Origin: an uncultured Acidobacteriaceae bacterium
GTDB taxonomy: Bacteria > Acidobacteriota > Terriglobia > Terriglobales > Acidobacteriaceae
Assembly: GCA_963720245.1 (NCBI GenBank)
Contig: CAVREU010000004.1
Location: forward strand, 404,469-468,468
Length of the DNA stretch: 64,000 nucleotides
Reading direction: 5' to 3'
This document shows, in pieces, positions 1-64,000 of this stretch. Each line of letters begins with the position of its first letter. The stretch's first letter is position 1. The notes below the pieces were generated by a model. That model saw only the letters and a list, made by a program, of their open reading frames with translations, did not search any database and was not told the origin of the DNA. The position numbers were made by a program, and so were the translations under genes.

Positions 1-611
1 CGGCAGCGGTCAGTTCGATCCAGCTCGACGTGCGCGATCGTGAAGAAGTCGAGAGCGCGATCGCCGGGCTTCCCGCGGAGTGGCAGGCCATTGACATTCT
101 GGTGAACAACGCCGGCCTCAGCCGCGGCCTGGACAAACTCCAGGAAGGCGATCCTGAAGATTGGGACGAAATGATCGACACCAACGTAAAAGGGTTGCTC
201 TATGTCACCCGCGCCATCGTTCCGGGCATGATCGCACACGGCGCCGGACACGTCGTCAATCTCGGCTCAACCGCCGGCGAGATCACCTATCCGAAAGGGG
301 CCGTTTATTGCGCCTCAAAGGCCGCGGAACGCGCCATCAACGATGGTTTGAGGCAAGACGTGCTGGGCACGCCGATCCGGGTGACCAGCGTCGATCCCGG
401 AATGGTAGAGACCGCATTCAGCGAAGTGCGCTTTCGTGGCGATGCCGCGCGGGCGGCCAAGGTATATGAGGGTGTTACGCCGCTAACGCCAGAAGACATC
501 GCCGACACGATCCTATGGGCAGTCACCCGGCCGGCGCATGTCAATATCGCCCGAATCGCGCTCACCACGATCGACCAGGCCAACTCGCTGCTCTTCAACC
601 GCAAGAACTAG
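1..611 (+). CDS. Short-chain dehydrogenase/reductase (YdfG-like), 5' end outside window
   Basis: NNAG motif, catalytic YxxxK (YCASK), DPGMVET segment typical of the YdfG subfamily; frame is open from the window edge. Confidence 0.9.
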   Translation, partial: AAVSSIQLDVRDREEVESAIAGLPAEWQAIDILVNNAGLSRGLDKLQEGDPEDWDEMIDTNVKGLLYVTRAIVPGMIAHGAGHVVNLGSTAGEITYPKGAVYCASKAAERAINDGLRQDVLGTPIRVTSVDPGMVETAFSEVRFRGDAARAAKVYEGVTPLTPEDIADTILWAVTRPAHVNIARIALTTIDQANSLLFNRKN

Positions 612-614
612 TTT

Positions 615-673
615 TCAGTCTTCAGTTGTCAGTTGCAACTTAAAATCCACGGCTTCTGATAACTGAGGACTGA
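615..673. repeat. REP-like imperfect palindrome built from 7-nt units, between convergent genes
   Basis: TCAGTCTTCAGTTGTCAG (615-632) pairs with CTGATAACTGAGGACTGA (656-673) with two G-U wobbles. Confidence 0.6.
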
Positions 674-689
674 TAACTGACCACTTGCT

Positions 690-929
690 CTAGTTGAACG
701 AAGTCAACTTGGCCTCGATATCGCTCAAAGCCGCCTGCAGCGCAGCGCGCCGGTGCGGGCTCGAGGTCCGCTCAGAGAGAATCCGCTCCCGCTGCAACTC
801 CAATGCCTGTTGGTCGCGCTTCCTCGCCAATTCGCTCGAGGCTTTGCTCTTCGCGCCCTGTGACTCTGGATGTTCCTCGTGAATTGACATCTGTTCCTCC
901 ACGGACTTGCTCTCCCAGCCTCTGGCCAT
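690..929 (-). CDS. Small hypothetical protein (79 aa, helical/coiled-coil)
   Basis: MARGWESKSVEEQ start; TAGCAT -10-like hexamer 6 nt before the ATG; fills the gap between flanking genes. Confidence 0.75.
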   Translation of the reverse strand: MARGWESKSVEEQMSIHEEHPESQGAKSKASSELARKRDQQALELQRERILSERTSSPHRRAALQAALSDIEAKLTSFN

Positions 930-1053
930 ACTTCTATGCTACTGCGAAAACGTTAACTTTCGCGAGTCTTCCTGCGCCGCTCTTGGACAACCGCCTCCAG
1001 GCTGCGCTATGCTGACGAGTTTGCTTTGAAGCGGGAAATCAGGAGAAACAAAA

Positions 1054-2067
1054 ATGAAGGGCTGGAGAATTTCATCCTTTGGCATTGACAACCTCGAGGC
1101 GTTCGAAGCGCCCATCCCCAGGCCGTCCGCCGGCCAGGTCGTCGTAAAGGTCCATGCGGCATCGCTGAACTACCGCGACCTGATGATGGTCAAAGGCTTC
1201 TACAACCCAAAGATGGCGCTGCCACGTATTCCCTGTTCCGATGGTGCTGGAGAAATCGTCGAGGTCGGCGCGAGAGTCACCGATTTCAAGCCCGGAGACC
1301 GCGTCGCCGGCATCTTCATGCAGCGTTGGATCGATGGCCCCCCTTCGGCCGCCAAGCAAAAAGCAGCGTTAGGCGGTGATGTCGATGGCATGCTCGCGGA
1401 ATATGTCCTTCTCGACGCGACTGGCGTCGTTCACCTGCCCGAACACCTCTCTTACGAAGAAGGCGCAACGCTGCCCTGCGCCGGCGTCACCGCCTGGAAC
1501 GCGATCGTGACCGCGGCCCACACCAAGCCTGGCGATACCGTGGTCATTCAAGGCACTGGCGGCGTCTCGATCTTCGCCCTCCAGTTCGCGAGGACGCTCG
1601 GCGCGCGGGTGCTGGGCACCTCCAGCAGCGACGAAAAGCTGGAACGCGCCAAGACCCTCGGCCTCGATGCCGGCTTGAATTACAAGGAAAACCCGGACTG
1701 GGCCGACTGGGTGCTCGCCCAGACCGGCAGCGAGGGCGCGGAGCTCATCGTCGAGGTCGGGGGCGCCGGCACTTTCGTGCAATCGCTCAAAGCCGTCCGC
1801 GTTGGAGGCACGATCGCGCAGATCGGCGTTCTCTCGCAGTCGAGCGAGCCGCTCCAGATCGCCCCCATTCTCCGCAAACAGGTTCGTGTTCAAGGTATCT
1901 TCGTCGGATCACGCGCTCACTTCCTGGAAATGAACCGGGCCATCTCGCTCAATGGATTGAAGCCCATCATCGACTGCGTCTTCCCCTTCGCCGAATCTCG
2001 CGCCGCCTTTCAACGGATGGAATCCGCCTCGCACTGCGGCAAAATTGTCATTCGGATCGCCGCTTAG
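1054..2067 (+). CDS. NAD(P)-dependent medium-chain dehydrogenase/reductase (zinc-type alcohol dehydrogenase-like)
   Basis: SLNYRD, PCSDGAGE, GTGGVS nucleotide-binding motif, C-terminal GKIVI; AGGAG SD upstream. Confidence 0.92.
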   Translation: MKGWRISSFGIDNLEAFEAPIPRPSAGQVVVKVHAASLNYRDLMMVKGFYNPKMALPRIPCSDGAGEIVEVGARVTDFKPGDRVAGIFMQRWIDGPPSAAKQKAALGGDVDGMLAEYVLLDATGVVHLPEHLSYEEGATLPCAGVTAWNAIVTAAHTKPGDTVVIQGTGGVSIFALQFARTLGARVLGTSSSDEKLERAKTLGLDAGLNYKENPDWADWVLAQTGSEGAELIVEVGGAGTFVQSLKAVRVGGTIAQIGVLSQSSEPLQIAPILRKQVRVQGIFVGSRAHFLEMNRAISLNGLKPIIDCVFPFAESRAAFQRMESASHCGKIVIRIAA

Positions 2068-2091
2068 GGGACGTTGGTATCGTAAGAGGCG

Positions 2092-2898
2092 ATGGCTTCC
2101 TTCACAGTCGGTCTTTGGCGCCTCGCCGGCGGTCTGGCGCTCGCCTCGGCCTTTCTATCGATCGGCTGTGCAGCCACTGCCCCAGTCTCCGGCTATCAGA
2201 TCGTCGCCAGGTTTCCGCACTCGACAGATAACTACACCGAAGGCTTCTTCTACCTCGACGGCCTGTTTTACGAAGGCACTGGCCTCAACGGACACTCTGC
2301 CTTGATGGCCATTCAGCCGGAGACCGGCAAGGTCCTCCAAAGGGTCGATCTCCCGGAGCAGTATTTTGGCGAGGGCATCGTCGACTGGGGGCCCAATCTG
2401 TATGAATGGACATGGCAATCGCACATCTGCTTCGTTTACGACCGCTTCAGCCTGCGGCTCATCAAGCAGTTCAGCTACACAGGCGAGGGTTGGGGAATGA
2501 CCCGCACCGCGAGCGAGATCATCACGAGCGACGGCACGGCGACCCTCAGATTTCGCGATCCCGCCACCTTCAAGGAAACCCGCCATCTCCTCGTGACGGA
2601 CGGCGGCAAACCGGTCAAGCAGCTCAACGAACTCGAATACATCAAGGGCCAGATCTACGCCAACATCTGGCACTCCAACCGCATCGCGCGGATCTCTCCA
2701 CGCGACGGCCACGTCATCGCCTGGATCGATCTCGCCGGTTTGCTGCCCGACAGCGAGAAGATCAACGGCGAATCGGTGCTGAACGGCATCGCTTACGACG
2801 CGAAACACGACCGGCTCTTCGTCACCGGAAAGCAGTGGCCAACGATCTTCGAGATCAGGACCGTCAATGGGCCTCCCGCGAAAACGGCAGCCCACTGA
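2092..2898 (+). CDS. Glutaminyl-peptide cyclotransferase (glutamine cyclotransferase, beta-propeller type), exported
   Basis: YTEG, EGTG, YFGEG, EGWG, LNELE, VLNGIAYD, FVTGKQW motifs; hydrophobic N-terminal signal. Confidence 0.92.
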   Translation: MASFTVGLWRLAGGLALASAFLSIGCAATAPVSGYQIVARFPHSTDNYTEGFFYLDGLFYEGTGLNGHSALMAIQPETGKVLQRVDLPEQYFGEGIVDWGPNLYEWTWQSHICFVYDRFSLRLIKQFSYTGEGWGMTRTASEIITSDGTATLRFRDPATFKETRHLLVTDGGKPVKQLNELEYIKGQIYANIWHSNRIARISPRDGHVIAWIDLAGLLPDSEKINGESVLNGIAYDAKHDRLFVTGKQWPTIFEIRTVNGPPAKTAAH

Positions 2899-2937
2899 GC
2901 TTGCGGCAATGTCGCGATTGGCGATGTACCCGGAGCG

Positions 2938-5450
2938 TCATTCGGTTCTAAGCGCTTCCATCGGCTCCAATCCAGCTGCCTTTCGCGCCGGCAGCCACGC
3001 AGCAAGCGCACCCACACCGAGGAGCAGCAGTGGCGCAGCGATCAGCGTCAGCGGATCGTACTGCGTCACGCCGAAGAGGAAGCTGTGCAGCAGGCGCGCG
3101 GTAAGCAGGCTGATGCCCACGCCGATCACGATACCTGTCACCAGCAGCGTACCCGCCCCGCGCAGCACCAGGGCGAGAATGTCCTCCCGCTGCGCGCCCA
3201 GCGCCAGCCGCAGGCCAAGTTCCCGTGAGCGAAGCGTGGTGATGTAAGTGAGCAGGCTATAAAGGCCGGCCAGAGCCACCAGCAACGCCAGAGTCCCGAG
3301 CGCCTCGAGCAGGCGGGCAGCGAGCAGTTGGTTGCCCATTGCGTCGTCCACGATCTGGTCCATGGTGCGAATGTTGCTTCCGGCGAGATCAGGGTTTAAC
3401 TCGCGCATCGCCCGGTTCAGGTCGGGGACCAGGCTGCGGGCATCGCGGCTGGAACGCAGCACCAGCTCAACATGCGCATGCAATGTGGGCTGATAAAAAC
3501 CGTCGGTCGGAAGCATCTGCGCGGCATTGATGTCGATCTCCGGCACCGAGTCTTCGGCGATGCCCTTCTGATGCAGATCGTCGACTACGCCGACAATCTT
3601 GAACTGGCGGGGCTTCTCCCCACTCTTGCCGGCCATGCCGAGGCTAAATTTGCTCACGTCCCCGTTCGTCGGCTCATAAGCTTGGCAAAGGCGCTGTTGA
3701 CGACCGCGGTCAGCGGCGAATCAGGAGTGTCCTGCGCATTGAAATACCGGCCTCGCTTCATATTGAAGCCCAGCACTTGCTGCAACTCCGGCCCTGCTGC
3801 CCGCATCGTCGCAGAAATGATATTGTTGGGCGCCTCGACCACGCGCGTGGCAAGGTCCTTTTTCTCGCCATTCTTGGCCGGCCCGTTGCCCAACGCCAAG
3901 AGCAATCGCATATCGAATCCATTATCCAATGGAACGATCGTGGTAATGGCCGCCGCCTGCACACCCGGAAGACTCTTGATCCGATCAAGCAGCGGCTTAT
4001 AGATGGCGTTATTCGTGTCCATCCCTTGATACTTGTAACCGGGCAGATCCGGCTCGATCACGAAGACATGGTCGGTGCGGAAGCCCAGGGGCACGTGGCG
4101 CAGCGCAAACACCGTCCGCAGAAGCAGCCCACAAGAAACCAGCATCGCGAGCGTCAGTGAAAGCTCGGCGACGACCAGGGTCCGCTGCAGCCGGTGTTGA
4201 TGGCGGCCGGTACCGGCTTGCGCGCCATCCTGGCGAAGCGCCTGCTCGACGGCGACCCTCGAACCCAACAAGGCCGGTACAACCCCGAAGAGCACCGCGC
4301 TCGAAACGCTCAGGAAAAAGAGCGCGGCGATTACGCGAAGATCGGGTTGGAGAGAGAGATTCAAACTGAACTGGGTGACCAAGCTGTGGCGAAAGAAGCG
4401 TAACGCCACCTGGGAGAGCGCTAGACCGACCACGCCTCCGGCCACGCTAAGTAACAGGCTTTCTGCGAGCGTTTGCCGCACCAGCCTCCAGCGACTTGCG
4501 CCCAGCGCCGACCGGACGGCCATCTCGCGCCGTCGCGCCGCGGTTCGCGCCAGCGTCAGGCAGGCGACGTTGGCGCAGGCGATCAGCCAGAGCACCGCCA
4601 CTGCTCCCAGCAGAGCCAAGAGCGCCGTCCGCTGGTCTTGGTCATTCAAACTGCGCCGATAGTCGATCGCCGAGACGTGCACTGGCGCCATGACCTTCTC
4701 GACAGGATCGGTATTGAGCGACGCCAAACCCTTCTGGATCGCGTTCATTTCCGCGGTCACAGCTGCGATAGATCTGCCTGCACGGCGGCGAGCGATCACG
4801 TCGAACGATGCGCCATCGCTGGCGCGGCGAATGTCTTTCGGCGCCGCCGCAGCCGGCAGCCAGACCTGCGCGGCAGACTCGCTTGCTGGAAAGACGAAGC
4901 TCCGCGGCATGACGCCGACGATCGTCACCTGCTTGTCGTCGATGCGAACCGTTTGCCCAAGGATTTTCGGATCGGCCCGGAACTGCGACCGCCATACCGC
5001 GTCGCTTAACACCGCAACCCGGTCCTTGCCCGGCTGCAGCTCTCCCTCGATAAAGGATCGCCCCAAAGCCGGCGCAACGCCGAGCATCGTAAAGAGGTTC
5101 GAACTCACTTGAACTGACTTAACCTTTTGCTCCGCGCCGGCCGACCGCAGGTAAGCCTCCCCGCTTTGGTAATAAGCGACATCGCTCAGCGTATGGGCGT
5201 ACCGCCACTCCAGGATGTCGGCGAGGAAAGACCATGATGCGTTGCCCTTGGCGTCGGTGGGCTTGAGGCGCACCAATTCCCCCGCGTTGCTATAAGGCAG
5301 CGGACGAAAGAGCGTGCCTTCCAGCACTGTGAACATCGCAGCGTTGGCGCCGATACCGAGCGCGAGCACGACGATCACGCTTAGAGCAAAGCCACGCGCG
5401 TGGCGCATCTGGCGCAGAGCGTAGCGGATGTCCTGGGAAAACGAGCGCAT
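2938..5450 (-). CDS. ADOP-type (MacB/FtsX duplicated) ABC permease, split by a 1-base deletion near 3677
   Basis: QDIRYALRQ..GFAL..LALGIGANAAMF start; RRREMAVRSALGASR and RSRELGLRLALGA repeats; adding one T (AAG CTT TAT GAG) joins ORFs 3654-5450 and 2938-3657 as KLYEPTNGDVSKFSLG. Confidence 0.88.
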
Positions 5451-5473
5451 GGTTTATTCCTCTCCACCAGTTT

Positions 5474-5489
5474 TGCACCTCTTCGGCCA
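5474..5489 (-). promoter_or_regulatory. Putative sigma54 (-24/-12) promoter of the ADOP permease
   Basis: Minus strand TGGCCGAAGAGGTGCA has GG-N10-GC spacing; predicted start near 5463 leaves a 13-nt leader containing GAGGA. Confidence 0.5.
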
Positions 5490-5503
5490 CTCGTTCCGGC
5501 CTG

Positions 5504-5516
5504 CAAATAACTGATA
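5504..5516 (-). promoter_or_regulatory. Putative IHF binding site
   Basis: Minus strand TATCAGTTATTTG matches WATCAR-N4-TTR; a second match AATCAATGGCTTA lies at 5623-5635. Confidence 0.5.
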
Positions 5517-5551
5517 TGGATGGTCACCTGATCGGAAGGGCGTCGCACGAT

Positions 5552-5586
5552 GGCCAAAAGCGGCCAACTATCGTCCAAAAATGGAC
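5552..5586. promoter_or_regulatory. Tandem palindromic sites (candidate enhancer/UAS)
   Basis: GGCCAAAAGCGGCC (5552-5565) and GTCCAAAAATGGAC (5573-5586), 21 bp apart. Confidence 0.45.
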
Positions 5587-5825
5587 AGCTTTTTGGGGGG
5601 CGCAGCCGCCCAAAAGCTCTCTTAAGCCATTGATTATGTTCTACTCATGAAGCCAATGCGGGAAATCACGACCAGACCAGCGACTTTATTTCTTCGTTTC
5701 TGGTTGCAAGCACCACCCCTCTCCGCCTAAGTTAGTCCAAGGAAAAGATGAGTCCGGAACTGTTCTAATAAGTAAGGTCAGCGCCGCCAACGTCTTGAAT
5801 GCCTCCCCATAGAACTCAACTCGTG

Positions 5826-8066
5826 ATGCATCGAGCTACCGCTCTGGCCGCTCCGGTGCTGCTGGTCATCGCCGGTTGCGGCGGCGTTGTCTCCAAATAT
5901 GTGCCCAGCCCGGTCAACGCCGTCTTTTCCGTTACGCCATCGGCGCGGGCGATTAATACCAACGGCCAACTCCGGATGACAGCGGTCACCTCATCCGGCA
6001 CGCCCGCGGACGTGAAGTGGAGCATCGTTGGCGGCGACAACGATCCGGCCCTCGGCGAGGGTGCGATTGACGGCAACGGATACTACACCCCTCCCGCGGC
6101 CCTCACCCACGACTCGATTCAGGTTGAGATTCAGGCCCGCCTGCACAACGACCCGGCCACGACGGCGACTGAGGTCATCGAAGTCCGCCCGAGCTTTCTG
6201 CAGCCGCTCACGCCGGAAAACTCAACTCTGGCTGCCGGCGGCAGCGTAGAAGTGACGGCGCAACTGGCCGAGGTCGGCGGCGGCGCGGTGAATTGGCAGT
6301 TGGCTGCCGCTCCGACAGGCAGAAGGCGGTTGGGCAGCGCCTACGGGACATTCAGCCAGGAAAGCTGCCAGCACAATCAGCGGGACTATACCGTCTGCAG
6401 CGCCGTCTACACCGCGCCGGCCGCGATCCCCGCGTCCAGCAAAGAGGTCTATGTCATCGCCACGGTGGGTGGCGCCGAGGCGACGGCCTCAACGGCCACC
6501 AGCCGATTGCCGCTGCATATCTTGCTAAGCGCCTCAGGCACTTCGAGCACGCCGCTCACCAACCAATCCGTTCAGACCTCCCTGGTGCAGTTGGGCTCGT
6601 CCGGGGGAAACAATAATGACGCAGACACCTCAGACAACGCATCGGGCGGATACATCAACGATTGTTGCGGCGGAACACTGGGTGCGCTGCTCCGCGACGA
6701 GAATGGCGGCCAGTACATCCTGAGCAATAACCACGTGCTTGCCGAGTCGGACCAGGCGAAGATCGGCGATACCATCGTGCAGCCGGCGCTGATCGACCGC
6801 AACTGCGACCAGAATGCGGGACGCCCGGTGGCCTCGCTCCGCTATGTCGTTCCGCTCGCAACCAGCCAGACGAATGTCGACGCAGCGCTGGCCGAGGTAA
6901 GCGCTGGAACGGTCGACCCTACCGGGGCGATCTTGCAGTTCGGTTCGCCGGGCGCTGGCGTCAACGGTGCTATCGGCGCGGCCTCACCTGCCGCTGGCCT
7001 TGGCGAGGCGCTGACGCCGGAGTTGTTCGCGCCCGGCTCCGCCCCGCTGATGGTGGCAAAGAGCGGCCGCACGACCGGCCTGACCTGCTCCACCATCGAC
7101 GCCATCGACCTTAGCGTCGAGGTCGACTACTACAAAGACTGCGCCGAAACCCAACCCTACTACCGCAAGACCTTTTCCGGTCAACTCGGCATCTCCGGCG
7201 AGGGATTCTCCGATAGCGGCGATTCGGGAGCGCTGGTCGTCGACGCCGCCAATGCCGAGCCTCTAGGCCTATATTTCGCCGGCGGCACTGACGATCACGG
7301 TGGCGGCCTTAGTGTCGCGACCCCGATTCAGGACGTCCTCACGGCACTCGACACCGAGGCCGTCCACCAGTTCAGCATCGTCGGCGGAGAGGAGCATCCG
7401 GTGTCCTGCCTCAACTATGGCGCGAGGTCGGCGAACGCTCTTGCCGTGACCGACGCATTCCGAAGGAAGGCCGAGGCAGCCATCCGCAGGAACGCCGCCA
7501 CGATCATCAACCCCGCGCTTGGCATCCTCGAACTCGCTCCCGGCGCCAGCAGCGATTCGCCTGGCGATCCGGCGGTTCTCGTCTACGTCGATAAAGCGAA
7601 GGAAAACGTCACCGCCCCGCAAACCGTCGGGGGAATCCGTACGGTTGTAGTTCCCACCGACCAGCCCAGCCTCAATGGAGGCGTCGCGCCAAAATCAAAT
7701 GATCTTGCCGACGGCATTCATTTGCCTGCCGAGGTCCTCGAGTCGGCGCGTCAGGTCCAGCATAGTTATGCGGCGCAGCTCATGACCGACCCCGCCATCT
7801 TCGGCGTCGGCGTCACCCAGAGCCGCGACAATCCGCGCGAGGCAGCTTTGCTGGTGTTGGTCGATCTGTCCCGCACTCCGCGTTCGATGCCGACCGTAGT
7901 CGGCGGACTCCGCACCCGCTACTTGTCGACGCACCGCTTTCACGTCACCCGCTCGAGGTATGCCGGAGCGCCTCACCCGTCCAGCTGCCGGCTCCGCTCG
8001 CTTTCCCTGGGGGCGGCGCCCAAAACCTTCGATCCGCAAAAGCCCCTCCCTCTTGCGCTCCCCTGA
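5826..8066 (+). CDS. Putative lipoprotein with Ig-like N-terminal region, chymotrypsin-fold (S1-like) serine protease domain and two C-terminal repeats
   Basis: Lipobox-like IAGC; triad motifs SNNHV, NVDAA and GDSGA; AKSGRTTG motif; start could be 5799-5826. Confidence 0.75.
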   Translation: MHRATALAAPVLLVIAGCGGVVSKYVPSPVNAVFSVTPSARAINTNGQLRMTAVTSSGTPADVKWSIVGGDNDPALGEGAIDGNGYYTPPAALTHDSIQVEIQARLHNDPATTATEVIEVRPSFLQPLTPENSTLAAGGSVEVTAQLAEVGGGAVNWQLAAAPTGRRRLGSAYGTFSQESCQHNQRDYTVCSAVYTAPAAIPASSKEVYVIATVGGAEATASTATSRLPLHILLSASGTSSTPLTNQSVQTSLVQLGSSGGNNNDADTSDNASGGYINDCCGGTLGALLRDENGGQYILSNNHVLAESDQAKIGDTIVQPALIDRNCDQNAGRPVASLRYVVPLATSQTNVDAALAEVSAGTVDPTGAILQFGSPGAGVNGAIGAASPAAGLGEALTPELFAPGSAPLMVAKSGRTTGLTCSTIDAIDLSVEVDYYKDCAETQPYYRKTFSGQLGISGEGFSDSGDSGALVVDAANAEPLGLYFAGGTDDHGGGLSVATPIQDVLTALDTEAVHQFSIVGGEEHPVSCLNYGARSANALAVTDAFRRKAEAAIRRNAATIINPALGILELAPGASSDSPGDPAVLVYVDKAKENVTAPQTVGGIRTVVVPTDQPSLNGGVAPKSNDLADGIHLPAEVLESARQVQHSYAAQLMTDPAIFGVGVTQSRDNPREAALLVLVDLSRTPRSMPTVVGGLRTRYLSTHRFHVTRSRYAGAPHPSSCRLRSLSLGAAPKTFDPQKPLPLALP

Positions 8067-8134
8067 TGCCGGCGGCGTGAGGCTCGGCGCCGCGACGGCA
8101 AGCGCTCCCTCTCGAAGAAAAAGGGAAATATGAC

Positions 8135-10012
8135 TTAGACCGCGTTCGTGGATGCGGTTTCTATCTCCCGCCCATTCCCGGCGAGCGCGTCAAGGCTGGG
8201 CAGGAAGACCATGAAGACGGTCCCCGATTTCTCGTGCTCTACGGCGCTCCGGCTGCGCACGCGAACGCTTCCGCGATGTTTCACGACGATCTCGGCGCTG
8301 ACCCAGAGGCCGAGGCCTGTGCCGGTCGTTTCTTTGGTCGTGAAGAATGGCTCGAAGATCCGCCGCTGCGTCGAAGCACTCATGCCGCAGCCGGTGTCCG
8401 CCACGACCACCCGAATCCCCTCGGCCGAAGGATCGGCCCAGGAGCGCGAATGACGGACTTCGACGATAAGGCGTCCGCCATGGCTCGGCATGGCGTCGAG
8501 CGCGTTGCCGATCAGGTTGGCGAAGAGCTGGCGCATTTCGCCCGAAAAGCAGAACAGGTCCACATCGCCACGGTACCGCCGCTCGATCTCCACCTGCAGG
8601 CCGCGCACCTTGCCGCCATGCAGCGAGAGCACCGAATCGAGGACCTCGTTGAGGTTGGTGACCGCAGGCCGAGTCGACTGGCGGTGAAAGCGCAAGGTCT
8701 GTTGAACGATCTCCGACATTCGCGCCACTTCATGGCTGGCGAGTTCGGCATAGGCCGTCGCCTGTTCGTCCAGACTATCCATCTTCCTGAGCAGGTACAG
8801 CAGATTGGTAATCGCTTCCAGAGGGTTGTTGATCTCATGGGCGATCGAGGACGAGAGCCGGCCCACCGCAGCGAGCTTCTCGGTGCGCCGTAATGCGTCC
8901 TCGGAACGCTTGATTCCCGTCGTATCGACAATGACCGCCCCCACCCATCGAACGCCATGCGTCGCGCTGCGCACCGGGTAGATGTTGACCAGCCAGGTCG
9001 ATGCCTGCCCGTCTTCTTGCCCTTCGCCGAGGTTGATTTCCAGGTCCCGAACCGGCTCCGAAGTCGCGAAGACGGTTTGAATGCCGTCTTCGACGAGCCG
9101 TCCCGTCGCGCCCAGAAAAATCTCGGCCACCCCGCGCCCGATATGGTTGCCAATCGAAACCCCGCTCATCGCGGCCAGAAACTCGTTCATGCGAATGAAC
9201 CTTGCATGGGTGTCGAAGAAAGCGATGCCGATCGGAGCGTGGGCCAGCATCGAGTCGAGCAGCCCGAGCGTATCGTTCAGCCCGGCGCGCTGTTCCTCGA
9301 TCGCGGCGACCATCAGGTTAAAGGCGAGTGTCAGGTCCGCGACCTCTGCCGATGCCGCCGCATCCACCTCGACTCTCGACGTGTCGGCCGGATCGCGGAT
9401 GATCCTGCGTGTGGCCTGAAGCAGCCCTGATAAAGGCCTGGTCGTAGATCGGGCCAGATATTCCGCCAGAAGCACGCAGCAAACCGCCCCAACCACGGCA
9501 AAGACCAGGGTCAGCCGTACCTGCGTATCCATCTCTTCTTTCTGGGACTGGTCGCTGGGGTAAATCCATACCAGGGCCTTCGGGCTTCCCTCCACCATCA
9601 CGGGCGCGACGACCTCGGGCTGGCCATTGCCGTCCCGAAAGACAGTGATCCCCCTCGCCACATTTAAATAGGATTTCTCGGTCGGAGTAAGCTTATCGAT
9701 GCCATTCAGGTGTGGATCGGGGTCGAGGATGGTGCGCCCCTGCATGTCGGTGACCTGGACGCCCCTGATGCTGGGCGCCTTCCTCATCTGCTCGATGCCG
9801 CGCTGCATGATATCCGGGCGTCCCTCGGAGATCGCCAGCTGGGCCAGCAGCGTGAACATGTTCGACTGATAGTCGAACCGGCGGTTCTCCCGGGCCTTGA
9901 TCTCCCGGGCATGTTCCTGGATGACGAAAAACGCAAAGAACGAAATCAGAAGGATTTCGAAGGCGAGGAGCCCGGCAATCAATTGGCCGCGAATTGTGCG
10001 TGGTTTCAGCAC
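8135..10012 (-). CDS. Membrane sensor histidine kinase (TM-periplasmic-HAMP-PAS-HisKA-HATPase)
   Basis: H-box SIAHEINNPL, NLIGNALDA, DTGCG, FFTTKETTGTGLGL; two TM segments; no adjacent response regulator. Confidence 0.93.
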   Translation of the reverse strand: MLKPRTIRGQLIAGLLAFEILLISFFAFFVIQEHAREIKARENRRFDYQSNMFTLLAQLAISEGRPDIMQRGIEQMRKAPSIRGVQVTDMQGRTILDPDPHLNGIDKLTPTEKSYLNVARGITVFRDGNGQPEVVAPVMVEGSPKALVWIYPSDQSQKEEMDTQVRLTLVFAVVGAVCCVLLAEYLARSTTRPLSGLLQATRRIIRDPADTSRVEVDAAASAEVADLTLAFNLMVAAIEEQRAGLNDTLGLLDSMLAHAPIGIAFFDTHARFIRMNEFLAAMSGVSIGNHIGRGVAEIFLGATGRLVEDGIQTVFATSEPVRDLEINLGEGQEDGQASTWLVNIYPVRSATHGVRWVGAVIVDTTGIKRSEDALRRTEKLAAVGRLSSSIAHEINNPLEAITNLLYLLRKMDSLDEQATAYAELASHEVARMSEIVQQTLRFHRQSTRPAVTNLNEVLDSVLSLHGGKVRGLQVEIERRYRGDVDLFCFSGEMRQLFANLIGNALDAMPSHGGRLIVEVRHSRSWADPSAEGIRVVVADTGCGMSASTQRRIFEPFFTTKETTGTGLGLWVSAEIVVKHRGSVRVRSRSAVEHEKSGTVFMVFLPSLDALAGNGREIETASTNAV

Positions 10013-10095
10013 TGAATGCCAGGGACGCGCATGTTCAAGGTCGTGAGTCTATCGGTAAGATGCTGCAAATTCGCAACCCGAGACTTGTCACCAGT

Positions 10096-11124
10096 CTAAA
10101 CCCGCGCCAATCGGCCTTGGCGCGCCTTCAGGGCTTCGGCGATCTGGCGACCATGGAACCGTCCGTTCTCAATAAAAATCTCGTGGGTACGGTCGCCGGC
10201 AACGATCACCCCGGCCAGATGGATTCCCGGTACATTGCTTTCCAGACTCTGCGAGTCGAAGACCGGCTTGCGGTCGCGCCCTTCAATGCGCACTCCGAGC
10301 GAGGCCAGAAAGTCGAAGTCCGGATGATACCCGGTCATCGCAAAGACAAAATCATTCGGAATGGCAACCTCGCCTCCAGGCGTCGCAAGGGTAACGGTGT
10401 CCAGATCGATCCGGACCACCCTGGAATCGAAATAAGCCGTCACCTCGCCGTTCTTGATCCGGTTCTCAATGTCGGGCAAAATCCAGTACTTCACATGACG
10501 ATGCATCGTCGGGCCGCGATGCACCAGCGTCACCCGCGCGCCGTGACGCCACAGATCCAGCGCCGCAATGGCAGCCGAATTCTTTCCGCCAATCACCAGC
10601 ACGTCGAGATCGAAATAAGGATGCGGATCGGTGTAGTAGTGGTTGACCTTGGGCAGATCTTCACCCGGCGCATTCAGCGGATTCGCGAGGTCGTAATATC
10701 CCGTCGAGACGATCAGCTTTCGCGCGCGAAGCGAGCTCGGGCGCCCGAATTGGTCTTTCAAGTCAACGCGGAAATCGCCATCCTCGCCGGTCACCCCTTC
10801 GACACGCTGATATTGCCGGACCTCCAATTCATAGTGCTCGGCGACCTTGCGGTAATACTCGAGCGCCTCATTCCGGTTCGGCTTCGCGTTCGTCGTTGAG
10901 AACGGAATGTCACCGATCTCGAGCAGCTCCGGCGTGGTGAAGAAGGTCATGTTCGACGGATAGTGAAAGAGCGAGTTGCAGAGGCAGCCCTTATCGACCG
11001 AAACGGTGCGGAAGCCCGCGCGCTTCGCCTCAATCGCGCACGCCAAACCAGTCGGCCCCGCGCCAATTACAAGCACGTCGAAGATCTTTGATTCCGCGCG
11101 GATCGACTCTTCCAGTTCGCTCAT
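10096..11124 (-). CDS. ypdA: YpdA-family FAD-dependent oxidoreductase (putative bacillithiol disulfide reductase-like)
   Basis: GAGPTG, KGCLCNSLFHYP..MTFFTT..LLEIG, GGKNSA, IFIENGRFH motifs typical of YpdA. Confidence 0.85.
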   Translation of the reverse strand: MSELEESIRAESKIFDVLVIGAGPTGLACAIEAKRAGFRTVSVDKGCLCNSLFHYPSNMTFFTTPELLEIGDIPFSTTNAKPNRNEALEYYRKVAEHYELEVRQYQRVEGVTGEDGDFRVDLKDQFGRPSSLRARKLIVSTGYYDLANPLNAPGEDLPKVNHYYTDPHPYFDLDVLVIGGKNSAAIAALDLWRHGARVTLVHRGPTMHRHVKYWILPDIENRIKNGEVTAYFDSRVVRIDLDTVTLATPGGEVAIPNDFVFAMTGYHPDFDFLASLGVRIEGRDRKPVFDSQSLESNVPGIHLAGVIVAGDRTHEIFIENGRFHGRQIAEALKARQGRLARV

Positions 11125-11236
11125 AAGCTTAAGAATAGACGAAGGTCCAGCCAGCTCGTCGAACGGTGCGCGGGCGTACTGTTATCGAATCAGCAACTTC
11201 GTGGCTGTACCGAGCGCCATTATGTAGGATTGCCGC

Positions 11237-12267
11237 ATGTGGAGACTCTCGTCGCTGGTTTTCATGCTGCCCTTCCTCGTCGCCAATGGGTTCGGCCAAG
11301 ATGCGACGATACCTCACGCCGACAAGAATTGGGCCGAGGTCTGCCACGCAGCAAAAGCCCAACCGGAGCCAATCGCGCAGTCTTCCGGGCCTTGGCGACC
11401 GACCGGCTAGCCGATTGCGACGAGAGCGATTTGTATTACGGCTTCGGCAAAGCGTCCGACTATGCCGGAGCGCTCGAGTGTGGCTGGTTTCAGCGTGCCC
11501 ATCCACAAAGCAAGGTGGGCAATATGTTCTACGGACCTGGAGTACTTACGATGCTTTACGCCAACGGAAAAGGCGTGCCACGCAACCTCGATCTTGCGAT
11601 CCGTTTCGCATGCGAAAATTCCTGGGCCTCGGAAGCTGAAATGGCCTATCGAATAGGCCATCTGGAGAGCCTCCGAGATAGTCCGGCACGGGCTGACACC
11701 TTCGACCTCTGCGACGACATCACCAGCGGATTGAGCGACGGCATTTGTACCAGCATCCAGACGCAGAGGGCCGACGGGATTCGAAATGAGAGAATTGCTG
11801 CCGTCGTCAAAACGCTACCGAACACCGCGAAGAGATTGTTTGCTTCACTTCAGGCAGCAGAGAGTGCCTTTGAAGACGCTCGCGTACAAAACGAAGTCGA
11901 TCTTTCAGGAACCAGCCGCGCAGCCTTCCAACTAGAGGAGGAGGCAATATTGCGCGACCAGTTTCTCATCAACCTGCAGAGGTTCGGGCGAGGCGATATC
12001 CCCTCTGCCTCGGCAGCGGACCTCGATGCACTTGATCAAAGGCTCAACGACGTCTATCGGGAGATCGAGAGCTCCCCCGCCAAGAAATGGGAATACGGAA
12101 CCGTCAATCCTGAGGGTATCCAAAAAACCGAACGCGCTTGGGCGGCGCTGGTCAACGCCTGGATCGCCTTCGGGCGCGAGGCATATCCAAATCTCCCGGC
12201 TACGCGAATACGCGCTCAGCTGATCCGGTTGAGGCTACATCAGTTGCGATCTCTCGCGCGAAGCTAA
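11237..12267 (+). CDS. Secreted Sel1-like repeat / LprI (DUF1311)-like protein, 1-base deletion near 11390
   Basis: ATG 11237 gives a signal peptide (MWRLSSLVFMLPFLVANGFGQ) that stops near 11410; the -1 frame continues with Sel1-like MLYANGKGVPRNLDLA and LprI-like LDQRLNDVY..ERAW. Confidence 0.7.
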
Positions 12268-12377
12268 GGGAATCCACAATGCTTTCCCTTGGCGTTTTCT
12301 GCTTGATTTGACGAGGTTGCCGAAAACCTTCGTGCCCGAGCTTGCGACTGCCCCACCCCGATATACTGAAGTCAGTC

Positions 12378-13892
12378 ATGACCGTGATCCGACAGGAAGA
12401 CTTCATCCAGAGTGTGGCCGACGCGCTGCAATACATCTCCTACTACCACCCGGTCGACTACATCACCAATCTGGCCAAGGCCTACGAGCGCGAACAATCC
12501 CACGCAGCCAAAGACGCGATCGCGCAAATCCTGATCAACTCCCGCATGTGCGCCGAAGGGCATCGCCCCATCTGCCAGGACACCGGCATCGTAAATATCT
12601 TCCTGAAGATCGGCATGGACGTCCGCTGGGAGGACGCAACCATGACCGTCGAAGATATGGCCAACGCCGGAGTGCGCCGCGCCTATCTCGACCCCGACAA
12701 CAAGCTCCGCGCCTCGATCCTCGCTGACCCCGCCGGCAAGCGAAAGAACACCGGCGACAACACACCGTCAGTCGTCTCGATTTCGCTCGTTCAGGGCGGA
12801 GAGGTCTCCGTCGACGTCGCAGCCAAAGGCGGAGGATCCGAGGCCAAATCCAAGTTTGTCATGCTGAACCCATCTGACTCGGTTGTCGACTGGGTGCTCA
12901 AGACCGTCCCCACCATGGGCGCCGGATGGTGCCCTCCAGGAATGCTCGGCATCGGCATCGGCGGAACGTCAGAGAAAGCCATGCTCATGGCCAAAGAAGT
13001 CCTCATGGATCCAATCGACATGAGCGACTTGATCGCGCGTGGCCCCTCAGATTTCTACGAAGAGATGCGCATCGAGCTCTTTCACAAGATCAACGCGCTC
13101 GGCATCGGCGCCCAGGGCCTCGGCGGGCTCACCACCGTCCTCGACGTAAAGATCCGCCAGTTCCCCACCCACGCCGCCAATTTACCGGTCGCCCTGATCC
13201 CCAACTGCGCCGCAACCCGCCACGCCCATTTCGTGCTCGATGGCTCCGGCCCAGTGGCGCTCGATCCGCCCTCGCTCACCGATTGGCCAAAGCTCGTCTA
13301 CGACGTCTCCAAAGCCCGCCACGTGAACCTCGACACCATCACCCGCGAAGAAGTGGCAACGTGGAAACCCGGCGAAGTGCTGCTCCTCAACGGCAAACTC
13401 CTCACCGGGCGCGACGCCGCCCACAAGCGCATGACCGACATGCTCAAGCGTGGAGAAAAGCTTCCCGTCGATTTCACCAATCGCTTCATCTATTACGTCG
13501 GCCCGGTCGACCCGGTTCGCGAAGAAGTCGTCGGCCCCGCCGGCCCCACTACCGCAACACGCATGGACGGTTTCACCCGCCAGATGCTCGAAGAAACCGG
13601 CCTGCTCGGCATGATCGGCAAGGCCGAACGCGGCCCCACCGCGATCGAAGCCATCCGCGACAACCATGCTGTGTATCTCATGGCCGTTGGCGGCGCAGCC
13701 TATCTCGTCTCCAAGGCAATCAAAAGCTCCCGCCTCGTCGCCTTTGAAGACCTGGGCATGGAAGCGATCTACGAGTTCGAGGTCAAGGACATGCCCGTCA
13801 CCGTAGGCGTCGACTCTAAAGGAACCTCAGTTCACATCACCGGCCCCCGAGAGTGGCAATCCCGAATCGCCGGAATCCCGATCCTCACCTGA
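12378..13892 (+). CDS. fumA: Class I (Fe-S) fumarate hydratase
   Basis: RPICQDTG, KGGGSE, WCPPG, CAATRH, GRDAAHKR, GPTTATRMD motifs; MTVIRQEDF start. Confidence 0.96.
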   Translation: MTVIRQEDFIQSVADALQYISYYHPVDYITNLAKAYEREQSHAAKDAIAQILINSRMCAEGHRPICQDTGIVNIFLKIGMDVRWEDATMTVEDMANAGVRRAYLDPDNKLRASILADPAGKRKNTGDNTPSVVSISLVQGGEVSVDVAAKGGGSEAKSKFVMLNPSDSVVDWVLKTVPTMGAGWCPPGMLGIGIGGTSEKAMLMAKEVLMDPIDMSDLIARGPSDFYEEMRIELFHKINALGIGAQGLGGLTTVLDVKIRQFPTHAANLPVALIPNCAATRHAHFVLDGSGPVALDPPSLTDWPKLVYDVSKARHVNLDTITREEVATWKPGEVLLLNGKLLTGRDAAHKRMTDMLKRGEKLPVDFTNRFIYYVGPVDPVREEVVGPAGPTTATRMDGFTRQMLEETGLLGMIGKAERGPTAIEAIRDNHAVYLMAVGGAAYLVSKAIKSSRLVAFEDLGMEAIYEFEVKDMPVTVGVDSKGTSVHITGPREWQSRIAGIPILT

Positions 13893-14120
13893 GCGCAGTT
13901 CCTGGTTTCTTTCCGAGCGTCGCTTCGGCTTCATTTGACCGCTCCGGCCAACGACGCCGGATTTGCTATCGCCCGATTTTTCCCTAAGCCTCAAAAGGTA
14001 GTGTCGTAATTTAGGACGCTGCCCGACTTAAGTTTCCCTTGACACTCCACTCCACTAAAATTCATGATTTGTTAACAGCTATTTAATATGCTCGCCTTGG
14101 CCGGCCGCGAGGAATCTCCC

Positions 14121-17100
14121 ATGAAAAATCCTGCACACCACTTCGTTAGTCGTTTCTTGTTGTCGGTTTTCTTTCTGCTTGGTCCTGCGGCAAGTGCTTG
14201 GGCCCAGTCCTTGACTGTGCCGGCGACGGTGACGATTCACCCCGGCGACCAGAATGTGCCTGTACCCGTATCCCTGGGGAACAGCACGTATGTCGGTCCG
14301 ATCCCAATTACCATCACCGGTCTGCCTTCGGGAATCACCGTCTCGCCTCTGACGCTAACGGCCAATACCTCAGGAACTCTCTATCTCAGCGCCACAGTCT
14401 CCGCCGGCCAGGAGTTGTACAACCCAAATAATATTCAGGTGTACGGGGTGGAGTACGCGACCCCAAGGGTCGTGGCGGTTACCGGCCTGGGCCAAACAAG
14501 TGCCGCGTTTACCTTGGCGGTCTCAGTGACGAATCCTTCGTTTACGCCAGCGCCCTCGGCGATCAACCTGCCCGTGGTAAACATCAACACCAATGGCGTC
14601 GCCATTGTCGACAAGACGACGGATGTCCCAGGGACTATTACCATCACCTCCGCGAACGGGCAGACCTCTTACCTTCCTAATTCCAGCGACACCGACGACA
14701 CAGCTACCTTCCATTTGCATGGCAACACGACGATCATCATGCCCAAGAAGCCCTATCACATCAAATTGAACACCAGTCTGGACTTGCTGACCGCCATGGG
14801 CCTCCACTGTCCTTATGTGACGAGTAAGGGTGCGGCGGTTTGCGACAAGAGCAAGAGCTATGTCCTGCTCGCAAATTACGACGACAAGACTTTCCTGCGC
14901 GACTGGTCTGCATCGGCCCTGGCAAATGCTATTCCGATTGGAGGCTCCTACCTCAACTCCCCGGCGGATTCGCCTACCCCGAGCGGTACCTCCACATTGA
15001 TGCCCTGGGCGGCACACTCCTTGTTCGTGGAGCTCTATCTGAACGGCGCTTACCAGGGAAATTACCAGTTGATCGAGGAAGTGAAGGTCGATTCCCACAG
15101 GGTCAACATCAACGAGCTTCTGGAAACTGACGCCACCGATGACATTACCGGCGGCTATCTCGTGGAGATCGACGCGCGCCAGGATGAAGACTATGTTTGG
15201 GTCACACCTCAGGGTGTGCCGTTGGGATTAATCGACCCCGACTATACGCCGGAAGTCCCGGAACAGACCTCGTATATCAACAATTACACCGTCACTGCCG
15301 AAAACACCCTCTTTTCCCCCACCTTTACCGATCCGACCACGGGTTGGAGATCGTATTTCGACGACGCATCTGCAGTCAACTTCTACATCGTCAACGAATT
15401 GATGGGGAACGTGGACGGCGGAGACATGTTCAGCAGCGACTATTTTTACAAGAGCCAGGACAACCCGCTTCTATATATGGGACCAATCTGGGATTTCGAC
15501 GTTAGTTCGGGCAACGTGAACTATCAAAGCATCACCAGCCCGGCGGTTCCCTGGATGGCGCAACGTGCCATCTGGTATCGGCAGTGGTTCAAAGATCCGA
15601 GCTTCCAGGCGGATGTCACCTTCCAATGGAACGCCTTGAAGAACAATGGTGTGCTCGCGAACTGGCTCGCCTCCATTCCCACCGAGGCCGCAACCCTCGA
15701 GCAGTCGCAAGCGAATAACTTCGGCCGCTGGCCAATGCAGGGTCTTGAAATCTGGCCAAATCCCGAAGCGTTCGGTACCTACAACGCGGAAGTCAGTTAC
15801 CTGACCAACTGGCTCACCGTGCGCATGGGTTACCTGGATTCCACTTTCAATACCAAAACTTCAACATCGACGGCAATCACCGTGCCAGGCGGACCTTTCC
15901 GCACGGGCACGCCGGTCATTCTGCGGGCAACGGTTACGGGAGGAAACAGCCCAACGGGCAGCGTCGCTTTCCTGTCCAATGGCGTGGTTTTGGGCCTGAG
16001 TCCCTCGAGTGGAGGCACTGCGAGCTTCACAGCGAGCAGCTTGCCGGCCGGGACAGATGCCTTGCAAGCGGTCTACGTGGGCGACAATAACAACGCGCTC
16101 TCCACTTCGACCGCCAATTCGGTGACCGTTTCGCCGTCTCTGCTAACTGCTGCGACGACACTGGCCACTTCCTTAACAACGGTTGCTCCGGGCACCCCGT
16201 TCACGTTGTCTACAGTCGTGGTTCCGAACTCGGGCACCTCTACACCCACGGGCATGGTCAGTTTTGCCGCGAATGGCGTCACTCTCGCATCAGTCCCAGT
16301 AGGCAGCGGCGGCACCGCGACCTACTCGCCTTCCTCGCTTTCCAGCGGGAGTTATGCCATTCAGGCCACCTACAGCGGAGACGGAAACTTCCACTCTTCC
16401 ACTTCCAATGTTGTCTCGGTCGCGGTCACACCGGTCGGAACGCTGGCCTTTAGCCTGCCCCCTGGAAGCTACGTAGGCCCGCAGAGCGTCTTCATTTACG
16501 GCGCCTCCGCTGGTGCGTCAATTTACTACACCTTGAACAACACGACCCCGACGGCAGGGTCTACGAAATACACCGGCAGTCCGGTTGCGATAACTTCGAG
16601 CGAAACTCTCACCGCAATCGCAATTCAAACCGGTTTCCCATCGTCGGCGACGACGGCGGCAGCCTACACAATCACTGCGCCGGTTGTGCCGGTCAATTTC
16701 AGCGGAGGCTTCGGAGAGTCCGCGGGCTCCATCCAGCTCAACGGCACCGCTGCCCTTGCCGGGTCGGCGCTCCAGTTGACCAACACCGTGCCCAACGCAG
16801 CCGGCAGTGCGTTCTTCACGACCCCGGTCAACGTTCAGGCTTTCACCACCGATTTCACCTTCCTGCTTACGAATCCCGGAGCCGATGGCTTTACCTTCAC
16901 GCTGCAGGATAATTCGCCCACGGCGATCGGCGGTGCGGGATCCGGTCTTGGCTTTGTCACGATTCAAAACAGCGTGGGAATCAAGTTCGACCTCTACAAC
17001 AACGCGGGAGAGGGCTCGGACTCAACCGGCCTGTATACCCTGGGGAATACGCCGACCGTTCCGTCCATCGACCTTACAAACACCGGGATCAATCTCCATA

Positions 17101-17954
17101 GTGGCGACGCCATGGCGGTTCATATGACCTATGACGGGACCATCCTGAATCTCACCATCACCGACCAGGTAACCCACGCTTCCTGGTCGAATGCATTCGT
17201 GATTAACATCCCCGGCAAGGTCCATGCCTCGACTGCATACGTCGGCTTCACCGCTTCCACCGGTGGCTTAACGGCAGACCAGGAGATTACCTCCTGGACT
17301 TATGTTGCCGGGCCGCCGGCGGTTCCAAACTATCCGGCGGGCATCTATCCTACGGGATTGGTGCTGAATGGCTCCGCTGCGCTCTCCGGAACCACATTGC
17401 AGTTGACCAACGGCGGCTCGAACCAGGCGGGAAGCGTCTTCTATAACAACCCTGTGAATGTTCAGGCCTTCACCAACAACTTTACCTTCCAGATATTGAA
17501 TCCGGTCGCCGACGGCTTTACCTTTATACTCCAGAATTCCGGGCCGAATGCTCTTGGTGGCCCGGAAGCGGGTCTGGGATATGTGACTATCCAGACGAGC
17601 CTCGCAATCAAATTCGATCTTTACAACAATGCAGGAGAAGGACCCGACTCAACCGGCCTGTTTAAGAATGGAAACACGCCGACCGTCCCGGCAGTCGACA
17701 TGTCCGGTTCGGGCATCAATCTGCATAGCGGCGATTTCATCAATGCCAATATGACGTATGACGGCACGACGCTAACGATGACCCTGACCGACTTACAAAC
17801 GTCGGCCATCTTTACCCATGCTTGGACCATCAATATTCCTACCACGATCCACGCCAATAATGCCTTTGTTGGCTTTACTGGCGGCACTGGCTTCGGATCT
17901 TCGACGCAAACTATCACAAACTGGGTCTACACCCCAGTTACGCCCACCATCTAG
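14121..17954 (+). CDS. Secreted CotH-family kinase with Ig-like (Big_3) repeats, a chitobiase/Fn3-type module and two legume-lectin-like domains
   Basis: GNTT..PKKPYHIKL, LLANYDDKTFLRD, VELYLNGAYQGNY, GPIWDFD; two F.Y.GD Ig repeats; duplicated ADGFTF..IKFDLYNN..AYVGFT lectin domain; signal peptide. Confidence 0.85.
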   Translation: MKNPAHHFVSRFLLSVFFLLGPAASAWAQSLTVPATVTIHPGDQNVPVPVSLGNSTYVGPIPITITGLPSGITVSPLTLTANTSGTLYLSATVSAGQELYNPNNIQVYGVEYATPRVVAVTGLGQTSAAFTLAVSVTNPSFTPAPSAINLPVVNINTNGVAIVDKTTDVPGTITITSANGQTSYLPNSSDTDDTATFHLHGNTTIIMPKKPYHIKLNTSLDLLTAMGLHCPYVTSKGAAVCDKSKSYVLLANYDDKTFLRDWSASALANAIPIGGSYLNSPADSPTPSGTSTLMPWAAHSLFVELYLNGAYQGNYQLIEEVKVDSHRVNINELLETDATDDITGGYLVEIDARQDEDYVWVTPQGVPLGLIDPDYTPEVPEQTSYINNYTVTAENTLFSPTFTDPTTGWRSYFDDASAVNFYIVNELMGNVDGGDMFSSDYFYKSQDNPLLYMGPIWDFDVSSGNVNYQSITSPAVPWMAQRAIWYRQWFKDPSFQADVTFQWNALKNNGVLANWLASIPTEAATLEQSQANNFGRWPMQGLEIWPNPEAFGTYNAEVSYLTNWLTVRMGYLDSTFNTKTSTSTAITVPGGPFRTGTPVILRATVTGGNSPTGSVAFLSNGVVLGLSPSSGGTASFTASSLPAGTDALQAVYVGDNNNALSTSTANSVTVSPSLLTAATTLATSLTTVAPGTPFTLSTVVVPNSGTSTPTGMVSFAANGVTLASVPVGSGGTATYSPSSLSSGSYAIQATYSGDGNFHSSTSNVVSVAVTPVGTLAFSLPPGSYVGPQSVFIYGASAGASIYYTLNNTTPTAGSTKYTGSPVAITSSETLTAIAIQTGFPSSATTAAAYTITAPVVPVNFSGGFGESAGSIQLNGTAALAGSALQLTNTVPNAAGSAFFTTPVNVQAFTTDFTFLLTNPGADGFTFTLQDNSPTAIGGAGSGLGFVTIQNSVGIKFDLYNNAGEGSDSTGLYTLGNTPTVPSIDLTNTGINLHSGDAMAVHMTYDGTILNLTITDQVTHASWSNAFVINIPGKVHASTAYVGFTASTGGLTADQEITSWTYVAGPPAVPNYPAGIYPTGLVLNGSAALSGTTLQLTNGGSNQAGSVFYNNPVNVQAFTNNFTFQILNPVADGFTFILQNSGPNALGGPEAGLGYVTIQTSLAIKFDLYNNAGEGPDSTGLFKNGNTPTVPAVDMSGSGINLHSGDFINANMTYDGTTLTMTLTDLQTSAIFTHAWTINIPTTIHANNAFVGFTGGTGFGSSTQTITNWVYTPVTPTI

Positions 17955-17970
17955 TCCGTTGCAAACCGCG

Positions 17971-18004
17971 AAGGCGATCAGAGCTACGGCCTGATCGCCT
18001 TTTC
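17971..18004 (+). terminator. Rho-independent terminator
   Basis: AAGGCGATCAG / CTGATCGCCTT stem followed by T-tract, 17 nt after the stop codon. Confidence 0.7.
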
Positions 18005-18337
18005 GATTTCAAAGAGACGCATCCGCCGCTATCGACACCGGAGTAATCTCCGTCCGGATTGCCGGCCTCAAGAGGTGGCAATCCCGAATCGACGGATTTC
18101 CGGTTCTCCTCTGAGACGCCGATTTGGCGCTTCTTTCGCTCGGCGCCATAAATAATTTTCTCCGCGAGGCTATTTACCGATCCCACAATGGTCAAAATGC
18201 TTGTTTATCGGGACGACATGGCCTTATTTTTGAGGCTTGACTCGCCCAAAATGCGGTAAACTCATCCGCGTCGGCATGTACGCTGCCCACTTGTCCCCAG
18301 AAACAAATCAAAGCATTTCTAATTGAGGACCACCTCA

Positions 18338-19900
18338 ATGGGTTTAGAGATCGGTCAACGGGTTGGCGAATACGAGATCCTTGCGCTGCTCGGCGCGGGC
18401 GGAATGGGCCAGGTCTATAGCGCCCGCAACGTCATCTCCGGCCGCGTTGAGGCGATGAAGGTCCTGCTCCCCGATATCAATGCTGAAGCCGAGGTCGCGA
18501 CCCGCTTCACCGTCGAGATTCGTACCCTGGCAGCTTTCGATCATCCCAACATCGCGCAACTCCGCACCGCTTTCGAATACGAGAAACAGCTGGTCATGGT
18601 GATGGAATTCGTCGAGGGGACGACGCTGGAGAAGCTCCCCGGCGCGCGCCCCATGCTCGTCAGCGACGCGATCAATTACTCGACCCAGGTGCTGTCCGCG
18701 CTGACCTACGCGCACAGCAAAGGAGTCACCCACCGCGACATCAAGCCGGCCAACATCATGATCACCTCGCATGGGCTGGTGAAGCTCATGGATTTTGGCA
18801 TCGCCAAGACTAATACCGATCATCAGCTCACCCGCCCCGGCACTACCGTGGGCTCTCTCTATTACATGTCGCCCGAGCAGGTGCGCGGAGATACCGTCGA
18901 TGCGCGTTCCGACATTTATTCTTTCGGAGTCACGCTCTACCAGATGCTCACTGGCCGCCGCCCTTTTCATGGGGAAAGCGCTTATAGCGTGCTCACCGCC
19001 CAGTTGAACGAGGCGCCCGTGCCGCCGGCGCAGCTGAACCCAACTCTTCCGGCCGGCCTCGATGAAGTCGTATTGCGCGCCATGGCCAAAGCGCCGGAAC
19101 AGCGATTCCAGTCGGCGGAAGAGTTCCGCCAGGCGCTGCTCAAAGCGCAGCAGGGAGCGGATTCCACCGCTTCGATGTCAATTCCAGCCGTCGCGGCTTT
19201 ACCGCCCGTACAGCCACTGCCTGTGCCCCCAATGCCCCCTCCGCTTCCGGCCTATGCGCCCGAGAAGAGTCGGCGCGGCCTTTGGTTAGCCCTTGGCGCA
19301 GCGGCCGCGATCGTGGCAATTATCGCCGCCGCCACACTTCTGCCTCACTTCTTTGCGACCCAGGCCAGTCAGAAATCCGCCGCGCCTGTAACGGAAGCGC
19401 CCGTGGCGTCACCATCTCCCGGAGGCAGAACGGCAGGTGCAACTTCAAGCCCCCCGGCGGAGAGCCCTGCCCCTCCTCCACCAGAGTCACCCGTCGCGAA
19501 AACGGAGGCAGCGCCAACTCCCGTGAGCCCATCGCCGCAAACGCCGGCGCCCGTCGCCCGTCCGGCATATACCCCGGATGCGGGTAAACCAGCTCCGGCG
19601 ACGCCGGATGCTCCACCACCGGGCCCATCGAAGCAGGAGATCGCCCAGGCCCGCGAGCGCATGATCCAGCTCGACTCAAATGCCGAAGCCGCCAGATCGA
19701 GCATCGAGCAACTGCGCAGTCAGCAGCAGGCGCAGGGGTTCGGATTGCGCGGAGACATAGCAAGTTCTTTGAACCGAATGAACGCCTACATCAGCGAGGC
19801 GAACCGCTCTCTCAACGAAGGCGATATAGAAAGCGCGAACGCCAATATGGATCGCGCCGAAAAAGAGTTGTCCACACTGGAAAAATTTCTAGGTCGATAG
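18338..19900 (+). CDS. Hanks-type Ser/Thr protein kinase with TM segment, Pro-rich linker and helical extracytoplasmic domain
   Basis: LGAGGMGQV, AMK, HRDIKPAN, DFGIAK, YMSPEQ, DIYSFG all intact. Confidence 0.95.
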   Translation: MGLEIGQRVGEYEILALLGAGGMGQVYSARNVISGRVEAMKVLLPDINAEAEVATRFTVEIRTLAAFDHPNIAQLRTAFEYEKQLVMVMEFVEGTTLEKLPGARPMLVSDAINYSTQVLSALTYAHSKGVTHRDIKPANIMITSHGLVKLMDFGIAKTNTDHQLTRPGTTVGSLYYMSPEQVRGDTVDARSDIYSFGVTLYQMLTGRRPFHGESAYSVLTAQLNEAPVPPAQLNPTLPAGLDEVVLRAMAKAPEQRFQSAEEFRQALLKAQQGADSTASMSIPAVAALPPVQPLPVPPMPPPLPAYAPEKSRRGLWLALGAAAAIVAIIAAATLLPHFFATQASQKSAAPVTEAPVASPSPGGRTAGATSSPPAESPAPPPPESPVAKTEAAPTPVSPSPQTPAPVARPAYTPDAGKPAPATPDAPPPGPSKQEIAQARERMIQLDSNAEAARSSIEQLRSQQQAQGFGLRGDIASSLNRMNAYISEANRSLNEGDIESANANMDRAEKELSTLEKFLGR

Positions 19901-19913
19901 GAGAAGGTCTGTA

Positions 19914-20930
19914 ATGCGCAAACTTGGTTTCAGTATTCTTTCCGTTGCCCTCATGGTTTCGACGCTGGTAGCGCAAACGGCGGCGCCGCAAAAGCGTAAG
20001 GTCACCGTCATGGATTTTGGCTACGCCACCGTGAAGACGCAAGTCTCGGCTATTTTTGGGACCGACGTGGACGTGGGTCAAGGAATTTCGGATCAACTGG
20101 TGCAGCAGCTGGTCAACGCCGGCGACTACCGGGTGATCGAACGGCAGGCGCTGGAGAAGGTGTTGAAAGAGCAAAACTTCTCCAATAGCGACCGCGCCGA
20201 TGCAGCGACCGCCGCGAAGATTGGCGGTGTGTTGGGCGTCGATGCAATCATCATCGGCGATGTCACCACCTTTGGGCGGGACGATAAACACGTCGGAGTT
20301 GGCGGCGGCGGCAACAGCGGCTGGGGAGGAAAGTTCGGAGTCGGCGCAGTGGGACAGAACACCAATAAAGCGGTGGTCGAGGTCACAGCGCGCGTAATTG
20401 ATGTGAACACCGGCGAGATTCTCGCATCGGTGACCGGCCATGGCGAGGCGCAAAGAAAGGGCATGTCGCTCGGCGGCGGGGGCGGCAACAGTTGGTGGAA
20501 CGGCGGAGGCGCTGGAGGCGGCAGCGTCGATTTTGGAAGTTCGAACTTCCAGCAAACCATCATCGGTCAGGCGGTAAAAGGCGCTGTAACCGACGTCGCC
20601 ACCAGCCTCGACACGAAGGCCGCAAGCTTGCCGCCGCCCACGGCCAAGCCTGTTCCTGCGGCCGCGCCGATCTCGGGCCTCGTCGCCGATGCATCGACGA
20701 AAGACATCATCATCAATGTCGGCAGTCAGGCAGGCCTCAAGGTCGGCGACAAGTTAGCCGTTGCGCGCGTGGTCCGGGTCGTCAAAGACCCCACCACCGG
20801 CAAACCGCTGCGCTCAATCGAAGACCCGGTGGGAGAATTGACGATCACCAGTGTCGATGCGAGCTCGGCGGTTGGCACATTCAGCGGCTCCGGCACACCG
20901 AAAGTCGGAGACAGTGTCAAGAATCCTTGA
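19914..20930 (+). CDS. CsgG/HfaB-family protein with FlgT-like C-terminal domain
   Basis: RVIERQALEKVLKEQ, AAKIGGVLGVDAIIIG, RVIDVNTGEIL; C-terminal INVGSQAGLKVGD; Sec signal without lipobox; 13 bp after the kinase. Confidence 0.85.
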   Translation: MRKLGFSILSVALMVSTLVAQTAAPQKRKVTVMDFGYATVKTQVSAIFGTDVDVGQGISDQLVQQLVNAGDYRVIERQALEKVLKEQNFSNSDRADAATAAKIGGVLGVDAIIIGDVTTFGRDDKHVGVGGGGNSGWGGKFGVGAVGQNTNKAVVEVTARVIDVNTGEILASVTGHGEAQRKGMSLGGGGGNSWWNGGGAGGGSVDFGSSNFQQTIIGQAVKGAVTDVATSLDTKAASLPPPTAKPVPAAAPISGLVADASTKDIIINVGSQAGLKVGDKLAVARVVRVVKDPTTGKPLRSIEDPVGELTITSVDASSAVGTFSGSGTPKVGDSVKNP

Positions 20931-21003
20931 CGGTTGTGTGGCTTTCCGCATTGGAAGGCCACGCATCAAGGTCTCTTAAGCGTGCATGGTGAGGAGAGAC
21001 GGG

Positions 21004-21822
21004 CTACCGCTTCCCCCACCGGTACACGACTCCCACATTAAAGCCCAGATTGTTCTGCACGCTGCTGCCGTAGGTGGTCAGCAAGTAGAGCGGCGTCAGC
21101 CGGATCGCCAATCCGGGGCTCAGGTTGTAGTCCAGCGGCGCGCCCAGGCTCAGGTTAAACGCCGTTCCGTTGTTGTAGAGGCCCAGGTAGGATGCGGGCA
21201 GACCCCCCGTCCCGGTATCGAAGTTGCCGTGGCCGAAGCCCGCCAGCGCCTGAACGCTCACCGCCCACTTCGGTTTCATATAGACGCGGTACTGCGGGCC
21301 AAACAGGAACGCGTATTGACTGATCGCAGGCAGGAAGATGCCGTAGGGATTGTTGCCGACATAGGCGGTCCCATAATAGCCGCGGACATCGGCTGTGATC
21401 CCCAGCCGGGGCTTGATATAGTCCGTGAAGCTGATGTTCCAGTCCGCTTCGTTGTTGTGCTGCTTGGTTTCGCCCGGCTTGAAGTGCAGATAGCCCCCGC
21501 CGAAGTCAGCTTCGTATTTGTGGCCATAAGTCTCGCGAATGATCTGCTGGATCCGCGCCTGGCGGCGAGCGTTGATCCGGTCCTGCGCCTCGCGCAGGAT
21601 ACGGGCGCGTTCCTGGGGCGTCTGCACCGGCGGAGGCGGCGTCGTTTGTGGCGCGGCCGCCGGACTCTGTGAGGGCGCCGCAGCCTGAGCATAGGCAAGC
21701 GGGGAAAGCGGCAGCGACTGGGAAATCAGGAAAAGGGAGAAAAACAGGAGACTTGCCTGGCACACCGGCCGCTTAATGCAGCCCACTAACTTGAAAGCTT
21801 CCACTACTCGATTACCTCGCAC
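21004..21822 (-). CDS. Outer-membrane beta-barrel protein (small, OmpA-TM-like)
   Basis: Alternating amphipathic strands (FLFGPQYR, VQALAGFG, FNVGVVYRW), aromatic C-terminus, signal peptide; exact start uncertain. Confidence 0.7.
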   Translation of the reverse strand: MRGNRVVEAFKLVGCIKRPVCQASLLFFSLFLISQSLPLSPLAYAQAAAPSQSPAAAPQTTPPPPVQTPQERARILREAQDRINARRQARIQQIIRETYGHKYEADFGGGYLHFKPGETKQHNNEADWNISFTDYIKPRLGITADVRGYYGTAYVGNNPYGIFLPAISQYAFLFGPQYRVYMKPKWAVSVQALAGFGHGNFDTGTGGLPASYLGLYNNGTAFNLSLGAPLDYNLSPGLAIRLTPLYLLTTYGSSVQNNLGFNVGVVYRWGKR

Positions 21823-22017
21823 ACCTATGAAAGAGCACCATCCCGGATTATTCGGGAACCAACTAGTATTAAATCATCTGAGGCGCTGCAACGTCCGGTC
21901 TTGAGGCAATTTCGCCCCGGGAGCAGTGAGACTCAAACGCAAAATCGCCGTCTATGACAGGGATAACCAGGTTCGTGGTTGTGTAGACGGATTCAGAAAC
22001 GACAAGGAGAGCGGCGG

Positions 22018-22625
22018 ATGAGAGGGGTTCGTTTTGGGATTGATCCTCGGAGTGTTATTGGTGCCGGTTGGCCGGCATGCTGTATTTTCACTTTGGCCAT
22101 CCCCCGGTTGCGGTTGCGGATTCGGCCTTCCCCATGGAAGAGCAGATCGTGCACGTCCCGCTGCACGCGCGAATCGATAAAGAAGCCCCAAAGAGTGCAC
22201 CGATCGAGCCCAGCGCCGTCAACCTGCAGGCCGGCGCTCTGATCTATCGCCAGCAATGCGCCGCGTGCCACGGGATGTATCCGACAGCTTCGTCCTTTGC
22301 CGCGAACATGTATCCGGAGGCGCCACAATTGTGGAGGCCCGAAGGCAACGGCGTCGTTGGCGTAAGCGACGACCCTCCGGGCGAGACGTTCTGGAAGGTC
22401 GACAACGGCATCCGGCTGTCCGGCATGCCTTCCTACCGCAAAATCCTGAACCCTACCCAGGAATGGCAAGTGGCCCTGCTTCTGGCAAACGCCGACAAAC
22501 CGCTCCCCCCGGGCGTGATTTCACTGCTCCAGCAGCCGCTTTACGCGGAGCCCGCGGCGACTGTTAGCGCGCCAACTGCGGTTACAGAACCAACACCTGC
22601 TGCGCCGGGAGCCGCTTCGAAGTAA
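22018..22625 (+). CDS. Membrane-anchored monoheme cytochrome c; two apparent extra G bases near 22024 and 22067
   Basis: CAACH heme motif, SGMP axial Met; removing two Gs restores MRGFVLGLILGVLLVPLAGMLY behind a GGAG SD. Confidence 0.85.
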
Positions 22626-22670
22626 ATCGATCCGGCAGAAGATCACCTCTTGAACCCAGGCCAAAGCAGA

Positions 22671-22699
22671 ACGGGGCGCGACATGATGTCGCGCCCCGT
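22671..22699. terminator. Bidirectional terminator hairpin between convergent genes
   Basis: ACGGGGCGCGACAT-G-ATGTCGCGCCCCGT perfect inverted repeat. Confidence 0.75.
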
Positions 22700-22728
22700 C
22701 TGTTTCGCTGCAGAAGCTTTACTTGCCT

Positions 22729-23957
22729 CTACTTGAACGCATAGGTGACGCCGGCAGTGAACTGGAAGGAGTTCCGCTTCACTGGCGGCAATGCCGTCGC
22801 CGGGTTGTTCAAGTAGGAATCCAGAGTGCCAAATGTCAGACTGAGCCGCTTATACGCTGGAATCGAGAAGGTATCCAGCTCGGTAAAGGAGTAGGCATGC
22901 AGGTTGTTCCAGGCCGGGATGTAAGCGACTTGCTGGTTAAACAGCATTCCCTTGGGCAGGTGGCGCAGATAGTTCGCCGAGAAAGTCGAACCGATCAGGT
23001 TCTGATTCTCGCCCGGAAGAGGGTCGATAAAATTCTGACGCTCATACTGGATCAATGCCTTCAGATCCAGAGTTTGCTTAGGATCCTTGATGATTGTGTA
23101 ACCAACGCCACCGCCGTAGATCTGCTGGAATTGCAGGCTCTGCGAATAATTGTGATCGTAAGCCAGGGCTCCGAGATAGTAGAACCGGTCGGTCAAATAT
23201 TCATCACGCTCAAAGTCATAGTGATAAATCGACGTCTTTACCGTGGTGGCTGCGACATTCATCGCCAGAGTCGGCGGCGGCCCCGGCGAGGTGGATGCAA
23301 GTACCCTGGATCTGTGATCTTGCCATAGGAAGCGCTGAAATCAGTCGTGGTTCGGTTCCGAGGCGCAAGCCAGGTCACGTCGGGAATTACGCGGGCCAGC
23401 GTGATAGCGGCATTAAACGTGTAGGTGTCTTGAGTCGCCTGCACAATGGTCGCGCCGCCAGTGGCGGCCCCATGCCAGTCGTGGAAGAATCCAGGATCAT
23501 GCTCCACCTTGCTGTGGTAAGTTCCATCCTCGACCAGAAAATCTACGTTCCCCACCGGGATAGGCGCGGTTGCCGCGCCCGAATCAGGGTGAACCTGAAT
23601 GCTCTGATCGGCGATCGTGACGGTACCCTGCGGCACCAGGCTGTCCGGAGACTTCCGGCTCGGTTTGACGCCCTTTTCGAGGACCGCAAACTTCTGCGAA
23701 CTCCGGATCTCCTTGACCTTGGCCCAGTCGATGGTCAGGTCCCCGGCCATATCGCTGTGGAACGTTACGCTGCCGCCGGCCGAGCTCAGCAGCTTGCCAG
23801 TCAATTGATCGCCGTTGGTGAAGATCAGAACGTCGGGATTCGCCGGCGCATCGGCGGCAAATCCGCTGCTGGCAGCCATCGAAGAGATTAGAAATAGAAA
23901 AGCGAGCGGCGTAATGCGGCGACGGATCGAGCTCGAGCGGACAATGGATGAAATCAT
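22729..23957 (-). CDS. DUF481-like outer-membrane beta-barrel protein, split by a 1-base deletion near 23300
   Basis: NGDQLTGKL N-terminal motif, beta-strand pattern, C-terminal GVTYAFK; one added base joins GY to xASTSPGPPPTLAMNVAATTVK. Confidence 0.75.
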
Positions 23958-24288
23958 TTGACTGGCGTCACTCCTCAGGATGTTGTGGGACAACGGCGTA
24001 GAATTTAGTTCTCAGTTGGATCTGGCAAGCTCTTTTAGGATGATACCCCGGCTGGACATCTCCCTTGCGCTTCCCCCTAACAGTTCATGCGATACCCCGT
24101 AGAAATACGTGACGCCTCTTAATAAGGATGGTGAAATTTGCGCCATCTCGGGCGGGATTTACAATTCTCTTTGGTGGGATACACGATTTTCGCCGATCCA
24201 ACGCATCGAATAAAGTCCTCTGCCGAAGAATTGGCGTTAGGGACGACACCGCATCGAACTCCAGGATGCAGCAAACAAAGGCTGAAGG

Positions 24289-26979
24289 ATGTCCATGAAA
24301 ATGCAGATTGATGCCGCCAGTCCGGCGGATTTGACCGCCGAGATCGCGGAGTGGCTTGAAGCTTTTGACGAAGTCGTCGTCGCCGAAGGGCCGGAACAGG
24401 GAGCGGAGCTGCTCGCAGCCTTGCGCCATCGCGCTCGCAGCGCGGGCATCTCGACTCGCGGCGAACTGACCACGCCCTACATCAACAGCATCCCCAAGCA
24501 CGAGGAACTTCCCTACCCCGGCGACCTGCATCTCGAGCGGCGCATCAAGAGCCTCATCCGCTGGAACGCCATGGCGATGGTGCATAGCCAGAACAAGCAC
24601 GATGCCGGCATTGGCGGCCACATCTCAACGTATTCGTCGTTGGCGACCCTTCTTGAAGTGGGCTTCAACCACTTCTTCCACGCCACGTATGGCGATCAGC
24701 CCGGAGACTTCGTCTATTTCCAGGGCCATTCTTCGCCCGGCGTCTATGCCCGCTCCTTTCTGGAGGGACGCTTCGATGAGGCCCGCTTGGAGCATTTCCG
24801 CCATGAGCTCCGCGACGCTCCAGGACTTTCGTCCTATCCGCACCCCTGGCTCATGCCCGATTACTGGCGTTTCCCGACCGTCTCGATGGGCATCGGTCCG
24901 CTTAATGCCATCTATCAGGCGCGCTTCATGCGCTATCTCGAGAACCGCAATCTGCTCCAGAAAACGCCGCGCAAGATCTGGGCCTTCGTCGGCGACGGCG
25001 AGACCGACGAAGTCGACACCCTCGGCGCCCTCGGCGTCGCTTCCCGCGAAAAGCTCGACAATCTGATCTTCGTCGTCAACTGTAACCTGCAGCGTCTCGA
25101 CGGCCCTGTCCGCGGCAACAAGCGCATCATCGACGAACTCGAAGAGGTCTTCCTCGGCTTCGGCTGGAATGTCATCAAGGTCATCTGGGGCGGCGGATGG
25201 GACAAACTCTTCGATCGCGACCACAAGGGCCTCTTGCTCAAGCGCATGGAAGAGTGCGTCGACGGCGACTACCAGGCCTTCAAGGCTAAAGGTGGCGCTT
25301 ACATTCGCAGCGAGTTCTTCGGTAAATATCCCGAATTGCTCGAGATGGTCAGCGACATGTCCGACGACGAGATCTTCCACATGATGCGCGGCGGCCACGA
25401 CCCGGTAAAGGTCTATAACGCCTACAAGCAAGCGGTCGAGCACACTGGGCGGCCGACCGTGATCCTGGCAAAAACAGTCAAGGGATACGGCCTCGCCAGC
25501 ACCCAGGCACGCAACGCTTCTCACCAGGAAAAGAAACTCACCGACGACGCCCTCGAGGCCTTTGTCAATCGTTTCGAGATTCCGATTCCCTTTGAGGACG
25601 CCAAGAAAGGCAAGTTCTACCGTCCCGCGGACGACAGCCCGGAGATCGTCTACCTGCAGGAACGCCGCAAGGAACTGGGCGGGTACATGCCGGTCCGCGA
25701 TGCCCGGCCGCAATCGAGCTTCAAGGCTCCCGAACTGGAGTTCTTCTCCGAATGGACCGCCGGCTCCAAGGGCCGCGCCGTCTCGACGACCATGGGCTTT
25801 GTCAGCATGCTGCGCCATCTCATGAAGGATGATGCGATCGGCAAGCTGATCGTCCCCATCGTTCCCGACGAAGGCCGCACCTTCGGCCTCGAATCGGCGA
25901 TTCGCCAGGTCGGCATCTACGCGCCCGAAGGGCAGAAATACAAACCGCACGACGTCGACATGCTGCTCTTCTACCGCGAAGAGCAGGACGGCCAGATCCT
26001 CGAAGAGGGCATCACCGAAGCAGGCTCCATGGCCTCGTTTACGGCTGCCGGCACCGCCTATTCCAACTACCGCGTGCCCATGATTCCCTTCTACATGTAC
26101 TACTCGATGTTCGGATTCCAGCGCATAGGTGACATGGTCTGGGCCTTCGCTGACTCCCGCGGCCGCGGCTTCCTCATGGGAGGCACCGCAGGACGCACCA
26201 CCATGCTCGGCGAAGGGCTGCAGCACCAGGACGGCCACAGCCACGTGCTCTCGAGCACCGTGCCAAGCTGCCTCAGCTACGATCCGGCCTACGTCTACGA
26301 GCTCGCAGTCATCCTGCAGGACGGCATCCGCCGCATGTATCAGGAGGGCCACAGCGTCTTCTACTACATCACCATGTACAACGAAGACTACGCGATGCCG
26401 CCAATGCCCGAAACGGCGTCAGAGGCCGTCCGCGAAGGCATTCTCCGCGGGATCTACAAGTTCAAAGCCGCCAAAAAGGGCAAGGCCACTGCACAGCTCT
26501 TCGGCAGCGGACCGATCCTGAACGAAACTTTGAAGGCCCAGGATATCCTCGCCGAAAAGTACGGCGTCCAGACCGATGTCTGGAGCGTGACCAGTTACAA
26601 CGAACTCCGCCGCGATGCGCTGAGCATCGAACGCTGGAACCGACTGCATCCTGCCGAGCCAGAGAAGACCCCATACATCGTCAACGCTCTGCAGGGCAGC
26701 AAGGGCCCCATCATCGCTGCCAGCGATTATATGAAGACCCTCCCCGACCAGCTCGCGCCCTGGCTTTCCGGCCGGCTGGTGACTCTCGGAACCGACGGCT
26801 TCGGGCGCAGCGACAACCGCGAATATCTGCGCCGCCACTTCGAGGTCAACGCCGAGTCGATCGTCGCCGCAACGCTGTCAAAGCTCGCCCGCGACGGCAA
26901 ATTCGACGCCGCCAAAGCGCAACAGGCCTTCGCCGAACTGGGAGTCGACACCGAAAAACGCGACCCCGCTGGAGCTTGA
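24289..26979 (+). CDS. aceE: Pyruvate dehydrogenase E1, homodimeric AceE type
   Basis: GGHIST, FQGHSSPG, PTVSMG, GDGE..NCNLQRLDGP TPP motif, EGLQHQDGH, LGTDGFGRS. Confidence 0.97.
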   Translation: MSMKMQIDAASPADLTAEIAEWLEAFDEVVVAEGPEQGAELLAALRHRARSAGISTRGELTTPYINSIPKHEELPYPGDLHLERRIKSLIRWNAMAMVHSQNKHDAGIGGHISTYSSLATLLEVGFNHFFHATYGDQPGDFVYFQGHSSPGVYARSFLEGRFDEARLEHFRHELRDAPGLSSYPHPWLMPDYWRFPTVSMGIGPLNAIYQARFMRYLENRNLLQKTPRKIWAFVGDGETDEVDTLGALGVASREKLDNLIFVVNCNLQRLDGPVRGNKRIIDELEEVFLGFGWNVIKVIWGGGWDKLFDRDHKGLLLKRMEECVDGDYQAFKAKGGAYIRSEFFGKYPELLEMVSDMSDDEIFHMMRGGHDPVKVYNAYKQAVEHTGRPTVILAKTVKGYGLASTQARNASHQEKKLTDDALEAFVNRFEIPIPFEDAKKGKFYRPADDSPEIVYLQERRKELGGYMPVRDARPQSSFKAPELEFFSEWTAGSKGRAVSTTMGFVSMLRHLMKDDAIGKLIVPIVPDEGRTFGLESAIRQVGIYAPEGQKYKPHDVDMLLFYREEQDGQILEEGITEAGSMASFTAAGTAYSNYRVPMIPFYMYYSMFGFQRIGDMVWAFADSRGRGFLMGGTAGRTTMLGEGLQHQDGHSHVLSSTVPSCLSYDPAYVYELAVILQDGIRRMYQEGHSVFYYITMYNEDYAMPPMPETASEAVREGILRGIYKFKAAKKGKATAQLFGSGPILNETLKAQDILAEKYGVQTDVWSVTSYNELRRDALSIERWNRLHPAEPEKTPYIVNALQGSKGPIIAASDYMKTLPDQLAPWLSGRLVTLGTDGFGRSDNREYLRRHFEVNAESIVAATLSKLARDGKFDAAKAQQAFAELGVDTEKRDPAGA

Positions 26980-26999
26980 TCGACGCGCGCTTTAGTTTG

Positions 27000-27030
27000 T
27001 CGCCCGCGATGGGTATCGCGGGCGATTTTG
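27000..27030 (+). terminator. Rho-independent terminator after aceE
   Basis: TCGCCCGCGAT-GGGT-ATCGCGGGCGA followed by TTTT. Confidence 0.75.
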
Positions 27031-27087
27031 CGATTGACAGCACCGCACTCGGAAACTAACTTTACGCGGTATCGGAAAGAGATACTC

Positions 27088-29094
27088 GTGCGCCGGCTGC
27101 TAGCCCTTTTGGTAATAAGTCTAACGGCTGCCCTGCCTGTCTCGGGCGCGACCAAGGTCAGCGTGCAGCAGTTGGATAGCATCCTCGCCGACATGCACAA
27201 GCAATCCAAATCTGATGACGAGGTTGCGAATGCACTAAAGGAGATCGAGCTAACTGAAGAGTTGCTTCCATCGGTGATGAACGGTTTCGTCCAGTACCAG
27301 CCCGGGCCGCAAACGATCGTCCAGATTCGGGTACTGGCCCTTGAGAGCGCCTTACTTCCCCCTCCTCCCTCAGACTTGCCCGACACTCCGGCTCCCGATC
27401 AGCCTACCCAATCAGCAATCCTCGGTCGCGTCACGAACTATGTCGCCGAGCAGATCGCCTCGCTACCAAAATTAACATCGGTAAAACTCACCCTGCGCTA
27501 CCAGAACGGGGAGGATTCGGTGCGGGCCCAAAATGGGGCTGGGTCTCACATGGGCCATACAGATCTTGGACTCGATCCCACTACTCAATATCTGCGCTTT
27601 CTCAGCCAGACCTCTACAGCGATCATCACCCAGGGCGGCGTTGAACTACCTTCCAAAACCAGCAATCAGGACCCCGGTGGTCCAAATGGCCAGATTTCGC
27701 CAGTTGGCGCTGGCCCGGCCCTCAGCAGCATCCTGCGTGAGGCGGGGCCGCAAAAGATGACCTGGCTTCGATGGGAATCCGTTGATGCCAAGCGGCTGGC
27801 TGTCTTTTCTTTTGCAGTTAACCGCAAACAGTCGCACTATCAGGTGAGCTATTGTTGCTTTCCCAAAACAGAGAATGTCGGCACCCATATCGGAATGACG
27901 CCGATGGGAGTAGGGATGGGTGGAGGAAAAGCTCCGACCAGTGAAAATCTCGGAACCGCAACCTCCTTTGAACCGTTCAAGACGACGGCCGGATATCATG
28001 GCGAGGTTTTCGTTGATCCTGAAACAGGAACCGTCGTGCGCCTGATTTTCCAGGCCGAACTGAAGTCCACGGACTTTATCCAGCAGGAAGACACACGCAT
28101 TGATTACGGCACAGTCGAAGTGGGCGGGAAAGCGTATACCGTCCCAACTCGGAATATTCTGCTTACGACTATGGTTCCTAGCGGAAACTCTTTCGCCAAA
28201 TTCACCACGCAACGTACGCTCTTTGACGTCAGTTATTCAAATTATCAGGCCGCCTCGCGGGTCGACGAACAACCTCGCGCCACGATTGTCCCGCCTTCCG
28301 TCCGTGCCCCTTCGCTGGCCGTACGGCCCAGCCGCTCCCCGCAAAAGACCTCGGATGTCAATGCAGCGGTCTTGGCGGCTCGCGCTGCCACCAAAGTCAC
28401 GCACTATGCCGATGCAGAAGCCCTTATGCTGCAGGTCACCAGCTCTCGGCCTGAGCTCGTCGTTCCCTGGGTCGAGCTCGGCTTGGCACAACTCGGTCTA
28501 AAGAAATATCCCGAGGCTGAAAATAGCTTTAAGATGGCCGTCAGTACGGGTCAACAGACCGCCCGTTCTGGTGATACCTATCAACAGACAGCTGGAGGGG
28601 ATGCAGTCGATGGGTTAACCCCTACCTCGACACGGGTCTCAGGCGACATGGCGACTCATACCGAACGGATTACCAATCAGCGTCAGCCCGACGTCCTGGG
28701 TGCAGCCTATGCCAGCCTGGGAGAGATCTATATTCATGAAGGGAAGTTCGCGGAGGCGCAATCTGCCTTCGATAAAGCGGCTCAGTCAAATCCTGCCCAG
28801 GAGGGGGCCTATCGAGAGAGTGAAGCGATCTTCTTTTATCAGGTTGGCGATACTGACGCCCAGTTGGCGGCGGCGGAAAAGGCGATTTCTGCTGAACCCA
28901 ATCGCGCCAAACCCTATTTCTTCAAAGCTCAGGCGCTTGTCTCAAAGGCCACTGTCGATCCGCAAACACAAAAAATGGTCCTTTCGCCCGGCTGCGCCGA
29001 TGCTTACCGCAAATACCTTCAGCTCGAGCCCAACGGTCAGTTCGCCGCTGACGCTCAGGGGATCCTGAGTGCGGCTGCTCCACCACCGAAATAG
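27088..29094 (+). CDS. Secreted protein: uncharacterised N-terminal beta-rich domain plus C-terminal TPR repeats
   Basis: Signal peptide from GTG 27088; TPR-like helices (PWVELGLAQL, AYASLGEIY, YRKYLQLEPNG). Confidence 0.8.
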   Translation: MRRLLALLVISLTAALPVSGATKVSVQQLDSILADMHKQSKSDDEVANALKEIELTEELLPSVMNGFVQYQPGPQTIVQIRVLALESALLPPPPSDLPDTPAPDQPTQSAILGRVTNYVAEQIASLPKLTSVKLTLRYQNGEDSVRAQNGAGSHMGHTDLGLDPTTQYLRFLSQTSTAIITQGGVELPSKTSNQDPGGPNGQISPVGAGPALSSILREAGPQKMTWLRWESVDAKRLAVFSFAVNRKQSHYQVSYCCFPKTENVGTHIGMTPMGVGMGGGKAPTSENLGTATSFEPFKTTAGYHGEVFVDPETGTVVRLIFQAELKSTDFIQQEDTRIDYGTVEVGGKAYTVPTRNILLTTMVPSGNSFAKFTTQRTLFDVSYSNYQAASRVDEQPRATIVPPSVRAPSLAVRPSRSPQKTSDVNAAVLAARAATKVTHYADAEALMLQVTSSRPELVVPWVELGLAQLGLKKYPEAENSFKMAVSTGQQTARSGDTYQQTAGGDAVDGLTPTSTRVSGDMATHTERITNQRQPDVLGAAYASLGEIYIHEGKFAEAQSAFDKAAQSNPAQEGAYRESEAIFFYQVGDTDAQLAAAEKAISAEPNRAKPYFFKAQALVSKATVDPQTQKMVLSPGCADAYRKYLQLEPNGQFAADAQGILSAAAPPPK

Positions 29095-29152
29095 AGTTCG
29101 ACAAGCTTCTCACAGGCGGAATGACCATTTGAGTTCCCACGCTTCAGAGCCA

Positions 29153-30415
29153 GTGACGACTGCAAAATACTTGGTAGTTCTTCTTCTTTCCGGAGTCTTC
29201 TGCACAGCTTGGACCGGGCCCATCGTCGAGGCATTCCCCCAGTCCGGCGGGAAGGCCGCTGTTCCGGCGAAGGCCGCAAATTCGGAAGCGAAGACGAGGC
29301 CCGGTTACACCGGCGACGCCGCCTGCGCCAAGTGCCACCGCGAAGAAAGCCTCTCCTACGAACACACCGCACACCATCTGACATCGCAGCCGGCCAACGA
29401 CAAGACGGTGCTGGGCACGCTGCATCCACCCGGAAATATTCTGACCATCTCAGACGCGAAGAAGAATCCATCGCAACCCGCGCTCTACTTCAGGACTGAG
29501 ATAAAGGGCGACAAGGTCGTGCAAAGCGCCGTAACTGGTTGGCCCGACCAGCTCCTGACGCGCACGGAGCAATTGGATGTCGTCACCGGCTCCGGAGTCC
29601 GCGGCCAGACCTATCTCTACTGGCAGGGCGACCGGCTCTTCGAGTTGCCGGTCAGTTACTGGACCGACGGCCACCGCTGGGTAAATAGCCCCGGCTACAT
29701 CGATGGAACCGCCGACTTCTCCCGCCCCGTCAATCCCGGCTGTCTCGAATGTCACGCCACCTACATCCGCCCGCTCACCACCGATACGCTCACCAACAGC
29801 TACGACAGACAAACGCTGGTAACGGGGATCTCCTGCGAGACCTGCCACGGCCCCGGCGCCGAGCATGTCGCCAAATACTCCAACGGCGCGGCACATCCCG
29901 CCGAGAGCGCCATCCTCAACCCCGCGAAGTTCTCACGCGACCGCCAGGTCGACGCCTGCGCGTATTGCCACAATGGGATTCAGCGCGAGGCGCTGGCGCC
30001 CGCATTTTCTTTTGTGCCGGGAAAGCCACTGACCGACTTCTTCAAGCCGTTGCCAACCGAAGCGGCCGCGCATCCGGATGTCCACGGAAACCAGGTCGGC
30101 CTCCTCGAACGCAGCCATTGCTATCAGTCTTCACCGGAGATGTCTTGCTCCACCTGCCACAACACCCACGCTCCTGAGAAGACCGCTGCTTCCTACTCGC
30201 CGGCGTGCCTCAAGTGCCACCAATGGACAAGTTGCGGTGAGTCGAAACGGATTGGTCCCTCGATCGCGAAGAACTGCGTCGATTGCCACATGCCGGTCGA
30301 AGCGACGAATGTGATTGTCTCCGAGACCGCTGGCAAGGTCGTCCGCGCCAGAATGCGCAACCACTGGATCAAGGTCTATCCAGCATCTCAAATGCCCGAA
30401 ATACAAACGCACTGA
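29153..30415 (+). CDS. Multiheme c-type cytochrome (7 CXXCH)
   Basis: CAKCH, CLECH, CETCH, CAYCH, CSTCH, CLKCH, CVDCH; GSGVRGQTYL and CETCHGPG c554-like segments; start uncertain. Confidence 0.9.
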   Translation: MTTAKYLVVLLLSGVFCTAWTGPIVEAFPQSGGKAAVPAKAANSEAKTRPGYTGDAACAKCHREESLSYEHTAHHLTSQPANDKTVLGTLHPPGNILTISDAKKNPSQPALYFRTEIKGDKVVQSAVTGWPDQLLTRTEQLDVVTGSGVRGQTYLYWQGDRLFELPVSYWTDGHRWVNSPGYIDGTADFSRPVNPGCLECHATYIRPLTTDTLTNSYDRQTLVTGISCETCHGPGAEHVAKYSNGAAHPAESAILNPAKFSRDRQVDACAYCHNGIQREALAPAFSFVPGKPLTDFFKPLPTEAAAHPDVHGNQVGLLERSHCYQSSPEMSCSTCHNTHAPEKTAASYSPACLKCHQWTSCGESKRIGPSIAKNCVDCHMPVEATNVIVSETAGKVVRARMRNHWIKVYPASQMPEIQTH

Positions 30416-30513
30416 TCCCGGCGTATATTGCTCTTGTACCCTCCCTCCAGGTGCGCCGGCGGCGCATTTCTTGAGCATCTGGACCATTCAATCTGACTGA
30501 CTGGAATCGTGAG

Positions 30514-30909
30514 GTGGCCGAAACAATGCGATTTGTCTCGTTGACGAGATCTCTTTGGCCGCTGATTGCGGCCGGCATGCTTCTCCCGCACCTCGCGCAT
30601 GCCCAGAACAACAACAAAACGCAGCAGGTCACTCTGGTCGATCCGACCCCTCGCCCAATCGATCCGAGCCTGCTTTTGGGTGACACCTCTCAACCTGGAA
30701 CCGCCACGCAGCAAGCCGCGGAACAGCGTAATCAGAAACGCCGCGAATTGACGATATGGGCGGCCAACGAACTCGTGACTCTCTCGCAACATTTGCAAGC
30801 CGACGTCACCCAGCCGAAGACCACCGTCACCACGGCGGACGCCGCCGCCAACGCCCAGAAGATCGAGCTACTGGCAAAGAACCTTGCCACTGCCCTCAAA
30901 GCGCCATGA
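30514..30909 (+). CDS. Small secreted helical hypothetical protein
   Basis: Signal peptide ending AHA-Q; C-terminal helices resemble those of the next gene. Confidence 0.75.
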   Translation: MAETMRFVSLTRSLWPLIAAGMLLPHLAHAQNNNKTQQVTLVDPTPRPIDPSLLLGDTSQPGTATQQAAEQRNQKRRELTIWAANELVTLSQHLQADVTQPKTTVTTADAAANAQKIELLAKNLATALKAP

Positions 30910-31286
30910 CGAATCCGTTCGAACGATCGCCGCGATCCAGGGAATGTCGTCCTCTCCGGGGTTTCTTCATAGGAGCCTGCCTCCTCGCGTGCATGACGGG
31001 CTCTCTTCTGGCCCAGCAGAGTTCGGATGGCGCTACCGCCGCCAAATCCCCGGCCCCGGCTGCGCCACCGGCACAAACCGAGACAAAAAAAGCGCCCGCC
31101 GTCACCGATCCCCGCCAGGCGCAGATCGTCGCCGACACCCAAAAGCTGGTGAAGTTAAGCCAGGAGCTCAAAGCCGAAGTCGCCAAAAGCAACAAAGACA
31201 CACTCTCGCTGACGGTCATCAAAAAAGCCGAAGAGGTCGAGAAGCTGGCGAAGACCCTCAAAGAGGAGCTGAATAAGACCCACTAG
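30906..31286 (+). CDS. Small secreted helical hypothetical protein, probable paralogue of the upstream gene
   Basis: ATGA overlap at 30906-30909; signal peptide; KLVKLSQELKAEV..AEEVEKLAKTL vs ELVTLSQHLQADV..AQKIELLAKNL. Confidence 0.78.
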   Translation: MTNPFERSPRSRECRPLRGFFIGACLLACMTGSLLAQQSSDGATAAKSPAPAAPPAQTETKKAPAVTDPRQAQIVADTQKLVKLSQELKAEVAKSNKDTLSLTVIKKAEEVEKLAKTLKEELNKTH

Positions 31287-31298
31287 CCGTGCCGGAGA

Positions 31299-32540
31299 TC
31301 AGGGCTGCGGCTTGGGGTGGTCTCCACCCATCTCCTGGGTAAGCGGCCTGCTGTTCTCTTTATTCATCGCGCTGGCGATGGCAAACTGTTCCCGGGCATC
31401 GTCCTTTTTGCCCATCGACTGATACAACTTACCCAAACGCCAATGCGGGGACACATCTTTGGGGTCGAGCGCGATGGCCTTGAGCAATTCATTGGTTGCA
31501 TCCTCTTTGCGCCCTCCCTCGGCATAGACGACGCCCAAATCGCGATGGACCATGGCCATGGTCGTGGTGGATGCATCTCCGGCGGCGGCCTCTAAATCCG
31601 GCTGAGCCTGCTCATATTGATTGAGCTCAACAAGCGAGTCTCCCAGGTAGGCGCGCGTCCGTTGGTCGGCGGGATCGTTTCCCAGCTCGGCCTCGAATTC
31701 TTTCGCGGCCTCGTCGAAATGCTGCTCCTTCCATAGCAGATACCCCAAGCCAAAGTGCACATTTGGCTCTTTCGGTTCGGCCTTCGCGGCGTTGCGAAAC
31801 TGCTCGATCGCCCCGGCGTCATCGCCCTTTTCGTCAAGCGCCTCGCCCACCAGCATGTCGGCCTCGGCCGAGTCCGCATTCAGCGCCAGAATCTCTTTAT
31901 CGACTTCCATCACGCAGTCGTATTGTTTGCTCCACAAGCAGCTATGGGCGAGCGTCAGCCGCAACGGCAGGCTTTGAGGATCGTCCTTGATTGCGCGCTG
32001 CAGGTACGGGATAGCGACGAAATAATCCCCCATCGCGTAATGCGCCATGCCGAGCAGGATCGTCACCCGCTGTGACGCGGGACTCTCAGGCCGCTCCTTG
32101 TTGAGTACCGCAGTGAAAACCTTGATGGCATCGGGAAACTGGTTGGCTTTGAAGTAGGCGAGACCCAGATTCATCTCCAGCCCCTGCATCGACGGCGCCA
32201 GCTTGAGCGCCTGGCGGTAGTTCTCAATCGCGCCGGCGTAATTTTGCTGCCGCGCCTCTAAGAGGCCCATATGTGCAAATGGCTCGGGATTTTTGGGATT
32301 GGCCTCGGCGATCGCCTTCCACACCTGCTCAGCCTGGGCATTCTGGCCCTGTTGCTCCAGCGCGAGCGCCTCGGTACGCGAACTCTCTTGTGCCAAGACG
32401 AAGGCGCTTCCGAGGGGGAAACAAAGAAGCAGCAAGATGCAACGCCAAAACCCGGAAAACAACTGATCTCTTCCTCTCGAGTGTCCTGCCCTGAGGCTAT
32501 GCCGCTTAACGGCAGGTTGGCAACGAGCGCGCACCCGCAA
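31299..32540 (-). CDS. Periplasmic TPR-repeat protein
   Basis: Many consecutive TPR motifs (MNLGLAYFK, ILLGMAHY, HFGLGYLLW, HWRLGKLY); true start probably downstream of 32540. Confidence 0.88.
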   Translation of the reverse strand: MRVRARCQPAVKRHSLRAGHSRGRDQLFSGFWRCILLLLCFPLGSAFVLAQESSRTEALALEQQGQNAQAEQVWKAIAEANPKNPEPFAHMGLLEARQQNYAGAIENYRQALKLAPSMQGLEMNLGLAYFKANQFPDAIKVFTAVLNKERPESPASQRVTILLGMAHYAMGDYFVAIPYLQRAIKDDPQSLPLRLTLAHSCLWSKQYDCVMEVDKEILALNADSAEADMLVGEALDEKGDDAGAIEQFRNAAKAEPKEPNVHFGLGYLLWKEQHFDEAAKEFEAELGNDPADQRTRAYLGDSLVELNQYEQAQPDLEAAAGDASTTTMAMVHRDLGVVYAEGGRKEDATNELLKAIALDPKDVSPHWRLGKLYQSMGKKDDAREQFAIASAMNKENSRPLTQEMGGDHPKPQP

Positions 32541-32542
32541 AC

Positions 32543-32576
32543 AGAAAAGCGCGGCGGAGAGTTCCGCCGCGCTTCT
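32543..32576 (-). terminator. Terminator-like hairpin downstream of the TonB receptor
   Basis: AAGCGCGGCGGA / TCCGCCGCGCTT stem with T-tract on the minus strand. Confidence 0.7.
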
Positions 32577-32591
32577 GGTTTTTGCGAAAGG

Positions 32592-35500
32592 TTAGAAGTT
32601 CAGCTCGCCTCCCAGCTCAAGCACGCGCGGATCGTAGGTGCTGGTGATCTTCCCAAAGTTTCCGCTGCCGAGCTGGTTGCCGATGCCCTGGTATTCCGCA
32701 TTGTTAAAGGTGTTGAAGGTCTCAATGCGAAGCTTGAAGTTAAGAGATTCCTTGATCGGGAATGTCTTGTAGAAGGAGGTGTTGAAGTTAGTCTGACCAG
32801 GTCCGAGCACCGCATCTTTGCGAGCGTTGCCAAAGCCCTGATTAAGACCGCCTGCCCACGCTGGGATCGGGTTAGCGAAAGCAGCAGGGTTGAACCACTC
32901 GTCTTGCTTCTTGGGATAGGAGATCTTGCCAACGATGTCCGGGCGGTTGGTATAGCCGCCACCCAGTCCGATCGGATCATAGTTGATGTTCAGGCCAGGA
33001 CCCTGGTTAGAGACCAGCAAGCCAGACTCGGAGACAAACGTTCCGGAAATCTGCCATCCATTTGCGACTTCCTGGATGAACCTGTTATCCCCTGGATATT
33101 TGGGGAAAGCGTAGATGTAGTTGATGCTCAGGATGTTGCGCCGGTCGAGTGCACCGGAGCCTTTGTCGTATTTCAGGTTGTAGGGATTGCTGACCTGAGC
33201 TAGATCGTAGGTGGTGATGTCGATCTCATGCGAATAGGTGTAGTCGATCTCGCCGCTCAGGCCGTGCTTGTTCTGGGCGCGCAATCCGGTTTGGAATCCG
33301 TTATAGGAGCCGTTGGTGGAGTTCGTTTGGTTGGTGATGCCGGCAAACCCCGGATAGTTACGGAGCAGGTTTGGCGCCGTTGGTGACGCACCTCCGGGAT
33401 TGGTGCCAGAGTTGTTGCTCGGGTCGCCGATATTAGCGCGGGTGTATCCTGCCAACCCGGGCGTGGTATTCACCAGCAGCGGAGTATTCAGCGAGTAGTT
33501 GTTGATGTTTTGTTCAATGTTCTGATGCCAGGCGAGGTTGCCTACATATTGCACGACCCAGATCAGCGAGGGTTGTACCTCACGCTGCACACCGAGGCTA
33601 TACTGCACCACGCCAGGCGCCGGGTAGTAAGGGTTAAGTGCCGTTAGTCCCTGAGGCAATATCGGGCTTCCGGCAGCTGCCCCCGTTGTCCAGCTCACTG
33701 CGGGAGTGCTGAACAGGGCGTTGGAAGCCTGCGGATCGTTAAAGAACGGCTCGTTGGTCGCTGCGTTGTAGATATCGTTCCCCTGCAATCTCTCGTAGAA
33801 GGAACCGATTCCACCCCGTAGAACGGTCTTGCCATCGCCAAAGAGATCGTCTGAGAATCCGACGCGTGGTTGGAGGGTCTGATAGTAGTTGGTGACCAGC
33901 CCCTTCGGGTAGCCGTTCTGGCCAGCCTGATACAGGCCATTCAGATAAAACGGTACCGGTGAGCCGGCAACTGGAACCAACCCCGGGCTGTCTGCGTTGA
34001 TTTGGCCGGTTGTCAGATTAAATGTTGCCGCATCGCTCGCTACATAGAGGGCCGGGTTGAAGTTTGAGATCTGGTTGTTACGTTCCCAGGCATGCGGCAA
34101 TGCGTCGTAGCGCAGGCCGATTTGCACGGCCAGACGGGGAGTCGCCTTCCAGTTATCCATGGCATATGCGGACGTCGTGTTGTTCACGTAATGCCGGATC
34201 GGCAGTTGCTGCGCTTGGTCGTAGTTGCTCGAAAGTCCAAGCACCATGTCCATGAAGGAATCATTGGTCAGCGAGCCCCAGCTGAAGTCTCCGCCTGGGT
34301 CGCCGAAGATCTGCTGGTTCTTGGTGTAATGATTCAGACCACCGCCGAACTTCAACTGATGCTTGCCCGTCGTGTAGGAGATGCTGAAGTTCGGAGAGTA
34401 GTCCTGCGCGGCGTTCTTCCACGGTGCCGAACCGGGTTTCTCTTGAGTGCCATACGGCGCGCCCCAGCTCATTCCGGGTAGGTTCTTGGAGCCGTTGCTG
34501 AAGAAGGGGGTAACGCCCCAGCCGGCCGGGGTGTCTCCGTTCGCGCTGTTGGTGATATCGATGATGTTGCCGTCGTAGTTGAAGGTCGCTTCCGCGAGCA
34601 GGTTGGGCTTCAGCGTCGCGGTCAACTTGACCACTGCGCTGTAAGACGGGTTGTTAAGCACACTCGTGATCGTCGGATAGCTGTTGCCCGACCAGCCCAG
34701 CATCGGAGCCGCATAGGCTTGGTTCACGGCATCGTGCAGGTAGTGGCCGAGCAGCTGATACTTGTCGTTGATCTTGTGATCGACGCGCAGTACATAGTCG
34801 GTCACATAAATCGGCTGGTTCGCGGAGGAGATGTTTTGCCCGTTCGCGAGATTCGGCTTGGGGATGACACCGGTGCCCAGATAGAGGGCTGCATTCGGGT
34901 TGATCAACGCCGCCGGGATAGTTTGGTTCGGAAATGGCTCTCCCTGGACAAGACCAAGGGTTGCGAATTCCTCAGCTAGGGTGGGGTTGTTGGGAACCGT
35001 CGGCACTTTAATGATCGTGTTCGGCGCGAATGCCGGCGCTACATAGTGAAGGTCCGAGCCGACGACCGGATAGTCCGCTGCAGCCAGCGTCTGCACCGAG
35101 TTGGGAGAACTGCCTTGAATGAGTCTGCGCTCTTCCAGATCGAAGAAGAAGAAGGTCTTCGATTTGTCGACATTGTAATGATTCGGGATCCAGATAGGGC
35201 CGCCAATATTGCCGCCGAAGATGTTGTAGTTCAGCTTGGTGCGGGGCTGTACCGGGTTGGCCTGCTTGTTGAAGTAGTTATTCGCGTCATACGCCGTGTT
35301 GCGGTTGAACTCCCATAGCTGACCATGGAAATTCTGGGTGCCGCTCTTGATGCCCAGCGTAATCGTCGCGCCGGAGGAGATACCGTAGTCCGGAGGATAG
35401 TTGCTGGCCAGGGTCTCAAACTGCGCGATTGCATCCTGCGAGGGCATGATGCTCATGCCGCCGGCGCCCCCACGGTCATCGGCCTCGCCGCCGTCAATCA

Positions 35501-36092
35501 GCCAGATGTTGTGGCTCTGGCGAAGACCGTTCACGCTGAGGGTAAAGTTTGAAGCGACCGAAGTAGGAGTGTTGTTCGAGGGCAGCGCGGAGCTGACGCC
35601 GAGTCCCAAAGCCGCGAGAGCGGCAAAATTCCGGTTCTCGGTAGCGAGGTCGGCGATCTGATCGGCATTGATCAGCGTACTCACCACGTTCGAGTCGGCC
35701 TGCACCTGGATAGCATTCGCTGCAACGGTGACCGTCTCGCTTACCGCACCAACGGTCAACTGCGCATCGGCGCTGAGCGTCTGTGAGACGTTCAGCTGCA
35801 GGCCCTGCGAAACGTAGCCCTCAAACCCTGTGGCAACGACCTTGATATTGTAGGTTCCCACGTTCAGGCCGGGGAAGCTGAAAAGGCCTGACTCGTTACT
35901 GACGGACTCTCTAACAAGGCCTGTGCTTGGCTGGGTGAGCGTGACTTTCGCTCCGGAGACAACCGCGCCCTGCTTGTCGGTCACGGTGCCGATGATCTCT
36001 GAGTTTTGTTGCGCGTGGGCGGCGACAGTCATCACTGCCAGCAATAGCGGCAGCAATAACAACCTGGAATAGAGCCGATTTCTCAATATCAT
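32592..36092 (-). CDS. Oar-like TonB-dependent receptor with carboxypeptidase-regulatory-like N-terminal domain
   Basis: GTVTDKQGAVVSGAKV N-domain, KSGTQNFHG.LWEFNRN, QPRVGF, FKLRIETFNTFN, C-terminal ELNF; GGAGG SD before ATG 36092. Confidence 0.93.
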   Translation of the reverse strand: MILRNRLYSRLLLLPLLLAVMTVAAHAQQNSEIIGTVTDKQGAVVSGAKVTLTQPSTGLVRESVSNESGLFSFPGLNVGTYNIKVVATGFEGYVSQGLQLNVSQTLSADAQLTVGAVSETVTVAANAIQVQADSNVVSTLINADQIADLATENRNFAALAALGLGVSSALPSNNTPTSVASNFTLSVNGLRQSHNIWLIDGGEADDRGGAGGMSIMPSQDAIAQFETLASNYPPDYGISSGATITLGIKSGTQNFHGQLWEFNRNTAYDANNYFNKQANPVQPRTKLNYNIFGGNIGGPIWIPNHYNVDKSKTFFFFDLEERRLIQGSSPNSVQTLAAADYPVVGSDLHYVAPAFAPNTIIKVPTVPNNPTLAEEFATLGLVQGEPFPNQTIPAALINPNAALYLGTGVIPKPNLANGQNISSANQPIYVTDYVLRVDHKINDKYQLLGHYLHDAVNQAYAAPMLGWSGNSYPTITSVLNNPSYSAVVKLTATLKPNLLAEATFNYDGNIIDITNSANGDTPAGWGVTPFFSNGSKNLPGMSWGAPYGTQEKPGSAPWKNAAQDYSPNFSISYTTGKHQLKFGGGLNHYTKNQQIFGDPGGDFSWGSLTNDSFMDMVLGLSSNYDQAQQLPIRHYVNNTTSAYAMDNWKATPRLAVQIGLRYDALPHAWERNNQISNFNPALYVASDAATFNLTTGQINADSPGLVPVAGSPVPFYLNGLYQAGQNGYPKGLVTNYYQTLQPRVGFSDDLFGDGKTVLRGGIGSFYERLQGNDIYNAATNEPFFNDPQASNALFSTPAVSWTTGAAAGSPILPQGLTALNPYYPAPGVVQYSLGVQREVQPSLIWVVQYVGNLAWHQNIEQNINNYSLNTPLLVNTTPGLAGYTRANIGDPSNNSGTNPGGASPTAPNLLRNYPGFAGITNQTNSTNGSYNGFQTGLRAQNKHGLSGEIDYTYSHEIDITTYDLAQVSNPYNLKYDKGSGALDRRNILSINYIYAFPKYPGDNRFIQEVANGWQISGTFVSESGLLVSNQGPGLNINYDPIGLGGGYTNRPDIVGKISYPKKQDEWFNPAAFANPIPAWAGGLNQGFGNARKDAVLGPGQTNFNTSFYKTFPIKESLNFKLRIETFNTFNNAEYQGIGNQLGSGNFGKITSTYDPRVLELGGELNF

Positions 36093-36640
36093 TGCGTTTC
36101 CTACCTCCCTGGAGTGTTGCAACAGCACAAATAGTTTCGAATCTTCTTGATAACGGAAGTTGCCGGCAAACGAGCCGATCCCATTTACGCATCATCGCGA
36201 ATGAGATTCCGACGCATGTTGGCCCGCATTTCATCGCTACTAAAACACTTTATCTAGTACGGTCACGAATCCTAACCAGATGCTCTAGCGAGTGTCAATG
36301 CAAATTTTGAGGATAAGTTACTCGTATGGAACCCAGTCCCCGTCCCCCAAGGGGAAGTAAGCGATAACGACGGCATGTTTCGACAGATTTGAGTCTTCCG
36401 GAAAGGGAACAAATCGCGGTTGCGGCATGAAATACCTAATAAGTCACGCGCAATTCATCGGCAGGCAAGGCTGCCGCCTGGAATATCGGCGCGAATCGCG
36501 GCAGTATTGGCTACTCTAGCTGCAGGCATGTCGCTCAATCCTCAAGGCCGGCCTGCACAGAGCGCTGCCGTCGAGTCATCGGCCCTGTGTCCGGGCCTGG
36601 CGACAGAGTAAGGCGTGCCCGATAGGAGAGGTTCCAGCAT

Positions 36641-37606
36641 TTGGAAGAGATGGCTGATCGGCGCCCGCGCAGGTTCCTCGCCATGTCGGTGATTGCGCTG
36701 GCGGCCTTCTCCTCGATGGCAGCGGGACAGGCCGCGGCGCCGGCCCCCATGGTCGCGGCACAACCCATGCCGTCGTTGCAGCCGCTCCTCGACTTCCGGA
36801 GCTCTGACATTAAGTTCAACCTGCAAAGCCTAATGTATGTGCTTCGCGACCGAAACCACGAAGACTGGGTGCTGGCCGCCTATCCCGACCCGAATACCGA
36901 ACTCCCGCTCATCGGCGCCGGCTTCAGTCTCAACGTCGCCGCGAGCGAGCACCCGCAGGGCGACCCGCTCAACCCCCACCAGTTCCTGGAGCCCTCTTCG
37001 GCGCAGTTATGGCAGGCCGCCGGCCTCGACCCGGAACAATTGCGGCAGATCCTCGAGGAGTTTGACCGCAATATGGATACGTGGGGAACCAAAGGCTATC
37101 ACCGCAAGATTCGCGCCCACACCTTGCGGCCTCAACTGACCGAACAGGAGGCGACCCAGCTGCTGCGGATCTCGGCAATCCAGGCGGTGGTCAACGCCCG
37201 GGCCTATTGCCGCAACTTCGACCAGCTCACCGGTCCCGCGCAGATGGCGCTCACCCAACTTGCCTTTCAGATGGGAATCAATCTGGAAGAGTTCGTCGAG
37301 TTCCTAAGTGAACTGAACGGCGACACCAGCCACCCCGACCTCTCCCAACCGGACGGCGGCATCGTCACCGCAGGCCAGCATTGGAAAAACGTGCAAAATG
37401 CGCTCATCGACAGCCAATGGGCGAGGCGCTACACGGTCCGCGCGATTGCCGTGATCGCAATGTTCGATCCGCAGTATGGAAGCAACCCGCGCGCCGCCGA
37501 AGCGCGAGTAATGGCCGTCCTCCCGCCGCCGGTGCAGCACAAGCATGGGCGCGGACGTTCAACAGCGCACCGCGCCCCACACGCGAAGACCCACGTCAAT
37601 CACTGA
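36641..37606 (+). CDS. Secreted T4/GH24-lysozyme-like protein
   Basis: HEDWVLAAYPDPNTELPLIGAGF resembles T4 lysozyme [28 protein letters not shown] and SQWARRYTVRAIAVIAMF resemble MVFQMG and SRWYNQTPNRAKRVITTF; signal peptide. Confidence 0.65.
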   Translation: MEEMADRRPRRFLAMSVIALAAFSSMAAGQAAAPAPMVAAQPMPSLQPLLDFRSSDIKFNLQSLMYVLRDRNHEDWVLAAYPDPNTELPLIGAGFSLNVAASEHPQGDPLNPHQFLEPSSAQLWQAAGLDPEQLRQILEEFDRNMDTWGTKGYHRKIRAHTLRPQLTEQEATQLLRISAIQAVVNARAYCRNFDQLTGPAQMALTQLAFQMGINLEEFVEFLSELNGDTSHPDLSQPDGGIVTAGQHWKNVQNALIDSQWARRYTVRAIAVIAMFDPQYGSNPRAAEARVMAVLPPPVQHKHGRGRSTAHRAPHAKTHVNH

Positions 37607-37633
37607 ATTACCATTACCCGCCGCGCAGGCCGG

Positions 37634-38527
37634 CTACCTGGCTCTCGCCACCTCGGCTTCGAGCGCCGACCACTCCTGGTCGCTGAGATGCACCCCAGCT
37701 GCGGCAGTGTTCTCCTCCAGATGCTTCACCGAAGAGGTGCCCGGAATCGGCAGCATTGCCGGAGAATGATGGAGCAGCCATGCCAGCGCCAACTGCGAGG
37801 CCGACACCCCACGTTGCGACGCGGCCTTGTCCAGAGGGCCGCCGGGATTGGCCAGCTTACCGGCTGCGACCGGGAACCAGGGGATGAACGCCAGCTTATG
37901 CTTCGCGCAAAAATCGACCGTGTCACCGTGCTTGCGATCGCCAATATTGAACTGATTTTGCACGCTGACGATTTCGATGGTCTTGCGCGCCCGTTCGATC
38001 TCCGCCGGCTTTACCTCTGACAGTCCGACGTGACGGATTTTCCCCTGTTTTTGAAGGTCCTTGATCGCTCCCAGAGATTCTTCAACCGGCACCTTGGGAT
38101 CGATGCGATGAAGCTGCCACAGGTCGATCCGCTCTACCTTGAGGCGGCGCAGCGACATCTCGACGCACTGCGCCAGATACTCCGGCCGCCCGACCGGCAA
38201 CCACTTGTTCGGGCCCTGCCTCGTGAGCCCACCCTTGGTGGCGATGACCAGGTCTTTCGGATAGGGGTGCAGCGCTTCCGCGATCAGTCGTTCGCTGACC
38301 TCGGGGCCGTAGGCGTCGGCGGTATCGATGAAATTGATTCCGAGGTCGATGGCGCGCTGTAGAACTCGGATCGATTCGTCGTGGTCCCTGGGTTCGCCCC
38401 AGATGCCCTCGCCGGTGATGCGCATCGCGCCAAAGCCCATGCGATTGACGGTGAGGTCGCCGCCGAGCGTCAAGCTTCCGCCCTGCGCAGCAATATTTTC
38501 AAGATTGATTGTCGTTGGAGTAGCCAT
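37634..38527 (-). CDS. Aldo/keto reductase
   Basis: GFGAM, IDTADAYG, IATKGG, DLWQLH, GKIRHVGLSE, PIPGTSS..HLEEN. Confidence 0.95.
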   Translation of the reverse strand: MATPTTINLENIAAQGGSLTLGGDLTVNRMGFGAMRITGEGIWGEPRDHDESIRVLQRAIDLGINFIDTADAYGPEVSERLIAEALHPYPKDLVIATKGGLTRQGPNKWLPVGRPEYLAQCVEMSLRRLKVERIDLWQLHRIDPKVPVEESLGAIKDLQKQGKIRHVGLSEVKPAEIERARKTIEIVSVQNQFNIGDRKHGDTVDFCAKHKLAFIPWFPVAAGKLANPGGPLDKAASQRGVSASQLALAWLLHHSPAMLPIPGTSSVKHLEENTAAAGVHLSDQEWSALEAEVARAR

Positions 38528-38597
38528 ACCCTTTTCGATGCGAGGGATGGCCCTGCAGTTACGCTATTTCAGTCCACAAAACGACCGCCGTGCGCGC

Positions 38598-39290
38598 TTA
38601 GGCGCGGACGGAGATGCCGGTGAACGACATCACGGCAAGCCCGCGCACCGGCTGGCCAAAGACTCGCGCCGGCTCAAAGACGCTAAAAAGCAACAGGTTC
38701 TCCAGCGCAGAACGCGTATTGGCATCGTTCGGTCCAGAGACGATGTGGTAGTCGTAAACCCGCCCTCCGCCGTTGATATAGGCCTCGACGATTACGGGAT
38801 TATCGCGACCGCCGATCGGAACCGCCTCAGGTTCGATCTGGGAGTAGAGAAAATGAGGATTGGAAGCCATCCCCAGCGGAACATCCCGCGCCGCCAACGG
38901 CTCTGGACGGGCAAACATCCCGATCAGCAGCGCCACCGTGCCCAGCAGCAGGACGGTGCTCGCAAAACCGGCCGAGGCCTGCAATAAGAATGGGCCGAAT
39001 GTATTCTGCCAACGCACTTTCAAAGCCGGCAAAAGATTCTCAGGCGTCCGGGCGCGCTCCTTGGAGATAGCCACGCGGAGCCGCAGGGCAAGATCGTCGG
39101 GCGCCTTCAGCGGGGCCAGCGACGCGAGCGCGGCCTGGGTCGAACGCAGACCCTCAAACTCCGTCGTGCAAGCCTCGCAATCGCGCAAATGCGCCGCGAT
39201 TCGCTGCATGGCCACACCGGTCACCGCGCCATCGAGATAGCTGGAGAACTGCGCCTTGATCCTCGTGCAGACAACCTCGCCGCCGTTCAT
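38598..39290 (-). CDS. Zinc-binding anti-sigma factor (zf-HC2) with TM helix and TonB-C-like periplasmic domain
   Basis: YLDG..HLRDCEAC ZAS motif; single TM; overlaps the sigma-factor stop codon (ATGA). Confidence 0.85.
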   Translation of the reverse strand: MNGGEVVCTRIKAQFSSYLDGAVTGVAMQRIAAHLRDCEACTTEFEGLRSTQAALASLAPLKAPDDLALRLRVAISKERARTPENLLPALKVRWQNTFGPFLLQASAGFASTVLLLGTVALLIGMFARPEPLAARDVPLGMASNPHFLYSQIEPEAVPIGGRDNPVIVEAYINGGGRVYDYHIVSGPNDANTRSALENLLLFSVFEPARVFGQPVRGLAVMSFTGISVRA

Positions 39291-40021
39291 CGCGCCTCCT
39301 CTACCGCAAGACCGTCGAAACCGAGCACTCCGCTCTCGGCCGCTCGACCTGCCGATGCCGCGACCCGCGCCGGGGGCTTCGATGCCGCCTCGGCGAAGGG
39401 CGTCAGCAGCGTCTTCAACTGCACCCGGCCCCGCAGCAGCCTGGATTTGACCGTTCCGAGGTTCACGTTCAGAATCTCGGCAATCTCCTCGTAGGTAAAT
39501 CCCTCAATGTCCCGCAGCACCACAACCGTGCGAAAGGGCTCTGAAACCAGCCGAAGCTGGGCTTCGACGTGTTGGCGAATCTGCTGTTGCGCAGCAGCGT
39601 CAAAGGGCGAAAGCTGACCGTCAACCAGAGTCTCTTTGTAGCTCAGCGGCTGGCCATCGCTCGATTGCTCCGACTCCGCCTCAATGGTCACCTCGCGGCG
39701 CTTATGGCGAGACCACCACCGGCGGCCGTTCAGCGCCTCATGCAGGGCGATGCGGTAGATCCAGGTGCGCAGGCTGGCGTCGCCATGAAATCCGCCTATG
39801 CCGCGAAAGATCTTGATGAATATCTCTTGGGTAAGATCAGCGGCGTCGGCGGGATCGGGGATCGTGCGCGCGACCAGGCTGTAGAGAGGCTGGTGATAGG
39901 TGGCGATGAGCCATGCGAAAGCCTCCTCAGAGCCGGCCTTCAGCTCCGAGACAATGGCGGCTTCCTCCGCTCTGACGACTGCAATTCCTGCCAGGTTTCC
40001 CAACGCGATTCCCGCTTGCAT
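39287..40021 (-). CDS. ECF RNA polymerase sigma factor (RpoE/SigW-like)
   Basis: DAADLTQEIF, LRTWIYRIA (region 2); VVVLRDIEGFTYEEIAEILNVNLGTVKSRLLRGR (region 4). Confidence 0.95.
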   Translation of the reverse strand: MQAGIALGNLAGIAVVRAEEAAIVSELKAGSEEAFAWLIATYHQPLYSLVARTIPDPADAADLTQEIFIKIFRGIGGFHGDASLRTWIYRIALHEALNGRRWWSRHKRREVTIEAESEQSSDGQPLSYKETLVDGQLSPFDAAAQQQIRQHVEAQLRLVSEPFRTVVVLRDIEGFTYEEIAEILNVNLGTVKSRLLRGRVQLKTLLTPFAEAASKPPARVAASAGRAAESGVLGFDGLAVEEAR

Positions 40022-40290
40022 GAAGAAACTCCCCTTACAGTAACAGGACAGCAAGGCGCCTGTCGCCGGCGCGGATCATCGATGGTTTCCAACTCACCAA
40101 AACTACGCCGCCGGCGGCCGAGTGTCTCGCTCACTCTATTTCCTTAGACACCGGAGACAAGCGATTTAGTTCCCCGAAAATTGGACACTCATTCATGCCT
40201 CTCTACCCCGGCGCCACAAATCCGGTTGGCCAGCCGCCGAAGTTTGACGAACCGCGCCGACTCAACGAGAATAAGAAGGTTGGTCATTGT

Positions 40291-40366
40291 GGGCCTGTGG
40301 CGCAGCTGGGAGCGCGCTTCCATGGCATGGAAGAGGTCATCGGTTCGATCCCGATCAGGTCCACCA
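40291..40366 (+). tRNA. tRNA-Ala (anticodon GGC)
   Basis: 76-nt cloverleaf: GGGCCTG/CAGGTCC acceptor with G3-U70, CTTCC-ATGGCAT-GGAAG anticodon arm, TTCGATC T-loop, encoded CCA. Confidence 0.97.
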
Positions 40367-40522
40367 AACTCCATCAACAACATAGCGAGTGTGATTCGGA
40401 AACCGATCGCGTTTCTGAGACAAAGGAATTTCTTTGCCGCTGCCTGCCTGCCTCGTTCTGGGTGATTACCTAGCTTTCGTCGCCCCAGGCTTTTCTGATC
40501 GGCACTCCTGATTTAGCCCTTC

Positions 40523-43500
40523 TCAGACCAGTCTCGCAGCGGAAATCAACTCCGGCGGGATCGGCCGGCCGGTGTAATAGCCCTGAACGTCGTCGCATCC
40601 CGCGCCCCTGAGAAAGTTCATCTGGTCCCGCGACTCGACGCCCTCCGCAACCACCGATACTTTGAGCTGGTGAGAGAGGGCGATGATTGCGTTGGTCACC
40701 GCCGCGCTGTTCTCGCTTGTCGAACAGTCCTGAATGAAACAGCGGTCGATCTTCAGCCGATTCACCGAGAATCGCAGCAGATACGACATGCTGGAATAGC
40801 CGGTGCCGAAATCGTCGATCGCGATGCGGACCCCGAGGTTGCGCAGTCCCTCAAAAAAGGACTGCGCCTTGGGAGCGTCATTCATGAGCAGGCTCTCGGT
40901 GATTTCGATCTCCAGGCAACTGGGGTCCAGGCGGTTCACCTGCAACGCGTCCTCGATGACCTGCAGCAGGTCCGGCTGATCGAGCTGGCGCGCTGAAACG
41001 TTCACCGCCATGACCAACTGCGGTCCAAACTGTTCATGAAGTTTCGTCAACTGCCGGCAGGCAGTGTGGATGACCCAGGCGCCGATCGGAAGAATGAGCC
41101 CGGTCTTTTCCGCCAGGGGGATGAAGCGTGCCGGAGACACCACCCCGAATCGTTTGCTCGTCCACCGCAAGAGTGCCTCGAAGCCCACCATCTCGCCATC
41201 GGCGAGGGAGAACTGGGGCTGATAGTGGAGCTGCAGTTCGTTTTCGTTGAGCGCATCGCGCAGGGCGGCCTCCATGCCCCGCTGCTCCACCGCCAGCGCG
41301 GCGATTTCCTGGCTGAATACCTGATAGGAATGCTGACCGGAGGCTTTCGCGTGGTACATCGCGGTGTCCGCGTTTCGCATCAGCATGTCCGCGTCGGCTC
41401 CTCCGTCGGGGAAGATGCAGACACCGATGCTTGCGCTAACGTTGATGGGCTCGCGTTCGCCTAACACTAACGGCGGGCTCAAGGCGGACAAGAGTTTTTC
41501 CGCCACCCGCAAGGCGTCGGAAGAAGACTTGAGGTCGGTTGCCAATACGACGAATTCGTCACCGCCCATGCGCGCCACGGTGTCGACCGCCCGGACTGCC
41601 AAACTCAGCCGCCGTGCGGTCTCGGCCAGCACCATGTCCCCAACGTGGTGACCGAGCGAATCGTTGATGCGCTTGAAATTGTTCAAGTCAATCATCAACA
41701 GCGCACACGGAGCGGAGTAACGTTTCGATCGCGAAATCATCATGTTGAGCCGGTCAGCCAGCAGTTGGCGGGTAGGCAATCCGGTCAGCTTGTCGTGATG
41801 CGCAAGATGGGAGATGTATTCTTCGCGCCGCTTGCGTTCGGAGATATCGTACGCAGTAATCATGAAGGCGGTGGGCTGGCCGGATTTGTCCTTAAGCGGT
41901 GTGACCGTCACCTCGACAATGGTCTTCGACCCTCCGTTACGGACAAAGATCCATTCCCGTCCCCGGCCGGAAAGGTTTTCCCCGGAGAAGATAGCTTCCT
42001 CAAGGGAAACGGTGCACCCGCGTTCCTCTGAGAGCTGTCGGGCAAGCTCTTTGACCTCCGGCGCGTCGTAGATGGTTAACGGCGTCTTTCTGCCGATGAG
42101 TTCCTCGCGGGTATACCAGAGCAATCTCTCGGCAGCGGGATTTACGGCACTGATTACGTAATCCTTGCCGGCGACGATAATGGCAGCCGGTGAGTTCTCG
42201 ATCATCGATTCGGTAAAAGCCCTGCTCCGTTCCAGGGCAATCTGGTTGCTCATCGCCGCTCTCGTCGATTTGAGGGCCAGCTGGCTTTTGACCCGCGCCC
42301 TCACCGCCGCGGGCGAGATTGGCTTGGTGATGTAATCGACCGCACCCGCTTCCAGCGCCCTGGCTTCGTCCTCCACTCCCAGAGACCCGGTGACGACCAG
42401 GACGGGCAGGTCCCAGTTCTCGTGGTCCGCTTTCAGCTGCCGGCAAACCTCATATCCGTCGATGCCGGGCATCATGACATCGAGCAGCACCACATCGGGC
42501 ATCGAGGTGGCGGCGATCTCCAAAGCCGACTGGCCGTCGGTTGCCGAGAGCACTTCGTAGTTGCCGCCCAGCGCTTCAACCAGCAGGTCGATGTTCGAGG
42601 GCTCGTCGTCGACAACCAGGATGCGCGAGCGTCGCTTGACCGACCCGGGTCCGGCGGAGCTCGGCGCCGGTAGGGCCGGTCGACGCGCGCCCGGTGGTGT
42701 TGTGCCCATGGTGTTTACAGCAGCGATGGCCGGACCAAGGGCCCCTTCCATCGCTTCGAGCAAGGCGTCGAGATTTTCCCGTTGCCCGAGCCGCAGCGCG
42801 CTTTCCAGAGACGATGCGGCCTCAGCCAGATCCGTGGCCTCCAGTGTCGCGGCAACACCCTTCAGCGAGTGCGCCAGCCGCTCGGCGCCTTCGACCTGTC
42901 CGGCGGCAAGGTTCTTTCGCAGCCTGGAGACCGCATCGGAATATTTGTCCCGGAAGCCGAACATCATCTTGAGAAGCAGGCCGGTCTTGCCGTTACAACG
43001 TTCCAAAGCGGCCTGGATGTCGAATGGTGGCAATTCTTGAGGAATGCCATCGTGAGGCTGCACAGGCCGAACCTCCAATCCTGGTTCGATGTAATTCTGA
43101 TTCTGAATTGCTTCTTTCGGTTGGTTCGCCGGCATCCATCGCAGCAGGGCATCGGTCAACCGGTTGGGGTGGATTGGCTTGGTGACATGGTCATTCATTC
43201 CCGCTTCGAGGCTTCTCTCGCGGTCCCCGCTCATCGCATGGGCGGTCATGGCGAGGATAGGCAGATCGCGATAATGGTCATCGGCGCGAATCGCCCGGGT
43301 CGCCGTCAGCCCGTCCATCACCGGCATCTGGATGTCCATGAGGACCAGGTCGAAGGGCTCCGCGGTGACCCGGTCGACGCCCTCTCGGCCGTTTACGGCG
43401 ATGGTCACGGCTATGCCAAGATCTCCAAGAAGTTCGGCTGCCAGATCGCGGTTGATCTCGTTGTCCTCGACCAGCAGGACGCGGCGTCCCTTTAACGTCG

Positions 43501-45562
43501 TCGCGGCCTCAGCCGCGGGGGCAGGATCTTCTGCCGCGCCTGACGACTTCACTCCGAAGATGTTCGCGATCGTATCGATGAGGACCGATGCATTGACCGG
43601 CTTGGTCAGGAATCCGTCCGGCACAAACTCCTGCGCCCTGCCCAGGAATTCTTCCCTCTCAAAGGCCGTGACCATCAGGATCGCCGGCGTGTGGGAGAGA
43701 TTTGGATCGCCCTTGATACGCCGACCGGTCTCGATCCCGTCCAGGCCTGGCATTCGCCAGTCCATCAGCACCAGTTCGATCGGCTCTCCGGCAACCGAAG
43801 CAGCCGACAGGCTATTCAACGCCTGTTCTCCGGAGGAAACCGCGTTCACCACAAAGCCGTTCGCAACCAGCATGGAGGTCAGGACGTCTCTTGCGCTTTC
43901 ATCGTCCTCGACGACCATGAGCGACTTTCTCCACAGTTCGCTCAGCCGTGCCCGGGCCTGCACCTGGGGTGCATCGGCGGCGATGCCGAAGTTCGCGCTG
44001 AAGCGGAAGGTGCTTCCTTTACCCAGTTCGCTCTCGACGGAGATGCCGCCGCCCATCAGCTCGCAGAGCTGCTTGCAGATCGCCAGGCCGAGTCCCGTTC
44101 CCGCGTAGCGGCGAGTGATCGACGTGTCCGCCTGGGTAAAGGCCGCAAAGAGATGCGAGACCTGGTCCTCAGTCATGCCTACGCCGGAATCTCGAACGGA
44201 GAAGCAGAGCCGCACCGCGCCCTCCGTCGATGTCTCCACGGCTACGCGGACAAGCACATCTCCTCGATCGGTGAACTTGATGGCGTTGGCCACCAGATTG
44301 ATCAGAATTTGCCCCAGTCTCAGCGGGTCGCCGATCAGGTAGGGAGGAACGTTGGGCACGATCGAAAATTCGAGCCTTATGCCCTTTTGCTGCGCCTTTT
44401 CGCCGACCATGTCGAGCACATGGTCCAACGCCGGCCCCAGCGAGAAGACAACGTGTTCCAGCTCCAGCTTGCCCGCTTCCACCTTGGAAAAATCGAGGAT
44501 GTCGTTGATGATCGTGAGCAACGACTTGCCGGCATTGCTGATCTTGCTCAGATAACCCGCTTGCTTGGGATTTGGATCGGCGCGTAGCGCCAGATGAGTC
44601 ATCCCGAGGATCGCATTCATTGGCGTCCGTATCTCATGGCTCATATTGGCCAGAAACTCCGACTTGACCCGGCTCGCCTCTTCGGCGACGCTCCTCGCCC
44701 GCCTTGCCGCGTCCTCCTGCTTTCGCTCGGTAATATCCCGGACCAGGCCGACAAATAATCCTTGGCTCTGATGAGAGACCTCGGAAATGATGAGCTCCAT
44801 CGGGAACGTCCGGGCCGCCTTGGTCAGACCCTCCAGTTCCCGGGCCGCCCCGGTGACCTTCCTCGGGCCCGTCGACTGATAATGCGCCAGGTGGTCGTCA
44901 TGTTTGCTGCGGTCGCCTGCGACCATCAATACTTTGATGTTTTGACCGATCATCTCCGAAGCTTCGTACTCGAACATCCGCACCCCGGCGGGGTTGACAG
45001 AAAATATGGTCCCTGAAGCGTCGAAGGTGATGACCCCATCGACAACGTTATGCAGGATCGCGCGCAGTCGCGCCTCAGAGTCCCGGAACGCTTCCTGGCT
45101 GGTGATTCTTTTCACCAGGAGCTCTTGAATCTGCGGCAAACACAAAGGCAGCGCCACCGCAGTGATCACCGAGGCGCAGGCGGTAATCAGCTGCATACCA
45201 CCCCGTAGCCAGTAGAGCGGATACCAAAGCACGACGACGTCCAGCAACCGGGTGAATCCGCATGTGAGAATGAACGCGCCGAAGAGTACCAGAATGCCTT
45301 TGAACTGAAAATACCTCCGGATCCCCACCACCATGACAGCCAGCCTCACCCCTATGGCGAGGGAGCAAACGAAGATCACCGAATCCGAGACGACGTGCAG
45401 CCACAGTAGCCACGGGTTCCACTCAGAGTTCACGCCGCGCGGCTGATAGCCGGTGGACAACAGGTTGATTGACAGCCAAGGATACAGGCCAAGAGCGACC
45501 GGCAGCACCAGAATTGCGGCGGTAACAGGCAAGCGCTTGCCCATGATTGCGGTGACTTGCAT
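40523..45562 (-). CDS. Hybrid sensor kinase / c-di-GMP enzyme: ethylene-receptor-like TM domain-PAS-HisKA-HATPase-REC-REC-Hpt-REC-PAS-GGDEF-EAL (1679 aa)
   Basis: MSHEIRTP H-box; three REC aspartates (LMDWRMP, LMDIQMP, LLDVMMP); AHSLKG Hpt; RAVD I-site plus GGDEF; EAL, EITES, DDFGTGYSS, EGVE. Confidence 0.93.
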   Translation of the reverse strand: MQVTAIMGKRLPVTAAILVLPVALGLYPWLSINLLSTGYQPRGVNSEWNPWLLWLHVVSDSVIFVCSLAIGVRLAVMVVGIRRYFQFKGILVLFGAFILTCGFTRLLDVVVLWYPLYWLRGGMQLITACASVITAVALPLCLPQIQELLVKRITSQEAFRDSEARLRAILHNVVDGVITFDASGTIFSVNPAGVRMFEYEASEMIGQNIKVLMVAGDRSKHDDHLAHYQSTGPRKVTGAARELEGLTKAARTFPMELIISEVSHQSQGLFVGLVRDITERKQEDAARRARSVAEEASRVKSEFLANMSHEIRTPMNAILGMTHLALRADPNPKQAGYLSKISNAGKSLLTIINDILDFSKVEAGKLELEHVVFSLGPALDHVLDMVGEKAQQKGIRLEFSIVPNVPPYLIGDPLRLGQILINLVANAIKFTDRGDVLVRVAVETSTEGAVRLCFSVRDSGVGMTEDQVSHLFAAFTQADTSITRRYAGTGLGLAICKQLCELMGGGISVESELGKGSTFRFSANFGIAADAPQVQARARLSELWRKSLMVVEDDESARDVLTSMLVANGFVVNAVSSGEQALNSLSAASVAGEPIELVLMDWRMPGLDGIETGRRIKGDPNLSHTPAILMVTAFEREEFLGRAQEFVPDGFLTKPVNASVLIDTIANIFGVKSSGAAEDPAPAAEAATTLKGRRVLLVEDNEINRDLAAELLGDLGIAVTIAVNGREGVDRVTAEPFDLVLMDIQMPVMDGLTATRAIRADDHYRDLPILAMTAHAMSGDRERSLEAGMNDHVTKPIHPNRLTDALLRWMPANQPKEAIQNQNYIEPGLEVRPVQPHDGIPQELPPFDIQAALERCNGKTGLLLKMMFGFRDKYSDAVSRLRKNLAAGQVEGAERLAHSLKGVAATLEATDLAEAASSLESALRLGQRENLDALLEAMEGALGPAIAAVNTMGTTPPGARRPALPAPSSAGPGSVKRRSRILVVDDEPSNIDLLVEALGGNYEVLSATDGQSALEIAATSMPDVVLLDVMMPGIDGYEVCRQLKADHENWDLPVLVVTGSLGVEDEARALEAGAVDYITKPISPAAVRARVKSQLALKSTRAAMSNQIALERSRAFTESMIENSPAAIIVAGKDYVISAVNPAAERLLWYTREELIGRKTPLTIYDAPEVKELARQLSEERGCTVSLEEAIFSGENLSGRGREWIFVRNGGSKTIVEVTVTPLKDKSGQPTAFMITAYDISERKRREEYISHLAHHDKLTGLPTRQLLADRLNMMISRSKRYSAPCALLMIDLNNFKRINDSLGHHVGDMVLAETARRLSLAVRAVDTVARMGGDEFVVLATDLKSSSDALRVAEKLLSALSPPLVLGEREPINVSASIGVCIFPDGGADADMLMRNADTAMYHAKASGQHSYQVFSQEIAALAVEQRGMEAALRDALNENELQLHYQPQFSLADGEMVGFEALLRWTSKRFGVVSPARFIPLAEKTGLILPIGAWVIHTACRQLTKLHEQFGPQLVMAVNVSARQLDQPDLLQVIEDALQVNRLDPSCLEIEITESLLMNDAPKAQSFFEGLRNLGVRIAIDDFGTGYSSMSYLLRFSVNRLKIDRCFIQDCSTSENSAAVTNAIIALSHQLKVSVVAEGVESRDQMNFLRGAGCDDVQGYYTGRPIPPELISAARLV

Positions 45563-45810
45563 AGCTCCGCGATTAGCCTCTAACGTCTCATCGGCTATTC
45601 AGGAAAGGAATTGAATCCCGCGGGAGTTTTCGGACCGGAAACGCGGCCGTCGAAGGCGCCCTCGCTGCCCAAACGGAGGGGTCTTCGCCGCCTGGAAGCA
45701 CCTCAGACCAGGGATATGGGACGACGAAGAATCACCGGCGCGCCGCTCTACTATAATTCGATCGGATCGTCGCAGCGCGAAAACAGCAGCGCTTATTCCC
45801 CGGCCTACGA

Positions 45811-48800
45811 TTGGAGCTCTTTGTGATTGTTCGCGCCCTCCGTTTCCAGATTCACGCCCTCACATTCCACTTTGCCTTCCTCGCCTGTGTGGCGATCGCG
45901 GCGCTTGCGCCCTCTTCATGCCCGGCGCAATCTGCCGATGAGGTCACTTCGCTGACCAAAGCGTTGCCCTCGGCCTCGCGAACCACCATCGACCGCCTCG
46001 CCGAACTCAACAACCTGCCCGTCGACGGCTGGCGCTTTCACGCCGGCGACATCGCCCACGGCGAATCCGTAAGCCTCGACGACAGCGCCTGGCCGATTCT
46101 TCCCGTCAAAGGCAACGCGACGAAGGACGCAGTCTGGTTTCGTCGCACCATCGAGGTCCCCAAGACGCTCCACGGCTACGACCTGACCGGGACCCGCATC
46201 TGGTTCCAGTTCCACGCCAACGCCAACGGCCCGATGCCCGAGATTGTCTATTTCAACGGCCGCCGCGTCGCTCTCGGCGACGATCTCGAGCCCATCGTCC
46301 TCTTCGACAACGCACAGCCGGGCGACAAGATCCTCGTCGCCGTCAAGATCCTCCAAACCGTCGACGACAAGCGCTTCAACGGAGTCACCACCAAAATCGA
46401 CTTCGCCGAAAACCGCCCCAGCCCCGACGACCTCCGCAAGGAGTTCCTCTCCGACGCCGTGCTCGTACCCTCGCTCGCACCGGGATCGTCGTCAGACATC
46501 GATACCCTCGCCAAGGCCATCGCCGCCGTCGATCTGAACGCACTCTCCAGCAGCGACCAGGCCGCCTTCGACGCCTCGCTCAAAGCCTCACAGTCTCAGC
46601 TCGAAGCGCTAAAGCCGCTGCTCAAGCAAGGCACTTTTCACCTCACCGGCAACTCCCACATCGATGCTGCGTGGCTCTGGCCGTGGACGGAGACCGTAGA
46701 CGTCGTCAAGCGCACCTTCGGCACCGCCGCGCAGCTAATGTACGAGTATCCGAACTACACCTACACCCAGTCCGCCGCGCAATACAACCAGTGGATGGCC
46801 GACAAATATCCAGCCCTCAACGCCCAGATCAAGGAGCGCATCGCCCAGGGCCGCTGGGAAGTCGTCGGCGGCATGTGGATCGAGCCCGACCTCAATATGC
46901 CTGACGGCGAATCGCTCGTCCGCCAACTGCTCATCGGCGAGGCCACCTTCAAAAACCTCTACGGCGTCACCACCCGCATCGGCTGGAATCCCGACTCCTT
47001 CGGCTACAACTGGCAGCTCCCGCAGATCTACAAGCGCTCCGGACTCGACTACTTCGTCACCCAGAAGATGACCTGGAACGACACCAACCAGCTCCCCTTC
47101 AAGCTCTTTTGGTGGGAATCGCCCGACGGCAGCAAGGTGCTCGCCTACTTCCCGCATGACTATGCAAACAACAATCTCGACCCGGTGCGCCTCTCCGCTG
47201 ACCTTGCCGTCGCGCGCGAACGCTCGCCCGGCATGACCGACATGATGGACCTCTACGGCATCGGCGACCACGGCGGCGGTCCGACCCGCTCGGTCCTCGA
47301 CGAGGGCGATCACTGGAGCGACCCAAACAAAGTCGTGCCTAAATACCAGTTCGGCATCGCGCAGACCTACTTCACCACGGTCGAAAAACAGATCGACCCC
47401 GACTCGCCCACCTGGAACTACGTCGTCATGGCCAAGGGCGAGAACAAGCTGCCCACTCCACCCGCCGGCGAAATGGCCATCCCCACCTGGAAGGACGAGC
47501 TCTATTTCGAATACCACCGCGGCGTCTTCACCACCCAGGCCGATCACAAGCGCAACATGCGCGAGAGCGAAGAGTGGCTGCTCAACACCGAGAAATATTC
47601 CTCGCTCGCCTGGCTGCAGGGCAGCGACTATCCCGCCGCCAAACTCACCGACGCGTGGAAACAGGTACTCTTCAACCAGTTCCACGACCTCGCCGCCGGC
47701 TCCGGCATCGGCATCATCTATAAGGAAGCGCAGCGCGATTACGACCGCGTCCGCTGGACCAGCAACGAAGCCTCCCACAACGCGCTCGAAACCATCCAAT
47801 CCAGAATCGACACCCGCACTAAAGACGGTGTTCCCGTCCTCGTCTTCAACCCGCTCGCCTGGGAACGCTCCGGCGACGTCATGGTCACCGCCGAACTTCC
47901 CGCAAAGCGCCGACTCCGTCTCGGTCCTCGATCCCAAGGGCAACGTGCTGCCGTCGAAGCTGCTCTCCCGCGAGCCTCACTCCAACATCTATCACCTGCT
48001 CGTCAGCGCCGGCCCCGTGCCATCGATGGGCTACAAGCTCATCCACGTCGTTCCCGGCAACAAGACCTTCACCAGCGATCTCAAGGTCAGCGGAATGACC
48101 ATCGAGAACGCCAACCTCCGCGTGACCGTCGATCCCACCACCGGATGCATCACTTCCCTCTTCAACAAGAAGGCCAACTTCGAAACCCTCGCGCCCAACT
48201 CCTGCGGCAACGAGCTGCAGGCCTTCAAAGACACGCCCAAGGAATACGACGCGTGGAACATCGATCCCGGCACCCTCGACCAGCCGCCAACGCTGATCCA
48301 TCAGGTCGATTCTGTCAAGGTCGTCGAAAGCGGCCCCATGCGCGCCGGAATCCAAGTCGCCCGCACCTGGCAGAAGCTCCAAATTCGTCCAGGAAATCTC
48401 CCTCGACGCCAACGCCGATCGAAGTCCTCGTCACCAACGACATCGACTGGCACGAAACCCACGTCCTGCTCAAAGCCGCATTCCCACTCGCCGCGACCAG
48501 CGACAACGCCACCTACGAAATCCCCTACGGCACCATCAGCCGCCCAACCACCCGCAACAACAGTTGGGAGAAGGCCAAGTTCGAAGTCCCCGCCATGCGC
48601 TGGGCCGACCTCGGCGACGCCAAGCAGGGCATGAGTCTCATCAACGAATCGAAATACGGCTACGACGCAGCCGGCAACGTCCTCCGCCTCTCGCTGCTGC
48701 GCTCGCCCGTCTGGCCCGACCCCGAAGCCGATCGCGAACACCACCACTTCGTCTTCGCCCTCTATCCCCACGCCGGCGACTGGAAGCAGGCAATGAGCAT

Positions 48801-49162
48801 GCGCCACGGCTATGAGCTCAACTACCAGCTCACCGCAATGCAGGTCGATCAGCACACCGGAGACTGGCCGTCTGAACACTCCTTCGTCGGCATCGACGGC
48901 GACAACGTCGTGCTCACCGCAATCAAGAAAGCCGAAAACGCCGACGGATTGCTCTTCCGCTTCTTCGAGTGGGAAGGCAAAGCCGGCAACGTAACCCTAC
49001 ACGTCCCCGAGGGCGCAACTTCAGCAACAATCACCAACCTGATGGAGACGCCCGGAAGGCTCACCGCTCCCCGTCACCAGCAACCAGGTCACAGTGCCAG
49101 TCACGCCGTTCCAAATCCAGACAGTGAGGATCGACTATCCATCAACCGTGGCAAAGCAGTAG
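45811..49162 (+). CDS. Secreted GH38 alpha-mannosidase, interrupted by four apparent +1 insertions (about 47904, 48374, 48420, 49054)
   Basis: SHIDAAWLW, GGMWIEPD, WNPDSFG, YGIGDHGGGP, ELYFEYHRG, NQFHD, LRLSLLRS; removing single bases gives a continuous protein ending ..IQTVRIDYPSTVAKQ* at 49162. Confidence 0.9.
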
Positions 49163-49730
49163 CACTACTCCACTTCGTTAGCTTTAGGGGGCGACTTTGC
49201 TCGTCGCCCCGTTCGATCGGGAGTTATCTAGCAAGGTGATTTCAATATGCTGACCACAGCTTTGGCGAAATTGGGATCGAAGACAGTCTTGGCTTATAGG
49301 CAGGCGCTCCTCTTTCGCCATAAGCATTCCTCCGATTCTCAACTTTCGCGCTGGGCTTCTGCCTCGGCCAATTTTTCTGGGAATTGTCGTGACATGGATT
49401 TTGATTCTCCATCAGAAACGCGACTGGAGTTACGGAGCGGCCAGAGAAGATGGGGTCACCTATCAGTCCTGGTTCACGCTCAAAACTATCTCATGGAACG
49501 AAGTAGCCAGCGTCAGCGCCAATGCCATAGCGATTCGCCTGGAGCGAAGGGGCAGCCGGCAGAGCTGAACCGCTCTCTGCAATTTAATCGAATTGGTGTT
49601 CCCCTTGACGCCTGCCTCCCTGGAGCGACGCAGAGTCAACTTCGATTTGCTCCAGCGTTGGTAGTGCGAACCAGCTAACGCTCAGCAATAGTTCGATAGT
49701 TGGATTGAACGGCTCAGGTGAGAGACAGGC

Positions 49731-49859
49731 TTAGTCCGCATCCTTAACACCCGAAACCAACCCCACCCGACCTGTCATAACTCGGAGCCATCAGCAACAG
49801 CTTCCCATGCTGATCATTCCGATAGGCCTCGCGGAAATACCAGATCGATCCCTGCGGCC
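49731..49859 (-). repeat. Diverged second copy of the last ~42 codons of the FGE-domain gene (50737-50865)
   Basis: Manual alignment about 89% identical; differences mostly synonymous (GSIWYF..AYRNDQHGKLLLMAPSYDRSGGVGF conserved), plus a 2-nt gap. Confidence 0.9.
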
Positions 49860-49866
49860 TTCTCAG

Positions 49867-50639
49867 CTATTTCGTCTCTTGAATTGGGCGCCCGTTCGTC
49901 GGTTGAATCGGCCGCGCATTAAGCGGATAGAGCTTCACGAACGCCTCAAGCTGCTCCTTCGAAATCGTCGCATGGGCCTTCAGCACATACCATGTGACTC
50001 CCTCAGTGCACGGAGGCGTGGTCAGCGAACCCATGTAGGTGAAGTATCCACGATCGGCGGGCAGCAGGTCGGCGACATTGATCAAGATCGAAGAAATGTC
50101 CGCCTCTTTTTCTTTCTCGGCGGGAATGTTCTTCCACATCATATCGAGCAAAGGATTCGCAGCGCCGAGATCGAAAAGAACGGCGATAACTGCCGCGTGC
50201 CCATCGGCATCGGAGTGCACCAGGTGCGCCTCCAGCGGATAGACCTTACCATCAACGTGCTCCTCGCTCGGATGGTGGAAGTGGAACTGCTTCAACGCGT
50301 ATATATGGCCGCCAACCGCTAAAGTGCTGCCGCCGGGATACATCACCTCAACCGTGTGGCCGTTGTCGACAATGGCCAGGGGAACAGCTTTGTCAGTCCA
50401 GAGTAAGCGGTGGCAAATCGGCCGGCGTCGCGTGTTCAATATCGATCGGCGACTCGGTCTTGCCGTCCGCACATTCAGCGTAGGCGCGGCCTAGCTTGGC
50501 CCATTCCTTCGGACCTTCCTTTCCGGAGTACGACCACTCCGGCAGTCTTAGTTTCCTGGCCCCGGCAGAGAGCAGATGAGTAAGACAGCACAAGAGACGA
50601 CGCAATAAAAATGGTTTTGAAGAAAGTTTCTCCTCGCAT
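49867..50639 (-). CDS. cah: Periplasmic alpha-class carbonic anhydrase, two apparent +1 insertions (about 50545 and 50394)
   Basis: WSYSG..GPKEW, SPIDI, NGHTV, QFHFH..EEH and EAHLVH zinc ligands, YMGSLTTPPCTEGV, NARPIQ; deleting one base turns the TGA at 50393 into TAC (LDYKAVP). Confidence 0.88.
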
Positions 50640-50736
50640 GGGCTTCCTCCTGCCTTCTTGCCCTGCATCGAAAAACTGGCCAGCGCGCAGCGCTGCAGAT
50701 TGTTATACTCCGCGCCCGTTAACCTGGCGACCCGCG

Positions 50737-52928
50737 CTACTCCGCATCCTTAACGCACCGAAAACCAACCCCGCCCGACCGGTCATAACTCGGAGCCATC
50801 AGCAGCAGCTTCCCATGCTGGTCATTCCGATAAGCCTGAGGAAAATACCAGATCGACCCCTGCGGCCGGTAATACTCGCCACCACGAAGAATCGCCGCCC
50901 GAGTGTGTTCGTCAGAATATTCATCCGTCCACTGCCAGACATTCCCCACCATATCCATTACCCCAAACGGACTAGCCCCACCAGGATGCGCATCCACATC
51001 ATCCGGCCCACGCATCTTGCGCCCCTTATCAGGCACAGGCACCGCGTCATCCTTCCACGAATTTCCCCATGGATACACACGTAGCTCCGCACCCTGCGCC
51101 GCATACTGCCACTCCCATTCACTCGGCAACCGCTTCCCCGCCCAGGCCGCATACGCCCGCGCATCCTCTAGCGAAATCCAGGTCACCGGCTTCTTCCCCC
51201 ATCCAGCCGGATAAGTTCCCTCACTCCAGTCCTTCAGAAAATTCAACGCATCTTTCGGCTGATAGTGAGTCGCATCCAGGAATGCTTTGAACTCCTCATT
51301 CGTCACCGGATACTTATCGATAAAGAAGCTCGCCACCTGAACCGCATGCTCGTGATATCGCCGCGGAGTGTCCTCCCACGGATACTGCACATCCACACCC
51401 GGATCATTCGATCCCTCAATCTCGATTCCCTCCACCTTGAAGAGATAAGCCCCACCCGGAATCCGCACCATACCCTCCGGCGCACTACTCGCCCGCGCAG
51501 TCGCCCTCACCTCAACCAGCGTCTGCAGCAATGGCTTCCATTCATGCGAATAACTCGATAGCGGAGTCGCCGTAAGCCCCTTCATCTTCGCCATCAACTG
51601 CTCGATCTGTGCGCTCGGCTCTCCGCCCGTCGCCAACACCGCCCCATAACCATGCGCGTCAAACGCAAAACTCAGCACCGACTGATCGCCCTCACGAACC
51701 GGATGCAGCTCCACCCCGTGATACAGATCGAAATACCGCATCCCCGCCTGATAAGGCACGCTCATCTGCCGCCCATCCAGGTCATAGTCATTGCGATTGA
51801 CGATCGTCCATACCGTCTGCGACCCCAGCGGCCACCGGCTCGCAAAGACCCCATACCGAAGCGTCGGAGTAAAACGGCTCCCATTCCTGGCTCACCAAAA
51901 ACGGCGCAACCGCCCGCTCGATAGTCGCAACCCGCCGCGTCGCCTCAGCGTCCCTCGGAGTGATCCCGTTCCAGATGCCCCAAACATTCTCCCAACTCTC
52001 CCAGCCCTCGCCATTGAAGAAGGCGAACTGCAGATCGTCAGTCTTGTCATGGTTCCACCGGTCCGAGATGTTGACCTCATGCCGCGGCTCAAGCCAGCGA
52101 TACCGGTCGACCGTCGGCACAAACTGGAACTGATACTGCCCCCACGTCAGCACATTCCACGCCAGCGCCTCATCACTGCGGCCCACCCTCCGGCTCAAAA
52201 GCCAGCGGATGCCCAATCTTGTCAGCAGCCAGTGAAAACGCCAGCGGGACACCATCCTGCGTATCGCCATTGATGCCGTCCGCATCGATCTCCTTCATCA
52301 ACTCCGCAATCGCATCCGGCCACGGATTTTCTGGTTCCCGAGTCCCCTGATCCCACATCATCATCGGAAACAACACCCTCACCCCACGGCGATGAAAATC
52401 CTCCACCATCTGCCGCACCCCAGCCACACCACCCGGCATCGAACGCACCATATCCAACTGGTTTCGATCGTCGATCCCCATGTTCGGATAAGTCGCCCAC
52501 ACCAACACCGCATCAATCCCGCCATACCGCTTGTCAAGATCGTCAACGTAGCGATCAACCGTATACTTCCCCGCCACCGGATCGTAGAAATACCGGTCCT
52601 GCACCATCATCTGCGGCTGAAAGAAACTCGACTGCGTCCACTTCAGCGCTGGCATCTCATACCGCGCTGGATCATACCCAACCCGAATCCGCCGCTCCAT
52701 CCGCCAATGCGAAACATCAGCCAGCCAGTCTCTATGCGCGTTCTCCGCGCACGGCATCGAACCGCCCTCCCACGGCATATGCGCCACCAAACACCCCGGC
52801 CCAGGAATCTGCTGCCCCTTCGGTGCGTATTTCGTGTCCTGAGCGCCGCAACGCTGCGCCACGGCCCCCAGCAAAGCGAAACAACCCGCACAAATAAGCC
52901 CCGCGCCGAACCTCGCCGCCTTCTTCAT
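50737..52928 (-). CDS. Secreted protein: TIM-barrel glycoside-hydrolase-like N-terminal domain plus FGE/SUMF1-like C-terminal domain; two +1 insertions (about 52180 and 51871)
   Basis: Signal peptide MKKAARFG..; YPVTNEEF, KPVTWIS..DARAYAAWAGKRLPSEWEWQYAA, DMVGNVWQW, VGFRCV; three ORF-track fragments re-join on single-base removal. Confidence 0.82.
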
Positions 52929-53269
52929 TCCGACACCAAAGTCCGCACACACATCGCGCACAAACCCAGCGTAACGACGACAAAGATCAATGGACGAAAA
53001 TCGAAGACATTCCCGATAAGAATTCCAAACCGGATCGACGAAGCAATATGGCAAAGGCCGCCAACCAGGCACAGCCAGCAAAGAGCCACATCCTTGTGCC
53101 GGCCTGCGCGAACCAGGTTCAACGCGCCCAGCAAAAAGATGAACAGGCTCGCCGACAGCGACCAAAGCAACATCATCGGATTGTTCTTATAGCCCAGAAA
53201 AGATCCAAACGTATGGCCCACGCCACCCAGAATCAAAATGCAACCCAGCACGCGATCCAGCACTTTCAA
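52925..53269 (-). CDS. Small integral membrane protein (about 4 TM)
   Basis: AGGAGG SD, TTG start, hydrophobic helices, stop overlaps the ATG of the next gene. Confidence 0.8.
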   Translation of the reverse strand: MKVLDRVLGCILILGGVGHTFGSFLGYKNNPMMLLWSLSASLFIFLLGALNLVRAGRHKDVALCWLCLVGGLCHIASSIRFGILIGNVFDFRPLIFVVVTLGLCAMCVRTLVSE

Positions 53270-53441
53270 GACGACCTCCTAAGGCGCGAGTAAGTTGCAG
53301 TCTTTGTACCACGGAATGAGAGAAGAGTTGATTCCCGCCTCATCATCGTGCCGACCCAACTCGAAAAGGTAGAGACAAGCCCCGCCGCCCGCGGCCATAA
53401 CAAATTTTGACGCCGTCGGATCAGAGTAAACTCTGAGAAGC

Positions 53442-54077
53442 GTGAGCACTCAATCCCAGCCTGACGCTCCAGAAGCGCCGCCCCAGTTACGCCCCGTCCG
53501 GCCGCTCTCGCTCGCCACCGCGCAAGGCGGGGGAAGCGGCAGCAGCCCAGTGCTCAGGGTCATCGCCGCCGCGGTCTTCGTGTTGCTCGTCATCGGCGCG
53601 TATGTTTACTTCAATGAGAAACCGCCGGTCGTCGCCGGAGAGATCCTGCACCTCACCGCCTACCCAATCCACAGCGAATCCAAGGCCAATGAATTCGGCA
53701 CGCAGTCGATCGCCCCGGTCGAAACCAAGTTCGACGAAATCATCATCATCGCCGACGTTCGCCTGCACAACCGGAGCGAAGGACCCGTTTTCCTCGCCGA
53801 CATGGCGGCGATGCTGAAACTTCCTACCGAGGAAGACCGCAGCCTGGCCGCAGGCACTGTAGACTTCGACCGCGTCTTCATTGCCTACCCTGCGCTCGCG
53901 GCAATGAAGCAGCAACCGCTGCTGCGCGACATCACCATCCCCGCAGGAGCGACCGTGGAGGGCCAGCTGGTCTTCAACTACCCCATCACCAAGGACCAAT
54001 GGGACCAGCGTCAATCGCTCACCCTGAACCTGTCGTTCACCCACCAGAAGGACCTGGTGCTGCTGGCGCCACAGTAG
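53442..54077 (+). CDS. Single-pass membrane hypothetical protein with beta-rich extracytoplasmic domain
   Basis: TM helix VIAAAVFVLLVIGAYVYF; typical codon usage; TAAACT 9 nt upstream of GTG. Confidence 0.78.
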   Translation: MSTQSQPDAPEAPPQLRPVRPLSLATAQGGGSGSSPVLRVIAAAVFVLLVIGAYVYFNEKPPVVAGEILHLTAYPIHSESKANEFGTQSIAPVETKFDEIIIIADVRLHNRSEGPVFLADMAAMLKLPTEEDRSLAAGTVDFDRVFIAYPALAAMKQQPLLRDITIPAGATVEGQLVFNYPITKDQWDQRQSLTLNLSFTHQKDLVLLAPQ

Positions 54078-54122
54078 CCCGGGATGTGAGGGTTGGAGAT
54101 TACCTGGAGAAGAAGCAGTCGG

Positions 54123-54968
54123 CTAATTGCCCGGCAAGCGAGCTGCATGTTGATCCCGCAGTTCACTCGCGCGCGCCGATTCGAGGGGTAACGCCAAAAG
54201 GGCCTTTACGATGCCGGAAAGACGGCGAATCTCATTCGACAAATCTTGTCCCAGCGCCTTCCGGTCCAGCTCCGCGTTGCCTTCAGCGACCAGGTACGCG
54301 GCGTTGGTCATGCTTTGCAGCGGATTGTTGATCTCATGCGCAAGTTCGTTCGCCATCTTGGCTGCGGCGGCAATACGCGCTTGCTCGATCAGCCGCGCTT
54401 GCTGCTTCTGTTGCTTAAAACCCATCGCCGCAAAATCGGCCAGCATGGTCATCAGCCGCGCGTCATTTTCATCGAAGGCTTCCGTTCGCCCATGAGCCAT
54501 GACGAAAATCGTGCCGCGGGTGTCTTCGGTCCGCCATGGCAGCAGGATGCCGTCGGTGACCAGCGGGGCCTCAACGCCAAGGATGTCGAAAAATCTCTTC
54601 GTGACGGTAAAGTGCTGTGCGTGTCCACGCTCTAAACACAGGCCACACGCGCTGGGATACCGCGGCAAGATCGCATTCAGGAACCCGGAATACGCTCCGG
54701 AGGTCGCTATCCAGTGATAAAACTCCTGATCGTTTCCGTCTTCCTTTTCGATACTGATGCCTGCGCTGTCGGCGCCGCAAAGATCGACCGCGGCATCAAC
54801 CAACTCCTGCAGAATCGTCTCCGGTCGCTCCAGCAGCGCCTTGGATAACCGCTGGAGCCCAGCCATCTGAGTCGCGACATCGCGCACGTGCAGGCTCCGC
54901 GTCGCAAACGCGCCATCGCACCTCAGGTCGAGGACCTCCAGTCCGGTTTCCTCGAGGATGTTTTCCAT
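54123..54968 (-). CDS. GAF + HisKA protein lacking an ATPase domain
   Basis: GAF-like region (ADSAGISI..RGTIFVMAH..FDENDARLMTMLADFAA), LAHEINNPL H-box, stop soon after. Confidence 0.82.
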   Translation of the reverse strand: MENILEETGLEVLDLRCDGAFATRSLHVRDVATQMAGLQRLSKALLERPETILQELVDAAVDLCGADSAGISIEKEDGNDQEFYHWIATSGAYSGFLNAILPRYPSACGLCLERGHAQHFTVTKRFFDILGVEAPLVTDGILLPWRTEDTRGTIFVMAHGRTEAFDENDARLMTMLADFAAMGFKQQKQQARLIEQARIAAAAKMANELAHEINNPLQSMTNAAYLVAEGNAELDRKALGQDLSNEIRRLSGIVKALLALPLESARASELRDQHAARLPGN

Positions 54969-55022
54969 GGAACTCCCATTATGGCGGGTGGGGACAAGCG
55001 GCGCCCATATAGCTTAACTCCG

Positions 55023-55059
55023 GACTGAAAAAACTCGATCTGGATCGAGTTTTTCAGTC
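55023..55059. terminator. Palindromic terminator-like element
   Basis: GACTGAAAAAACTCGATC-TG-GATCGAGTTTTTCAGTC. Confidence 0.65.
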
Positions 55060-55076
55060 TCTCAGATGCGAATCCC

Positions 55077-55922
55077 TTACGGAGTCACCGGCGCGGGCGC
55101 GTTCTTCGGCGTCGAGATATACCCGATCACCTGGTTCTTATTCACCGTATTCACGACCAGCTCGAAGAGCATGTTGTCTTTGCCCGTATAGAACTGCACC
55201 GGCTCGTTGGTGTCCTTGTTCTTCTTCTCGATTTTCTTGTCGTCGGCGACCACCACCAGCGTGTACTGGTTCTTCTTGGGATTGGCGTTCTTCAACACCA
55301 GGCTCACCGTCGAAACCGGCTGCGGGTTTTTCTGCTTGTTCAGCGTGAACTCGTAGTAATTCCGGTCGCCTTTGTGCTTCAGTATCTCGAGCTCGCTGTG
55401 GTTGGTCGCGATCAGGCCGCTCTGCAGGCCAAGGTCGCCCTTCATGCTCTGCATCTGCGCTTCGGCGGTCTTCAACTCCGTCTTCGTCGCCGCAACGTCG
55501 GTCTTCACCCCGCCGACATCGGTCTGCACATTCGACACCTGGCTCGAAACCGCGCCAATCTGCTGCGTCGCCGCCGCGCTCGCGCTCTTTTGTTCCGTCT
55601 CCAGCCGTCGTGCATCAGCCTGTTGGCGGCGAAGCAGATCGTCCGCGCGCGTCTCCAGCTGCTTCTGCGTCAGCCCAACGGATTTGCTTAGCTCCTGGGT
55701 CTCAACCTTCAGCTCGGCGTTGGTCTGATCGAGCGAGGCGCTCAGCTTTTCATTCTGCGCCTGCGCCGCGGTAAGTGCGGTCTCCGACTTTGTCAGCCGC
55801 GTCGAAAGCGTATAGCTCCAGATCAGCCCTCCGACGGCCGCCAGCAAGGCAGCCACGACCATCGCCAGAAATGCCCCAGAATAATTTCGTTCCACTACCG
55901 GTTCGTCCAGCGAATCACTCAT
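55077..55922 (-). CDS. Membrane-anchored coiled-coil hypothetical protein
   Basis: N-terminal TM, long heptad-rich region, beta-rich C-domain (GDRNYYEF..NEPVQFY). Confidence 0.8.
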   Translation of the reverse strand: MSDSLDEPVVERNYSGAFLAMVVAALLAAVGGLIWSYTLSTRLTKSETALTAAQAQNEKLSASLDQTNAELKVETQELSKSVGLTQKQLETRADDLLRRQQADARRLETEQKSASAAATQQIGAVSSQVSNVQTDVGGVKTDVAATKTELKTAEAQMQSMKGDLGLQSGLIATNHSELEILKHKGDRNYYEFTLNKQKNPQPVSTVSLVLKNANPKKNQYTLVVVADDKKIEKKNKDTNEPVQFYTGKDNMLFELVVNTVNKNQVIGYISTPKNAPAPVTP

Positions 55923-56039
55923 CGATGTTGTTTCCCTTCCTCACTCATTAAATCAAAATTTACGAGAATTGCCCTTAATTCATAGACGCCAACCGCGCGT
56001 GAAAGTCCCGCGTCGCCCCGCACAACATAAAATAGACGT

Positions 56040-57179
56040 GTGGAAACAGCCGATGTAGTCATCGCCGGCGCGGGAATCATCGGACTCTCGCTCGCCCTCG
56101 ATCTCGCCAGCCACGGGCTCAGCGTCATCGTCCTCGAGCGCGGTCGCGCTATGGCGGAGTCCTCGTGGGCCGCGGCCGGCATGCTCGCTGTCAGCGATCC
56201 TGAGGGCCCTCCACAGCTTGCCGAGCTCGCCAGGGCCAGCCTCGTTCTTTATCCAAACTACCTCGCCCAGATAGAACGTCTCTCCGACAGGAAAGTTCCG
56301 CTGCGTACCCAGGCCACGATTCTTGGCCTCAACGGCGATCGCGCCGCCACGCTCGGCAAGGCCCGCAAACTCACTCATTCCGAACTGCAAGCCATCACAC
56401 CAGGACTCGAACTTCAATACCAACACTTCCTTTTAATCGAAGAGTCCAGCCTCGACCCGCGAGACCTCTGCGTCGCGCTTCCTCTCGCCGCCATCGCCGC
56501 CGGAGTCCGCCTCATCGAAGACTCGCCCGTCATCTCCATGGATCCCGAATCCGCCCGCATCGTCGTGCAAACACCCACCGCGGCGATCGCCGGGACCCAC
56601 TTCGTCAACTGCGCTGGAGCATGGGCCGAGTCCCCCGCACTCGGCCATCTCCCCCCCAACCATCCGCGCATCGCCCCAGCCAAAGGCCAGATGACTGCCG
56701 TCCGCATGCGCGGTCCTGAAACCCTCACCCACGTCCTCCGCACTCCCGAAATCTACCTCGTCCCCCGCGGGGACGGCCGCATCATCATAGGCGCCACCGT
56801 CGAGCGCGCCGGATTCGACAAATCCGTCGAGCCGCACGCCATCGCCGCTCTTCTCAAAGCCGCCGCCAAACTCTGGCCGCCCATCGCCGATGCCGAAATC
56901 CTCGAAAGCTGGGCCGGACTCCGTCCCGGCTCCTCCGACGAACTCCCCCTCATCGGCCAAACCACCCCACTCAATACCTGGATCGCCACCGGCCACTTCC
57001 GCAACGGAATCCTCCTCGCTCCCGGAACGGCACGCGTACTCTCCCAGCTCATCCGCGGCGAATCCCCAGCCATCGAGCTCGCCCCCTTCGCGCCTAATCG
57101 AATCACGCCAGCAATTGACCGTCCACTCGACCGCATTGGCCCACCGCCAAGTGACAATCGCTCAACCGCTGCGCTATAA
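56040..57179 (+). CDS. thiO: Glycine oxidase ThiO / D-amino-acid oxidase family
   Basis: GAGIIG, SSWAAAGML, IYLVPRGDGRIIIGAT, WAGLRP, ATGHFRNGILLAP. Confidence 0.85.
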   Translation: METADVVIAGAGIIGLSLALDLASHGLSVIVLERGRAMAESSWAAAGMLAVSDPEGPPQLAELARASLVLYPNYLAQIERLSDRKVPLRTQATILGLNGDRAATLGKARKLTHSELQAITPGLELQYQHFLLIEESSLDPRDLCVALPLAAIAAGVRLIEDSPVISMDPESARIVVQTPTAAIAGTHFVNCAGAWAESPALGHLPPNHPRIAPAKGQMTAVRMRGPETLTHVLRTPEIYLVPRGDGRIIIGATVERAGFDKSVEPHAIAALLKAAAKLWPPIADAEILESWAGLRPGSSDELPLIGQTTPLNTWIATGHFRNGILLAPGTARVLSQLIRGESPAIELAPFAPNRITPAIDRPLDRIGPPPSDNRSTAAL

Positions 57180-57322
57180 ATCAAACATCGGCCGATTGTT
57201 CGCAACAATATGTCCGCGCGAGACTTTCGCGTGGTAATCGAAGTCTTTCTACCAGGTGCTCGACTCCGAAGAGTGGGCGGCCAATCTCATCGGCAAAAAT
57301 TACACGGTAAAGGGAGAAACGC

Positions 57323-58492
57323 ATGGCAACGGCGGCGCCAGCCAAGGTAGCAGGTAAGGGACTCGAAGGAATTGTCGCGGCAAACTCCGGCATCTGCTGG
57401 ATCGACGGCGAAGCCGGTGTGCTCGCCTACCGCGGCATCGATATCCACGAGCTCGCGCCCAACTCCACCTTTGAGGAGACCGCCTACCTGCTCTGGTTCG
57501 GCACTCTGCCCACCAAGTCCGAACTCGCCGACTTTGCCGAACGCCTCGCCGAAGCCCGCACCCTCCACCCCGACATTATCGCCCTCATGCGCAACGCCCC
57601 CAAATCGGCCACGCCGATGGAGGTCCTCCGCACCGCCGTCTCCGCGCTCAGCTTCTACGACCCCGACGAAAAGGCCGTCGACCGCGAATCCAACATCCGC
57701 AAGTCCTTCGCCCTGACCGCTCAGATCGCGATGATCGTCGCCTACTACGATCGAATTCGCAAAGGCCTCGATCTCCCCAAGCCCGACCCCTCGCTCTCCC
57801 ACGCCGGCAACTTCGTCTGGATGCTCACCGGCGAGAAGCCCACCGAAACCGCAACCCGCACCCTCGACGTCGCCCTCATCCTCCACGCCGACCACGAGCT
57901 CAACGCCTCGACCTTCGCCGCCCGCGTCATCGCCGCCACGCTCTCCGACGTCCACTCCGCCATCACCGGAGCCATCGGCGCACTCAAAGGCCCGCTCCAT
58001 GGCGGAGCCAACGAGAACGTCATGCGCCTCCTCTTCGCCGCCGACAAAGAAGCCGCCGCCCAGGGCAAAGACCCCGTCGAATACGCCCTCGAATTCGTCG
58101 CCTCCATGCTCGCCCGCAAAGAGAAAGTCCCCGGCTGCGGCCACCGCGTCTACAAGACCGAAGACCCCCGCGCCACCCACCTCCGCAAGATGTCCGAAGA
58201 CCTCGGCAACTCCAAGGGCGACGCCAAGTGGTACAACATGTCCCGCGCCATTGAGCTCTACGTCAAGAAGGAAAAGAAGCTCAACGCCAACGTCGACTTC
58301 TACTCCGCATCGACCTATACAACGTTGGGGATCGACATCGACCTCTTCACCCCAATCTTCGCCGTAAGCCGAATCGCCGGATGGGCCGCCCACGTCATCG
58401 AACAGCTAGACGACAACCGCCTAATCCGCCCCAGAGCCGAATACATCGGCCCCGAATACCCAGCGCCCTACATCCCAATAGCCCAGCGCTAA
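57323..58492 (+). CDS. gltA: Citrate synthase (CitZ/PrpC-like dimeric type)
   Basis: GKGLEG, LAYRG, HADHELNAST, GPLHGGANE, GHRVYKTEDPR, NVDFYS, SRIAGW..H, RLIRP. Confidence 0.96.
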   Translation: MATAAPAKVAGKGLEGIVAANSGICWIDGEAGVLAYRGIDIHELAPNSTFEETAYLLWFGTLPTKSELADFAERLAEARTLHPDIIALMRNAPKSATPMEVLRTAVSALSFYDPDEKAVDRESNIRKSFALTAQIAMIVAYYDRIRKGLDLPKPDPSLSHAGNFVWMLTGEKPTETATRTLDVALILHADHELNASTFAARVIAATLSDVHSAITGAIGALKGPLHGGANENVMRLLFAADKEAAAQGKDPVEYALEFVASMLARKEKVPGCGHRVYKTEDPRATHLRKMSEDLGNSKGDAKWYNMSRAIELYVKKEKKLNANVDFYSASTYTTLGIDIDLFTPIFAVSRIAGWAAHVIEQLDDNRLIRPRAEYIGPEYPAPYIPIAQR

Positions 58493-58603
58493 CGATCTCG
58501 GCGACCTCCACAGGACGTGTCATCCCGATGACGCGCCTCGCGCAGAACCCGCGGTTTCTTTCCGGAGAGAGTCATAAGAGGCAGGTAATCTCAGTCCGCG
58601 ACC

Positions 58604-59290
58604 CTAGCCTGGATTGGTCTCGTCCTTGAGAAAGGCGCGGCCGGTCGCGCCCTCGAAGACTTCCAGGAGCTGGCGCGCAAGGAGCTGAGAGATCATTTCT
58701 TCCATCTCTCTCAGGTCTAACCGGTTCTCTCTCCACGCCGCATCAGCCGATTCGAGCGCCCTGTAATATGGCGTGCGATCCTCAGCTATCTGATCTGGTA
58801 TCGATCTTTTTCCTGGAAGCAGATAGCCCGCTTTCAAGCAGAGCACCAGGTACGATACTGCACGCGAGGTACGCCCGTTGCCGTCCGTAAAAGGATGAAT
58901 CCAATTCAGCTTCCACATAACGTAGGCGGATAAATGCACAGGGCTCTTTTCCGTCCAATGATTATTGACGTAGTCGCACAGGTCCTCAATCATCTCCGGA
59001 ACCTGATACGCATCTACGGGACGATGCAGGCTGCCGCCAATCTCGATTCCCGACGGTCTCCAAGTTCCCGCGTACGCTGATATTCCGTCGAGAGCATAGC
59101 GGTGCAGGTGGAGAATCTGCGACGGCCGAAAACGAAAGGGCCGCTCAGGATCGAGATGGTATTCAACCATTTCTTCCACAGCGTGAATTTGCCGAAGGCC
59201 ATTGAAGACCTCGCGCTGCGCAAGCTTTTCAGGATCGGCGATCAGTTCCGCTTCGATGGCGTGACTGTGGCGCAGATTGTCGTCGCTCAA
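58604..59290 (-). CDS. Fic-domain protein (AMPylase-type)
   Basis: Canonical HPFTDGNGRTSR motif; TTG start overlaps the upstream ORF stop. Confidence 0.92.
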   Translation of the reverse strand: MSDDNLRHSHAIEAELIADPEKLAQREVFNGLRQIHAVEEMVEYHLDPERPFRFRPSQILHLHRYALDGISAYAGTWRPSGIEIGGSLHRPVDAYQVPEMIEDLCDYVNNHWTEKSPVHLSAYVMWKLNWIHPFTDGNGRTSRAVSYLVLCLKAGYLLPGKRSIPDQIAEDRTPYYRALESADAAWRENRLDLREMEEMISQLLARQLLEVFEGATGRAFLKDETNPG

Positions 59291-59466
59291 CGCTCTTGGG
59301 CCTTGTTCAACAGTTCGGCCTGCTCGTCAACCATCTCCCGAGTGACGCGCGGATTCTCGATGCGGGTATTGCCGTAGGCGAAGCTTCTGCGCTGGGCTTC
59401 GCGCTCGGCAGCGGGAAACTTCCTGGAGCGGGCAGCCTCAATTAGCTTGTCCAGATCAATGGTCAT
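59287..59466 (-). CDS. Small (59 aa) putative Fic antitoxin
   Basis: MTIDLDKLIEAAR..RRSFAYGNTRIEN..; GAAGGGGA SD-like sequence; translationally coupled to fic. Confidence 0.7.
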   Translation of the reverse strand: MTIDLDKLIEAARSRKFPAAEREAQRRSFAYGNTRIENPRVTREMVDEQAELLNKAQER

Positions 59467-59574
59467 ATGTTCCCCTTCTCCTGACGGTTTTCTGATGGTA
59501 CACCAACTCGTTATCTGCGGTCTGCCGCCGATTCCGAGAGGCCTCAGATAGGACTCTTGCGGCGTCAACGGCTG

Positions 59575-59702
59575 AGCCGGGTGCCCATAGCCTGCCCTGA
59601 GCTTGTCGAAGGGGCCGGGTTCTCGGACATGGGTTTTCACACAACAACACTAGGGTTGCCATCCTGAGCGGAGCCGCGCAGCGGCGCAGTCGAAGGATCT
59701 GC
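59575..59702. repeat. Cluster of REP-like palindromic units
   Basis: CCTGAGC..GTCGAAGG occurs twice (59596-59612 and 59663-59696); the first is nested in a CCCAT..ATGGG element. Confidence 0.65.
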
Positions 59703-59850
59703 GGTTCGCACCAATAACAACGAATCCCGATGTTCACAACCGACCGTCCGCACATGGGTCACAGACGAACACGCGTGAAAATAAGGATGCGTCCCATCTC
59801 ACGAGCACCAATCTGGAATAACATGTTCCTGAATCCCGTCTAGGGAGCGA

Positions 59851-61842
59851 GTGATGCACCCGTTTAGGATTGGGCTCTTCCTACTTGTTTCAGCTTTGGC
59901 CTTGGGTCAGAACGATGAAGCTGCGAGGCGAGTCTACGCCTCATCGCAGGACTCAGTTTTTCTCGTGTACCTCAACGACAGCACTGGAACACCCACGGCT
60001 CTCGGCAGCGCATTTCTCGTTGCACCACGAATTCTGATCACCAACGCCCATGTAGTCGACGCGGGGAGCCCTGTTTTAGCTGTAGGCCCTGTGAGAATTC
60101 CAGTTAAGGTCATTCGCAAAGACGAAAAAAACGATCTCGCGCTTTTGTCCGTTGACATAGATCTCACATCCAAAATCCTTCCCTTTGCAAAAGAGGTCGT
60201 ATCGCCGGGCCAAGAAATATTCGCTATCGGCAATCCGGAGGGACTTGAGAAAACAATCAGTCAAGGGATCGTCTCGGGGATCAGGAGAGACGACAATCGA
60301 GACCTCATCCAGATCACGAGTCCTATTTCGCATGGATCGTCAGGCGGCCCGATCTTAAACACGAAAGGGGAGGTGATCGGTGTGGCCGTGGGCATACTGG
60401 GGGAAGGGCAAAACTTAAATTTCGCCGTTCCCGCGAGTTATGCGCAAACGCTCCTCGAGCAAAAACCGGATACAGCCATCGCAGTGAAGGATGTCTCTGA
60501 AAGCCTCAGCGAGGCGAGAGCCTTAGTTCAGAAAAGAAAAAATGAGGAGTATTCAGCAGACACTTCTTCGCCATACCAACAGGACACAAGCCAATTGCTG
60601 AGCGTTGTGCAGGAACTTAGCGCAAAGCCCAATCGAGTCGACGTGTTGAAGGAATTGACATGCTTCGGAACAGTCGCATATGTGCTTAGCGACTACGGGA
60701 TCAAAGCCGCGCGAGACCTAGTCAAAGCAAATCCTTCGCCGGAAAATCGTGCATTACTCTCCTACATGCTGCTCGATCGTGCTCAGGACGAAGACCTTAC
60801 AGCAGATTTCTCGTCAGACGGAAGTCCTGAGAAAGCAAGTGCCAAGCTCGCACACGATCAATACCTCACCGAAGCAAGCATCGAGGCCAACGAAGCGGAA
60901 AATCAATCAAAAAGCAATCATCCTTTGGTTGCAGACTACGTCTTAGGCAGCGCTGCGACACAGCGCCAGCAATTCGCCGATGCGATAGCGCCCCTCACTC
61001 GAGTCGCTAATGGAAAGCCCACTGTTTGCGGCGACGATTTGGCAGAAAGTGCCTACAGATCCCTGATCGCAGATACTAACAAAATGGGCTCAGCCGGCGA
61101 ATCGGAGAAGTGGTTCAGGCGCTATGCCAGCCTATACGATCCCTCGCCGTATCAATGGGACCTAGAAGGAGATAGAAGAGATTCCGCTCATGATTACGCG
61201 CCCGCAGCCGACGCATACGAGAGAGCTGCGAAGGGCAGCACCTACTATGCATATGATTTTTGCTACGCGGCTGCAGAGCGTTATTTTGAGGAGAAAACTG
61301 ATGCAGACGCAGTCCTCTCCGACGGCCGAAGCTGTGTTGATGCATCTGTCAAAGAAACCAATAAAGACAACCAACGCCTGATTGCTGCAGAATTACCTCT
61401 CGATTATCGACTCATGGCGACTGTTCTAGACCAGCGAGGCGTATACCAGCAAGCGCTAGAGTATGCTAAGGAAGCACTTGCAGCGAAGCCGGATGAGCCC
61501 TACGCCCTCTACACCGAAGCCACTATTTTTTCACATCTTGAGAGGTACACAGAGTGCGTCTCCGCGGCTCAAGCCGCGATCAATCAATCCGACGGAAAGT
61601 ATGGCTGGATGCACTTCCGACTAGGTAACTGCTATTTTTCGCTGGAGAACTGGAGCAAAGCCGCCACCAGCTTCCAATTGGCTGCAGAGGCAGACAAGAC
61701 AGATGCGGCCGCGGCCTACAACCTCGGCCTAAGCCTATCAAGACAAGGGTACTCAGCAGACGCCACGCGATGGTATCGCGAGGCTCTCTCACGAAATCCT
61801 GAAGGTGACTTACGAGCGCAAATACTAGCAGCTTTGAAGTGA
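59851..61842 (+). CDS. Secreted trypsin-like (S1C) serine protease with C-terminal TPR repeats, no PDZ
   Basis: ITNAHVV, NDLALL, ISHGSSGGP triad motifs; signal peptide; TPRs (FRLGNCY, YNLGLSL). Confidence 0.9.
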   Translation: MMHPFRIGLFLLVSALALGQNDEAARRVYASSQDSVFLVYLNDSTGTPTALGSAFLVAPRILITNAHVVDAGSPVLAVGPVRIPVKVIRKDEKNDLALLSVDIDLTSKILPFAKEVVSPGQEIFAIGNPEGLEKTISQGIVSGIRRDDNRDLIQITSPISHGSSGGPILNTKGEVIGVAVGILGEGQNLNFAVPASYAQTLLEQKPDTAIAVKDVSESLSEARALVQKRKNEEYSADTSSPYQQDTSQLLSVVQELSAKPNRVDVLKELTCFGTVAYVLSDYGIKAARDLVKANPSPENRALLSYMLLDRAQDEDLTADFSSDGSPEKASAKLAHDQYLTEASIEANEAENQSKSNHPLVADYVLGSAATQRQQFADAIAPLTRVANGKPTVCGDDLAESAYRSLIADTNKMGSAGESEKWFRRYASLYDPSPYQWDLEGDRRDSAHDYAPAADAYERAAKGSTYYAYDFCYAAAERYFEEKTDADAVLSDGRSCVDASVKETNKDNQRLIAAELPLDYRLMATVLDQRGVYQQALEYAKEALAAKPDEPYALYTEATIFSHLERYTECVSAAQAAINQSDGKYGWMHFRLGNCYFSLENWSKAATSFQLAAEADKTDAAAAYNLGLSLSRQGYSADATRWYREALSRNPEGDLRAQILAALK

Positions 61843-62366
61843 CGACTTGGCAGTACCATGGCGCTGTTGTCAACCTCCTCGAATCCCTAACCCACCACCA
61901 AGCCTGGGCGGACGCCACCCTCCTCACCGCCATCCAGTCCCACCCGAACTCCCTCCACGACGAACAAATCCTCAAGACCCTCCACCACATCGTCATGGTG
62001 CAGCGTCTCTACCCCGCCCGCTTCCTCAACCGGCCATTCGACAAGGAAAAGGAATCCCAGCGGCGCGAAAGTTTCGACCAGCTAGTCCAGCTCTACCGCG
62101 CCACCCACGAAGAGCTGCTGGCCTTCGTCACCAACCTCACCGAAAGCGATCTCGAGCGAAGATTCGAACTGCCCGTCGTGAACTTCCACCCCACCCTCGC
62201 CGAAGGACTCACCCAGGTCTTCATGCACAGCCAGAACCATCGCGGACAGTGCCTCACCCGCCTCCGCGAAAACGGAGCCAGGCCGCCCACCCTCGACTAC
62301 ATCCTCTGGGCCAAAGATCGCCCAGCACCCGCCTGGCCGCAGCAATCAGTCCCAACCCATATCTAG
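61839..62366 (+). CDS. DinB/YfiT-family protein
   Basis: HQAWAD, TLHHI, QVFMHSQNHRGQ, P.LDY motifs; start codon uncertain. Confidence 0.88.
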   Translation: MTTWQYHGAVVNLLESLTHHQAWADATLLTAIQSHPNSLHDEQILKTLHHIVMVQRLYPARFLNRPFDKEKESQRRESFDQLVQLYRATHEELLAFVTNLTESDLERRFELPVVNFHPTLAEGLTQVFMHSQNHRGQCLTRLRENGARPPTLDYILWAKDRPAPAWPQQSVPTHI

Positions 62367-62577
62367 TGCCCGGTTTTGCCGTCAGAAAAAAATGTCAAGA
62401 GGCATCGCCGAAAATACTTTGCAAACTGCTCATTCCATTGGAAGAAAAGGTTGCCAAACTTGGCATAGTGAAAGGGTCTGATTTGGTATTCTAGGAATAG
62501 AGGGTAAGAAGAAAGGGTGGCCAATGGCCGCCCTTTCTCGTTATCCCATTGCTTCCAAGAGGTAACAATGATCCGCA

Positions 62578-62665
62578 CATTGAAAACAAATAACTTAACC
62601 CCAAATGCTTCTTCAAGGCATTGAAAACAAATAACTAAGCCAAAAACACCGGGGGGGAGGGGGGG
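62578..62665. repeat. 18-bp direct repeat plus G7-A-G7 tract in an AT-rich intergenic element
   Basis: CATTGAAAACAAATAACT at 62578-62595 and 62619-62636; GGGGGGGAGGGGGGG at 62651-62665. Confidence 0.8.
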
Positions 62666-62675
62666 TACCTCACCC

Positions 62676-62710
62676 AAAAGAAAAGGCCCGCTCCGAAGAG
62701 CGGGCCTTTC
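62676..62710 (-). terminator. Rho-independent terminator of the Gly-rich gene
   Basis: AAAGGCCCGCTC-TTCG-GAGCGGGCCTTT followed by TCTTTT on the minus strand. Confidence 0.85.
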
Positions 62711-62726
62711 GGTCCTGCAAACCTGC

Positions 62727-63377
62727 TTACCGGTGACCACCGCCACCGCCGTGGAATCCACCACCACCACCGCCATGGAATCCGCCACCGCCGAAGCCAC
62801 CACCATGGAAGCCGCCGCCACCGGAAGGCGCATGGTAACCACCGCCAGAGGGAGCGCGATATCCGCTGCCACCCGCGTAGGCATTGCCGCGGTACGCGCC
62901 GCCTGCATAAGCATTGCCGTGATACGCACCACCGTTGTAGGCGCCGCGATATCCACTGTTACCCGCATAAGCCGTGTGACCGCCGTTGTAGCCGTTATAC
63001 CCGCCGCGATACGGAGTCGCTATCGGACGACCGCCATAACCATAACCGGGATGGCCGTAGTAGCCGTGGCCATATCCATACCAAGGGCCGCGGCCGTACC
63101 AGCCGCCGCGATACCAGGGGCCGGCGCCGATGAAGATGCCGCCCGCAAACCAGCTCGAACCGTAGTAGCCGTAAGGCGAGCAGGCATACGGGTAATACGG
63201 ATAATATCCGTAGGAACAGACTGGCGGTCCGTAGCCATAGCCGTCGCCGTAATAGCCAATTGGGGCGACCACCGGGCCGATCCCAATGCCGACCGACACT
63301 TGCGCATTCGCATGCGTAAAGGCCGCCGGGACCAGGGCCAGTAGACTGAGCAGTAAGAGAGACCTAAGAATACGCAT
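62727..63377 (-). CDS. Secreted Gly/Tyr-rich low-complexity protein
   Basis: Signal peptide ending ANA-Q; VSVGIGIG, PPVCSYGYY..PYACSPYGYYG, GGGFHGG repeats; GAGG SD. Confidence 0.82.
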   Translation of the reverse strand: MRILRSLLLLSLLALVPAAFTHANAQVSVGIGIGPVVAPIGYYGDGYGYGPPVCSYGYYPYYPYACSPYGYYGSSWFAGGIFIGAGPWYRGGWYGRGPWYGYGHGYYGHPGYGYGGRPIATPYRGGYNGYNGGHTAYAGNSGYRGAYNGGAYHGNAYAGGAYRGNAYAGGSGYRAPSGGGYHAPSGGGGFHGGGFGGGGFHGGGGGGFHGGGGGHR

Positions 63378-63599
63378 CTGGTTTGACCTCCTCGCCACTT
63401 CCTCAGTTGCCGCTTTCTGGCAATGCTTCCGAGAGTGGCGCGACTCCGGAGTGGTTCAGCACTCTAAACGAAGTCTAACTTTATAAACATAAGATGCGCC
63501 AGAAAGTTGCGCGCCGCAATACCACCTTCAGGCCATCCGGCCGCAACCCCCGCATTTCACGGGTCCTGCTGCTAAAGTAGCTGAAGCGCACCGGCAGCC

Positions 63600-64000
63600 A
63601 TGTTCGTAAAATCCCAACGCGTTCATTTCATAGGAATTGGCGGCATCGGCATGAGCGGAATCGCCGAGATTCTGCTCAACCTCGGTTACGCCGTCTCCGG
63701 CTCCGACCTGCGCCGCAGCGCAACCACCGACCGCCTCTGCAGCCTCGGCGCAACCGTATTCGAGGGCCACGCGGCGGGAAATGTCGTCGGCTCGGGCGTA
63801 GTCGTGGCCAGCTCCGCCGTGAATGAGCGAAATCCCGAGATCGTCGAGGCGCGCACCCGCAAGATCCCTGTCATCCAGCGCGCCGAGATGCTCGCCGAGC
63901 TGATGCGCCTGAAATACGGCATCGCCGTCGCCGGCATGCACGGCAAAACCACCACAACCTCAATGATTGCAACCGTTCTCGCCGCCGGCGGACTTGACCC
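63600..64000 (+). CDS. murC: UDP-N-acetylmuramate--L-alanine ligase, 3' end outside window
   Basis: [52 protein letters not shown]. Confidence 0.96.

What the first reader, a model, noticed from the sequence alone, without database searches (positions are those of the whole stretch)
36641..37606. Phage-free, signal-peptide-bearing T4-lysozyme-like protein
Seen: N-terminal HEDWVLAAYPDP..PLIGAGF and C-terminal LAFQMG..SQWARRYTVRAIAVIAMF match the two lobes of T4 lysozyme, separated by a long insertion. Glu11 and Asp20 equivalents appear present, but the Thr26 position is Leu. The C-terminal tail is His/Arg/Lys-rich. No holin, spanin or other phage gene is nearby. Inference: a domesticated GH24-like muramidase used for cell-wall remodelling or as a secreted antibacterial, possibly with altered chemistry (changes at Thr26 are known to alter T4 lysozyme mechanism).
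Basis: partly seen in the sequence, partly recalled or inferred. Interest (0 to 1): 0.65.

Follow-up and report, generated by a model that had tools for sequence, protein, structure and literature searches.

The report
Exported, non-phage T4-type lysozyme relative
A soil acidobacterium carries, as an ordinary stand-alone chromosomal gene, an exported and highly diverged relative of phage T4 lysozyme. It keeps two of the three classic active-site residues and always has leucine in place of the third, so it probably cuts bacterial cell wall outside the cytoplasm, possibly by altered chemistry.

Summary
ORF 36641-37606 (+) is real, though its start is most likely ATG 36650. It encodes a signal peptide, a variable Pro/Ala linker, a T4-lysozyme-fold domain with extra conserved segments, and a His/Arg/Lys-rich tail.

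The protein itself hits no Pfam or NCBIfam model. The link to GH24 is nevertheless significant:
- A profile of the wider family hits T4 gp5 lysozyme and T4 lysozyme in the PDB at E about 1e-9.
- hhalign against a canonical GH24 profile gives 95.5% probability over both lobes.
- Two divergent members pass Pfam's PF00959 cut-off.
- An AlphaFold2 model (pLDDT 80) retrieves only T4 lysozyme entries, its fusion constructs and the T4 gp5 lysozyme domain among the 50 listed Foldseek hits.

Glu74 and Asp83 match T4L Glu11 and Asp20. The Thr26 position is Leu in 172 of 175 family sequences.

The family is small, unnamed in NCBI and single-copy. It occurs in about 10% of genera of one acidobacterial family. 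It is absent from phage collections, and no neighbouring gene is conserved across genera.

Best reading: an exported peptidoglycan glycosidase that is not phage-linked. Its biological role and its chemistry (slow hydrolase or lytic transglycosylase) are untested. An earlier report of this scan described the same family in another genome. I class it as a new variant of a known kind, of moderate interest.

The parts
36650..37606 (+). Gene for the exported T4-lysozyme-like protein. The ORF is open from TTG 36641. ATG 36650 is the start codon conserved in four related genomes. The genome's own gene call uses ATG 36683.
   Evidence: (P0002, 307 aa)
36641..36730 (+). Signal peptide. Basic n-region DRRPRRF, h-region LAMSVIALAAFSSMAA, c-region A-x-G-Q as in the homologs. 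No lipobox Cys.
   Evidence: 146/165 members have a hydrophobic N-terminal segment; 4 have a lipobox-like motif
36731..36775 (+). Variable Pro/Ala-rich linker. Poorly conserved, and variable in length among homologs.
   Evidence: mean conservation 0.34; low pLDDT
36776..36925 (+). N-lobe with the catalytic motif HE74-x8-D83-x6-L90-IGAGF. Codons: E74 36860-36862, D83 36887-36889, L90 (T4L Thr26 position) 36908-36910.
36926..37132 (+). Expanded N-lobe segment. It holds a highly conserved loop (H104, Q106, D108, N111, F115, E117, S119, W124, G128) and a long helix (131-158). About 44 residues more than T4L has between its strand 3 and helix C.
   Evidence: (mean conservation 0.76)
37133..37471 (+). 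Interdomain helix and C-lobe. F209-Q210-M-G (T4L F104-Q105-M-G), W248, S258, W260, R267-A268 (T4L S136, W138, R145-A146). Contains a roughly 17-residue less-conserved insertion at 37316-37375.
37472..37534 (+). Conserved post-domain segment: helix 283-293, then PPP.
37535..37603 (+). Disordered His/Arg/Lys-rich tail. Its sequence is not conserved but its basic character is (pI 10-12 in 38 of 39 homologs, 9.7 in one). 17 of the 39 homologs end in KRK[LVT]T.

Best explanation
The gene encodes an exported glycosidase with the T4-lysozyme (GH24) fold, kept as a free-standing chromosomal gene by a subset of Acidobacteriaceae.

Shown:
- The gene, its export signal and the two-lobed T4L-type fold.
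- Statistically significant homology to T4 lysozyme and the T4 gp5 lysozyme domain.
- Conservation of the general-acid Glu (E74), the Asp (D83) and the Phe-Gln sugar-binding motif of the C-lobe.
- Leu in place of Thr26.
- Absence of phage context and of any conserved partner gene.

Inferred:
- After Sec export and signal-peptide cleavage, the enzyme binds peptidoglycan in the cleft between the lobes.
- Glu74 protonates the MurNAc-GlcNAc glycosidic oxygen.
- In T4L the attacking water is held by Asp20 and Thr26. The invariant Leu90 removes half of that water site. The enzyme is therefore either a slowed hydrolase using Asp83, possibly with residues of the conserved inserted loop, or a lytic transglycosylase-like enzyme that excludes water.
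- The disordered polycationic, His-rich tail (more charged at the low pH these bacteria live at) docks the enzyme on anionic cell-wall material.
- The gene is accessory (about 10% of genera), single-copy and never tied to a secretion machine or an immunity gene. I therefore favour action on foreign or dead cell wall (bacteriolysis or necromass use) over a dedicated role in the cell's own wall growth. This last step is the weakest.
For: Fold and homology:
- AF2 model pLDDT 80.1, pTM 0.74. The 50 Foldseek PDB hits listed are T4L, T4L fusion constructs or T4 gp5, prob 1.00, TM 0.59-0.66 for the stand-alone T4L and gp5-domain entries when normalised to target length.
- A2 profile against PDB: E 8e-10 for T4 gp5 lysozyme and T4L, both lobes aligned.
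- hhalign of A2 against canonical GH24: Prob 95.5%, E 1.4e-8.
- Family members P0246 and P0263 score 35.8 and 37.7 bits on PF00959 (cut-off 22.3).

Catalytic and binding residues:
- E74 is invariant in the core family and nearly invariant in the wider one. D83 is invariant in both. F/Y-Q-M-G is conserved.
- Leu at the Thr26 column in 172/175 sequences, Thr in 2 divergent members.
- Role of Asp20/Thr26 (hold the water) and Glu11 (acid) in T4L: PMC8334348, PMC5606550.

Export:
- Hydrophobic N-terminal segment in 146/165 members. Divergent members carry MKRRDFL Tat-type signals.

Not phage:
- Neighbours are PDH E1, TPR, cytochrome c, an OMP barrel, an aldo-keto reductase and an ECF sigma/anti-sigma pair.
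- Other genomes show different housekeeping contexts.
- None in IMG/VR. No phage tblastn hit.

Accessory and single-copy:
- Present in 6 of the 8 other same-genus genomes, 14 of 142 genera of the family, and not elsewhere in the phylum.

Tail:
- pI about 12, basic in all 39 aligned homologs.
Against: - No activity data exist.
- The window protein alone matches no lysozyme model. Its close-family profile A1 reaches T4L only at E 1e-3 to 2e-2.
- Foldseek E-values are weak (0.014) and rmsd is large (6-10 A), so the lobes or insertions are placed differently from T4L.
- The geometry of E74, D83 and L90 in the model could not be measured.
- T4L variants at Thr26 are inactive or mechanistically changed, so a Leu could mean weak or no hydrolysis.
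- An active muramidase exported by Sec into the producer's own periplasm should be dangerous (own knowledge: exported T4L and SAR endolysins lyse cells). This is unexplained unless activity is low, the enzyme is secreted further, or the producer's wall is protected.
- Nothing shows passage across the outer membrane.
Confidence: 0.65

Rival explanations
1. Periplasmic autolysin or space-maker acting on the cell's own peptidoglycan, like Brucella SagA, Salmonella TtsA, FlgJ or VirB1-type enzymes. The Thr-to-Leu change would tune activity down, or convert the enzyme to a lytic transglycosylase, so that it is safe in the periplasm.
For: - The Sec-type signal has no obvious further secretion signal.
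- Non-phage T4L-like autolysins are known (SagA, TtsA; PMC8334348).
- Very strong purifying selection: 55-80% identity across genera and about 70 invariant positions.
- The altered water site would fit a lytic transglycosylase, the usual chemistry of housekeeping glycan cleavage (own knowledge).
Against: - Present in only about 10% of genera and missing from complete genomes of the same genus (G006, 99% complete), so it is not a core wall function.
- It is never next to a secretion system, flagellar or pilus cluster. No neighbour is conserved across genera, whereas specialised autolysins are normally encoded with their machine.
- The polycationic tail is not explained.
Confidence: 0.25
2. Remnant endolysin of a decayed prophage, for example a signal-anchor-release type endolysin, with no present cellular role.
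For: - GH24 is predominantly a phage family.
- The N-terminal Ala/Ser/Gly-rich hydrophobic segment superficially resembles a SAR domain.
Against: - No phage genes lie in the 26 kb annotated around the gene, 24-50 kb of the window, or around homologs in other genomes.
- No member in 2.9 million viral contigs or in 50,697 phage records.
- The frame is intact and strongly conserved in 14 genera at different chromosomal places.
- The signal is followed by an A-x-G-Q cleavage-type region and a Pro-rich linker, which is not a SAR layout.
Confidence: 0.03
3. The fold is lysozyme-like but the substrate is not peptidoglycan. It could be chitin, chitosan or an acidobacterial or foreign exopolysaccharide. 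Alternatively the protein is a non-catalytic glycan-binding protein.
For: - The lysozyme superfamily includes GH19 and GH46 chitin/chitosan enzymes (own knowledge; PMC2976769, listed).
- The catalytic triad is incomplete (L90).
- The most conserved novel element is an inserted loop rich in polar and aromatic residues that could remodel the cleft.
- Acidobacteriaceae are rich in glycoside hydrolases (GH38, GH106 and GH1 genes lie near some copies).
Against: - The 50 structural hits listed and all 60 sequence hits listed are T4-type muramidases, with no GH19 or GH46 among them.
- The Phe-Gln motif and the S..W......RA block, which contact peptidoglycan in T4L-type enzymes (PMC8334348), are conserved.
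- Invariant E74 and D83 argue for catalysis.
Confidence: 0.07

Closest known systems
Phage T4 lysozyme (gene e) and the lysozyme domain of T4 gp5; GH24, Pfam PF00959
   Same: - Two-lobed fold.
- Glu-x8-Asp motif on the N-lobe hairpin followed by x-I-G-x-G.
- Long interdomain helix starting (I/L)T-x-x-E-A.
- F-Q-M-G and S-x-W...R-A blocks of the C-lobe.
- These are the best sequence and structure matches.
   Different: - Thr26 is replaced by Leu.
- His precedes the catalytic Glu.
- One extra residue lies between the Asp and the Thr26 position.
- About 44 extra, highly conserved residues in the N-lobe and about 17 in the C-lobe.
- It has a cleavable signal peptide, a linker, a post-domain helix and a polycationic tail.
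- It is chromosomal, with no holin or spanin.
- It is too diverged to hit PF00959 on its own.
Brucella abortus SagA and Salmonella Typhi TtsA (chromosomal T4L-like muramidases serving secretion)
   Same: T4L-related enzymes that are not phage-encoded and act on peptidoglycan for a cellular purpose (PMC8334348).
   Different: - SagA and TtsA keep the full Glu/Asp/Thr triad, have a different C-terminal peptidoglycan-binding domain, and are functionally tied to a secretion process. SagA also has an inhibitor, PhiA.
- Here there is no partner gene and no Thr.
- They did not appear among the sequence hits listed.
Secreted eukaryotic or fungal GH24 muramidases (e.g. Trichophaea saccata GH24 with an SH3-like wall-binding domain)
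   Same: GH24 catalytic domain with a signal peptide, used outside a phage lysis cassette, plus an added wall-binding element (abstract of PMC10394673).
   Different: These are canonical GH24 by sequence, and the binding module is a folded SH3-like domain rather than a disordered basic tail. I did not compare sequences.
Canonical 145-aa GH24 lysozyme of the same genome (G000:C7:657605-657979)
   Same: Same superfamily. It is also widely conserved in Acidobacteriaceae.
   Different: - It scores 159.7 bits on PF00959, has the full E-x8-D-x5-T triad, and has no signal peptide, insertions or tail.
- Its family profile aligns to the wider family profile A2 only at the profile-profile level.
- The two are therefore not recent paralogs.
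Engineered T4L Thr26 variants (T26H transglycosidase, T26E covalent adduct)
   Same: They show that this position sets the stereochemical course and outcome of the reaction (PMC5606550).
   Different: Those variants introduce a nucleophile. Leu cannot act as one, so the analogy only says that the water site is altered, not what the new chemistry is.

Membership tests
GH24 / Pfam PF00959 Phage_lysozyme (T4-type) | Sequence match to the family model above its curated cut-off | tested here: not met
   The window protein has no PF00959 hit even at E<=10 and no NCBIfam hit. However, 9 of 18 members of the wider family match at E<=1, and two (P0246, P0263) exceed the 22.3-bit cut-off. Membership is therefore transitive, at superfamily or divergent-subfamily level.
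GH24 / Pfam PF00959 Phage_lysozyme (T4-type) | Two-lobed T4-lysozyme fold | tested here: met
   AF2 model pLDDT 80. The 50 Foldseek PDB hits listed are T4L, its fusion constructs or gp5, prob 1.00, TM about 0.64 on T4L length. Caveat: E 0.014 and rmsd 6-10 A.
GH24 / Pfam PF00959 Phage_lysozyme (T4-type) | Significant profile-level homology over both lobes | tested here: met
   hhalign of A2 against A3: Prob 95.5%, E 1.4e-8, 137 columns. hmmsearch of A2 against PDB: E 8e-10.
GH24 / Pfam PF00959 Phage_lysozyme (T4-type) | General-acid Glu (T4L Glu11) | tested here: met
   E74 is invariant in 39 core members and nearly invariant in the wider set. It aligns to the GH24 Glu.
GH24 / Pfam PF00959 Phage_lysozyme (T4-type) | Asp on the hairpin (T4L Asp20) | tested here: met
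   D83 is invariant in both alignments and aligns to the GH24 Asp.
GH24 / Pfam PF00959 Phage_lysozyme (T4-type) | Thr that, with the Asp, holds the nucleophilic water (T4L Thr26) | tested here: not met
   Leu90 is at this column: Leu in 172/175 family sequences, Thr in 2, Val in 1.
GH24 / Pfam PF00959 Phage_lysozyme (T4-type) | Hydrophobic-Asn/Gln peptidoglycan-binding motif of the C-lobe (T4L F104-Q105) | tested here: met
   F209-Q210-M-G. The motif is F/Y-Q in 193 of the 194 sequences that carry it (Y-N in one). The motif's role is described in PMC8334348.
GH24 / Pfam PF00959 Phage_lysozyme (T4-type) | Muramidase activity with inversion of configuration | not testable with these tools
   Needs enzyme assays and product analysis.
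Phage lysis cassette endolysin | Encoded with holin/spanin or other phage genes, or present in phage genomes | tested here: not met
Lytic transglycosylase (functional class) | Single catalytic Glu in a water-excluding site; product is 1,6-anhydroMurNAc | not testable with these tools
   Only indirect evidence: a hydrophobic Leu replaces the water-holding Thr, but the Asp is retained.

The most novel reading that the evidence does not exclude
This is a GH24-derived enzyme family that has changed its chemistry or substrate. The invariant Thr26-to-Leu swap, the His-Glu pair and the conserved inserted loop would turn a T4-type inverting muramidase into a lytic transglycosylase, or into a glycosidase with a new specificity. 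The His-rich polycationic tail would be an acid-switched anchor. Together they would let acid-soil Acidobacteriaceae lyse neighbours or harvest cell-wall necromass with a single self-contained secreted protein.
Probability: 0.2. Interest if true: 0.6.

Novelty: new variant of a known kind. Interest (0 to 1): 0.42.

Why it matters
GH24 is one of the best-studied enzyme folds, yet this branch is unnamed. No member listed in the homolog search has a Pfam domain assigned, and NCBI calls the members hypothetical.

It offers a natural experiment at the Thr26 position, which protein engineers have shown controls the mechanism of T4 lysozyme.

If active, it would add a new GH24 subfamily. It would also be a compact exported wall-degrading enzyme with a built-in cationic tail, which is of interest for endolysin engineering against Gram-negative bacteria. 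And it would bear on how abundant soil Acidobacteriaceae compete for, or recycle, bacterial cell wall.

It does not open a long-standing question. An earlier report of this scan already described the family in another genome.

Tried and rejected
- Searches with the protein alone gave nothing usable. Pfam gave only a noise hit (Arg_decarbox_C, E 0.05). NCBIfam gave none. PDB gave only noise (MTIP, E 0.26). PHROGs gave only weak tail-lysozyme and endolysin hits (E 0.004-0.15).
- hhalign of the close-family profile A1 against a single T4L sequence aligned the C-lobe only (Prob 60%). Against the canonical GH24 profile it failed (Prob 5%). The wider alignment A2 was needed.
- A conserved operon partner or immunity gene was sought in 14 genomes with 8 kb flanks. 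None was found beyond the three closest genomes.
- The recurrent CarboxypepD_reg/OMP barrel neighbour (4 of 12 loci) is probably chance. The genome has about 45 such genes.
- The 63-codon ORF with a hydrophobic stretch just upstream (36420-36611) was considered as a holin-like gene. I rejected it because the region aligns with indels and only a 23-nt block is conserved.
- That 23-nt block was sought upstream of the gene in other genera and not found.
- Rfam found nothing in 36000-37800. No terminator-like site was found. The only promoter-like site faces the neighbouring OMP gene.
- T86 was considered as a displaced substitute for Thr26. I rejected it because it is not conserved in divergent members that also lack Thr at the canonical position.
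- The Kuroki 1999 paper (PMC17713) is not held.
Full report
**1. The observation**

The ORF listing gives a 321-codon ORF at 36641-37606 (+).

Aligning the upstream region with three closely related genomes shows that ATG 36650 is conserved, while TTG 36641 is not. The protein is therefore most likely 318 residues. The genome's own gene call starts at ATG 36683, giving 307 aa (P0002). Residue numbers below follow the 321-residue translation; codon positions were checked.

**2. Anatomy**

A 39-sequence alignment (A1), the conservation profile and the AlphaFold2 model (mean pLDDT 80.1, pTM 0.74) give this layout:

| Residues | Element |
|---|---|
| 1-30 | Signal peptide: basic n-region, hydrophobic core, A-x-G-Q c-region |
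| 31-45 | Unconserved Pro/Ala linker, variable in length among homologs |
| 46-95 | N-lobe with H73-E74-x8-D83-x6-L90-I-G-A-G-F |
| 96-164 | Strongly conserved extra segment: loop with invariant H104, Q106, D108, N111, F115, E117, S119, W124, G128, then a long helix at 131-158 |
| 165-277 | Interdomain helix and C-lobe, with F209-Q210-M-G, W248, S258, W260, R267-A268 and a less conserved insertion at 226-245 |
| 278-298 | Conserved short helix and PPP |
| 299-321 | Disordered His/Arg/Lys-rich tail |

The core has pI about 5.2 and the tail about 12. The tail sequence is not conserved, but it is basic in all 39 homologs, and 17 of them end in KRK[LVT]T.

**3. Is it really a T4-lysozyme relative?**

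The protein alone matches no Pfam or NCBIfam model, and only noise in PDB sequences. PHROGs give weak hits to tail lysozymes and endolysins.

The close-family profile A1 reaches T4L at E 1e-3 to 2e-2, over the C-lobe only.

An exhaustive HMM search of 1.84 billion cluster representatives found only 185 clusters at E<=1e-3, many of them fragments. This is a small, isolated family.

That search also gave divergent full-length members. An alignment including them (A2) makes the link significant:
- hmmsearch of A2 against PDB sequences hits the T4 gp5 lysozyme domain and T4L at E 8e-10 to 2e-8, with both the N-lobe motif and the C-lobe aligned.
- hhalign of A2 against a profile of canonical GH24 lysozymes (A3, built from the genome's own 145-aa GH24, its homologs and T4L) gives Prob 95.5%, E 1.4e-8, over 137 columns.
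- Nine of 18 A2 members match PF00959 at E<=1. Two (P0246 at 35.8 bits, P0263 at 37.7 bits) exceed the 22.3-bit cut-off.

Foldseek with the model gives 90 PDB matches. The 50 listed are T4L, T4L fusion constructs or T4 gp5, with probability 1.00 and TM about 0.64 normalised to T4L. E is only 0.014 and rmsd is 6-10 A. BFVD gives phage lysozymes at similar weak scores.

The fold and homology claim therefore stands. The weak structural scores reflect the insertions and probably a different lobe arrangement.

**4. Active site**

The profile alignments put E74 on T4L Glu11, D83 on Asp20 and L90 on Thr26, with one extra residue in the hairpin.

| Position | Conservation |
|---|---|
| E74 | Invariant in A1, nearly invariant in A2 |
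| D83 | Invariant in both |
| Thr26 column | Leu 172, Thr 2 (the divergent P0157 and P0246), Val 1, out of 175 sequences carrying the motif |
| Residue before the Glu | His in 169 of 175 |

The hydrophobic-Gln motif (F/Y-Q-M/I-G) and the S-x-W...R-A block of the C-lobe are kept. PMC8334348 describes the hydrophobic-Asn/Gln motif as essential for contacts with peptidoglycan in the T4L family.

In T4L the nucleophilic water is held by Asp20 and Thr26, and Glu11 is the acid (PMC8334348). Changing Thr26 gives an inactive covalent adduct (T26E) or a retaining transglycosidase (T26H) (PMC5606550).

A Leu cannot bind water or act as a nucleophile. Either hydrolysis proceeds with Asp83 alone, perhaps helped by the conserved inserted loop, or water is excluded and the enzyme behaves like a lytic transglycosylase. 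This is inference. I could not measure distances, because the tools return no coordinates.

**5. Export**

Of 165 family sequences with a complete N-terminus, 146 have a hydrophobic 12-mer of at least 1.6 (Kyte-Doolittle) ahead of the domain. Four have a lipobox-like motif and 15 an RR motif.

Divergent members begin MKRRDFL/MNRRELL, which are weak Pfam TAT_signal matches.

Export is a family trait. The window protein has RRPRRFLAM, but its closest relatives lack the twin arginine, so Sec is more likely.

**6. Context and distribution**

Around the gene lie:
- pyruvate dehydrogenase E1;
- TPR proteins;
- a multihaem cytochrome;
- a CarboxypepD_reg/OMP barrel protein (32592-36128, minus strand);
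- an aldo-keto reductase (37634-38527, minus strand, convergent, 27 bp away);
- an ECF sigma/anti-sigma pair;
- a hybrid kinase/GGDEF/EAL protein;
- a GH38.

There is no phage gene.

This synteny holds only in the three closest genomes. In eleven further genomes the gene sits in unrelated housekeeping contexts, and no neighbour is shared.

The OMP barrel recurs near 4 of 12 loci. The genome has about 45 such genes, so this is near chance expectation.

Presence across genomes:

| Set searched | Result |
|---|---|
| Other genomes of the same genus | 6 of 8; absent from one that is 99% complete |
| Genera of the family | 14 of 142 |
| 400 genomes across the phylum | The window's own genome is the only family-level hit; one other hit is a weak match to a 165-aa ORF |
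| Viral contigs (2.9 million) | None |
| Phage records (50,697) | No significant tblastn hit |

The gene is always single-copy. The genus contains the 7.11-Mb contig on which the Acidisarcina polymorpha protein P0091 lies. Named members are Acidisarcina polymorpha ACPOL_5706 and a Silvibacterium MAG, both annotated as 'hypothetical protein'. A few JGI records call homologs 'GH24 family phage-related lysozyme'.

**7. Interpretation**

Shown:
- a conserved, exported, free-standing protein with the T4L fold and no phage link;
- an intact Glu/Asp pair and sugar-binding motifs;
- a Leu at the Thr26 site;
- conserved added segments and a basic tail.

Inferred: it cleaves peptidoglycan glycan strands outside the cytoplasm, with altered handling of the nucleophile.

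I lean to an outward-acting role (lysis of other bacteria or use of wall debris), for three reasons:
- the gene is accessory;
- it is unlinked to any machine or immunity gene;
- it carries a polycationic tail of the kind that binds anionic envelopes (own knowledge of cationic endolysin tails).

A periplasmic autolysin or lytic-transglycosylase role is a serious rival. One open problem for any reading is how the producer tolerates an exported muramidase.

The other rivals (prophage remnant, non-peptidoglycan substrate, non-catalytic binder) are weakly supported. They are set out in the rival explanations.

**8. Comparison and novelty**

The closest known relatives are T4 lysozyme and the gp5 lysozyme domain (GH24).

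Functional analogues that are not phage-encoded are Brucella SagA and Salmonella TtsA, and secreted fungal GH24 muramidases. All of these keep the full triad.

Membership in PF00959 is not met by the protein itself and is met only transitively. One defining residue (Thr26) was tested and not met.

I class it as a new variant of a known kind: an uncharacterised, divergent GH24 subfamily.

An earlier report of this scan (e1-5198630) reached the same conclusion for a homolog in another genome. That report is not independent evidence, but it shows the family has already been flagged.

Interest is moderate.

**9. Limits**

- No model coordinates.
- No biochemical data.

Noticed in passing
G000:C7:657605-657979 (locus L029:1480-1917, minus strand), outside the window: The same genome has a canonical 145-aa GH24 lysozyme (PF00959, 159.7 bits, full E-x8-D-x5-T triad). 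It has no signal peptide. In the 3.4 kb examined, no phage gene is evident by reading the ORF translations, which were not scanned against any library: by my reading the ORFs on either side encode a phosphate-binding-like protein and a glycyl-tRNA synthetase alpha-like protein. It has over 6000 homologs, including named ones in Granulicella and Edaphobacter. How a cytoplasmic lysozyme without a holin is used is unclear.
   Followed up: partly
window 36503-36525: A 23-nt block GTATTGGCTACTCTAGCTGCA(G/T)G lies about 130 nt upstream of the start codon. It contains a short inverted repeat (GCTA-CTC-TAGC). It is 19-23/23 conserved in the four closest genomes while its flanks are not, and it is absent upstream of the gene in other genera. 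It is a possible promoter or operator.
   Followed up: partly
window 36236-36300: A strongly conserved intergenic block (TAGTAAAACACTTTA...GAATCCTAACCAGATGCTCTAGCGAGTGTCAATG) includes a TTGACA-18-TAGGAT promoter-like site on the minus strand. It is probably the promoter region of the neighbouring CarboxypepD_reg/OMP barrel gene (32592-36128).
   Followed up: no
proteins P0146, P0157, P0163, P0179 (divergent family members from metagenomes): A divergent clade of the family starts with MKRRDFL/MNRRELL twin-arginine-type signals instead of Sec-type signals. P0157 and P0246 retain Thr at the Thr26 position, so the Thr-to-Leu change happened within the family.
   Followed up: partly
C-termini of homologs in alignment A1 (e.g. 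P0031, P0036, P0042, P0057, P0058, P0106): Seventeen of the 39 aligned homologs end in a conserved K-R-K-(L/V/T)-T after an otherwise unconserved basic tail. The window protein lacks this ending. Its meaning is unknown; it could be a sorting, binding or processing signal.
   Followed up: no
window 37604-37636: The lysozyme-like gene and the convergent aldo-keto reductase gene end 27 bp apart, with no terminator-like hairpin detected between them.
   Followed up: no
G000 whole genome: About 45 genes of the CarboxypepD_reg + OMP_b-brl_4 outer-membrane barrel type (71 matching pieces) occur in a 5.8-Mb genome. Several carry in-frame stops or are split.
   Followed up: no

What the first reader, a model, noticed from the sequence alone, without database searches (positions are those of the whole stretch)
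40523..45562. One-polypeptide phosphorelay that ends in a c-di-GMP synthase/phosphodiesterase
Seen: one intact 1679-aa frame with HisKA (SHEIRTP), HATPase, two REC domains, an Hpt (AHSLKG), a third REC, PAS, GGDEF (with RxxD I-site) and EAL, all with catalytic residues intact. Established: kinase-REC-Hpt hybrids and REC-PAS-GGDEF-EAL outputs are normally separate proteins. Inference: a full His-Asp-His-Asp relay and its c-di-GMP output are fused, giving a pathway insulated from cross-talk, perhaps by fusion of a hybrid-kinase gene to its downstream regulator through the Pro/Ala/Arg linker after the Hpt.
Basis: partly seen in the sequence, partly recalled or inferred. Interest (0 to 1): 0.72.

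Follow-up and report, generated by a model that had tools for sequence, protein, structure and literature searches.

The report
Sensor kinase relay fused to c-di-GMP enzymes
This soil-bacterium gene really does encode a sensor, a complete four-step phosphorelay and enzymes that make and break c-di-GMP in one 1679-residue protein, but relatives carry the same design both fused and as two adjacent genes, so it is a tidy, untested example of a known design, not a new kind of system.

Summary
Window 40523-45562 (-) is one intact 1679-aa frame: membrane ETR1_N-like domain, FixL-like PAS, HisKA, HATPase, REC1, REC2, Hpt, a 28-aa Ala/Pro linker, REC3, PAS, GGDEF and EAL. All phospho-acceptor and catalytic motifs are present.

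The single frame is not an assembly artefact. Independent soil-metagenome contigs cross the linker without indels, and four relatives share the order.

The fusion idea is supported in kind. A metagenome relative (L081) has the same system as two genes 11 nt apart, and their end and start align with the linker. The kinase-core tree and the receiver tree both group these five systems. Outgroup-rooted parsimony makes the fused state old and L081 a later fission, so a recent stop-codon loss here is unlikely.

The architecture is not unusual in this family:
- About 80 of the 120 nearest relatives have Hpt-REC-output in one chain.
- At least six other distant protein clusters, with different sensors, show the same HK...Hpt-REC-GGDEF-EAL order by Pfam.
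- A 2015 census already lists "one-protein phosphorelays".
- Anabaena CdgK/CdgS is a characterised two-gene version.

Insulation from cross-talk remains untested. Verdict: real, ordinary in kind, uncharacterised in detail.

The parts
40523..45562 (-). Whole gene, 1679 aa (P0001). Apparently monocistronic: 248 nt separate it from the divergent GH38 gene upstream, and 468 nt separate it from the ECF sigma gene downstream.
45122..45409 (-). ETR1_N-like three-helix membrane domain (res 52-147), preceded by one more hydrophobic segment (about res 11-36). It keeps 4 of the 7 ETR1 ethylene-binding residues (D25, I35, I62, C65 equivalents); Y32 is Ser, P36 is Gly and the copper-ligand H69 is Arg.
44732..45070 (-). 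PAS1 (res 165-277), FixL-type heme-PAS-like. The proximal-His motif DRSKHDDHLAHY aligns with FixL DRSRHDSYISRY.
44471..44665 (-). HisKA dimerisation/phospho-acceptor domain (res 300-364), H309.
43997..44332 (-). HATPase_c catalytic domain (res 411-522) with N, G1 and G2 boxes.
43577..43921 (-). REC1 (about res 548-662), D601. By analogy with CdgK REC1 it may be off the main relay path.
43145..43480 (-). REC2 (res 695-806), D743. Likely the first aspartate of the relay.
42740..42955 (-). Hpt domain (res 870-941), H898. The AF2 model is a helical bundle with pLDDT above 90.
42629..42712 (-). Ala/Pro/Ser/Arg-rich linker (res 951-978). It aligns with the C-terminal tail of the split kinase P0087 followed by the N-terminal head of the split regulator P0005. 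AF2 pLDDT is below 50. It is 42% identical to P0002, against 71-89% in the flanking domains.
42278..42622 (-). REC3 (about res 981-1095), D1028. Terminal receiver of the relay.
41828..42199 (-). PAS2 (res 1122-1245).
41333..41803 (-). GGDEF domain (res 1254-1410): RAVD I-site at 1324 and GGDEF at 1333.
40562..41269 (-). EAL domain (res 1432-1667) with EAL, EITE, DDFGTGYSS, KIDR and AEGVE motifs.

Best explanation
The gene encodes a membrane-anchored, probably dimeric, multi-step sensor of an Acidobacteriaceae-like soil bacterium.

Shown:
- All the domains lie in one chain.
- Every phospho-acceptor and catalytic motif is present.
- The single frame is real in this organism and in relatives.
- The kinase core and the third receiver have diverged together as a pair, whether fused or split.

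Inferred:
- A signal is read mainly by the FixL-like PAS1, possibly a haem-bound gas or redox state. The ETR1_N-like membrane domain has lost the copper-ligand histidine, so it probably anchors the protein or senses something other than ethylene.
- That signal sets autophosphorylation of H309.
- The phosphoryl group then passes to D743 (REC2), to H898 (Hpt) and to D1028 (REC3), across a flexible linker of about 25 residues or between the two chains of a dimer. This route follows Anabaena CdgK/CdgS, where REC1 is dispensable.
- Phospho-REC3 shifts the balance between c-di-GMP synthesis (GGDEF) and hydrolysis (EAL) in a MucR/MorA-like tandem.
- The fused form is one state of a module that switches repeatedly between one gene and two adjacent genes. 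Here the fused state is probably inherited, not newly made.
For: - Intact ORF and domains with motifs.
- Linker covered without indels by contigs from four soil runs. These runs may include the window's own source sample. One 922-nt contig has 7 substitutions, 5 of them synonymous, including P956 in the linker.
- P0002 (80% identical), P0003 and P0004 have the same order.
- The split pair P0087 + P0005 in L081 aligns with the junction.
- The kinase-core tree groups P0001-4 with P0087 (SH-aLRT 97). The receiver tree groups the REC3 domains of P0001-4 with the REC of P0005 (98).
- The same genome holds split modules with 4-nt overlaps, HK-REC-REC-Hpt followed by REC-GGDEF or by a REC + phosphatase-like output protein (output domain read by eye).
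- Proteobacterial genomes hold adjacent HK-REC-REC-Hpt and REC-REC-GGDEF-EAL genes.
- CdgK/CdgS shows experimentally the route HK to REC2 to Hpt to REC-GGDEF, with REC1 dispensable.
- PAS1 matches FixL haem domains at E 3e-24 with the proximal His aligned.
- GGDEF-EAL matches MucR at E 2e-125 and MorA at 3e-116.
- AF2 gives folded Hpt and REC3 joined by a disordered linker.
- No Hpt or response-regulator gene lies next to it.
Against: - There is no biochemical or expression evidence for any step.
- AF2 pTM of 0.50 gives no confident Hpt-REC3 docking.
- REC1 and REC2 both keep all receiver residues, so the choice of REC2 rests on analogy alone.
- Both enzyme domains look active, so the sign of the output is unknown.
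- In PAS1 the FixL R206 position is His, and haem binding is unproven.
- The role of the degenerate ETR1_N domain is unknown, and the closest relative P0002 lacks it altogether.
- The genome holds many other kinases and receivers that could feed or drain the relay.
Confidence: 0.65

Rival explanations
1. The relay is open, not insulated. The Hpt domain also serves free response regulators, or REC3 is also phosphorylated by other kinases. On this reading the fusion raises local concentration but does not close the circuit.
For: The genome has many paralogous HK-REC-REC-Hpt kinases and REC proteins whose receivers are 48-50% identical to REC3. Split and fused forms interconvert often, with at least 7 changes on the tree, so the covalent link is not essential. 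AF2 shows no fixed Hpt-REC3 contact.
Against: The kinase core and REC3 co-diverge as a pair. A short linker, median 20 aa, is kept in 82 fused relatives.
Confidence: 0.2
2. REC3 and the GGDEF-EAL part are not the relay's end point. REC3 acts as a phosphate sink, or the GGDEF domain is only a GTP or c-di-GMP sensing regulator of a constitutive EAL phosphodiesterase. The real output would then go elsewhere.
For: Many GGDEF-EAL tandems have one regulatory domain (general knowledge of the family). The best NCBIfam partial matches for the C-terminus are phosphodiesterases such as DibA and DosP, all below their cut-offs. An RxxD I-site is present.
Against: The GGDEF motif and the metal and substrate residues are intact, and the closest solved relatives, MucR and MorA, are bifunctional tandems (bifunctionality from my own knowledge). 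Relatives with the same REC3 carry GGDEF alone as the only output.
Confidence: 0.1
3. The long frame is an assembly or sequencing artefact that joins two genes.
For: The genome looks like a metagenome-derived assembly (7 contigs, 95.5% complete), and a split relative exists.
Against: The substitutions seen are mostly synonymous in this frame. P0002, P0003 and P0004 from other samples have the same single frame. The split form differs by both a stop and a frame change.
Confidence: 0.02
4. It is a bacterial ethylene receptor that couples ethylene to c-di-GMP.
For: Pfam ETR1_N scores 85 bits. Of the 54 relatives with this domain, 50 or more keep each of the D25, Y32, C65 and H69 equivalents, and all keep Ile or Leu at position 35.
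Against: This protein has Y32S, P36G and H69R, so the copper-ligand His is lost. It keeps 4 of the 7 residues required in AtETR1 and all present in AzoEtr1.
Confidence: 0.04

Closest known systems
Anabaena sp. PCC 7120 CdgK/CdgS (PMC9927289)
   Same: The relay module is HisKA-HATPase-REC1-REC2-Hpt followed by a REC-GGDEF regulator. Experiments show the route His to Asp (REC2) to His (Hpt) to Asp (regulator), with REC1 dispensable. The output is c-di-GMP.
   Different: CdgK/CdgS is two co-transcribed genes, not one chain. Its sensors are CHASE, PAS and GAF. Its output is GGDEF only, without PAS2 or EAL. It is cyanobacterial, and sequence orthology was not tested here.
Unorthodox (tripartite) kinases: BarA, ArcB, TorS, BvgS, EvgS
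   Same: HisKA-HATPase-REC-Hpt in one chain. NCBIfam gives partial matches to BarA (564 bits), TorS and ArcB.
   Different: All matches are below the equivalog cut-offs. Those kinases pass the phosphate to a separate DNA-binding regulator. Here there is a second receiver before the Hpt, and the terminal receiver plus enzymes are attached.
'One-protein phosphorelay' classes HKRR1HPtRR2 and HKRR1RR2RR3HPt in the Salvado et al. 2015 census (PMC4558063)
   Same: The domain composition is one HK, three RR and one HPt in a single protein. The census lists 33 such proteins in 28 of 7,609 species, and 982 with two RR.
   Different: The census gives composition only. It records no output domains and no experiments.
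Myxococcus xanthus SgmT (PMC3509222)
   Same: A hybrid histidine kinase with a C-terminal GGDEF domain in the same chain.
   Different: SgmT has no Hpt and no second receiver, and its GGDEF domain acts as a c-di-GMP receptor rather than the relay output (title and abstract; details from my own knowledge). Its partner is the DNA-binding regulator DigR.
Pseudomonas aeruginosa MucR and MorA GGDEF-EAL tandems (PDB 5m3c, 4rnh)
   Same: The GGDEF-EAL tandem aligns end to end (E 2e-125 and 3e-116) with all motifs shared.
   Different: Those proteins have membrane or PAS inputs and no two-component relay in the chain.
FixL and DosP haem-PAS oxygen sensors (PDB 8js5, 1d06, 9bgv)
   Same: PAS1 aligns over about 125 residues at E 3e-24, including the proximal His. 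FixL is also a PAS-kinase, and DosP is a haem-PAS-GGDEF-EAL protein.
   Different: Haem binding is not shown here. The FixL R206 position is His. FixL is a plain kinase with a separate FixJ.
Ethylene receptors AtETR1, SynEtr1 and AzoEtr1 (PMC11819568)
   Same: An N-terminal three-helix ETR1_N fold family followed by a kinase.
   Different: Only 4 of the 7 binding residues remain, and the copper-ligand His is replaced by Arg.

Membership tests
Hybrid/unorthodox histidine kinase (HisKA + HATPase_c + REC + Hpt) | HisKA H-box with the phospho-acceptor His | tested here: met
   PF00512 scores 73 bits; SHEIRTP with H309, invariant in alignment A1.
Hybrid/unorthodox histidine kinase (HisKA + HATPase_c + REC + Hpt) | ATP-binding N, G1 and G2 boxes | tested here: met
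   PF02518 scores 101 bits; NLVANAIKF, DSGVGM and GTGLGL are present.
Hybrid/unorthodox histidine kinase (HisKA + HATPase_c + REC + Hpt) | Receiver with the acidic pair, phospho-Asp, Thr/Ser and Lys | tested here: met
   All three REC domains keep them: D601/K654, D743/T773/K795 and D1028/T1058/K1080.
Hybrid/unorthodox histidine kinase (HisKA + HATPase_c + REC + Hpt) | Hpt four-helix bundle with the conserved His | tested here: met
   PF01627 scores 44 bits; H898 is invariant; AF2 gives a helical bundle with pLDDT above 90.
Hybrid/unorthodox histidine kinase (HisKA + HATPase_c + REC + Hpt) | Autophosphorylation and His-Asp-His-Asp transfer | not testable with these tools
   This needs a [gamma-32P]ATP assay.
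BarA / TorS / ArcB equivalogs (NCBIfam) | Whole-protein score above the curated cut-off | tested here: not met
   BarA 564 against 890, TorS 471 against 676 and ArcB 416 against 838.
One-protein phosphorelay (HK-RR-HPt-RR in one chain) | All four phosphotransfer domains in one polypeptide, in relay order | tested here: met
   Domain order. The single frame is supported.
Active diguanylate cyclase (GGDEF) | GG[D/E]EF active-site motif with upstream metal and GTP residues | tested here: met
   GGDEF at 1333; D1292, K1297, N1300 and D1309; PF00990 scores 150 bits.
Active diguanylate cyclase (GGDEF) | RxxD inhibitory site five residues before GGDEF | tested here: met
   RAVD 1324-1327 followed by TVARM and then GGDEF.
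Active diguanylate cyclase (GGDEF) | c-di-GMP synthesis from GTP | not testable with these tools
   This needs an enzyme assay.
Active EAL phosphodiesterase | EAL motif, loop 6 DFG(T/A)GYSS, and catalytic Glu, Asp and Lys residues | tested here: met
   EALLRW 1462, N in VNVS 1520, EITE 1553, DDFGTGYSS 1583, KIDR 1604 and AEGVE 1639. The domain aligns with the MucR EAL throughout.
Ethylene receptor (ETR1-type ethylene-binding domain) | The seven residues required for ethylene binding in AtETR1 (D25, Y32, I35, P36, I62, C65, H69) | tested here: not met
   The protein has D, S, I, G, I, C, R, so 4 of 7, with His69 replaced by Arg. The criterion comes from PMC11819568.
FixL-type haem PAS | Sequence similarity over the whole haem-PAS domain, with the proximal His conserved | tested here: met
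   phmmer E 2.8e-24 to 8js5 and 3.6e-24 to 1d06; the His aligns.
FixL-type haem PAS | Haem binding and gas-dependent kinase control | not testable with these tools
   This needs spectroscopy. The FixL R206 position is His here.
CdgK/CdgS-type c-di-GMP phosphorelay | HK-REC1-REC2-Hpt module paired with a REC-GGDEF output | tested here: met
   The domain order is the same. The two-gene layout of CdgK/CdgS is not shared.
CdgK/CdgS-type c-di-GMP phosphorelay | Orthology to CdgK/CdgS | not tested
   No sequence comparison with the Anabaena proteins was made.

The most novel reading that the evidence does not exclude
The tethered Hpt-REC3 pair forms a truly closed circuit that couples a haem-PAS gas or redox signal to c-di-GMP turnover through four phosphotransfer steps. 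REC1 would act as a built-in sink that shapes the response. The natural fused (P0001-4) and split (P0087 + P0005) orthologues would then be a ready-made pair for measuring what covalent linkage does to specificity and kinetics in a phosphorelay.
Probability: 0.25. Interest if true: 0.5.

Novelty: new member of a known kind. Interest (0 to 1): 0.33.

Why it matters
Multi-step phosphorelays are usually studied as separate proteins. A chain that holds every step plus its enzymatic output, together with a close relative that has the same system cut into two genes at the same point, allows a direct comparison. One can ask whether fusion changes insulation, speed or noise. It also shows that soil Acidobacteria route a FixL-like sensor into c-di-GMP control. 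Beyond that, it is a routine annotation: a multi-domain sensor kinase / diguanylate cyclase / phosphodiesterase.

Tried and rejected
- Assembly artefact or lost stop: rejected by contigs across the linker and by relatives.
- Internal restart producing a free regulator: the only in-frame Met in the linker (M953) has no Shine-Dalgarno-like sequence before it, and the split kinase tail also has a Met there.
- Ethylene receptor: rejected on the binding residues.
- Equivalog of BarA, TorS, ArcB, DibA or DosP: all below the curated cut-offs.
- Operon partners: the neighbours are GH38, ECF sigma/anti-sigma and an aldo-keto reductase. There is no Hpt or regulator gene. The promoter and terminator scan was no better than shuffles.
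- Orthologue in related species: none among 200 family and 150 class species genomes. In the same-genus genome G129 the best matches to the kinase part and the GGDEF-EAL part are separate genes at unlinked places, and the locus is not syntenic.
- Phylum-wide genome search failed twice.
- Direction of change: the five-member clade is an unresolved polytomy. Parsimony rooted on proteobacterial split pairs favours an old fusion, but the hit list is biased towards long, fused proteins.
- AF2 of Hpt-linker-REC3 gave no confident inter-domain contact.
- Literature searches found no characterised protein with this full order.
Full report
**1. Observation**

Window 40523..45562 (-) is a single ATG-to-stop frame of 1679 aa (P0001). 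Pfam places these domains in order, all above the gathering scores:
- ETR1_N 52-147
- PAS 165-277
- HisKA 300-364
- HATPase_c 411-522
- three receiver domains (about 548-662, 695-806 and 981-1095)
- Hpt 870-941
- PAS 1122-1245
- GGDEF 1254-1410
- EAL 1432-1667

- H309 lies in SHEIRTP and H898 in AHSLKG.
- The receiver aspartates are D601, D743 and D1028.
- RAVD lies five residues before GGDEF 1333.
- EALLRW 1462 and DDFGTGYSS 1583 are present.
- The N, G1 and G2 boxes and the remaining EAL catalytic residues are also there.

That end has four hydrophobic segments, three of which form an ETR1_N-like domain, followed by a first PAS domain.

**2. Is the single frame real?**

The linker between Hpt and REC3 (res 951-978, window 42629-42712) is the only place where two genes could have been joined by mistake. 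Logan contigs from four soil-metagenome runs cover it:
- 42410-42694 with 0 differences
- 42373-42687 with 0 differences
- 42579-43500 with 7 substitutions
None has an insertion or deletion. These runs may include the sample the window was assembled from, so they are not fully independent of the assembly.

Five of the 7 substitutions are synonymous in this frame, including one inside the linker. This is what selection on a translated frame would give.

Three proteins from other samples have the same order without a break: P0002 (80% identical, 1803 aa), P0003 (2083 aa) and P0004 (2081 aa).

An AF2 model of Hpt-linker-REC3, built on a 20-sequence alignment, gives two well-folded domains (pLDDT about 90 or higher) joined by a disordered stretch (pLDDT below 50, res 957-975). 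There is no confident relative placement (pTM 0.50).

**3. Relation to two-gene systems**

A JGI metagenome contig (L081) carries the same system as two genes:
- P0087, with ETR1_N, PAS, HisKA, HATPase, REC, REC and Hpt (1465 aa).
- P0005, 11 nt later and in another frame, behind a GAGAGG ribosome-binding-like sequence. It has REC, three PAS, GGDEF and EAL (1140 aa).

The tail of P0087 (…ALGPAVAAAASLEMSPAEISR*) aligns with P0001 …ALGPAIAAVNTMGTTPPGARR. The head of P0005 (…APTAAPAPAPARVLIVDDEP) aligns with P0001 PALPAPSSAGPGSVKRRSRILVVDDEP. The linker therefore consists of a kinase tail followed by a regulator head.

Two trees agree:
- On the kinase core (HisKA to Hpt, 118 rows), P0001-4 and P0087 form one clade (SH-aLRT 97).
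- On the receivers (95 rows), the REC3 domains of P0001-4 and the REC of P0005 form one clade (98).

Kinase and terminal receiver have therefore diverged together as a pair. This is the best comparative evidence available here that REC3 is the cognate acceptor of this Hpt.

Split modules of the same design are common:
- The window's own genome has HK-REC-REC-Hpt genes overlapping by 4 nt with a REC-GGDEF gene (C2) and with a gene for a REC protein whose output looks like a phosphatase by eye (C6).
- Five proteobacterial genomes have HK-REC-REC-Hpt next to REC-REC-GGDEF-EAL.

**4. How unusual is the fused form?**

It is not unusual in this family. Domain mapping of the 120 best hits, out of 5.8 billion proteins, gives these groups:
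- about 55 have HK-REC-REC-Hpt-REC followed by a second kinase
- 18 have …Hpt-REC-GGDEF
- 4 have …Hpt-REC-PAS-GGDEF-EAL
- about 30 stop after Hpt

In 82 fused relatives the Hpt-REC linker is short (median 20 aa), rich in Ala, Pro and Ser, and poorly conserved.

An exhaustive HMMER scan of 1.84 billion cluster representatives, using residues 860-1679, returned P0001 as its own representative. Among the other 148 best hits:
- 73 are REC…GGDEF-EAL proteins
- 62 are other GGDEF-EAL proteins
- 13 carry a kinase and GGDEF-EAL in one chain

Six of those 13 were checked with Pfam. All are HisKA-HATPase-REC(-REC)-Hpt-REC-(PAS)-GGDEF-EAL behind other sensors: NIT-HAMP-PAS, CHASE8-HAMP or HAMP. The same end-to-end design therefore exists in several distant lineages.

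By contrast, close orthologues are rare in reference genomes. There is none in 200 species of the family or in 150 of the class. In the same-genus genome the best matches to the kinase part and the GGDEF-EAL part are separate genes at unlinked places, and there is no synteny beyond the GH38 gene.

**5. Direction of change**

The tree was rooted on the proteobacterial split systems. Fitch parsimony then makes the ancestor of the 98- and 104-row clades fused and needs 7 changes of state. On that reading L081 is most simply a later fission, and the P0001 fusion is inherited, not a recent stop-codon loss.

This is provisional, for two reasons. The five-member clade is a polytomy. The hit list also favours long proteins that match a fused query.

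**6. Sensors**

In the ETR1_N domain, 50 or more of the 54 relatives that have it keep each of the equivalents of AtETR1 D25, Y32, C65 and H69. All seven residues are needed for ethylene binding and are present in the characterised bacterial receptor AzoEtr1. This protein is therefore not filed as an ethylene receptor. The nearest relative, P0002, has replaced the membrane domain with soluble PAS domains.

PAS1 matches FixL haem domains (8js5 at E 2.8e-24, 1d06 at 3.6e-24) and DosP, with the proximal His aligned. Haem-based gas or redox sensing is therefore the most likely input. It is unproven.

**7. Output**

Residues 1105-1679 align end to end with the P. aeruginosa MucR and MorA GGDEF-EAL tandems (E 1.8e-125 and 2.6e-116), and every catalytic motif is kept. 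Both activities are plausible. The net sign cannot be read from sequence.

**8. Mechanism proposed**

The route is signal at PAS1, then H309~P, D743 (REC2), H898 (Hpt) and D1028 (REC3), ending in a shift of the DGC/PDE balance.

The choice of REC2 follows Anabaena CdgK/CdgS. In that system the same HK-REC1-REC2-Hpt module feeds a separate REC-GGDEF protein, and REC1 is dispensable (PMC9927289).

The shown parts are the domains, the motifs, the single frame and the co-divergence of kinase and receiver. Every transfer step, the input and the sign of the output are inferred.

**9. Comparison with what is known**

A census of two-component proteins already draws the 'one-protein phosphorelay'. It counts 982 HK-RR-HPt-RR proteins and 33 with three receivers (PMC4558063). 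Fusion and fission of such genes is an established theme.

No paper in the searched library characterises a protein with this full order. The finding is therefore a new, uncharacterised member of a known kind.

Its practical value lies in the natural fused and split orthologues, which allow a test of what tethering does to a relay.

**10. Organism**

The nearest named homologues are from Acidobacteriaceae. The neighbouring genes fit that group: a CarboxypepD_reg-type outer-membrane barrel, GH38 and an ECF sigma/anti-sigma pair. The taxon was not verified independently.

Noticed in passing
window 45122-45409 (-), and relatives P0004-P0119: Most relatives with the ETR1_N domain keep the ETR1 ethylene- and copper-binding residues: 50 or more of 54 keep each of D25, Y32, C65 and H69, all keep Ile or Leu at 35, and P36 is usually Phe. 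They form a large, mostly acidobacterial family of putative ethylene-receptor-like kinases. The window's protein is one of a few that lost Y32 and H69.
   Followed up: partly
window 44732-45070 (-): PAS1 is strongly FixL-like (E 3e-24 to solved FixL haem domains, proximal His aligned), which suggests a haem-based gas sensor placed before the kinase.
   Followed up: partly
L001:7914-13235 and about 55 database relatives (for example P0011 and P0016): The commonest relatives have ETR1_N-PAS-HK-REC-REC-Hpt-REC followed by a second HisKA-HATPase. That is a full relay feeding a second kinase in the same chain. No function is known.
   Followed up: no
own genome, outside the window: C6:102620-107964 and C2:821334-824806: There are two split copies of the same module. 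An HK-REC-REC-Hpt gene overlaps by 4 nt (ATGA) a gene for a REC protein with a phosphatase-like output (read by eye) on C6, and a REC-GGDEF gene on C2.
   Followed up: partly
own genome contig C5 (86 kb): about 380-6323 and 71173-76978: The two ends of this small contig carry an inverted duplication of several genes. It includes two copies of a 688-aa PAS-GGDEF-EAL gene that gave identical search scores (49% identical to the C-terminus of P0001). This could be a plasmid-like element or an assembly repeat.
   Followed up: no
L095 (same-genus genome G129, C1:2903000-2919000): The GH38 mannosidase gene is conserved (78% identical), but none of the genes on the other side of it in the window (the sensor gene, the ECF sigma pair, the aldo-keto reductase, the outer-membrane barrel) is found within the 12 kb upstream. 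The sensor gene therefore sits at a synteny break.
   Followed up: partly
L081:1070-3256: Just upstream of the split kinase/regulator pair, the metagenome contig has a GGDEF-EAL gene followed by a small BLUF (blue-light) gene. This is a second c-di-GMP module in the same neighbourhood.
   Followed up: no
window 38598-40054 (-): An ECF sigma factor gene overlaps by 4 nt a zf-HC2 anti-sigma gene, 468 nt downstream of the sensor gene. No link to the sensor was found.
   Followed up: no

What the first reader, a model, noticed from the sequence alone, without database searches (positions are those of the whole stretch)
45100..45420. Ethylene-receptor-like membrane domain with the copper-ligand His replaced by Arg
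Seen: WLHVVSDSVIFVCSLAIG..FGAFILTCGFTRLLDVVVLWYPLYWL aligns by eye with the ETR1/cyanobacterial ethylene-binding domain (SDFFIALAYFSIP..FGAFIVLCGATHL). Asp25 and Cys65 equivalents are kept; Tyr32 is Ser, Pro36 is Gly and His69 is Arg. The Arg codon is CGG (45248-45250), two changes from His, so a single base error does not explain it. Established: Cys65 and His69 are needed for Cu(I)/ethylene binding in ETR1. Inference: a degenerate or re-purposed sensor for another ligand or metal.
Basis: partly seen in the sequence, partly recalled or inferred. Interest (0 to 1): 0.7.

Follow-up and report, generated by a model that had tools for sequence, protein, structure and literature searches.

The report
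Copper-blind ethylene-receptor domain on acidobacterial kinase
A soil acidobacterium's giant signalling protein starts with the membrane domain that plants and bacteria use to sense ethylene through copper, but it has specifically lost the copper-binding histidine and four other key polar residues, so it is most likely an ethylene-blind anchor while a neighbouring FixL-type haem domain does the sensing.

Summary
Residues 52-147 of a 1679-aa ORF (window 40523-45562, minus strand) match Pfam ETR1_N (E 3e-24, 85.5 bits). The copper-ligand His69 position is Arg105 (CGG, 45248-45250). A second assembly of the same species (98.9% nt identity) also encodes Arg, as CGT, so it is not a sequencing error.

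Among 30 columns that are at least 90% conserved in 157 representatives, this protein departs at five, all polar:
- His and Cys of a periplasmic PHGxCYLW cap, now Arg and Asn
- Tyr32, now Ser
- His69, now Arg
- Lys91, now Gln

The hydrophobic scaffold diverges no faster than in canonical relatives, all of which keep CGxTH.

H69R is rare but recurrent, with five independent origins found. Copper-site loss goes with loss of the cap motif.

A FixL-type haem PAS with its proximal His follows directly, then HisKA-HATPase-REC-REC-Hpt-REC-PAS-GGDEF-EAL.

Best reading: a copper- and ethylene-blind membrane module, comparable to the ethylene-insensitive etr1-1 class of plant alleles, with input taken over by the haem PAS. 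It is a degenerate variant of a large known family, of modest interest. The cap/copper-site co-loss is the most useful by-product.

The parts
40523..45562 (-). One 1679-aa gene: TM0, degenerate ETR1_N, FixL-type PAS, HisKA, HATPase, REC, REC, Hpt, REC, PAS, GGDEF, EAL
   Evidence: Intact ORF. Pfam domains. Against a conspecific assembly, 15 synonymous and 5 non-synonymous codon differences in 1625 codons, so the gene is under purifying selection.
45461..45532 (-). Extra N-terminal hydrophobic helix TM0 (aa 11-34), after K9-R10. It puts the following loop in the periplasm.
   Evidence: AF2 model helices 11-26 and 28-34. 60% identical to the G063 homologue. The topology is inferred.
45425..45442 (-). 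Remnant of the periplasmic PHGxCYLW cap motif: P41-R42-G-V-N45-S46. The His is now Arg and the Cys is now Asn.
   Evidence: His is present in 145 of 152 and Cys in 144 of 152 aligned representatives.
45122..45409 (-). ETR1_N (ethylene-binding-type) three-helix membrane domain, aa 52-147
   Evidence: PF25487 at E 3e-24, 85.5 bits. AF2 helices 50-80, 88-113 and 117-169, pLDDT about 77-87.
45383..45385 (-). D60 = ETR1 Asp25, retained
45362..45364 (-). S67 = ETR1 Tyr32 position, Tyr -> Ser
   Evidence: Tyr in 151 of 157 representatives. Codon TCC.
45260..45262 (-). C101 = ETR1 Cys65, the Cu(I) ligand, retained
45248..45250 (-). R105 = ETR1 His69 position, the Cu(I) ligand His -> Arg. CGG here, CGT in the conspecific MAG L061.
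   Evidence: His in 155 of 157 representatives. Codons.
45191..45193 (-). Q124 = ETR1 Lys91 position, Lys -> Gln
   Evidence: Lys or Arg in 153 of 157 representatives. For the role of Lys91 see PMC10266040.
44723..45085 (-). FixL-type haem-binding PAS domain (aa 160-280). The proximal His is H221 (CAT, 44900-44902).
   Evidence: phmmer against PDB: B. japonicum FixL 8js5 at E 3.2e-24 and R. meliloti FixL 1d06 at E 8e-24. The alignment is gapless, and DRSKH221DD aligns with DRSRH200DS.
43997..44665 (-). HisKA and HATPase_c kinase core (aa 300-522)
42263..43921 (-). REC, REC, Hpt, REC internal phosphorelay (aa 548-1100)
40562..42205 (-). PAS, GGDEF, EAL output for c-di-GMP turnover (aa 1120-1667)

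Best explanation
The domain is a true homologue of the copper-dependent ethylene-binding domain (EBD). It has lost the ability to hold Cu(I) and therefore to bind ethylene.

Arg105 replaces the His69 ligand. A protonated guanidinium cannot ligate Cu(I). It probably sits where the metal would be and pairs with the retained Asp60. The other polar residues that serve the site are also gone: the periplasmic His/Cys cap, Tyr32 and Lys91. The hydrophobic three-helix scaffold is kept.

The module therefore works as a membrane anchor and dimerising stalk fixed in the ligand-free state, like the plant etr1-1 class of ethylene-insensitive alleles. Regulation of the kinase, the phosphorelay and the GGDEF-EAL output comes from the cytoplasmic sensors, above all the FixL-type haem PAS that follows TM3 directly.

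Shown: family membership, the substitutions, their rarity, their reality in two assemblies, scaffold conservation, and FixL homology with the proximal His.

Inferred: loss of copper and ethylene binding, the Arg-Asp pairing, the locked state, and O2 or other gas sensing by the PAS.
For: (1) ETR1_N match at E 3e-24.

(2) His69 is His in 155 of 157 nearest cluster representatives and in all eight word-index homologues. Only this protein has Arg.

(3) Its five departures from the 30 columns that are at least 90% conserved are exactly cap-His, cap-Cys, Tyr32, His69 and Lys91. No scaffold column (FG.FI, W.P.YW, TA..S..TA) is changed. Its mean identity to outgroup EBDs is 56%, against 52-60% for canonical relatives.

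(4) The Arg is real and maintained. A conspecific MAG encodes the same EBD protein with a synonymous CGT/CGG difference at this codon. The gene overall shows 15 synonymous and 5 non-synonymous differences.

(5) Published mutagenesis:
- Cys65 and His69 coordinate Cu(I).
- The C65S/H69A double mutant keeps only residual copper binding.
- etr1-1 (C65Y) binds neither copper nor ethylene and is dominantly insensitive.
- K91M and K91A keep about 1% of ethylene binding.
- Seven residues, including Tyr32, Pro36 and His69, are required (PMC10266040; PMC11819568).

(6) Copper-site changes go with cap changes. In the 183-row table, 7 of the 8 copper-site-altered EBDs whose cap residues could be scored have an altered cap, against 9 of 169 intact ones (Fisher 9e-8). 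The two H69R EBDs found later in metagenomes also have an altered cap His. This fits loss of one functional unit.

(7) An alternative input exists. PAS1 is FixL-type with the proximal His.

(8) Loss recurs in the closest clade. On the C-terminal tree, three of its five members lost His69 (Arg, Asp, Arg) while the sister of one of them is canonical.
Against: - No binding data exist.
- Asp25, Ile35, Ile62 and Cys65 are kept, and ETR1 C65S/H69A retains residual copper binding, so weak metal binding is not excluded.
- Pro36 is not conserved in bacterial relatives (Ser in 94 of 157), so its change carries no weight.
- Normal scaffold conservation, and Cys65 and Asp25 each kept in 4 of 5 H69R lineages, could mean the pocket still does something.
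- The phylogenetically paired test of cap and copper-site co-loss is underpowered (4 pairs, none contrary, p 0.125).
Confidence: 0.7

Rival explanations
1. Re-purposed sensor. The remodelled pocket (Asp60, Cys101, Arg105, Gln124, Ser67) binds a different ligand or metal, for example an anion or a small polar or lipophilic molecule. The membrane domain still gates the kinase.
For: The scaffold diverges no faster than canonical EBDs, and all changes are confined to pocket or polar residues. Cys65 and Asp25 are each kept in 4 of 5 independent H69R lineages. The Arg codon shows a synonymous polymorphism, so Arg is maintained in both assemblies.
Against: No clade shares the new residue set. The five R69 lineages are independent and differ at the cap, Tyr32 and Lys91. 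The nearest full-length homologue with R69 (G063) has also lost Asp25 and Cys65 and shows general decay, with 12 departures. No candidate ligand can be named.
Confidence: 0.17
2. Still a working ethylene receptor with lower affinity. Cu(I) is held by Cys101 and Asp60, plus a backbone or Thr104 contact. This would be comparable to the natural Asp25Asn low-affinity variants.
For: ETR1 C65S/H69A keeps residual copper binding that depends on Asp25, and D25N still signals in planta (PMC10266040). Cys65, Asp25, Ile35 and Ile62 are retained.
Against: The Azospirillum receptor paper counts seven residues as required for ethylene binding in ETR1 (PMC11819568); by this report's alignment they include His69 and Tyr32, both changed here. 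Lys91 is also lost, and K91M/A retain about 1% of binding. A charged Arg in the site would repel Cu(I). The cap His and Cys are lost as well.
Confidence: 0.08
3. Artefact or dead gene: a sequencing or assembly error at the His codon, or a pseudogene drifting freely.
For: The genome is a MAG. Neighbouring genes show indel-type frame problems. The conspecific copy has a frameshift in its EAL domain.
Against: Two independent assemblies encode Arg with different codons. The ORF is intact over 1679 codons. The synonymous to non-synonymous ratio is 15:5. All catalytic domains score strongly in Pfam.
Confidence: 0.02

Closest known systems
Ethylene-binding domain of Arabidopsis ETR1 and bacterial receptors SynEtr1 (Synechocystis) and AzoEtr1 (Azospirillum brasilense); Pfam PF25487 ETR1_N
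   Same: Three-helix membrane domain at the N-terminus of a histidine kinase, with a significant profile match. Asp25, Ile35, Ile62, Cys65 and the FGxFI / WxPxYW / TAxxSxxTA scaffold are conserved.
   Different: His69 -> Arg, Tyr32 -> Ser, Lys91 -> Gln, and the cap His/Cys are lost. An extra N-terminal TM helix is present. A FixL-type PAS follows where plants have GAF. The output is a full phosphorelay plus GGDEF-EAL.
Plant etr1-1 (C65Y) class of laboratory alleles that abolish copper or ethylene binding
   Same: Loss of a Cu(I) ligand in helix II. These alleles cannot bind ethylene and stay in the signalling-on conformation (PMC10266040).
   Different: This is a natural, fixed variant in a bacterium. 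It is accompanied by loss of four further polar residues. Its behaviour is inferred, not measured.
FixL of Bradyrhizobium japonicum and Rhizobium meliloti (haem-PAS O2 sensor kinases; PDB 8js5, 1d06, 1dp6)
   Same: PAS1 aligns without gaps at E about 1e-24, with the proximal His conserved. From my own knowledge, R. meliloti FixL also has an N-terminal multi-TM region with no known sensory role, followed by the haem PAS and the kinase.
   Different: The membrane part here is a former EBD. BjFixL Arg206 is His here. The downstream architecture is much longer. Haem binding is untested.
Closest sequence relatives: canonical ETR1_N multi-PAS proteins of Acidobacteriota (P0010, P0011, P0002, P0014) and the same-genus homologue G063 (L039:5834-12085)
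   Same: 51-60% identity in the EBD, the same TM0 helix, and a collinear HK-REC-REC-Hpt-REC-PAS-GGDEF-EAL body with 60-83% identity per domain.
   Different: P0010, P0011, P0002 and P0014 keep PHGxC, Tyr32, CGFTH and Lys91. G063 independently has Ser25, Ala65, Arg69 (CGC) and Glu91, and a generally decayed EBD. The FixL-type PAS sits near the C-terminal output in G063 and P0011, but directly after the EBD here. The loci are not syntenic.

Membership tests
ETR1_N / ethylene-binding-domain fold family (PF25487) | Significant profile match over the whole domain | tested here: met
   E 3e-24, 85.5 bits against a cut-off of 27, profile positions 2-96 of 97. 91.6 bits in the genome search.
ETR1_N / ethylene-binding-domain fold family (PF25487) | Three transmembrane helices at the N-terminus of a signalling protein, with TM3 continuing into the cytoplasmic linker | tested here: met
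   AF2 helices 50-80, 88-113 and 117-169. An extra TM0 precedes them.
Functional copper-dependent ethylene receptor (ETR1, SynEtr1, AzoEtr1) | Cu(I) ligands Cys65 and His69 in helix II | tested here: not met
   Cys is present (C101). His is Arg (R105), confirmed in two assemblies.
Functional copper-dependent ethylene receptor (ETR1, SynEtr1, AzoEtr1) | The other five residues required for ethylene binding in ETR1: Asp25, Tyr32, Ile35, Pro36, Ile62 | tested here: not met
   Asp, Ile and Ile are kept. Tyr32 -> Ser. Pro36 -> Gly, but Pro36 is Ser in 94 of 157 bacterial relatives, so only Tyr32 counts. Criterion from PMC11819568.
Functional copper-dependent ethylene receptor (ETR1, SynEtr1, AzoEtr1) | Basic residue at Lys91 bridging to Asp25 | tested here: not met
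   Gln124. Lys or Arg in 153 of 157 representatives. K91M/A retain about 1% of binding.
Functional copper-dependent ethylene receptor (ETR1, SynEtr1, AzoEtr1) | Saturable ethylene binding and Cu(I) binding | not testable with these tools
   Needs 14C-ethylene and BCA-Cu(I) assays.
Bacterial EBD subgroup with periplasmic PHGxCYLW cap | His and Cys of the cap motif before TM1 | tested here: not met
   PRGVNSEW here. His in 145 of 152 and Cys in 144 of 152 representatives.
FixL-type haem PAS | Sequence homology to solved FixL haem domains, with the proximal His conserved | tested here: met
   8js5 at E 3.2e-24 and 1d06 at E 8e-24. H221 aligns with BjFixL His200.
FixL-type haem PAS | Haem binding and O2-dependent switching | not testable with these tools
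   Needs spectroscopy of the expressed domain.
Hybrid histidine kinase / c-di-GMP enzyme | HisKA, HATPase, REC, Hpt, GGDEF and EAL domains above Pfam thresholds | tested here: met
   Catalytic motifs were not inspected individually.

The most novel reading that the evidence does not exclude
H69R is not decay but a recurrent adaptive switch. The Arg guanidinium stands in for Cu(I) beside Asp25 and Cys65. That would convert an ethylene receptor into a metal-free, permanently 'ligand-free-state' transmembrane stalk and hand control to cytoplasmic sensors.

The linked loss of the periplasmic PHGxC cap would then identify that cap as the Cu(I) entry or co-ligand site of bacterial ethylene receptors. 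No such role has been described for it.
Probability: 0.15. Interest if true: 0.55.

Novelty: new variant of a known kind. Interest (0 to 1): 0.3.

Why it matters
Bacterial ETR1-type domains are usually annotated as putative ethylene receptors on domain presence alone. This case shows a well-scoring ETR1_N hit (85 bits) that almost certainly cannot bind copper or ethylene, so residue-level checks are needed before ethylene sensing is inferred for soil Acidobacteriota.

It also gives a natural multi-site mutant with an intact scaffold for testing what Tyr32, His69, Lys91 and the uncharacterised periplasmic PHGxC cap each contribute.

The co-loss of the cap and the copper site across independent lineages is a testable lead on how bacterial receptors acquire or hold their copper.

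Tried and rejected
1. Sequencing error at the Arg codon. Rejected: a second assembly of the species has Arg as CGT.

2. Pseudogene. Rejected: the ORF is intact and the synonymous to non-synonymous count is 15:5.

3. Arg shared by descent with the same-genus homologue G063. Rejected:
- The C-terminal tree places canonical P0011 as sister of G063 (99 SH-aLRT).
- The two EBDs are only 38% identical, and each is closer to canonical EBDs than to the other.
- The EBD tree needs 5 changes for the 5 R69 rows.

4. Charge-swap idea (Arg69 replaces Lys91 as the partner of an acidic residue). It fits the window (D/R/Q) and G063 (S/R/E). But L076, L099 and L116 keep Lys91 alongside Arg69, so it is not general.

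5. General relaxed evolution of the window's EBD. Not seen: 56% identity to outgroups, the same as canonical relatives. It is seen for G063 (46%, 12 departures).

6. Solved-structure comparison. There is no PDB sequence match for the EBD and no significant Foldseek match for the AF2 model (best E 1.7).

7. Phylogenetically paired test of cap versus copper-site loss. Underpowered: 4 pairs, p 0.125.

8. Literature search for described natural His69 variants or a described PHGxC cap. None was found in the papers read. This is not proof of absence.
Full report
**What is there.** The finding lies on the minus strand in the first 150 codons of a single intact 1679-aa ORF, window 40523-45562.

Pfam gives this domain order:
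- ETR1_N (PF25487), aa 52-147, E 3e-24, 85.5 bits against a cut-off of 27
- PAS, aa 165-277
- HisKA and HATPase_c
- REC, REC, Hpt, REC
- PAS
- GGDEF and EAL

A hydrophobic helix (aa 11-34) precedes the ETR1_N domain. An AlphaFold2 model built on a 26-sequence alignment has mean pLDDT 76. It shows helices 11-34, 50-80, 88-113 and 117-169, the last running on into the linker to the PAS domain.

With K9-R10 inside the cell, the inferred topology is as follows. The loop at aa 35-49 is periplasmic, the three EBD helices have the orientation they have in ETR1, and the PAS is cytoplasmic.

| ETR1 position | Here | Status |
|---|---|---|
| Asp25 | D60 | kept |
| Tyr32 | S67 | changed |
| Ile35 | I70 | kept |
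| Pro36 | G71 | changed |
| Ile62 | I98 | kept |
| Cys65 | C101 | kept |
| His69 | R105 (CGG, 45248-45250) | changed |

A DNA-pattern scan of one genome per species (185,579 species) searched for FGxFIxxCGxT followed by Arg (or Ser) in place of His. It returned a contig of 'uncultured Acidobacteriota bacterium MFD00964.bin.1.294' that is 98.86% identical to the window over 7.96 kb. It is a second assembly of the same species.
- Its EBD protein is identical, and codon 105 is CGT instead of CGG.
- The Arg is therefore real and is Arg in both assemblies. CAT -> CGT -> CGG is a trivial path.
- Across 1625 comparable codons the two copies differ at 15 synonymous and 5 non-synonymous sites. The gene is under purifying selection.

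**How unusual it is.** All eight homologues from the word-index search carry CG[FLAT]TH.

An exhaustive phmmer search of 1.84 billion cluster representatives found 6512 proteins at E<=1e-3. I aligned 157 sequences: the best 150 of these, which include the query and one word-index homologue, plus the other seven word-index homologues:
- His69 is His in 155.
- It is Arg only in the query.
- It is Asp in P0012.
- Cys65 is Cys in 156.

Thirty columns are at least 90% conserved. The query departs at five, which places it in the top 3% of the set for number of departures. All five are polar or functional residues:
- His and Cys of a PHGxCYLW motif just before TM1, here PRGVNSEW
- Tyr32
- His69
- Lys91, now Gln124

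No scaffold column is changed. The EBD's mean identity to outgroup EBDs is 56%, the same as for canonical relatives (52-60%). This is targeted loss of the ligand apparatus, not general decay.

For scale, the strict canonical DNA motif (…CGxTH) occurs in 10 of 401 sampled genomes of the phylum. The Arg version occurs in only two species of the whole genome collection, both Acidobacteriota. One of them is the window's own species.

**Relatives and history.** The genome holds a second, short ETR1_N kinase (366 aa). It has CGSTH but carries Asp25->Asn and Lys91->Asn.

Within the genus, the closest full-length homologue is G063 (2083 aa; L039:5834-12085).
- It is collinear with the window protein but not syntenic.
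- Its EBD reads Ser25, Ala65, Arg69 (CGC) and Glu91, with 12 departures from the conserved columns.
- Per-domain identity between the two proteins is 38% for the EBD and 57-83% for the kinase, REC, Hpt, GGDEF and EAL domains.

On a tree of the C-terminal PAS-GGDEF-EAL region, the closest clade is (P0014,(window,(P0012,(G063,P0011)))).
- P0014 and P0011 are fully canonical.
- G063 and P0011 are sisters (99 SH-aLRT, 81% identity).
- His69 was therefore lost at least three times in this five-member clade, to Arg, Asp and Arg.

The genome and metagenome pattern scans added three more H69R domains. The signatures below give the residues at cap-His, cap-Cys, 25, 32, 35, 36, 65, 69 and 91:
- L076: HCDYIPCRK, canonical apart from Arg69
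- L099: QTDFISCRK
- L116: YCDCIPCRK

An EBD tree built without the key columns needs five changes to explain the five Arg69 rows. H69R is thus rare but recurrent.

**Co-loss of the cap and the copper site.** I tabulated 183 distinct EBDs. Of the 8 with an altered Cys65 or His69 whose cap residues could be scored, 7 also have an altered cap His or Cys. Of the 169 with an intact copper site, 9 do (Fisher p 9e-8, uncorrected for phylogeny).
- The two H69R EBDs found afterwards in metagenomes also have an altered cap His.
- The tree-paired sign test has only four supported pairs. None is contrary, and p is 0.125, so the test is underpowered.
- I read this as suggestive evidence that the periplasmic cap serves the same function as the intramembrane copper site, for example Cu(I) capture or transfer. 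This is inference.
- Asp25->Asn goes with Lys91->Asn in three proteins. That fits the published Asp25-Lys91 bridge.

**What the substitutions should do.** Published work on ETR1 (PMC10266040; PMC11819568) shows the following:
- Cys65 and His69 of helix II coordinate Cu(I).
- etr1-1 (C65Y) binds neither copper nor ethylene and is dominantly insensitive, because it cannot leave the 'on' state.
- C65S/H69A keeps only residual, Asp25-dependent copper binding.
- Asp25 lies 2.8 Å from His69 and 3.3 Å from Lys91 in the AlphaFold-Multimer model.
- K91M and K91A retain about 1% of ethylene binding.
- Seven residues are required for ethylene binding to ETR1; by this report's alignment they are Asp25, Tyr32, Ile35, Pro36, Ile62, Cys65 and His69.

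The window protein lacks His69, Tyr32 and Lys91. Pro36 is also changed, but it is not conserved in bacterial relatives. A protonated Arg at position 69 is not a Cu(I) ligand and would sit next to Asp60.

The most likely state is a metal-free, ethylene-blind domain held in the ligand-free conformation.

**Where the input probably comes from.** The PAS that follows TM3 directly (aa 160-280) is a FixL-type haem PAS.
- It aligns without gaps to B. japonicum FixL (8js5, E 3.2e-24) and R. meliloti FixL (1d06, E 8e-24).
- It also matches E. coli DosP and its isolated haem-PAS domain (E 1e-8 to 4e-10).
- H221 aligns with the proximal His200.

In G063 and P0011 the homologous PAS (57-60% identity) lies far downstream, near the GGDEF-EAL output. 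A different PAS follows the EBD in those proteins. So this lineage has also rearranged its sensors.

The overall picture is a membrane-anchored, probably gas-sensing, one-polypeptide phosphorelay that sets c-di-GMP levels. Its original membrane sensor has been switched off.

**Rivals.**
- Re-purposing of the pocket cannot be excluded, because the scaffold, Asp25 and Cys65 are kept. But no lineage shares a new residue set and no ligand can be proposed.
- Residual low-affinity ethylene sensing is unlikely given three or four independent hits on required residues.
- Error or pseudogene is excluded for the Arg codon by the second assembly.

**Verdict.** The interpretation 'degenerate' is supported, and 're-purposed' is unsupported. 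This is a degenerate variant of a large, catalogued family, and comparable degenerate copies occur in other lineages. Interest is modest. The cap/copper-site co-loss and the recurrence of H69R are worth a systematic survey and a simple mutagenesis test.

Noticed in passing
window 44723-45085 (-): The PAS directly after the degenerate EBD is a FixL-type haem PAS. It matches BjFixL 8js5 at E 3e-24, and the proximal His is H221 at 44900-44902. BjFixL Arg206 is His here. In the homologues G063 and P0011 the equivalent PAS sits near the C-terminal GGDEF-EAL instead.
   Followed up: partly
window 45425-45442 (-); homologues P0002-P0157: A PHGxCYLW motif in the periplasmic loop before TM1 lies outside the Pfam ETR1_N model. 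It is about as conserved as the copper ligands (His 145/152, Cys 144/152). It is lost together with Cys65/His69 in independent lineages (raw Fisher 9e-8; the paired test is underpowered). It may be a Cu(I) capture or co-ligand site.
   Followed up: partly
G000:C6:778165-778449 = L002:1444-2544 (+): The genome has a second, short (366 aa) ETR1_N histidine kinase. It has an intact cap and CGSTH, but Asp25->Asn together with Lys91->Asn. The same pair occurs in two same-genus genomes (L032, L037). This fits the published Asp25-Lys91 bridge and the low-affinity Asn25 variants.
   Followed up: partly
window 45811-49239 (+), alternative frame 47828-48634: The divergently transcribed GH38 alpha-mannosidase reads as one 1142-aa ORF, but the first half of its GH38C domain (profile 1-87) is encoded in another frame. 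The conspecific assembly L061 differs by single-base indels at 46632, 47775 and 47897, and mismatches between the two assemblies are densest between 46.0 and 48.3 kb of the window. This is probably long-read assembly indels, or possibly a decaying gene.
   Followed up: partly
L061:2720-7813 (conspecific MAG), equivalent to window about 40676: The conspecific copy of the kinase gene has a one-base insertion that shifts the frame from codon 1629 inside the EAL domain. The window's copy is intact. This is either an assembly error or strain-level loss of the EAL end.
   Followed up: no
L039:5834-12085 (G063, same genus): A 2083-aa homologue has a much more decayed EBD (Ser25, Ala65, Arg69, Glu91; 12 of 30 conserved columns changed) but well conserved output domains. 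Its closest relative by C-terminus (P0011, 81% identity) has a fully canonical EBD.
   Followed up: yes
window 38598-40054 (-): An ECF sigma factor (39287-40054) and a zf-HC2 anti-sigma factor (38598-39290) lie just downstream of the kinase gene on the same strand. No stand-alone response regulator was found among the ten nearest large ORFs scanned.
   Followed up: no
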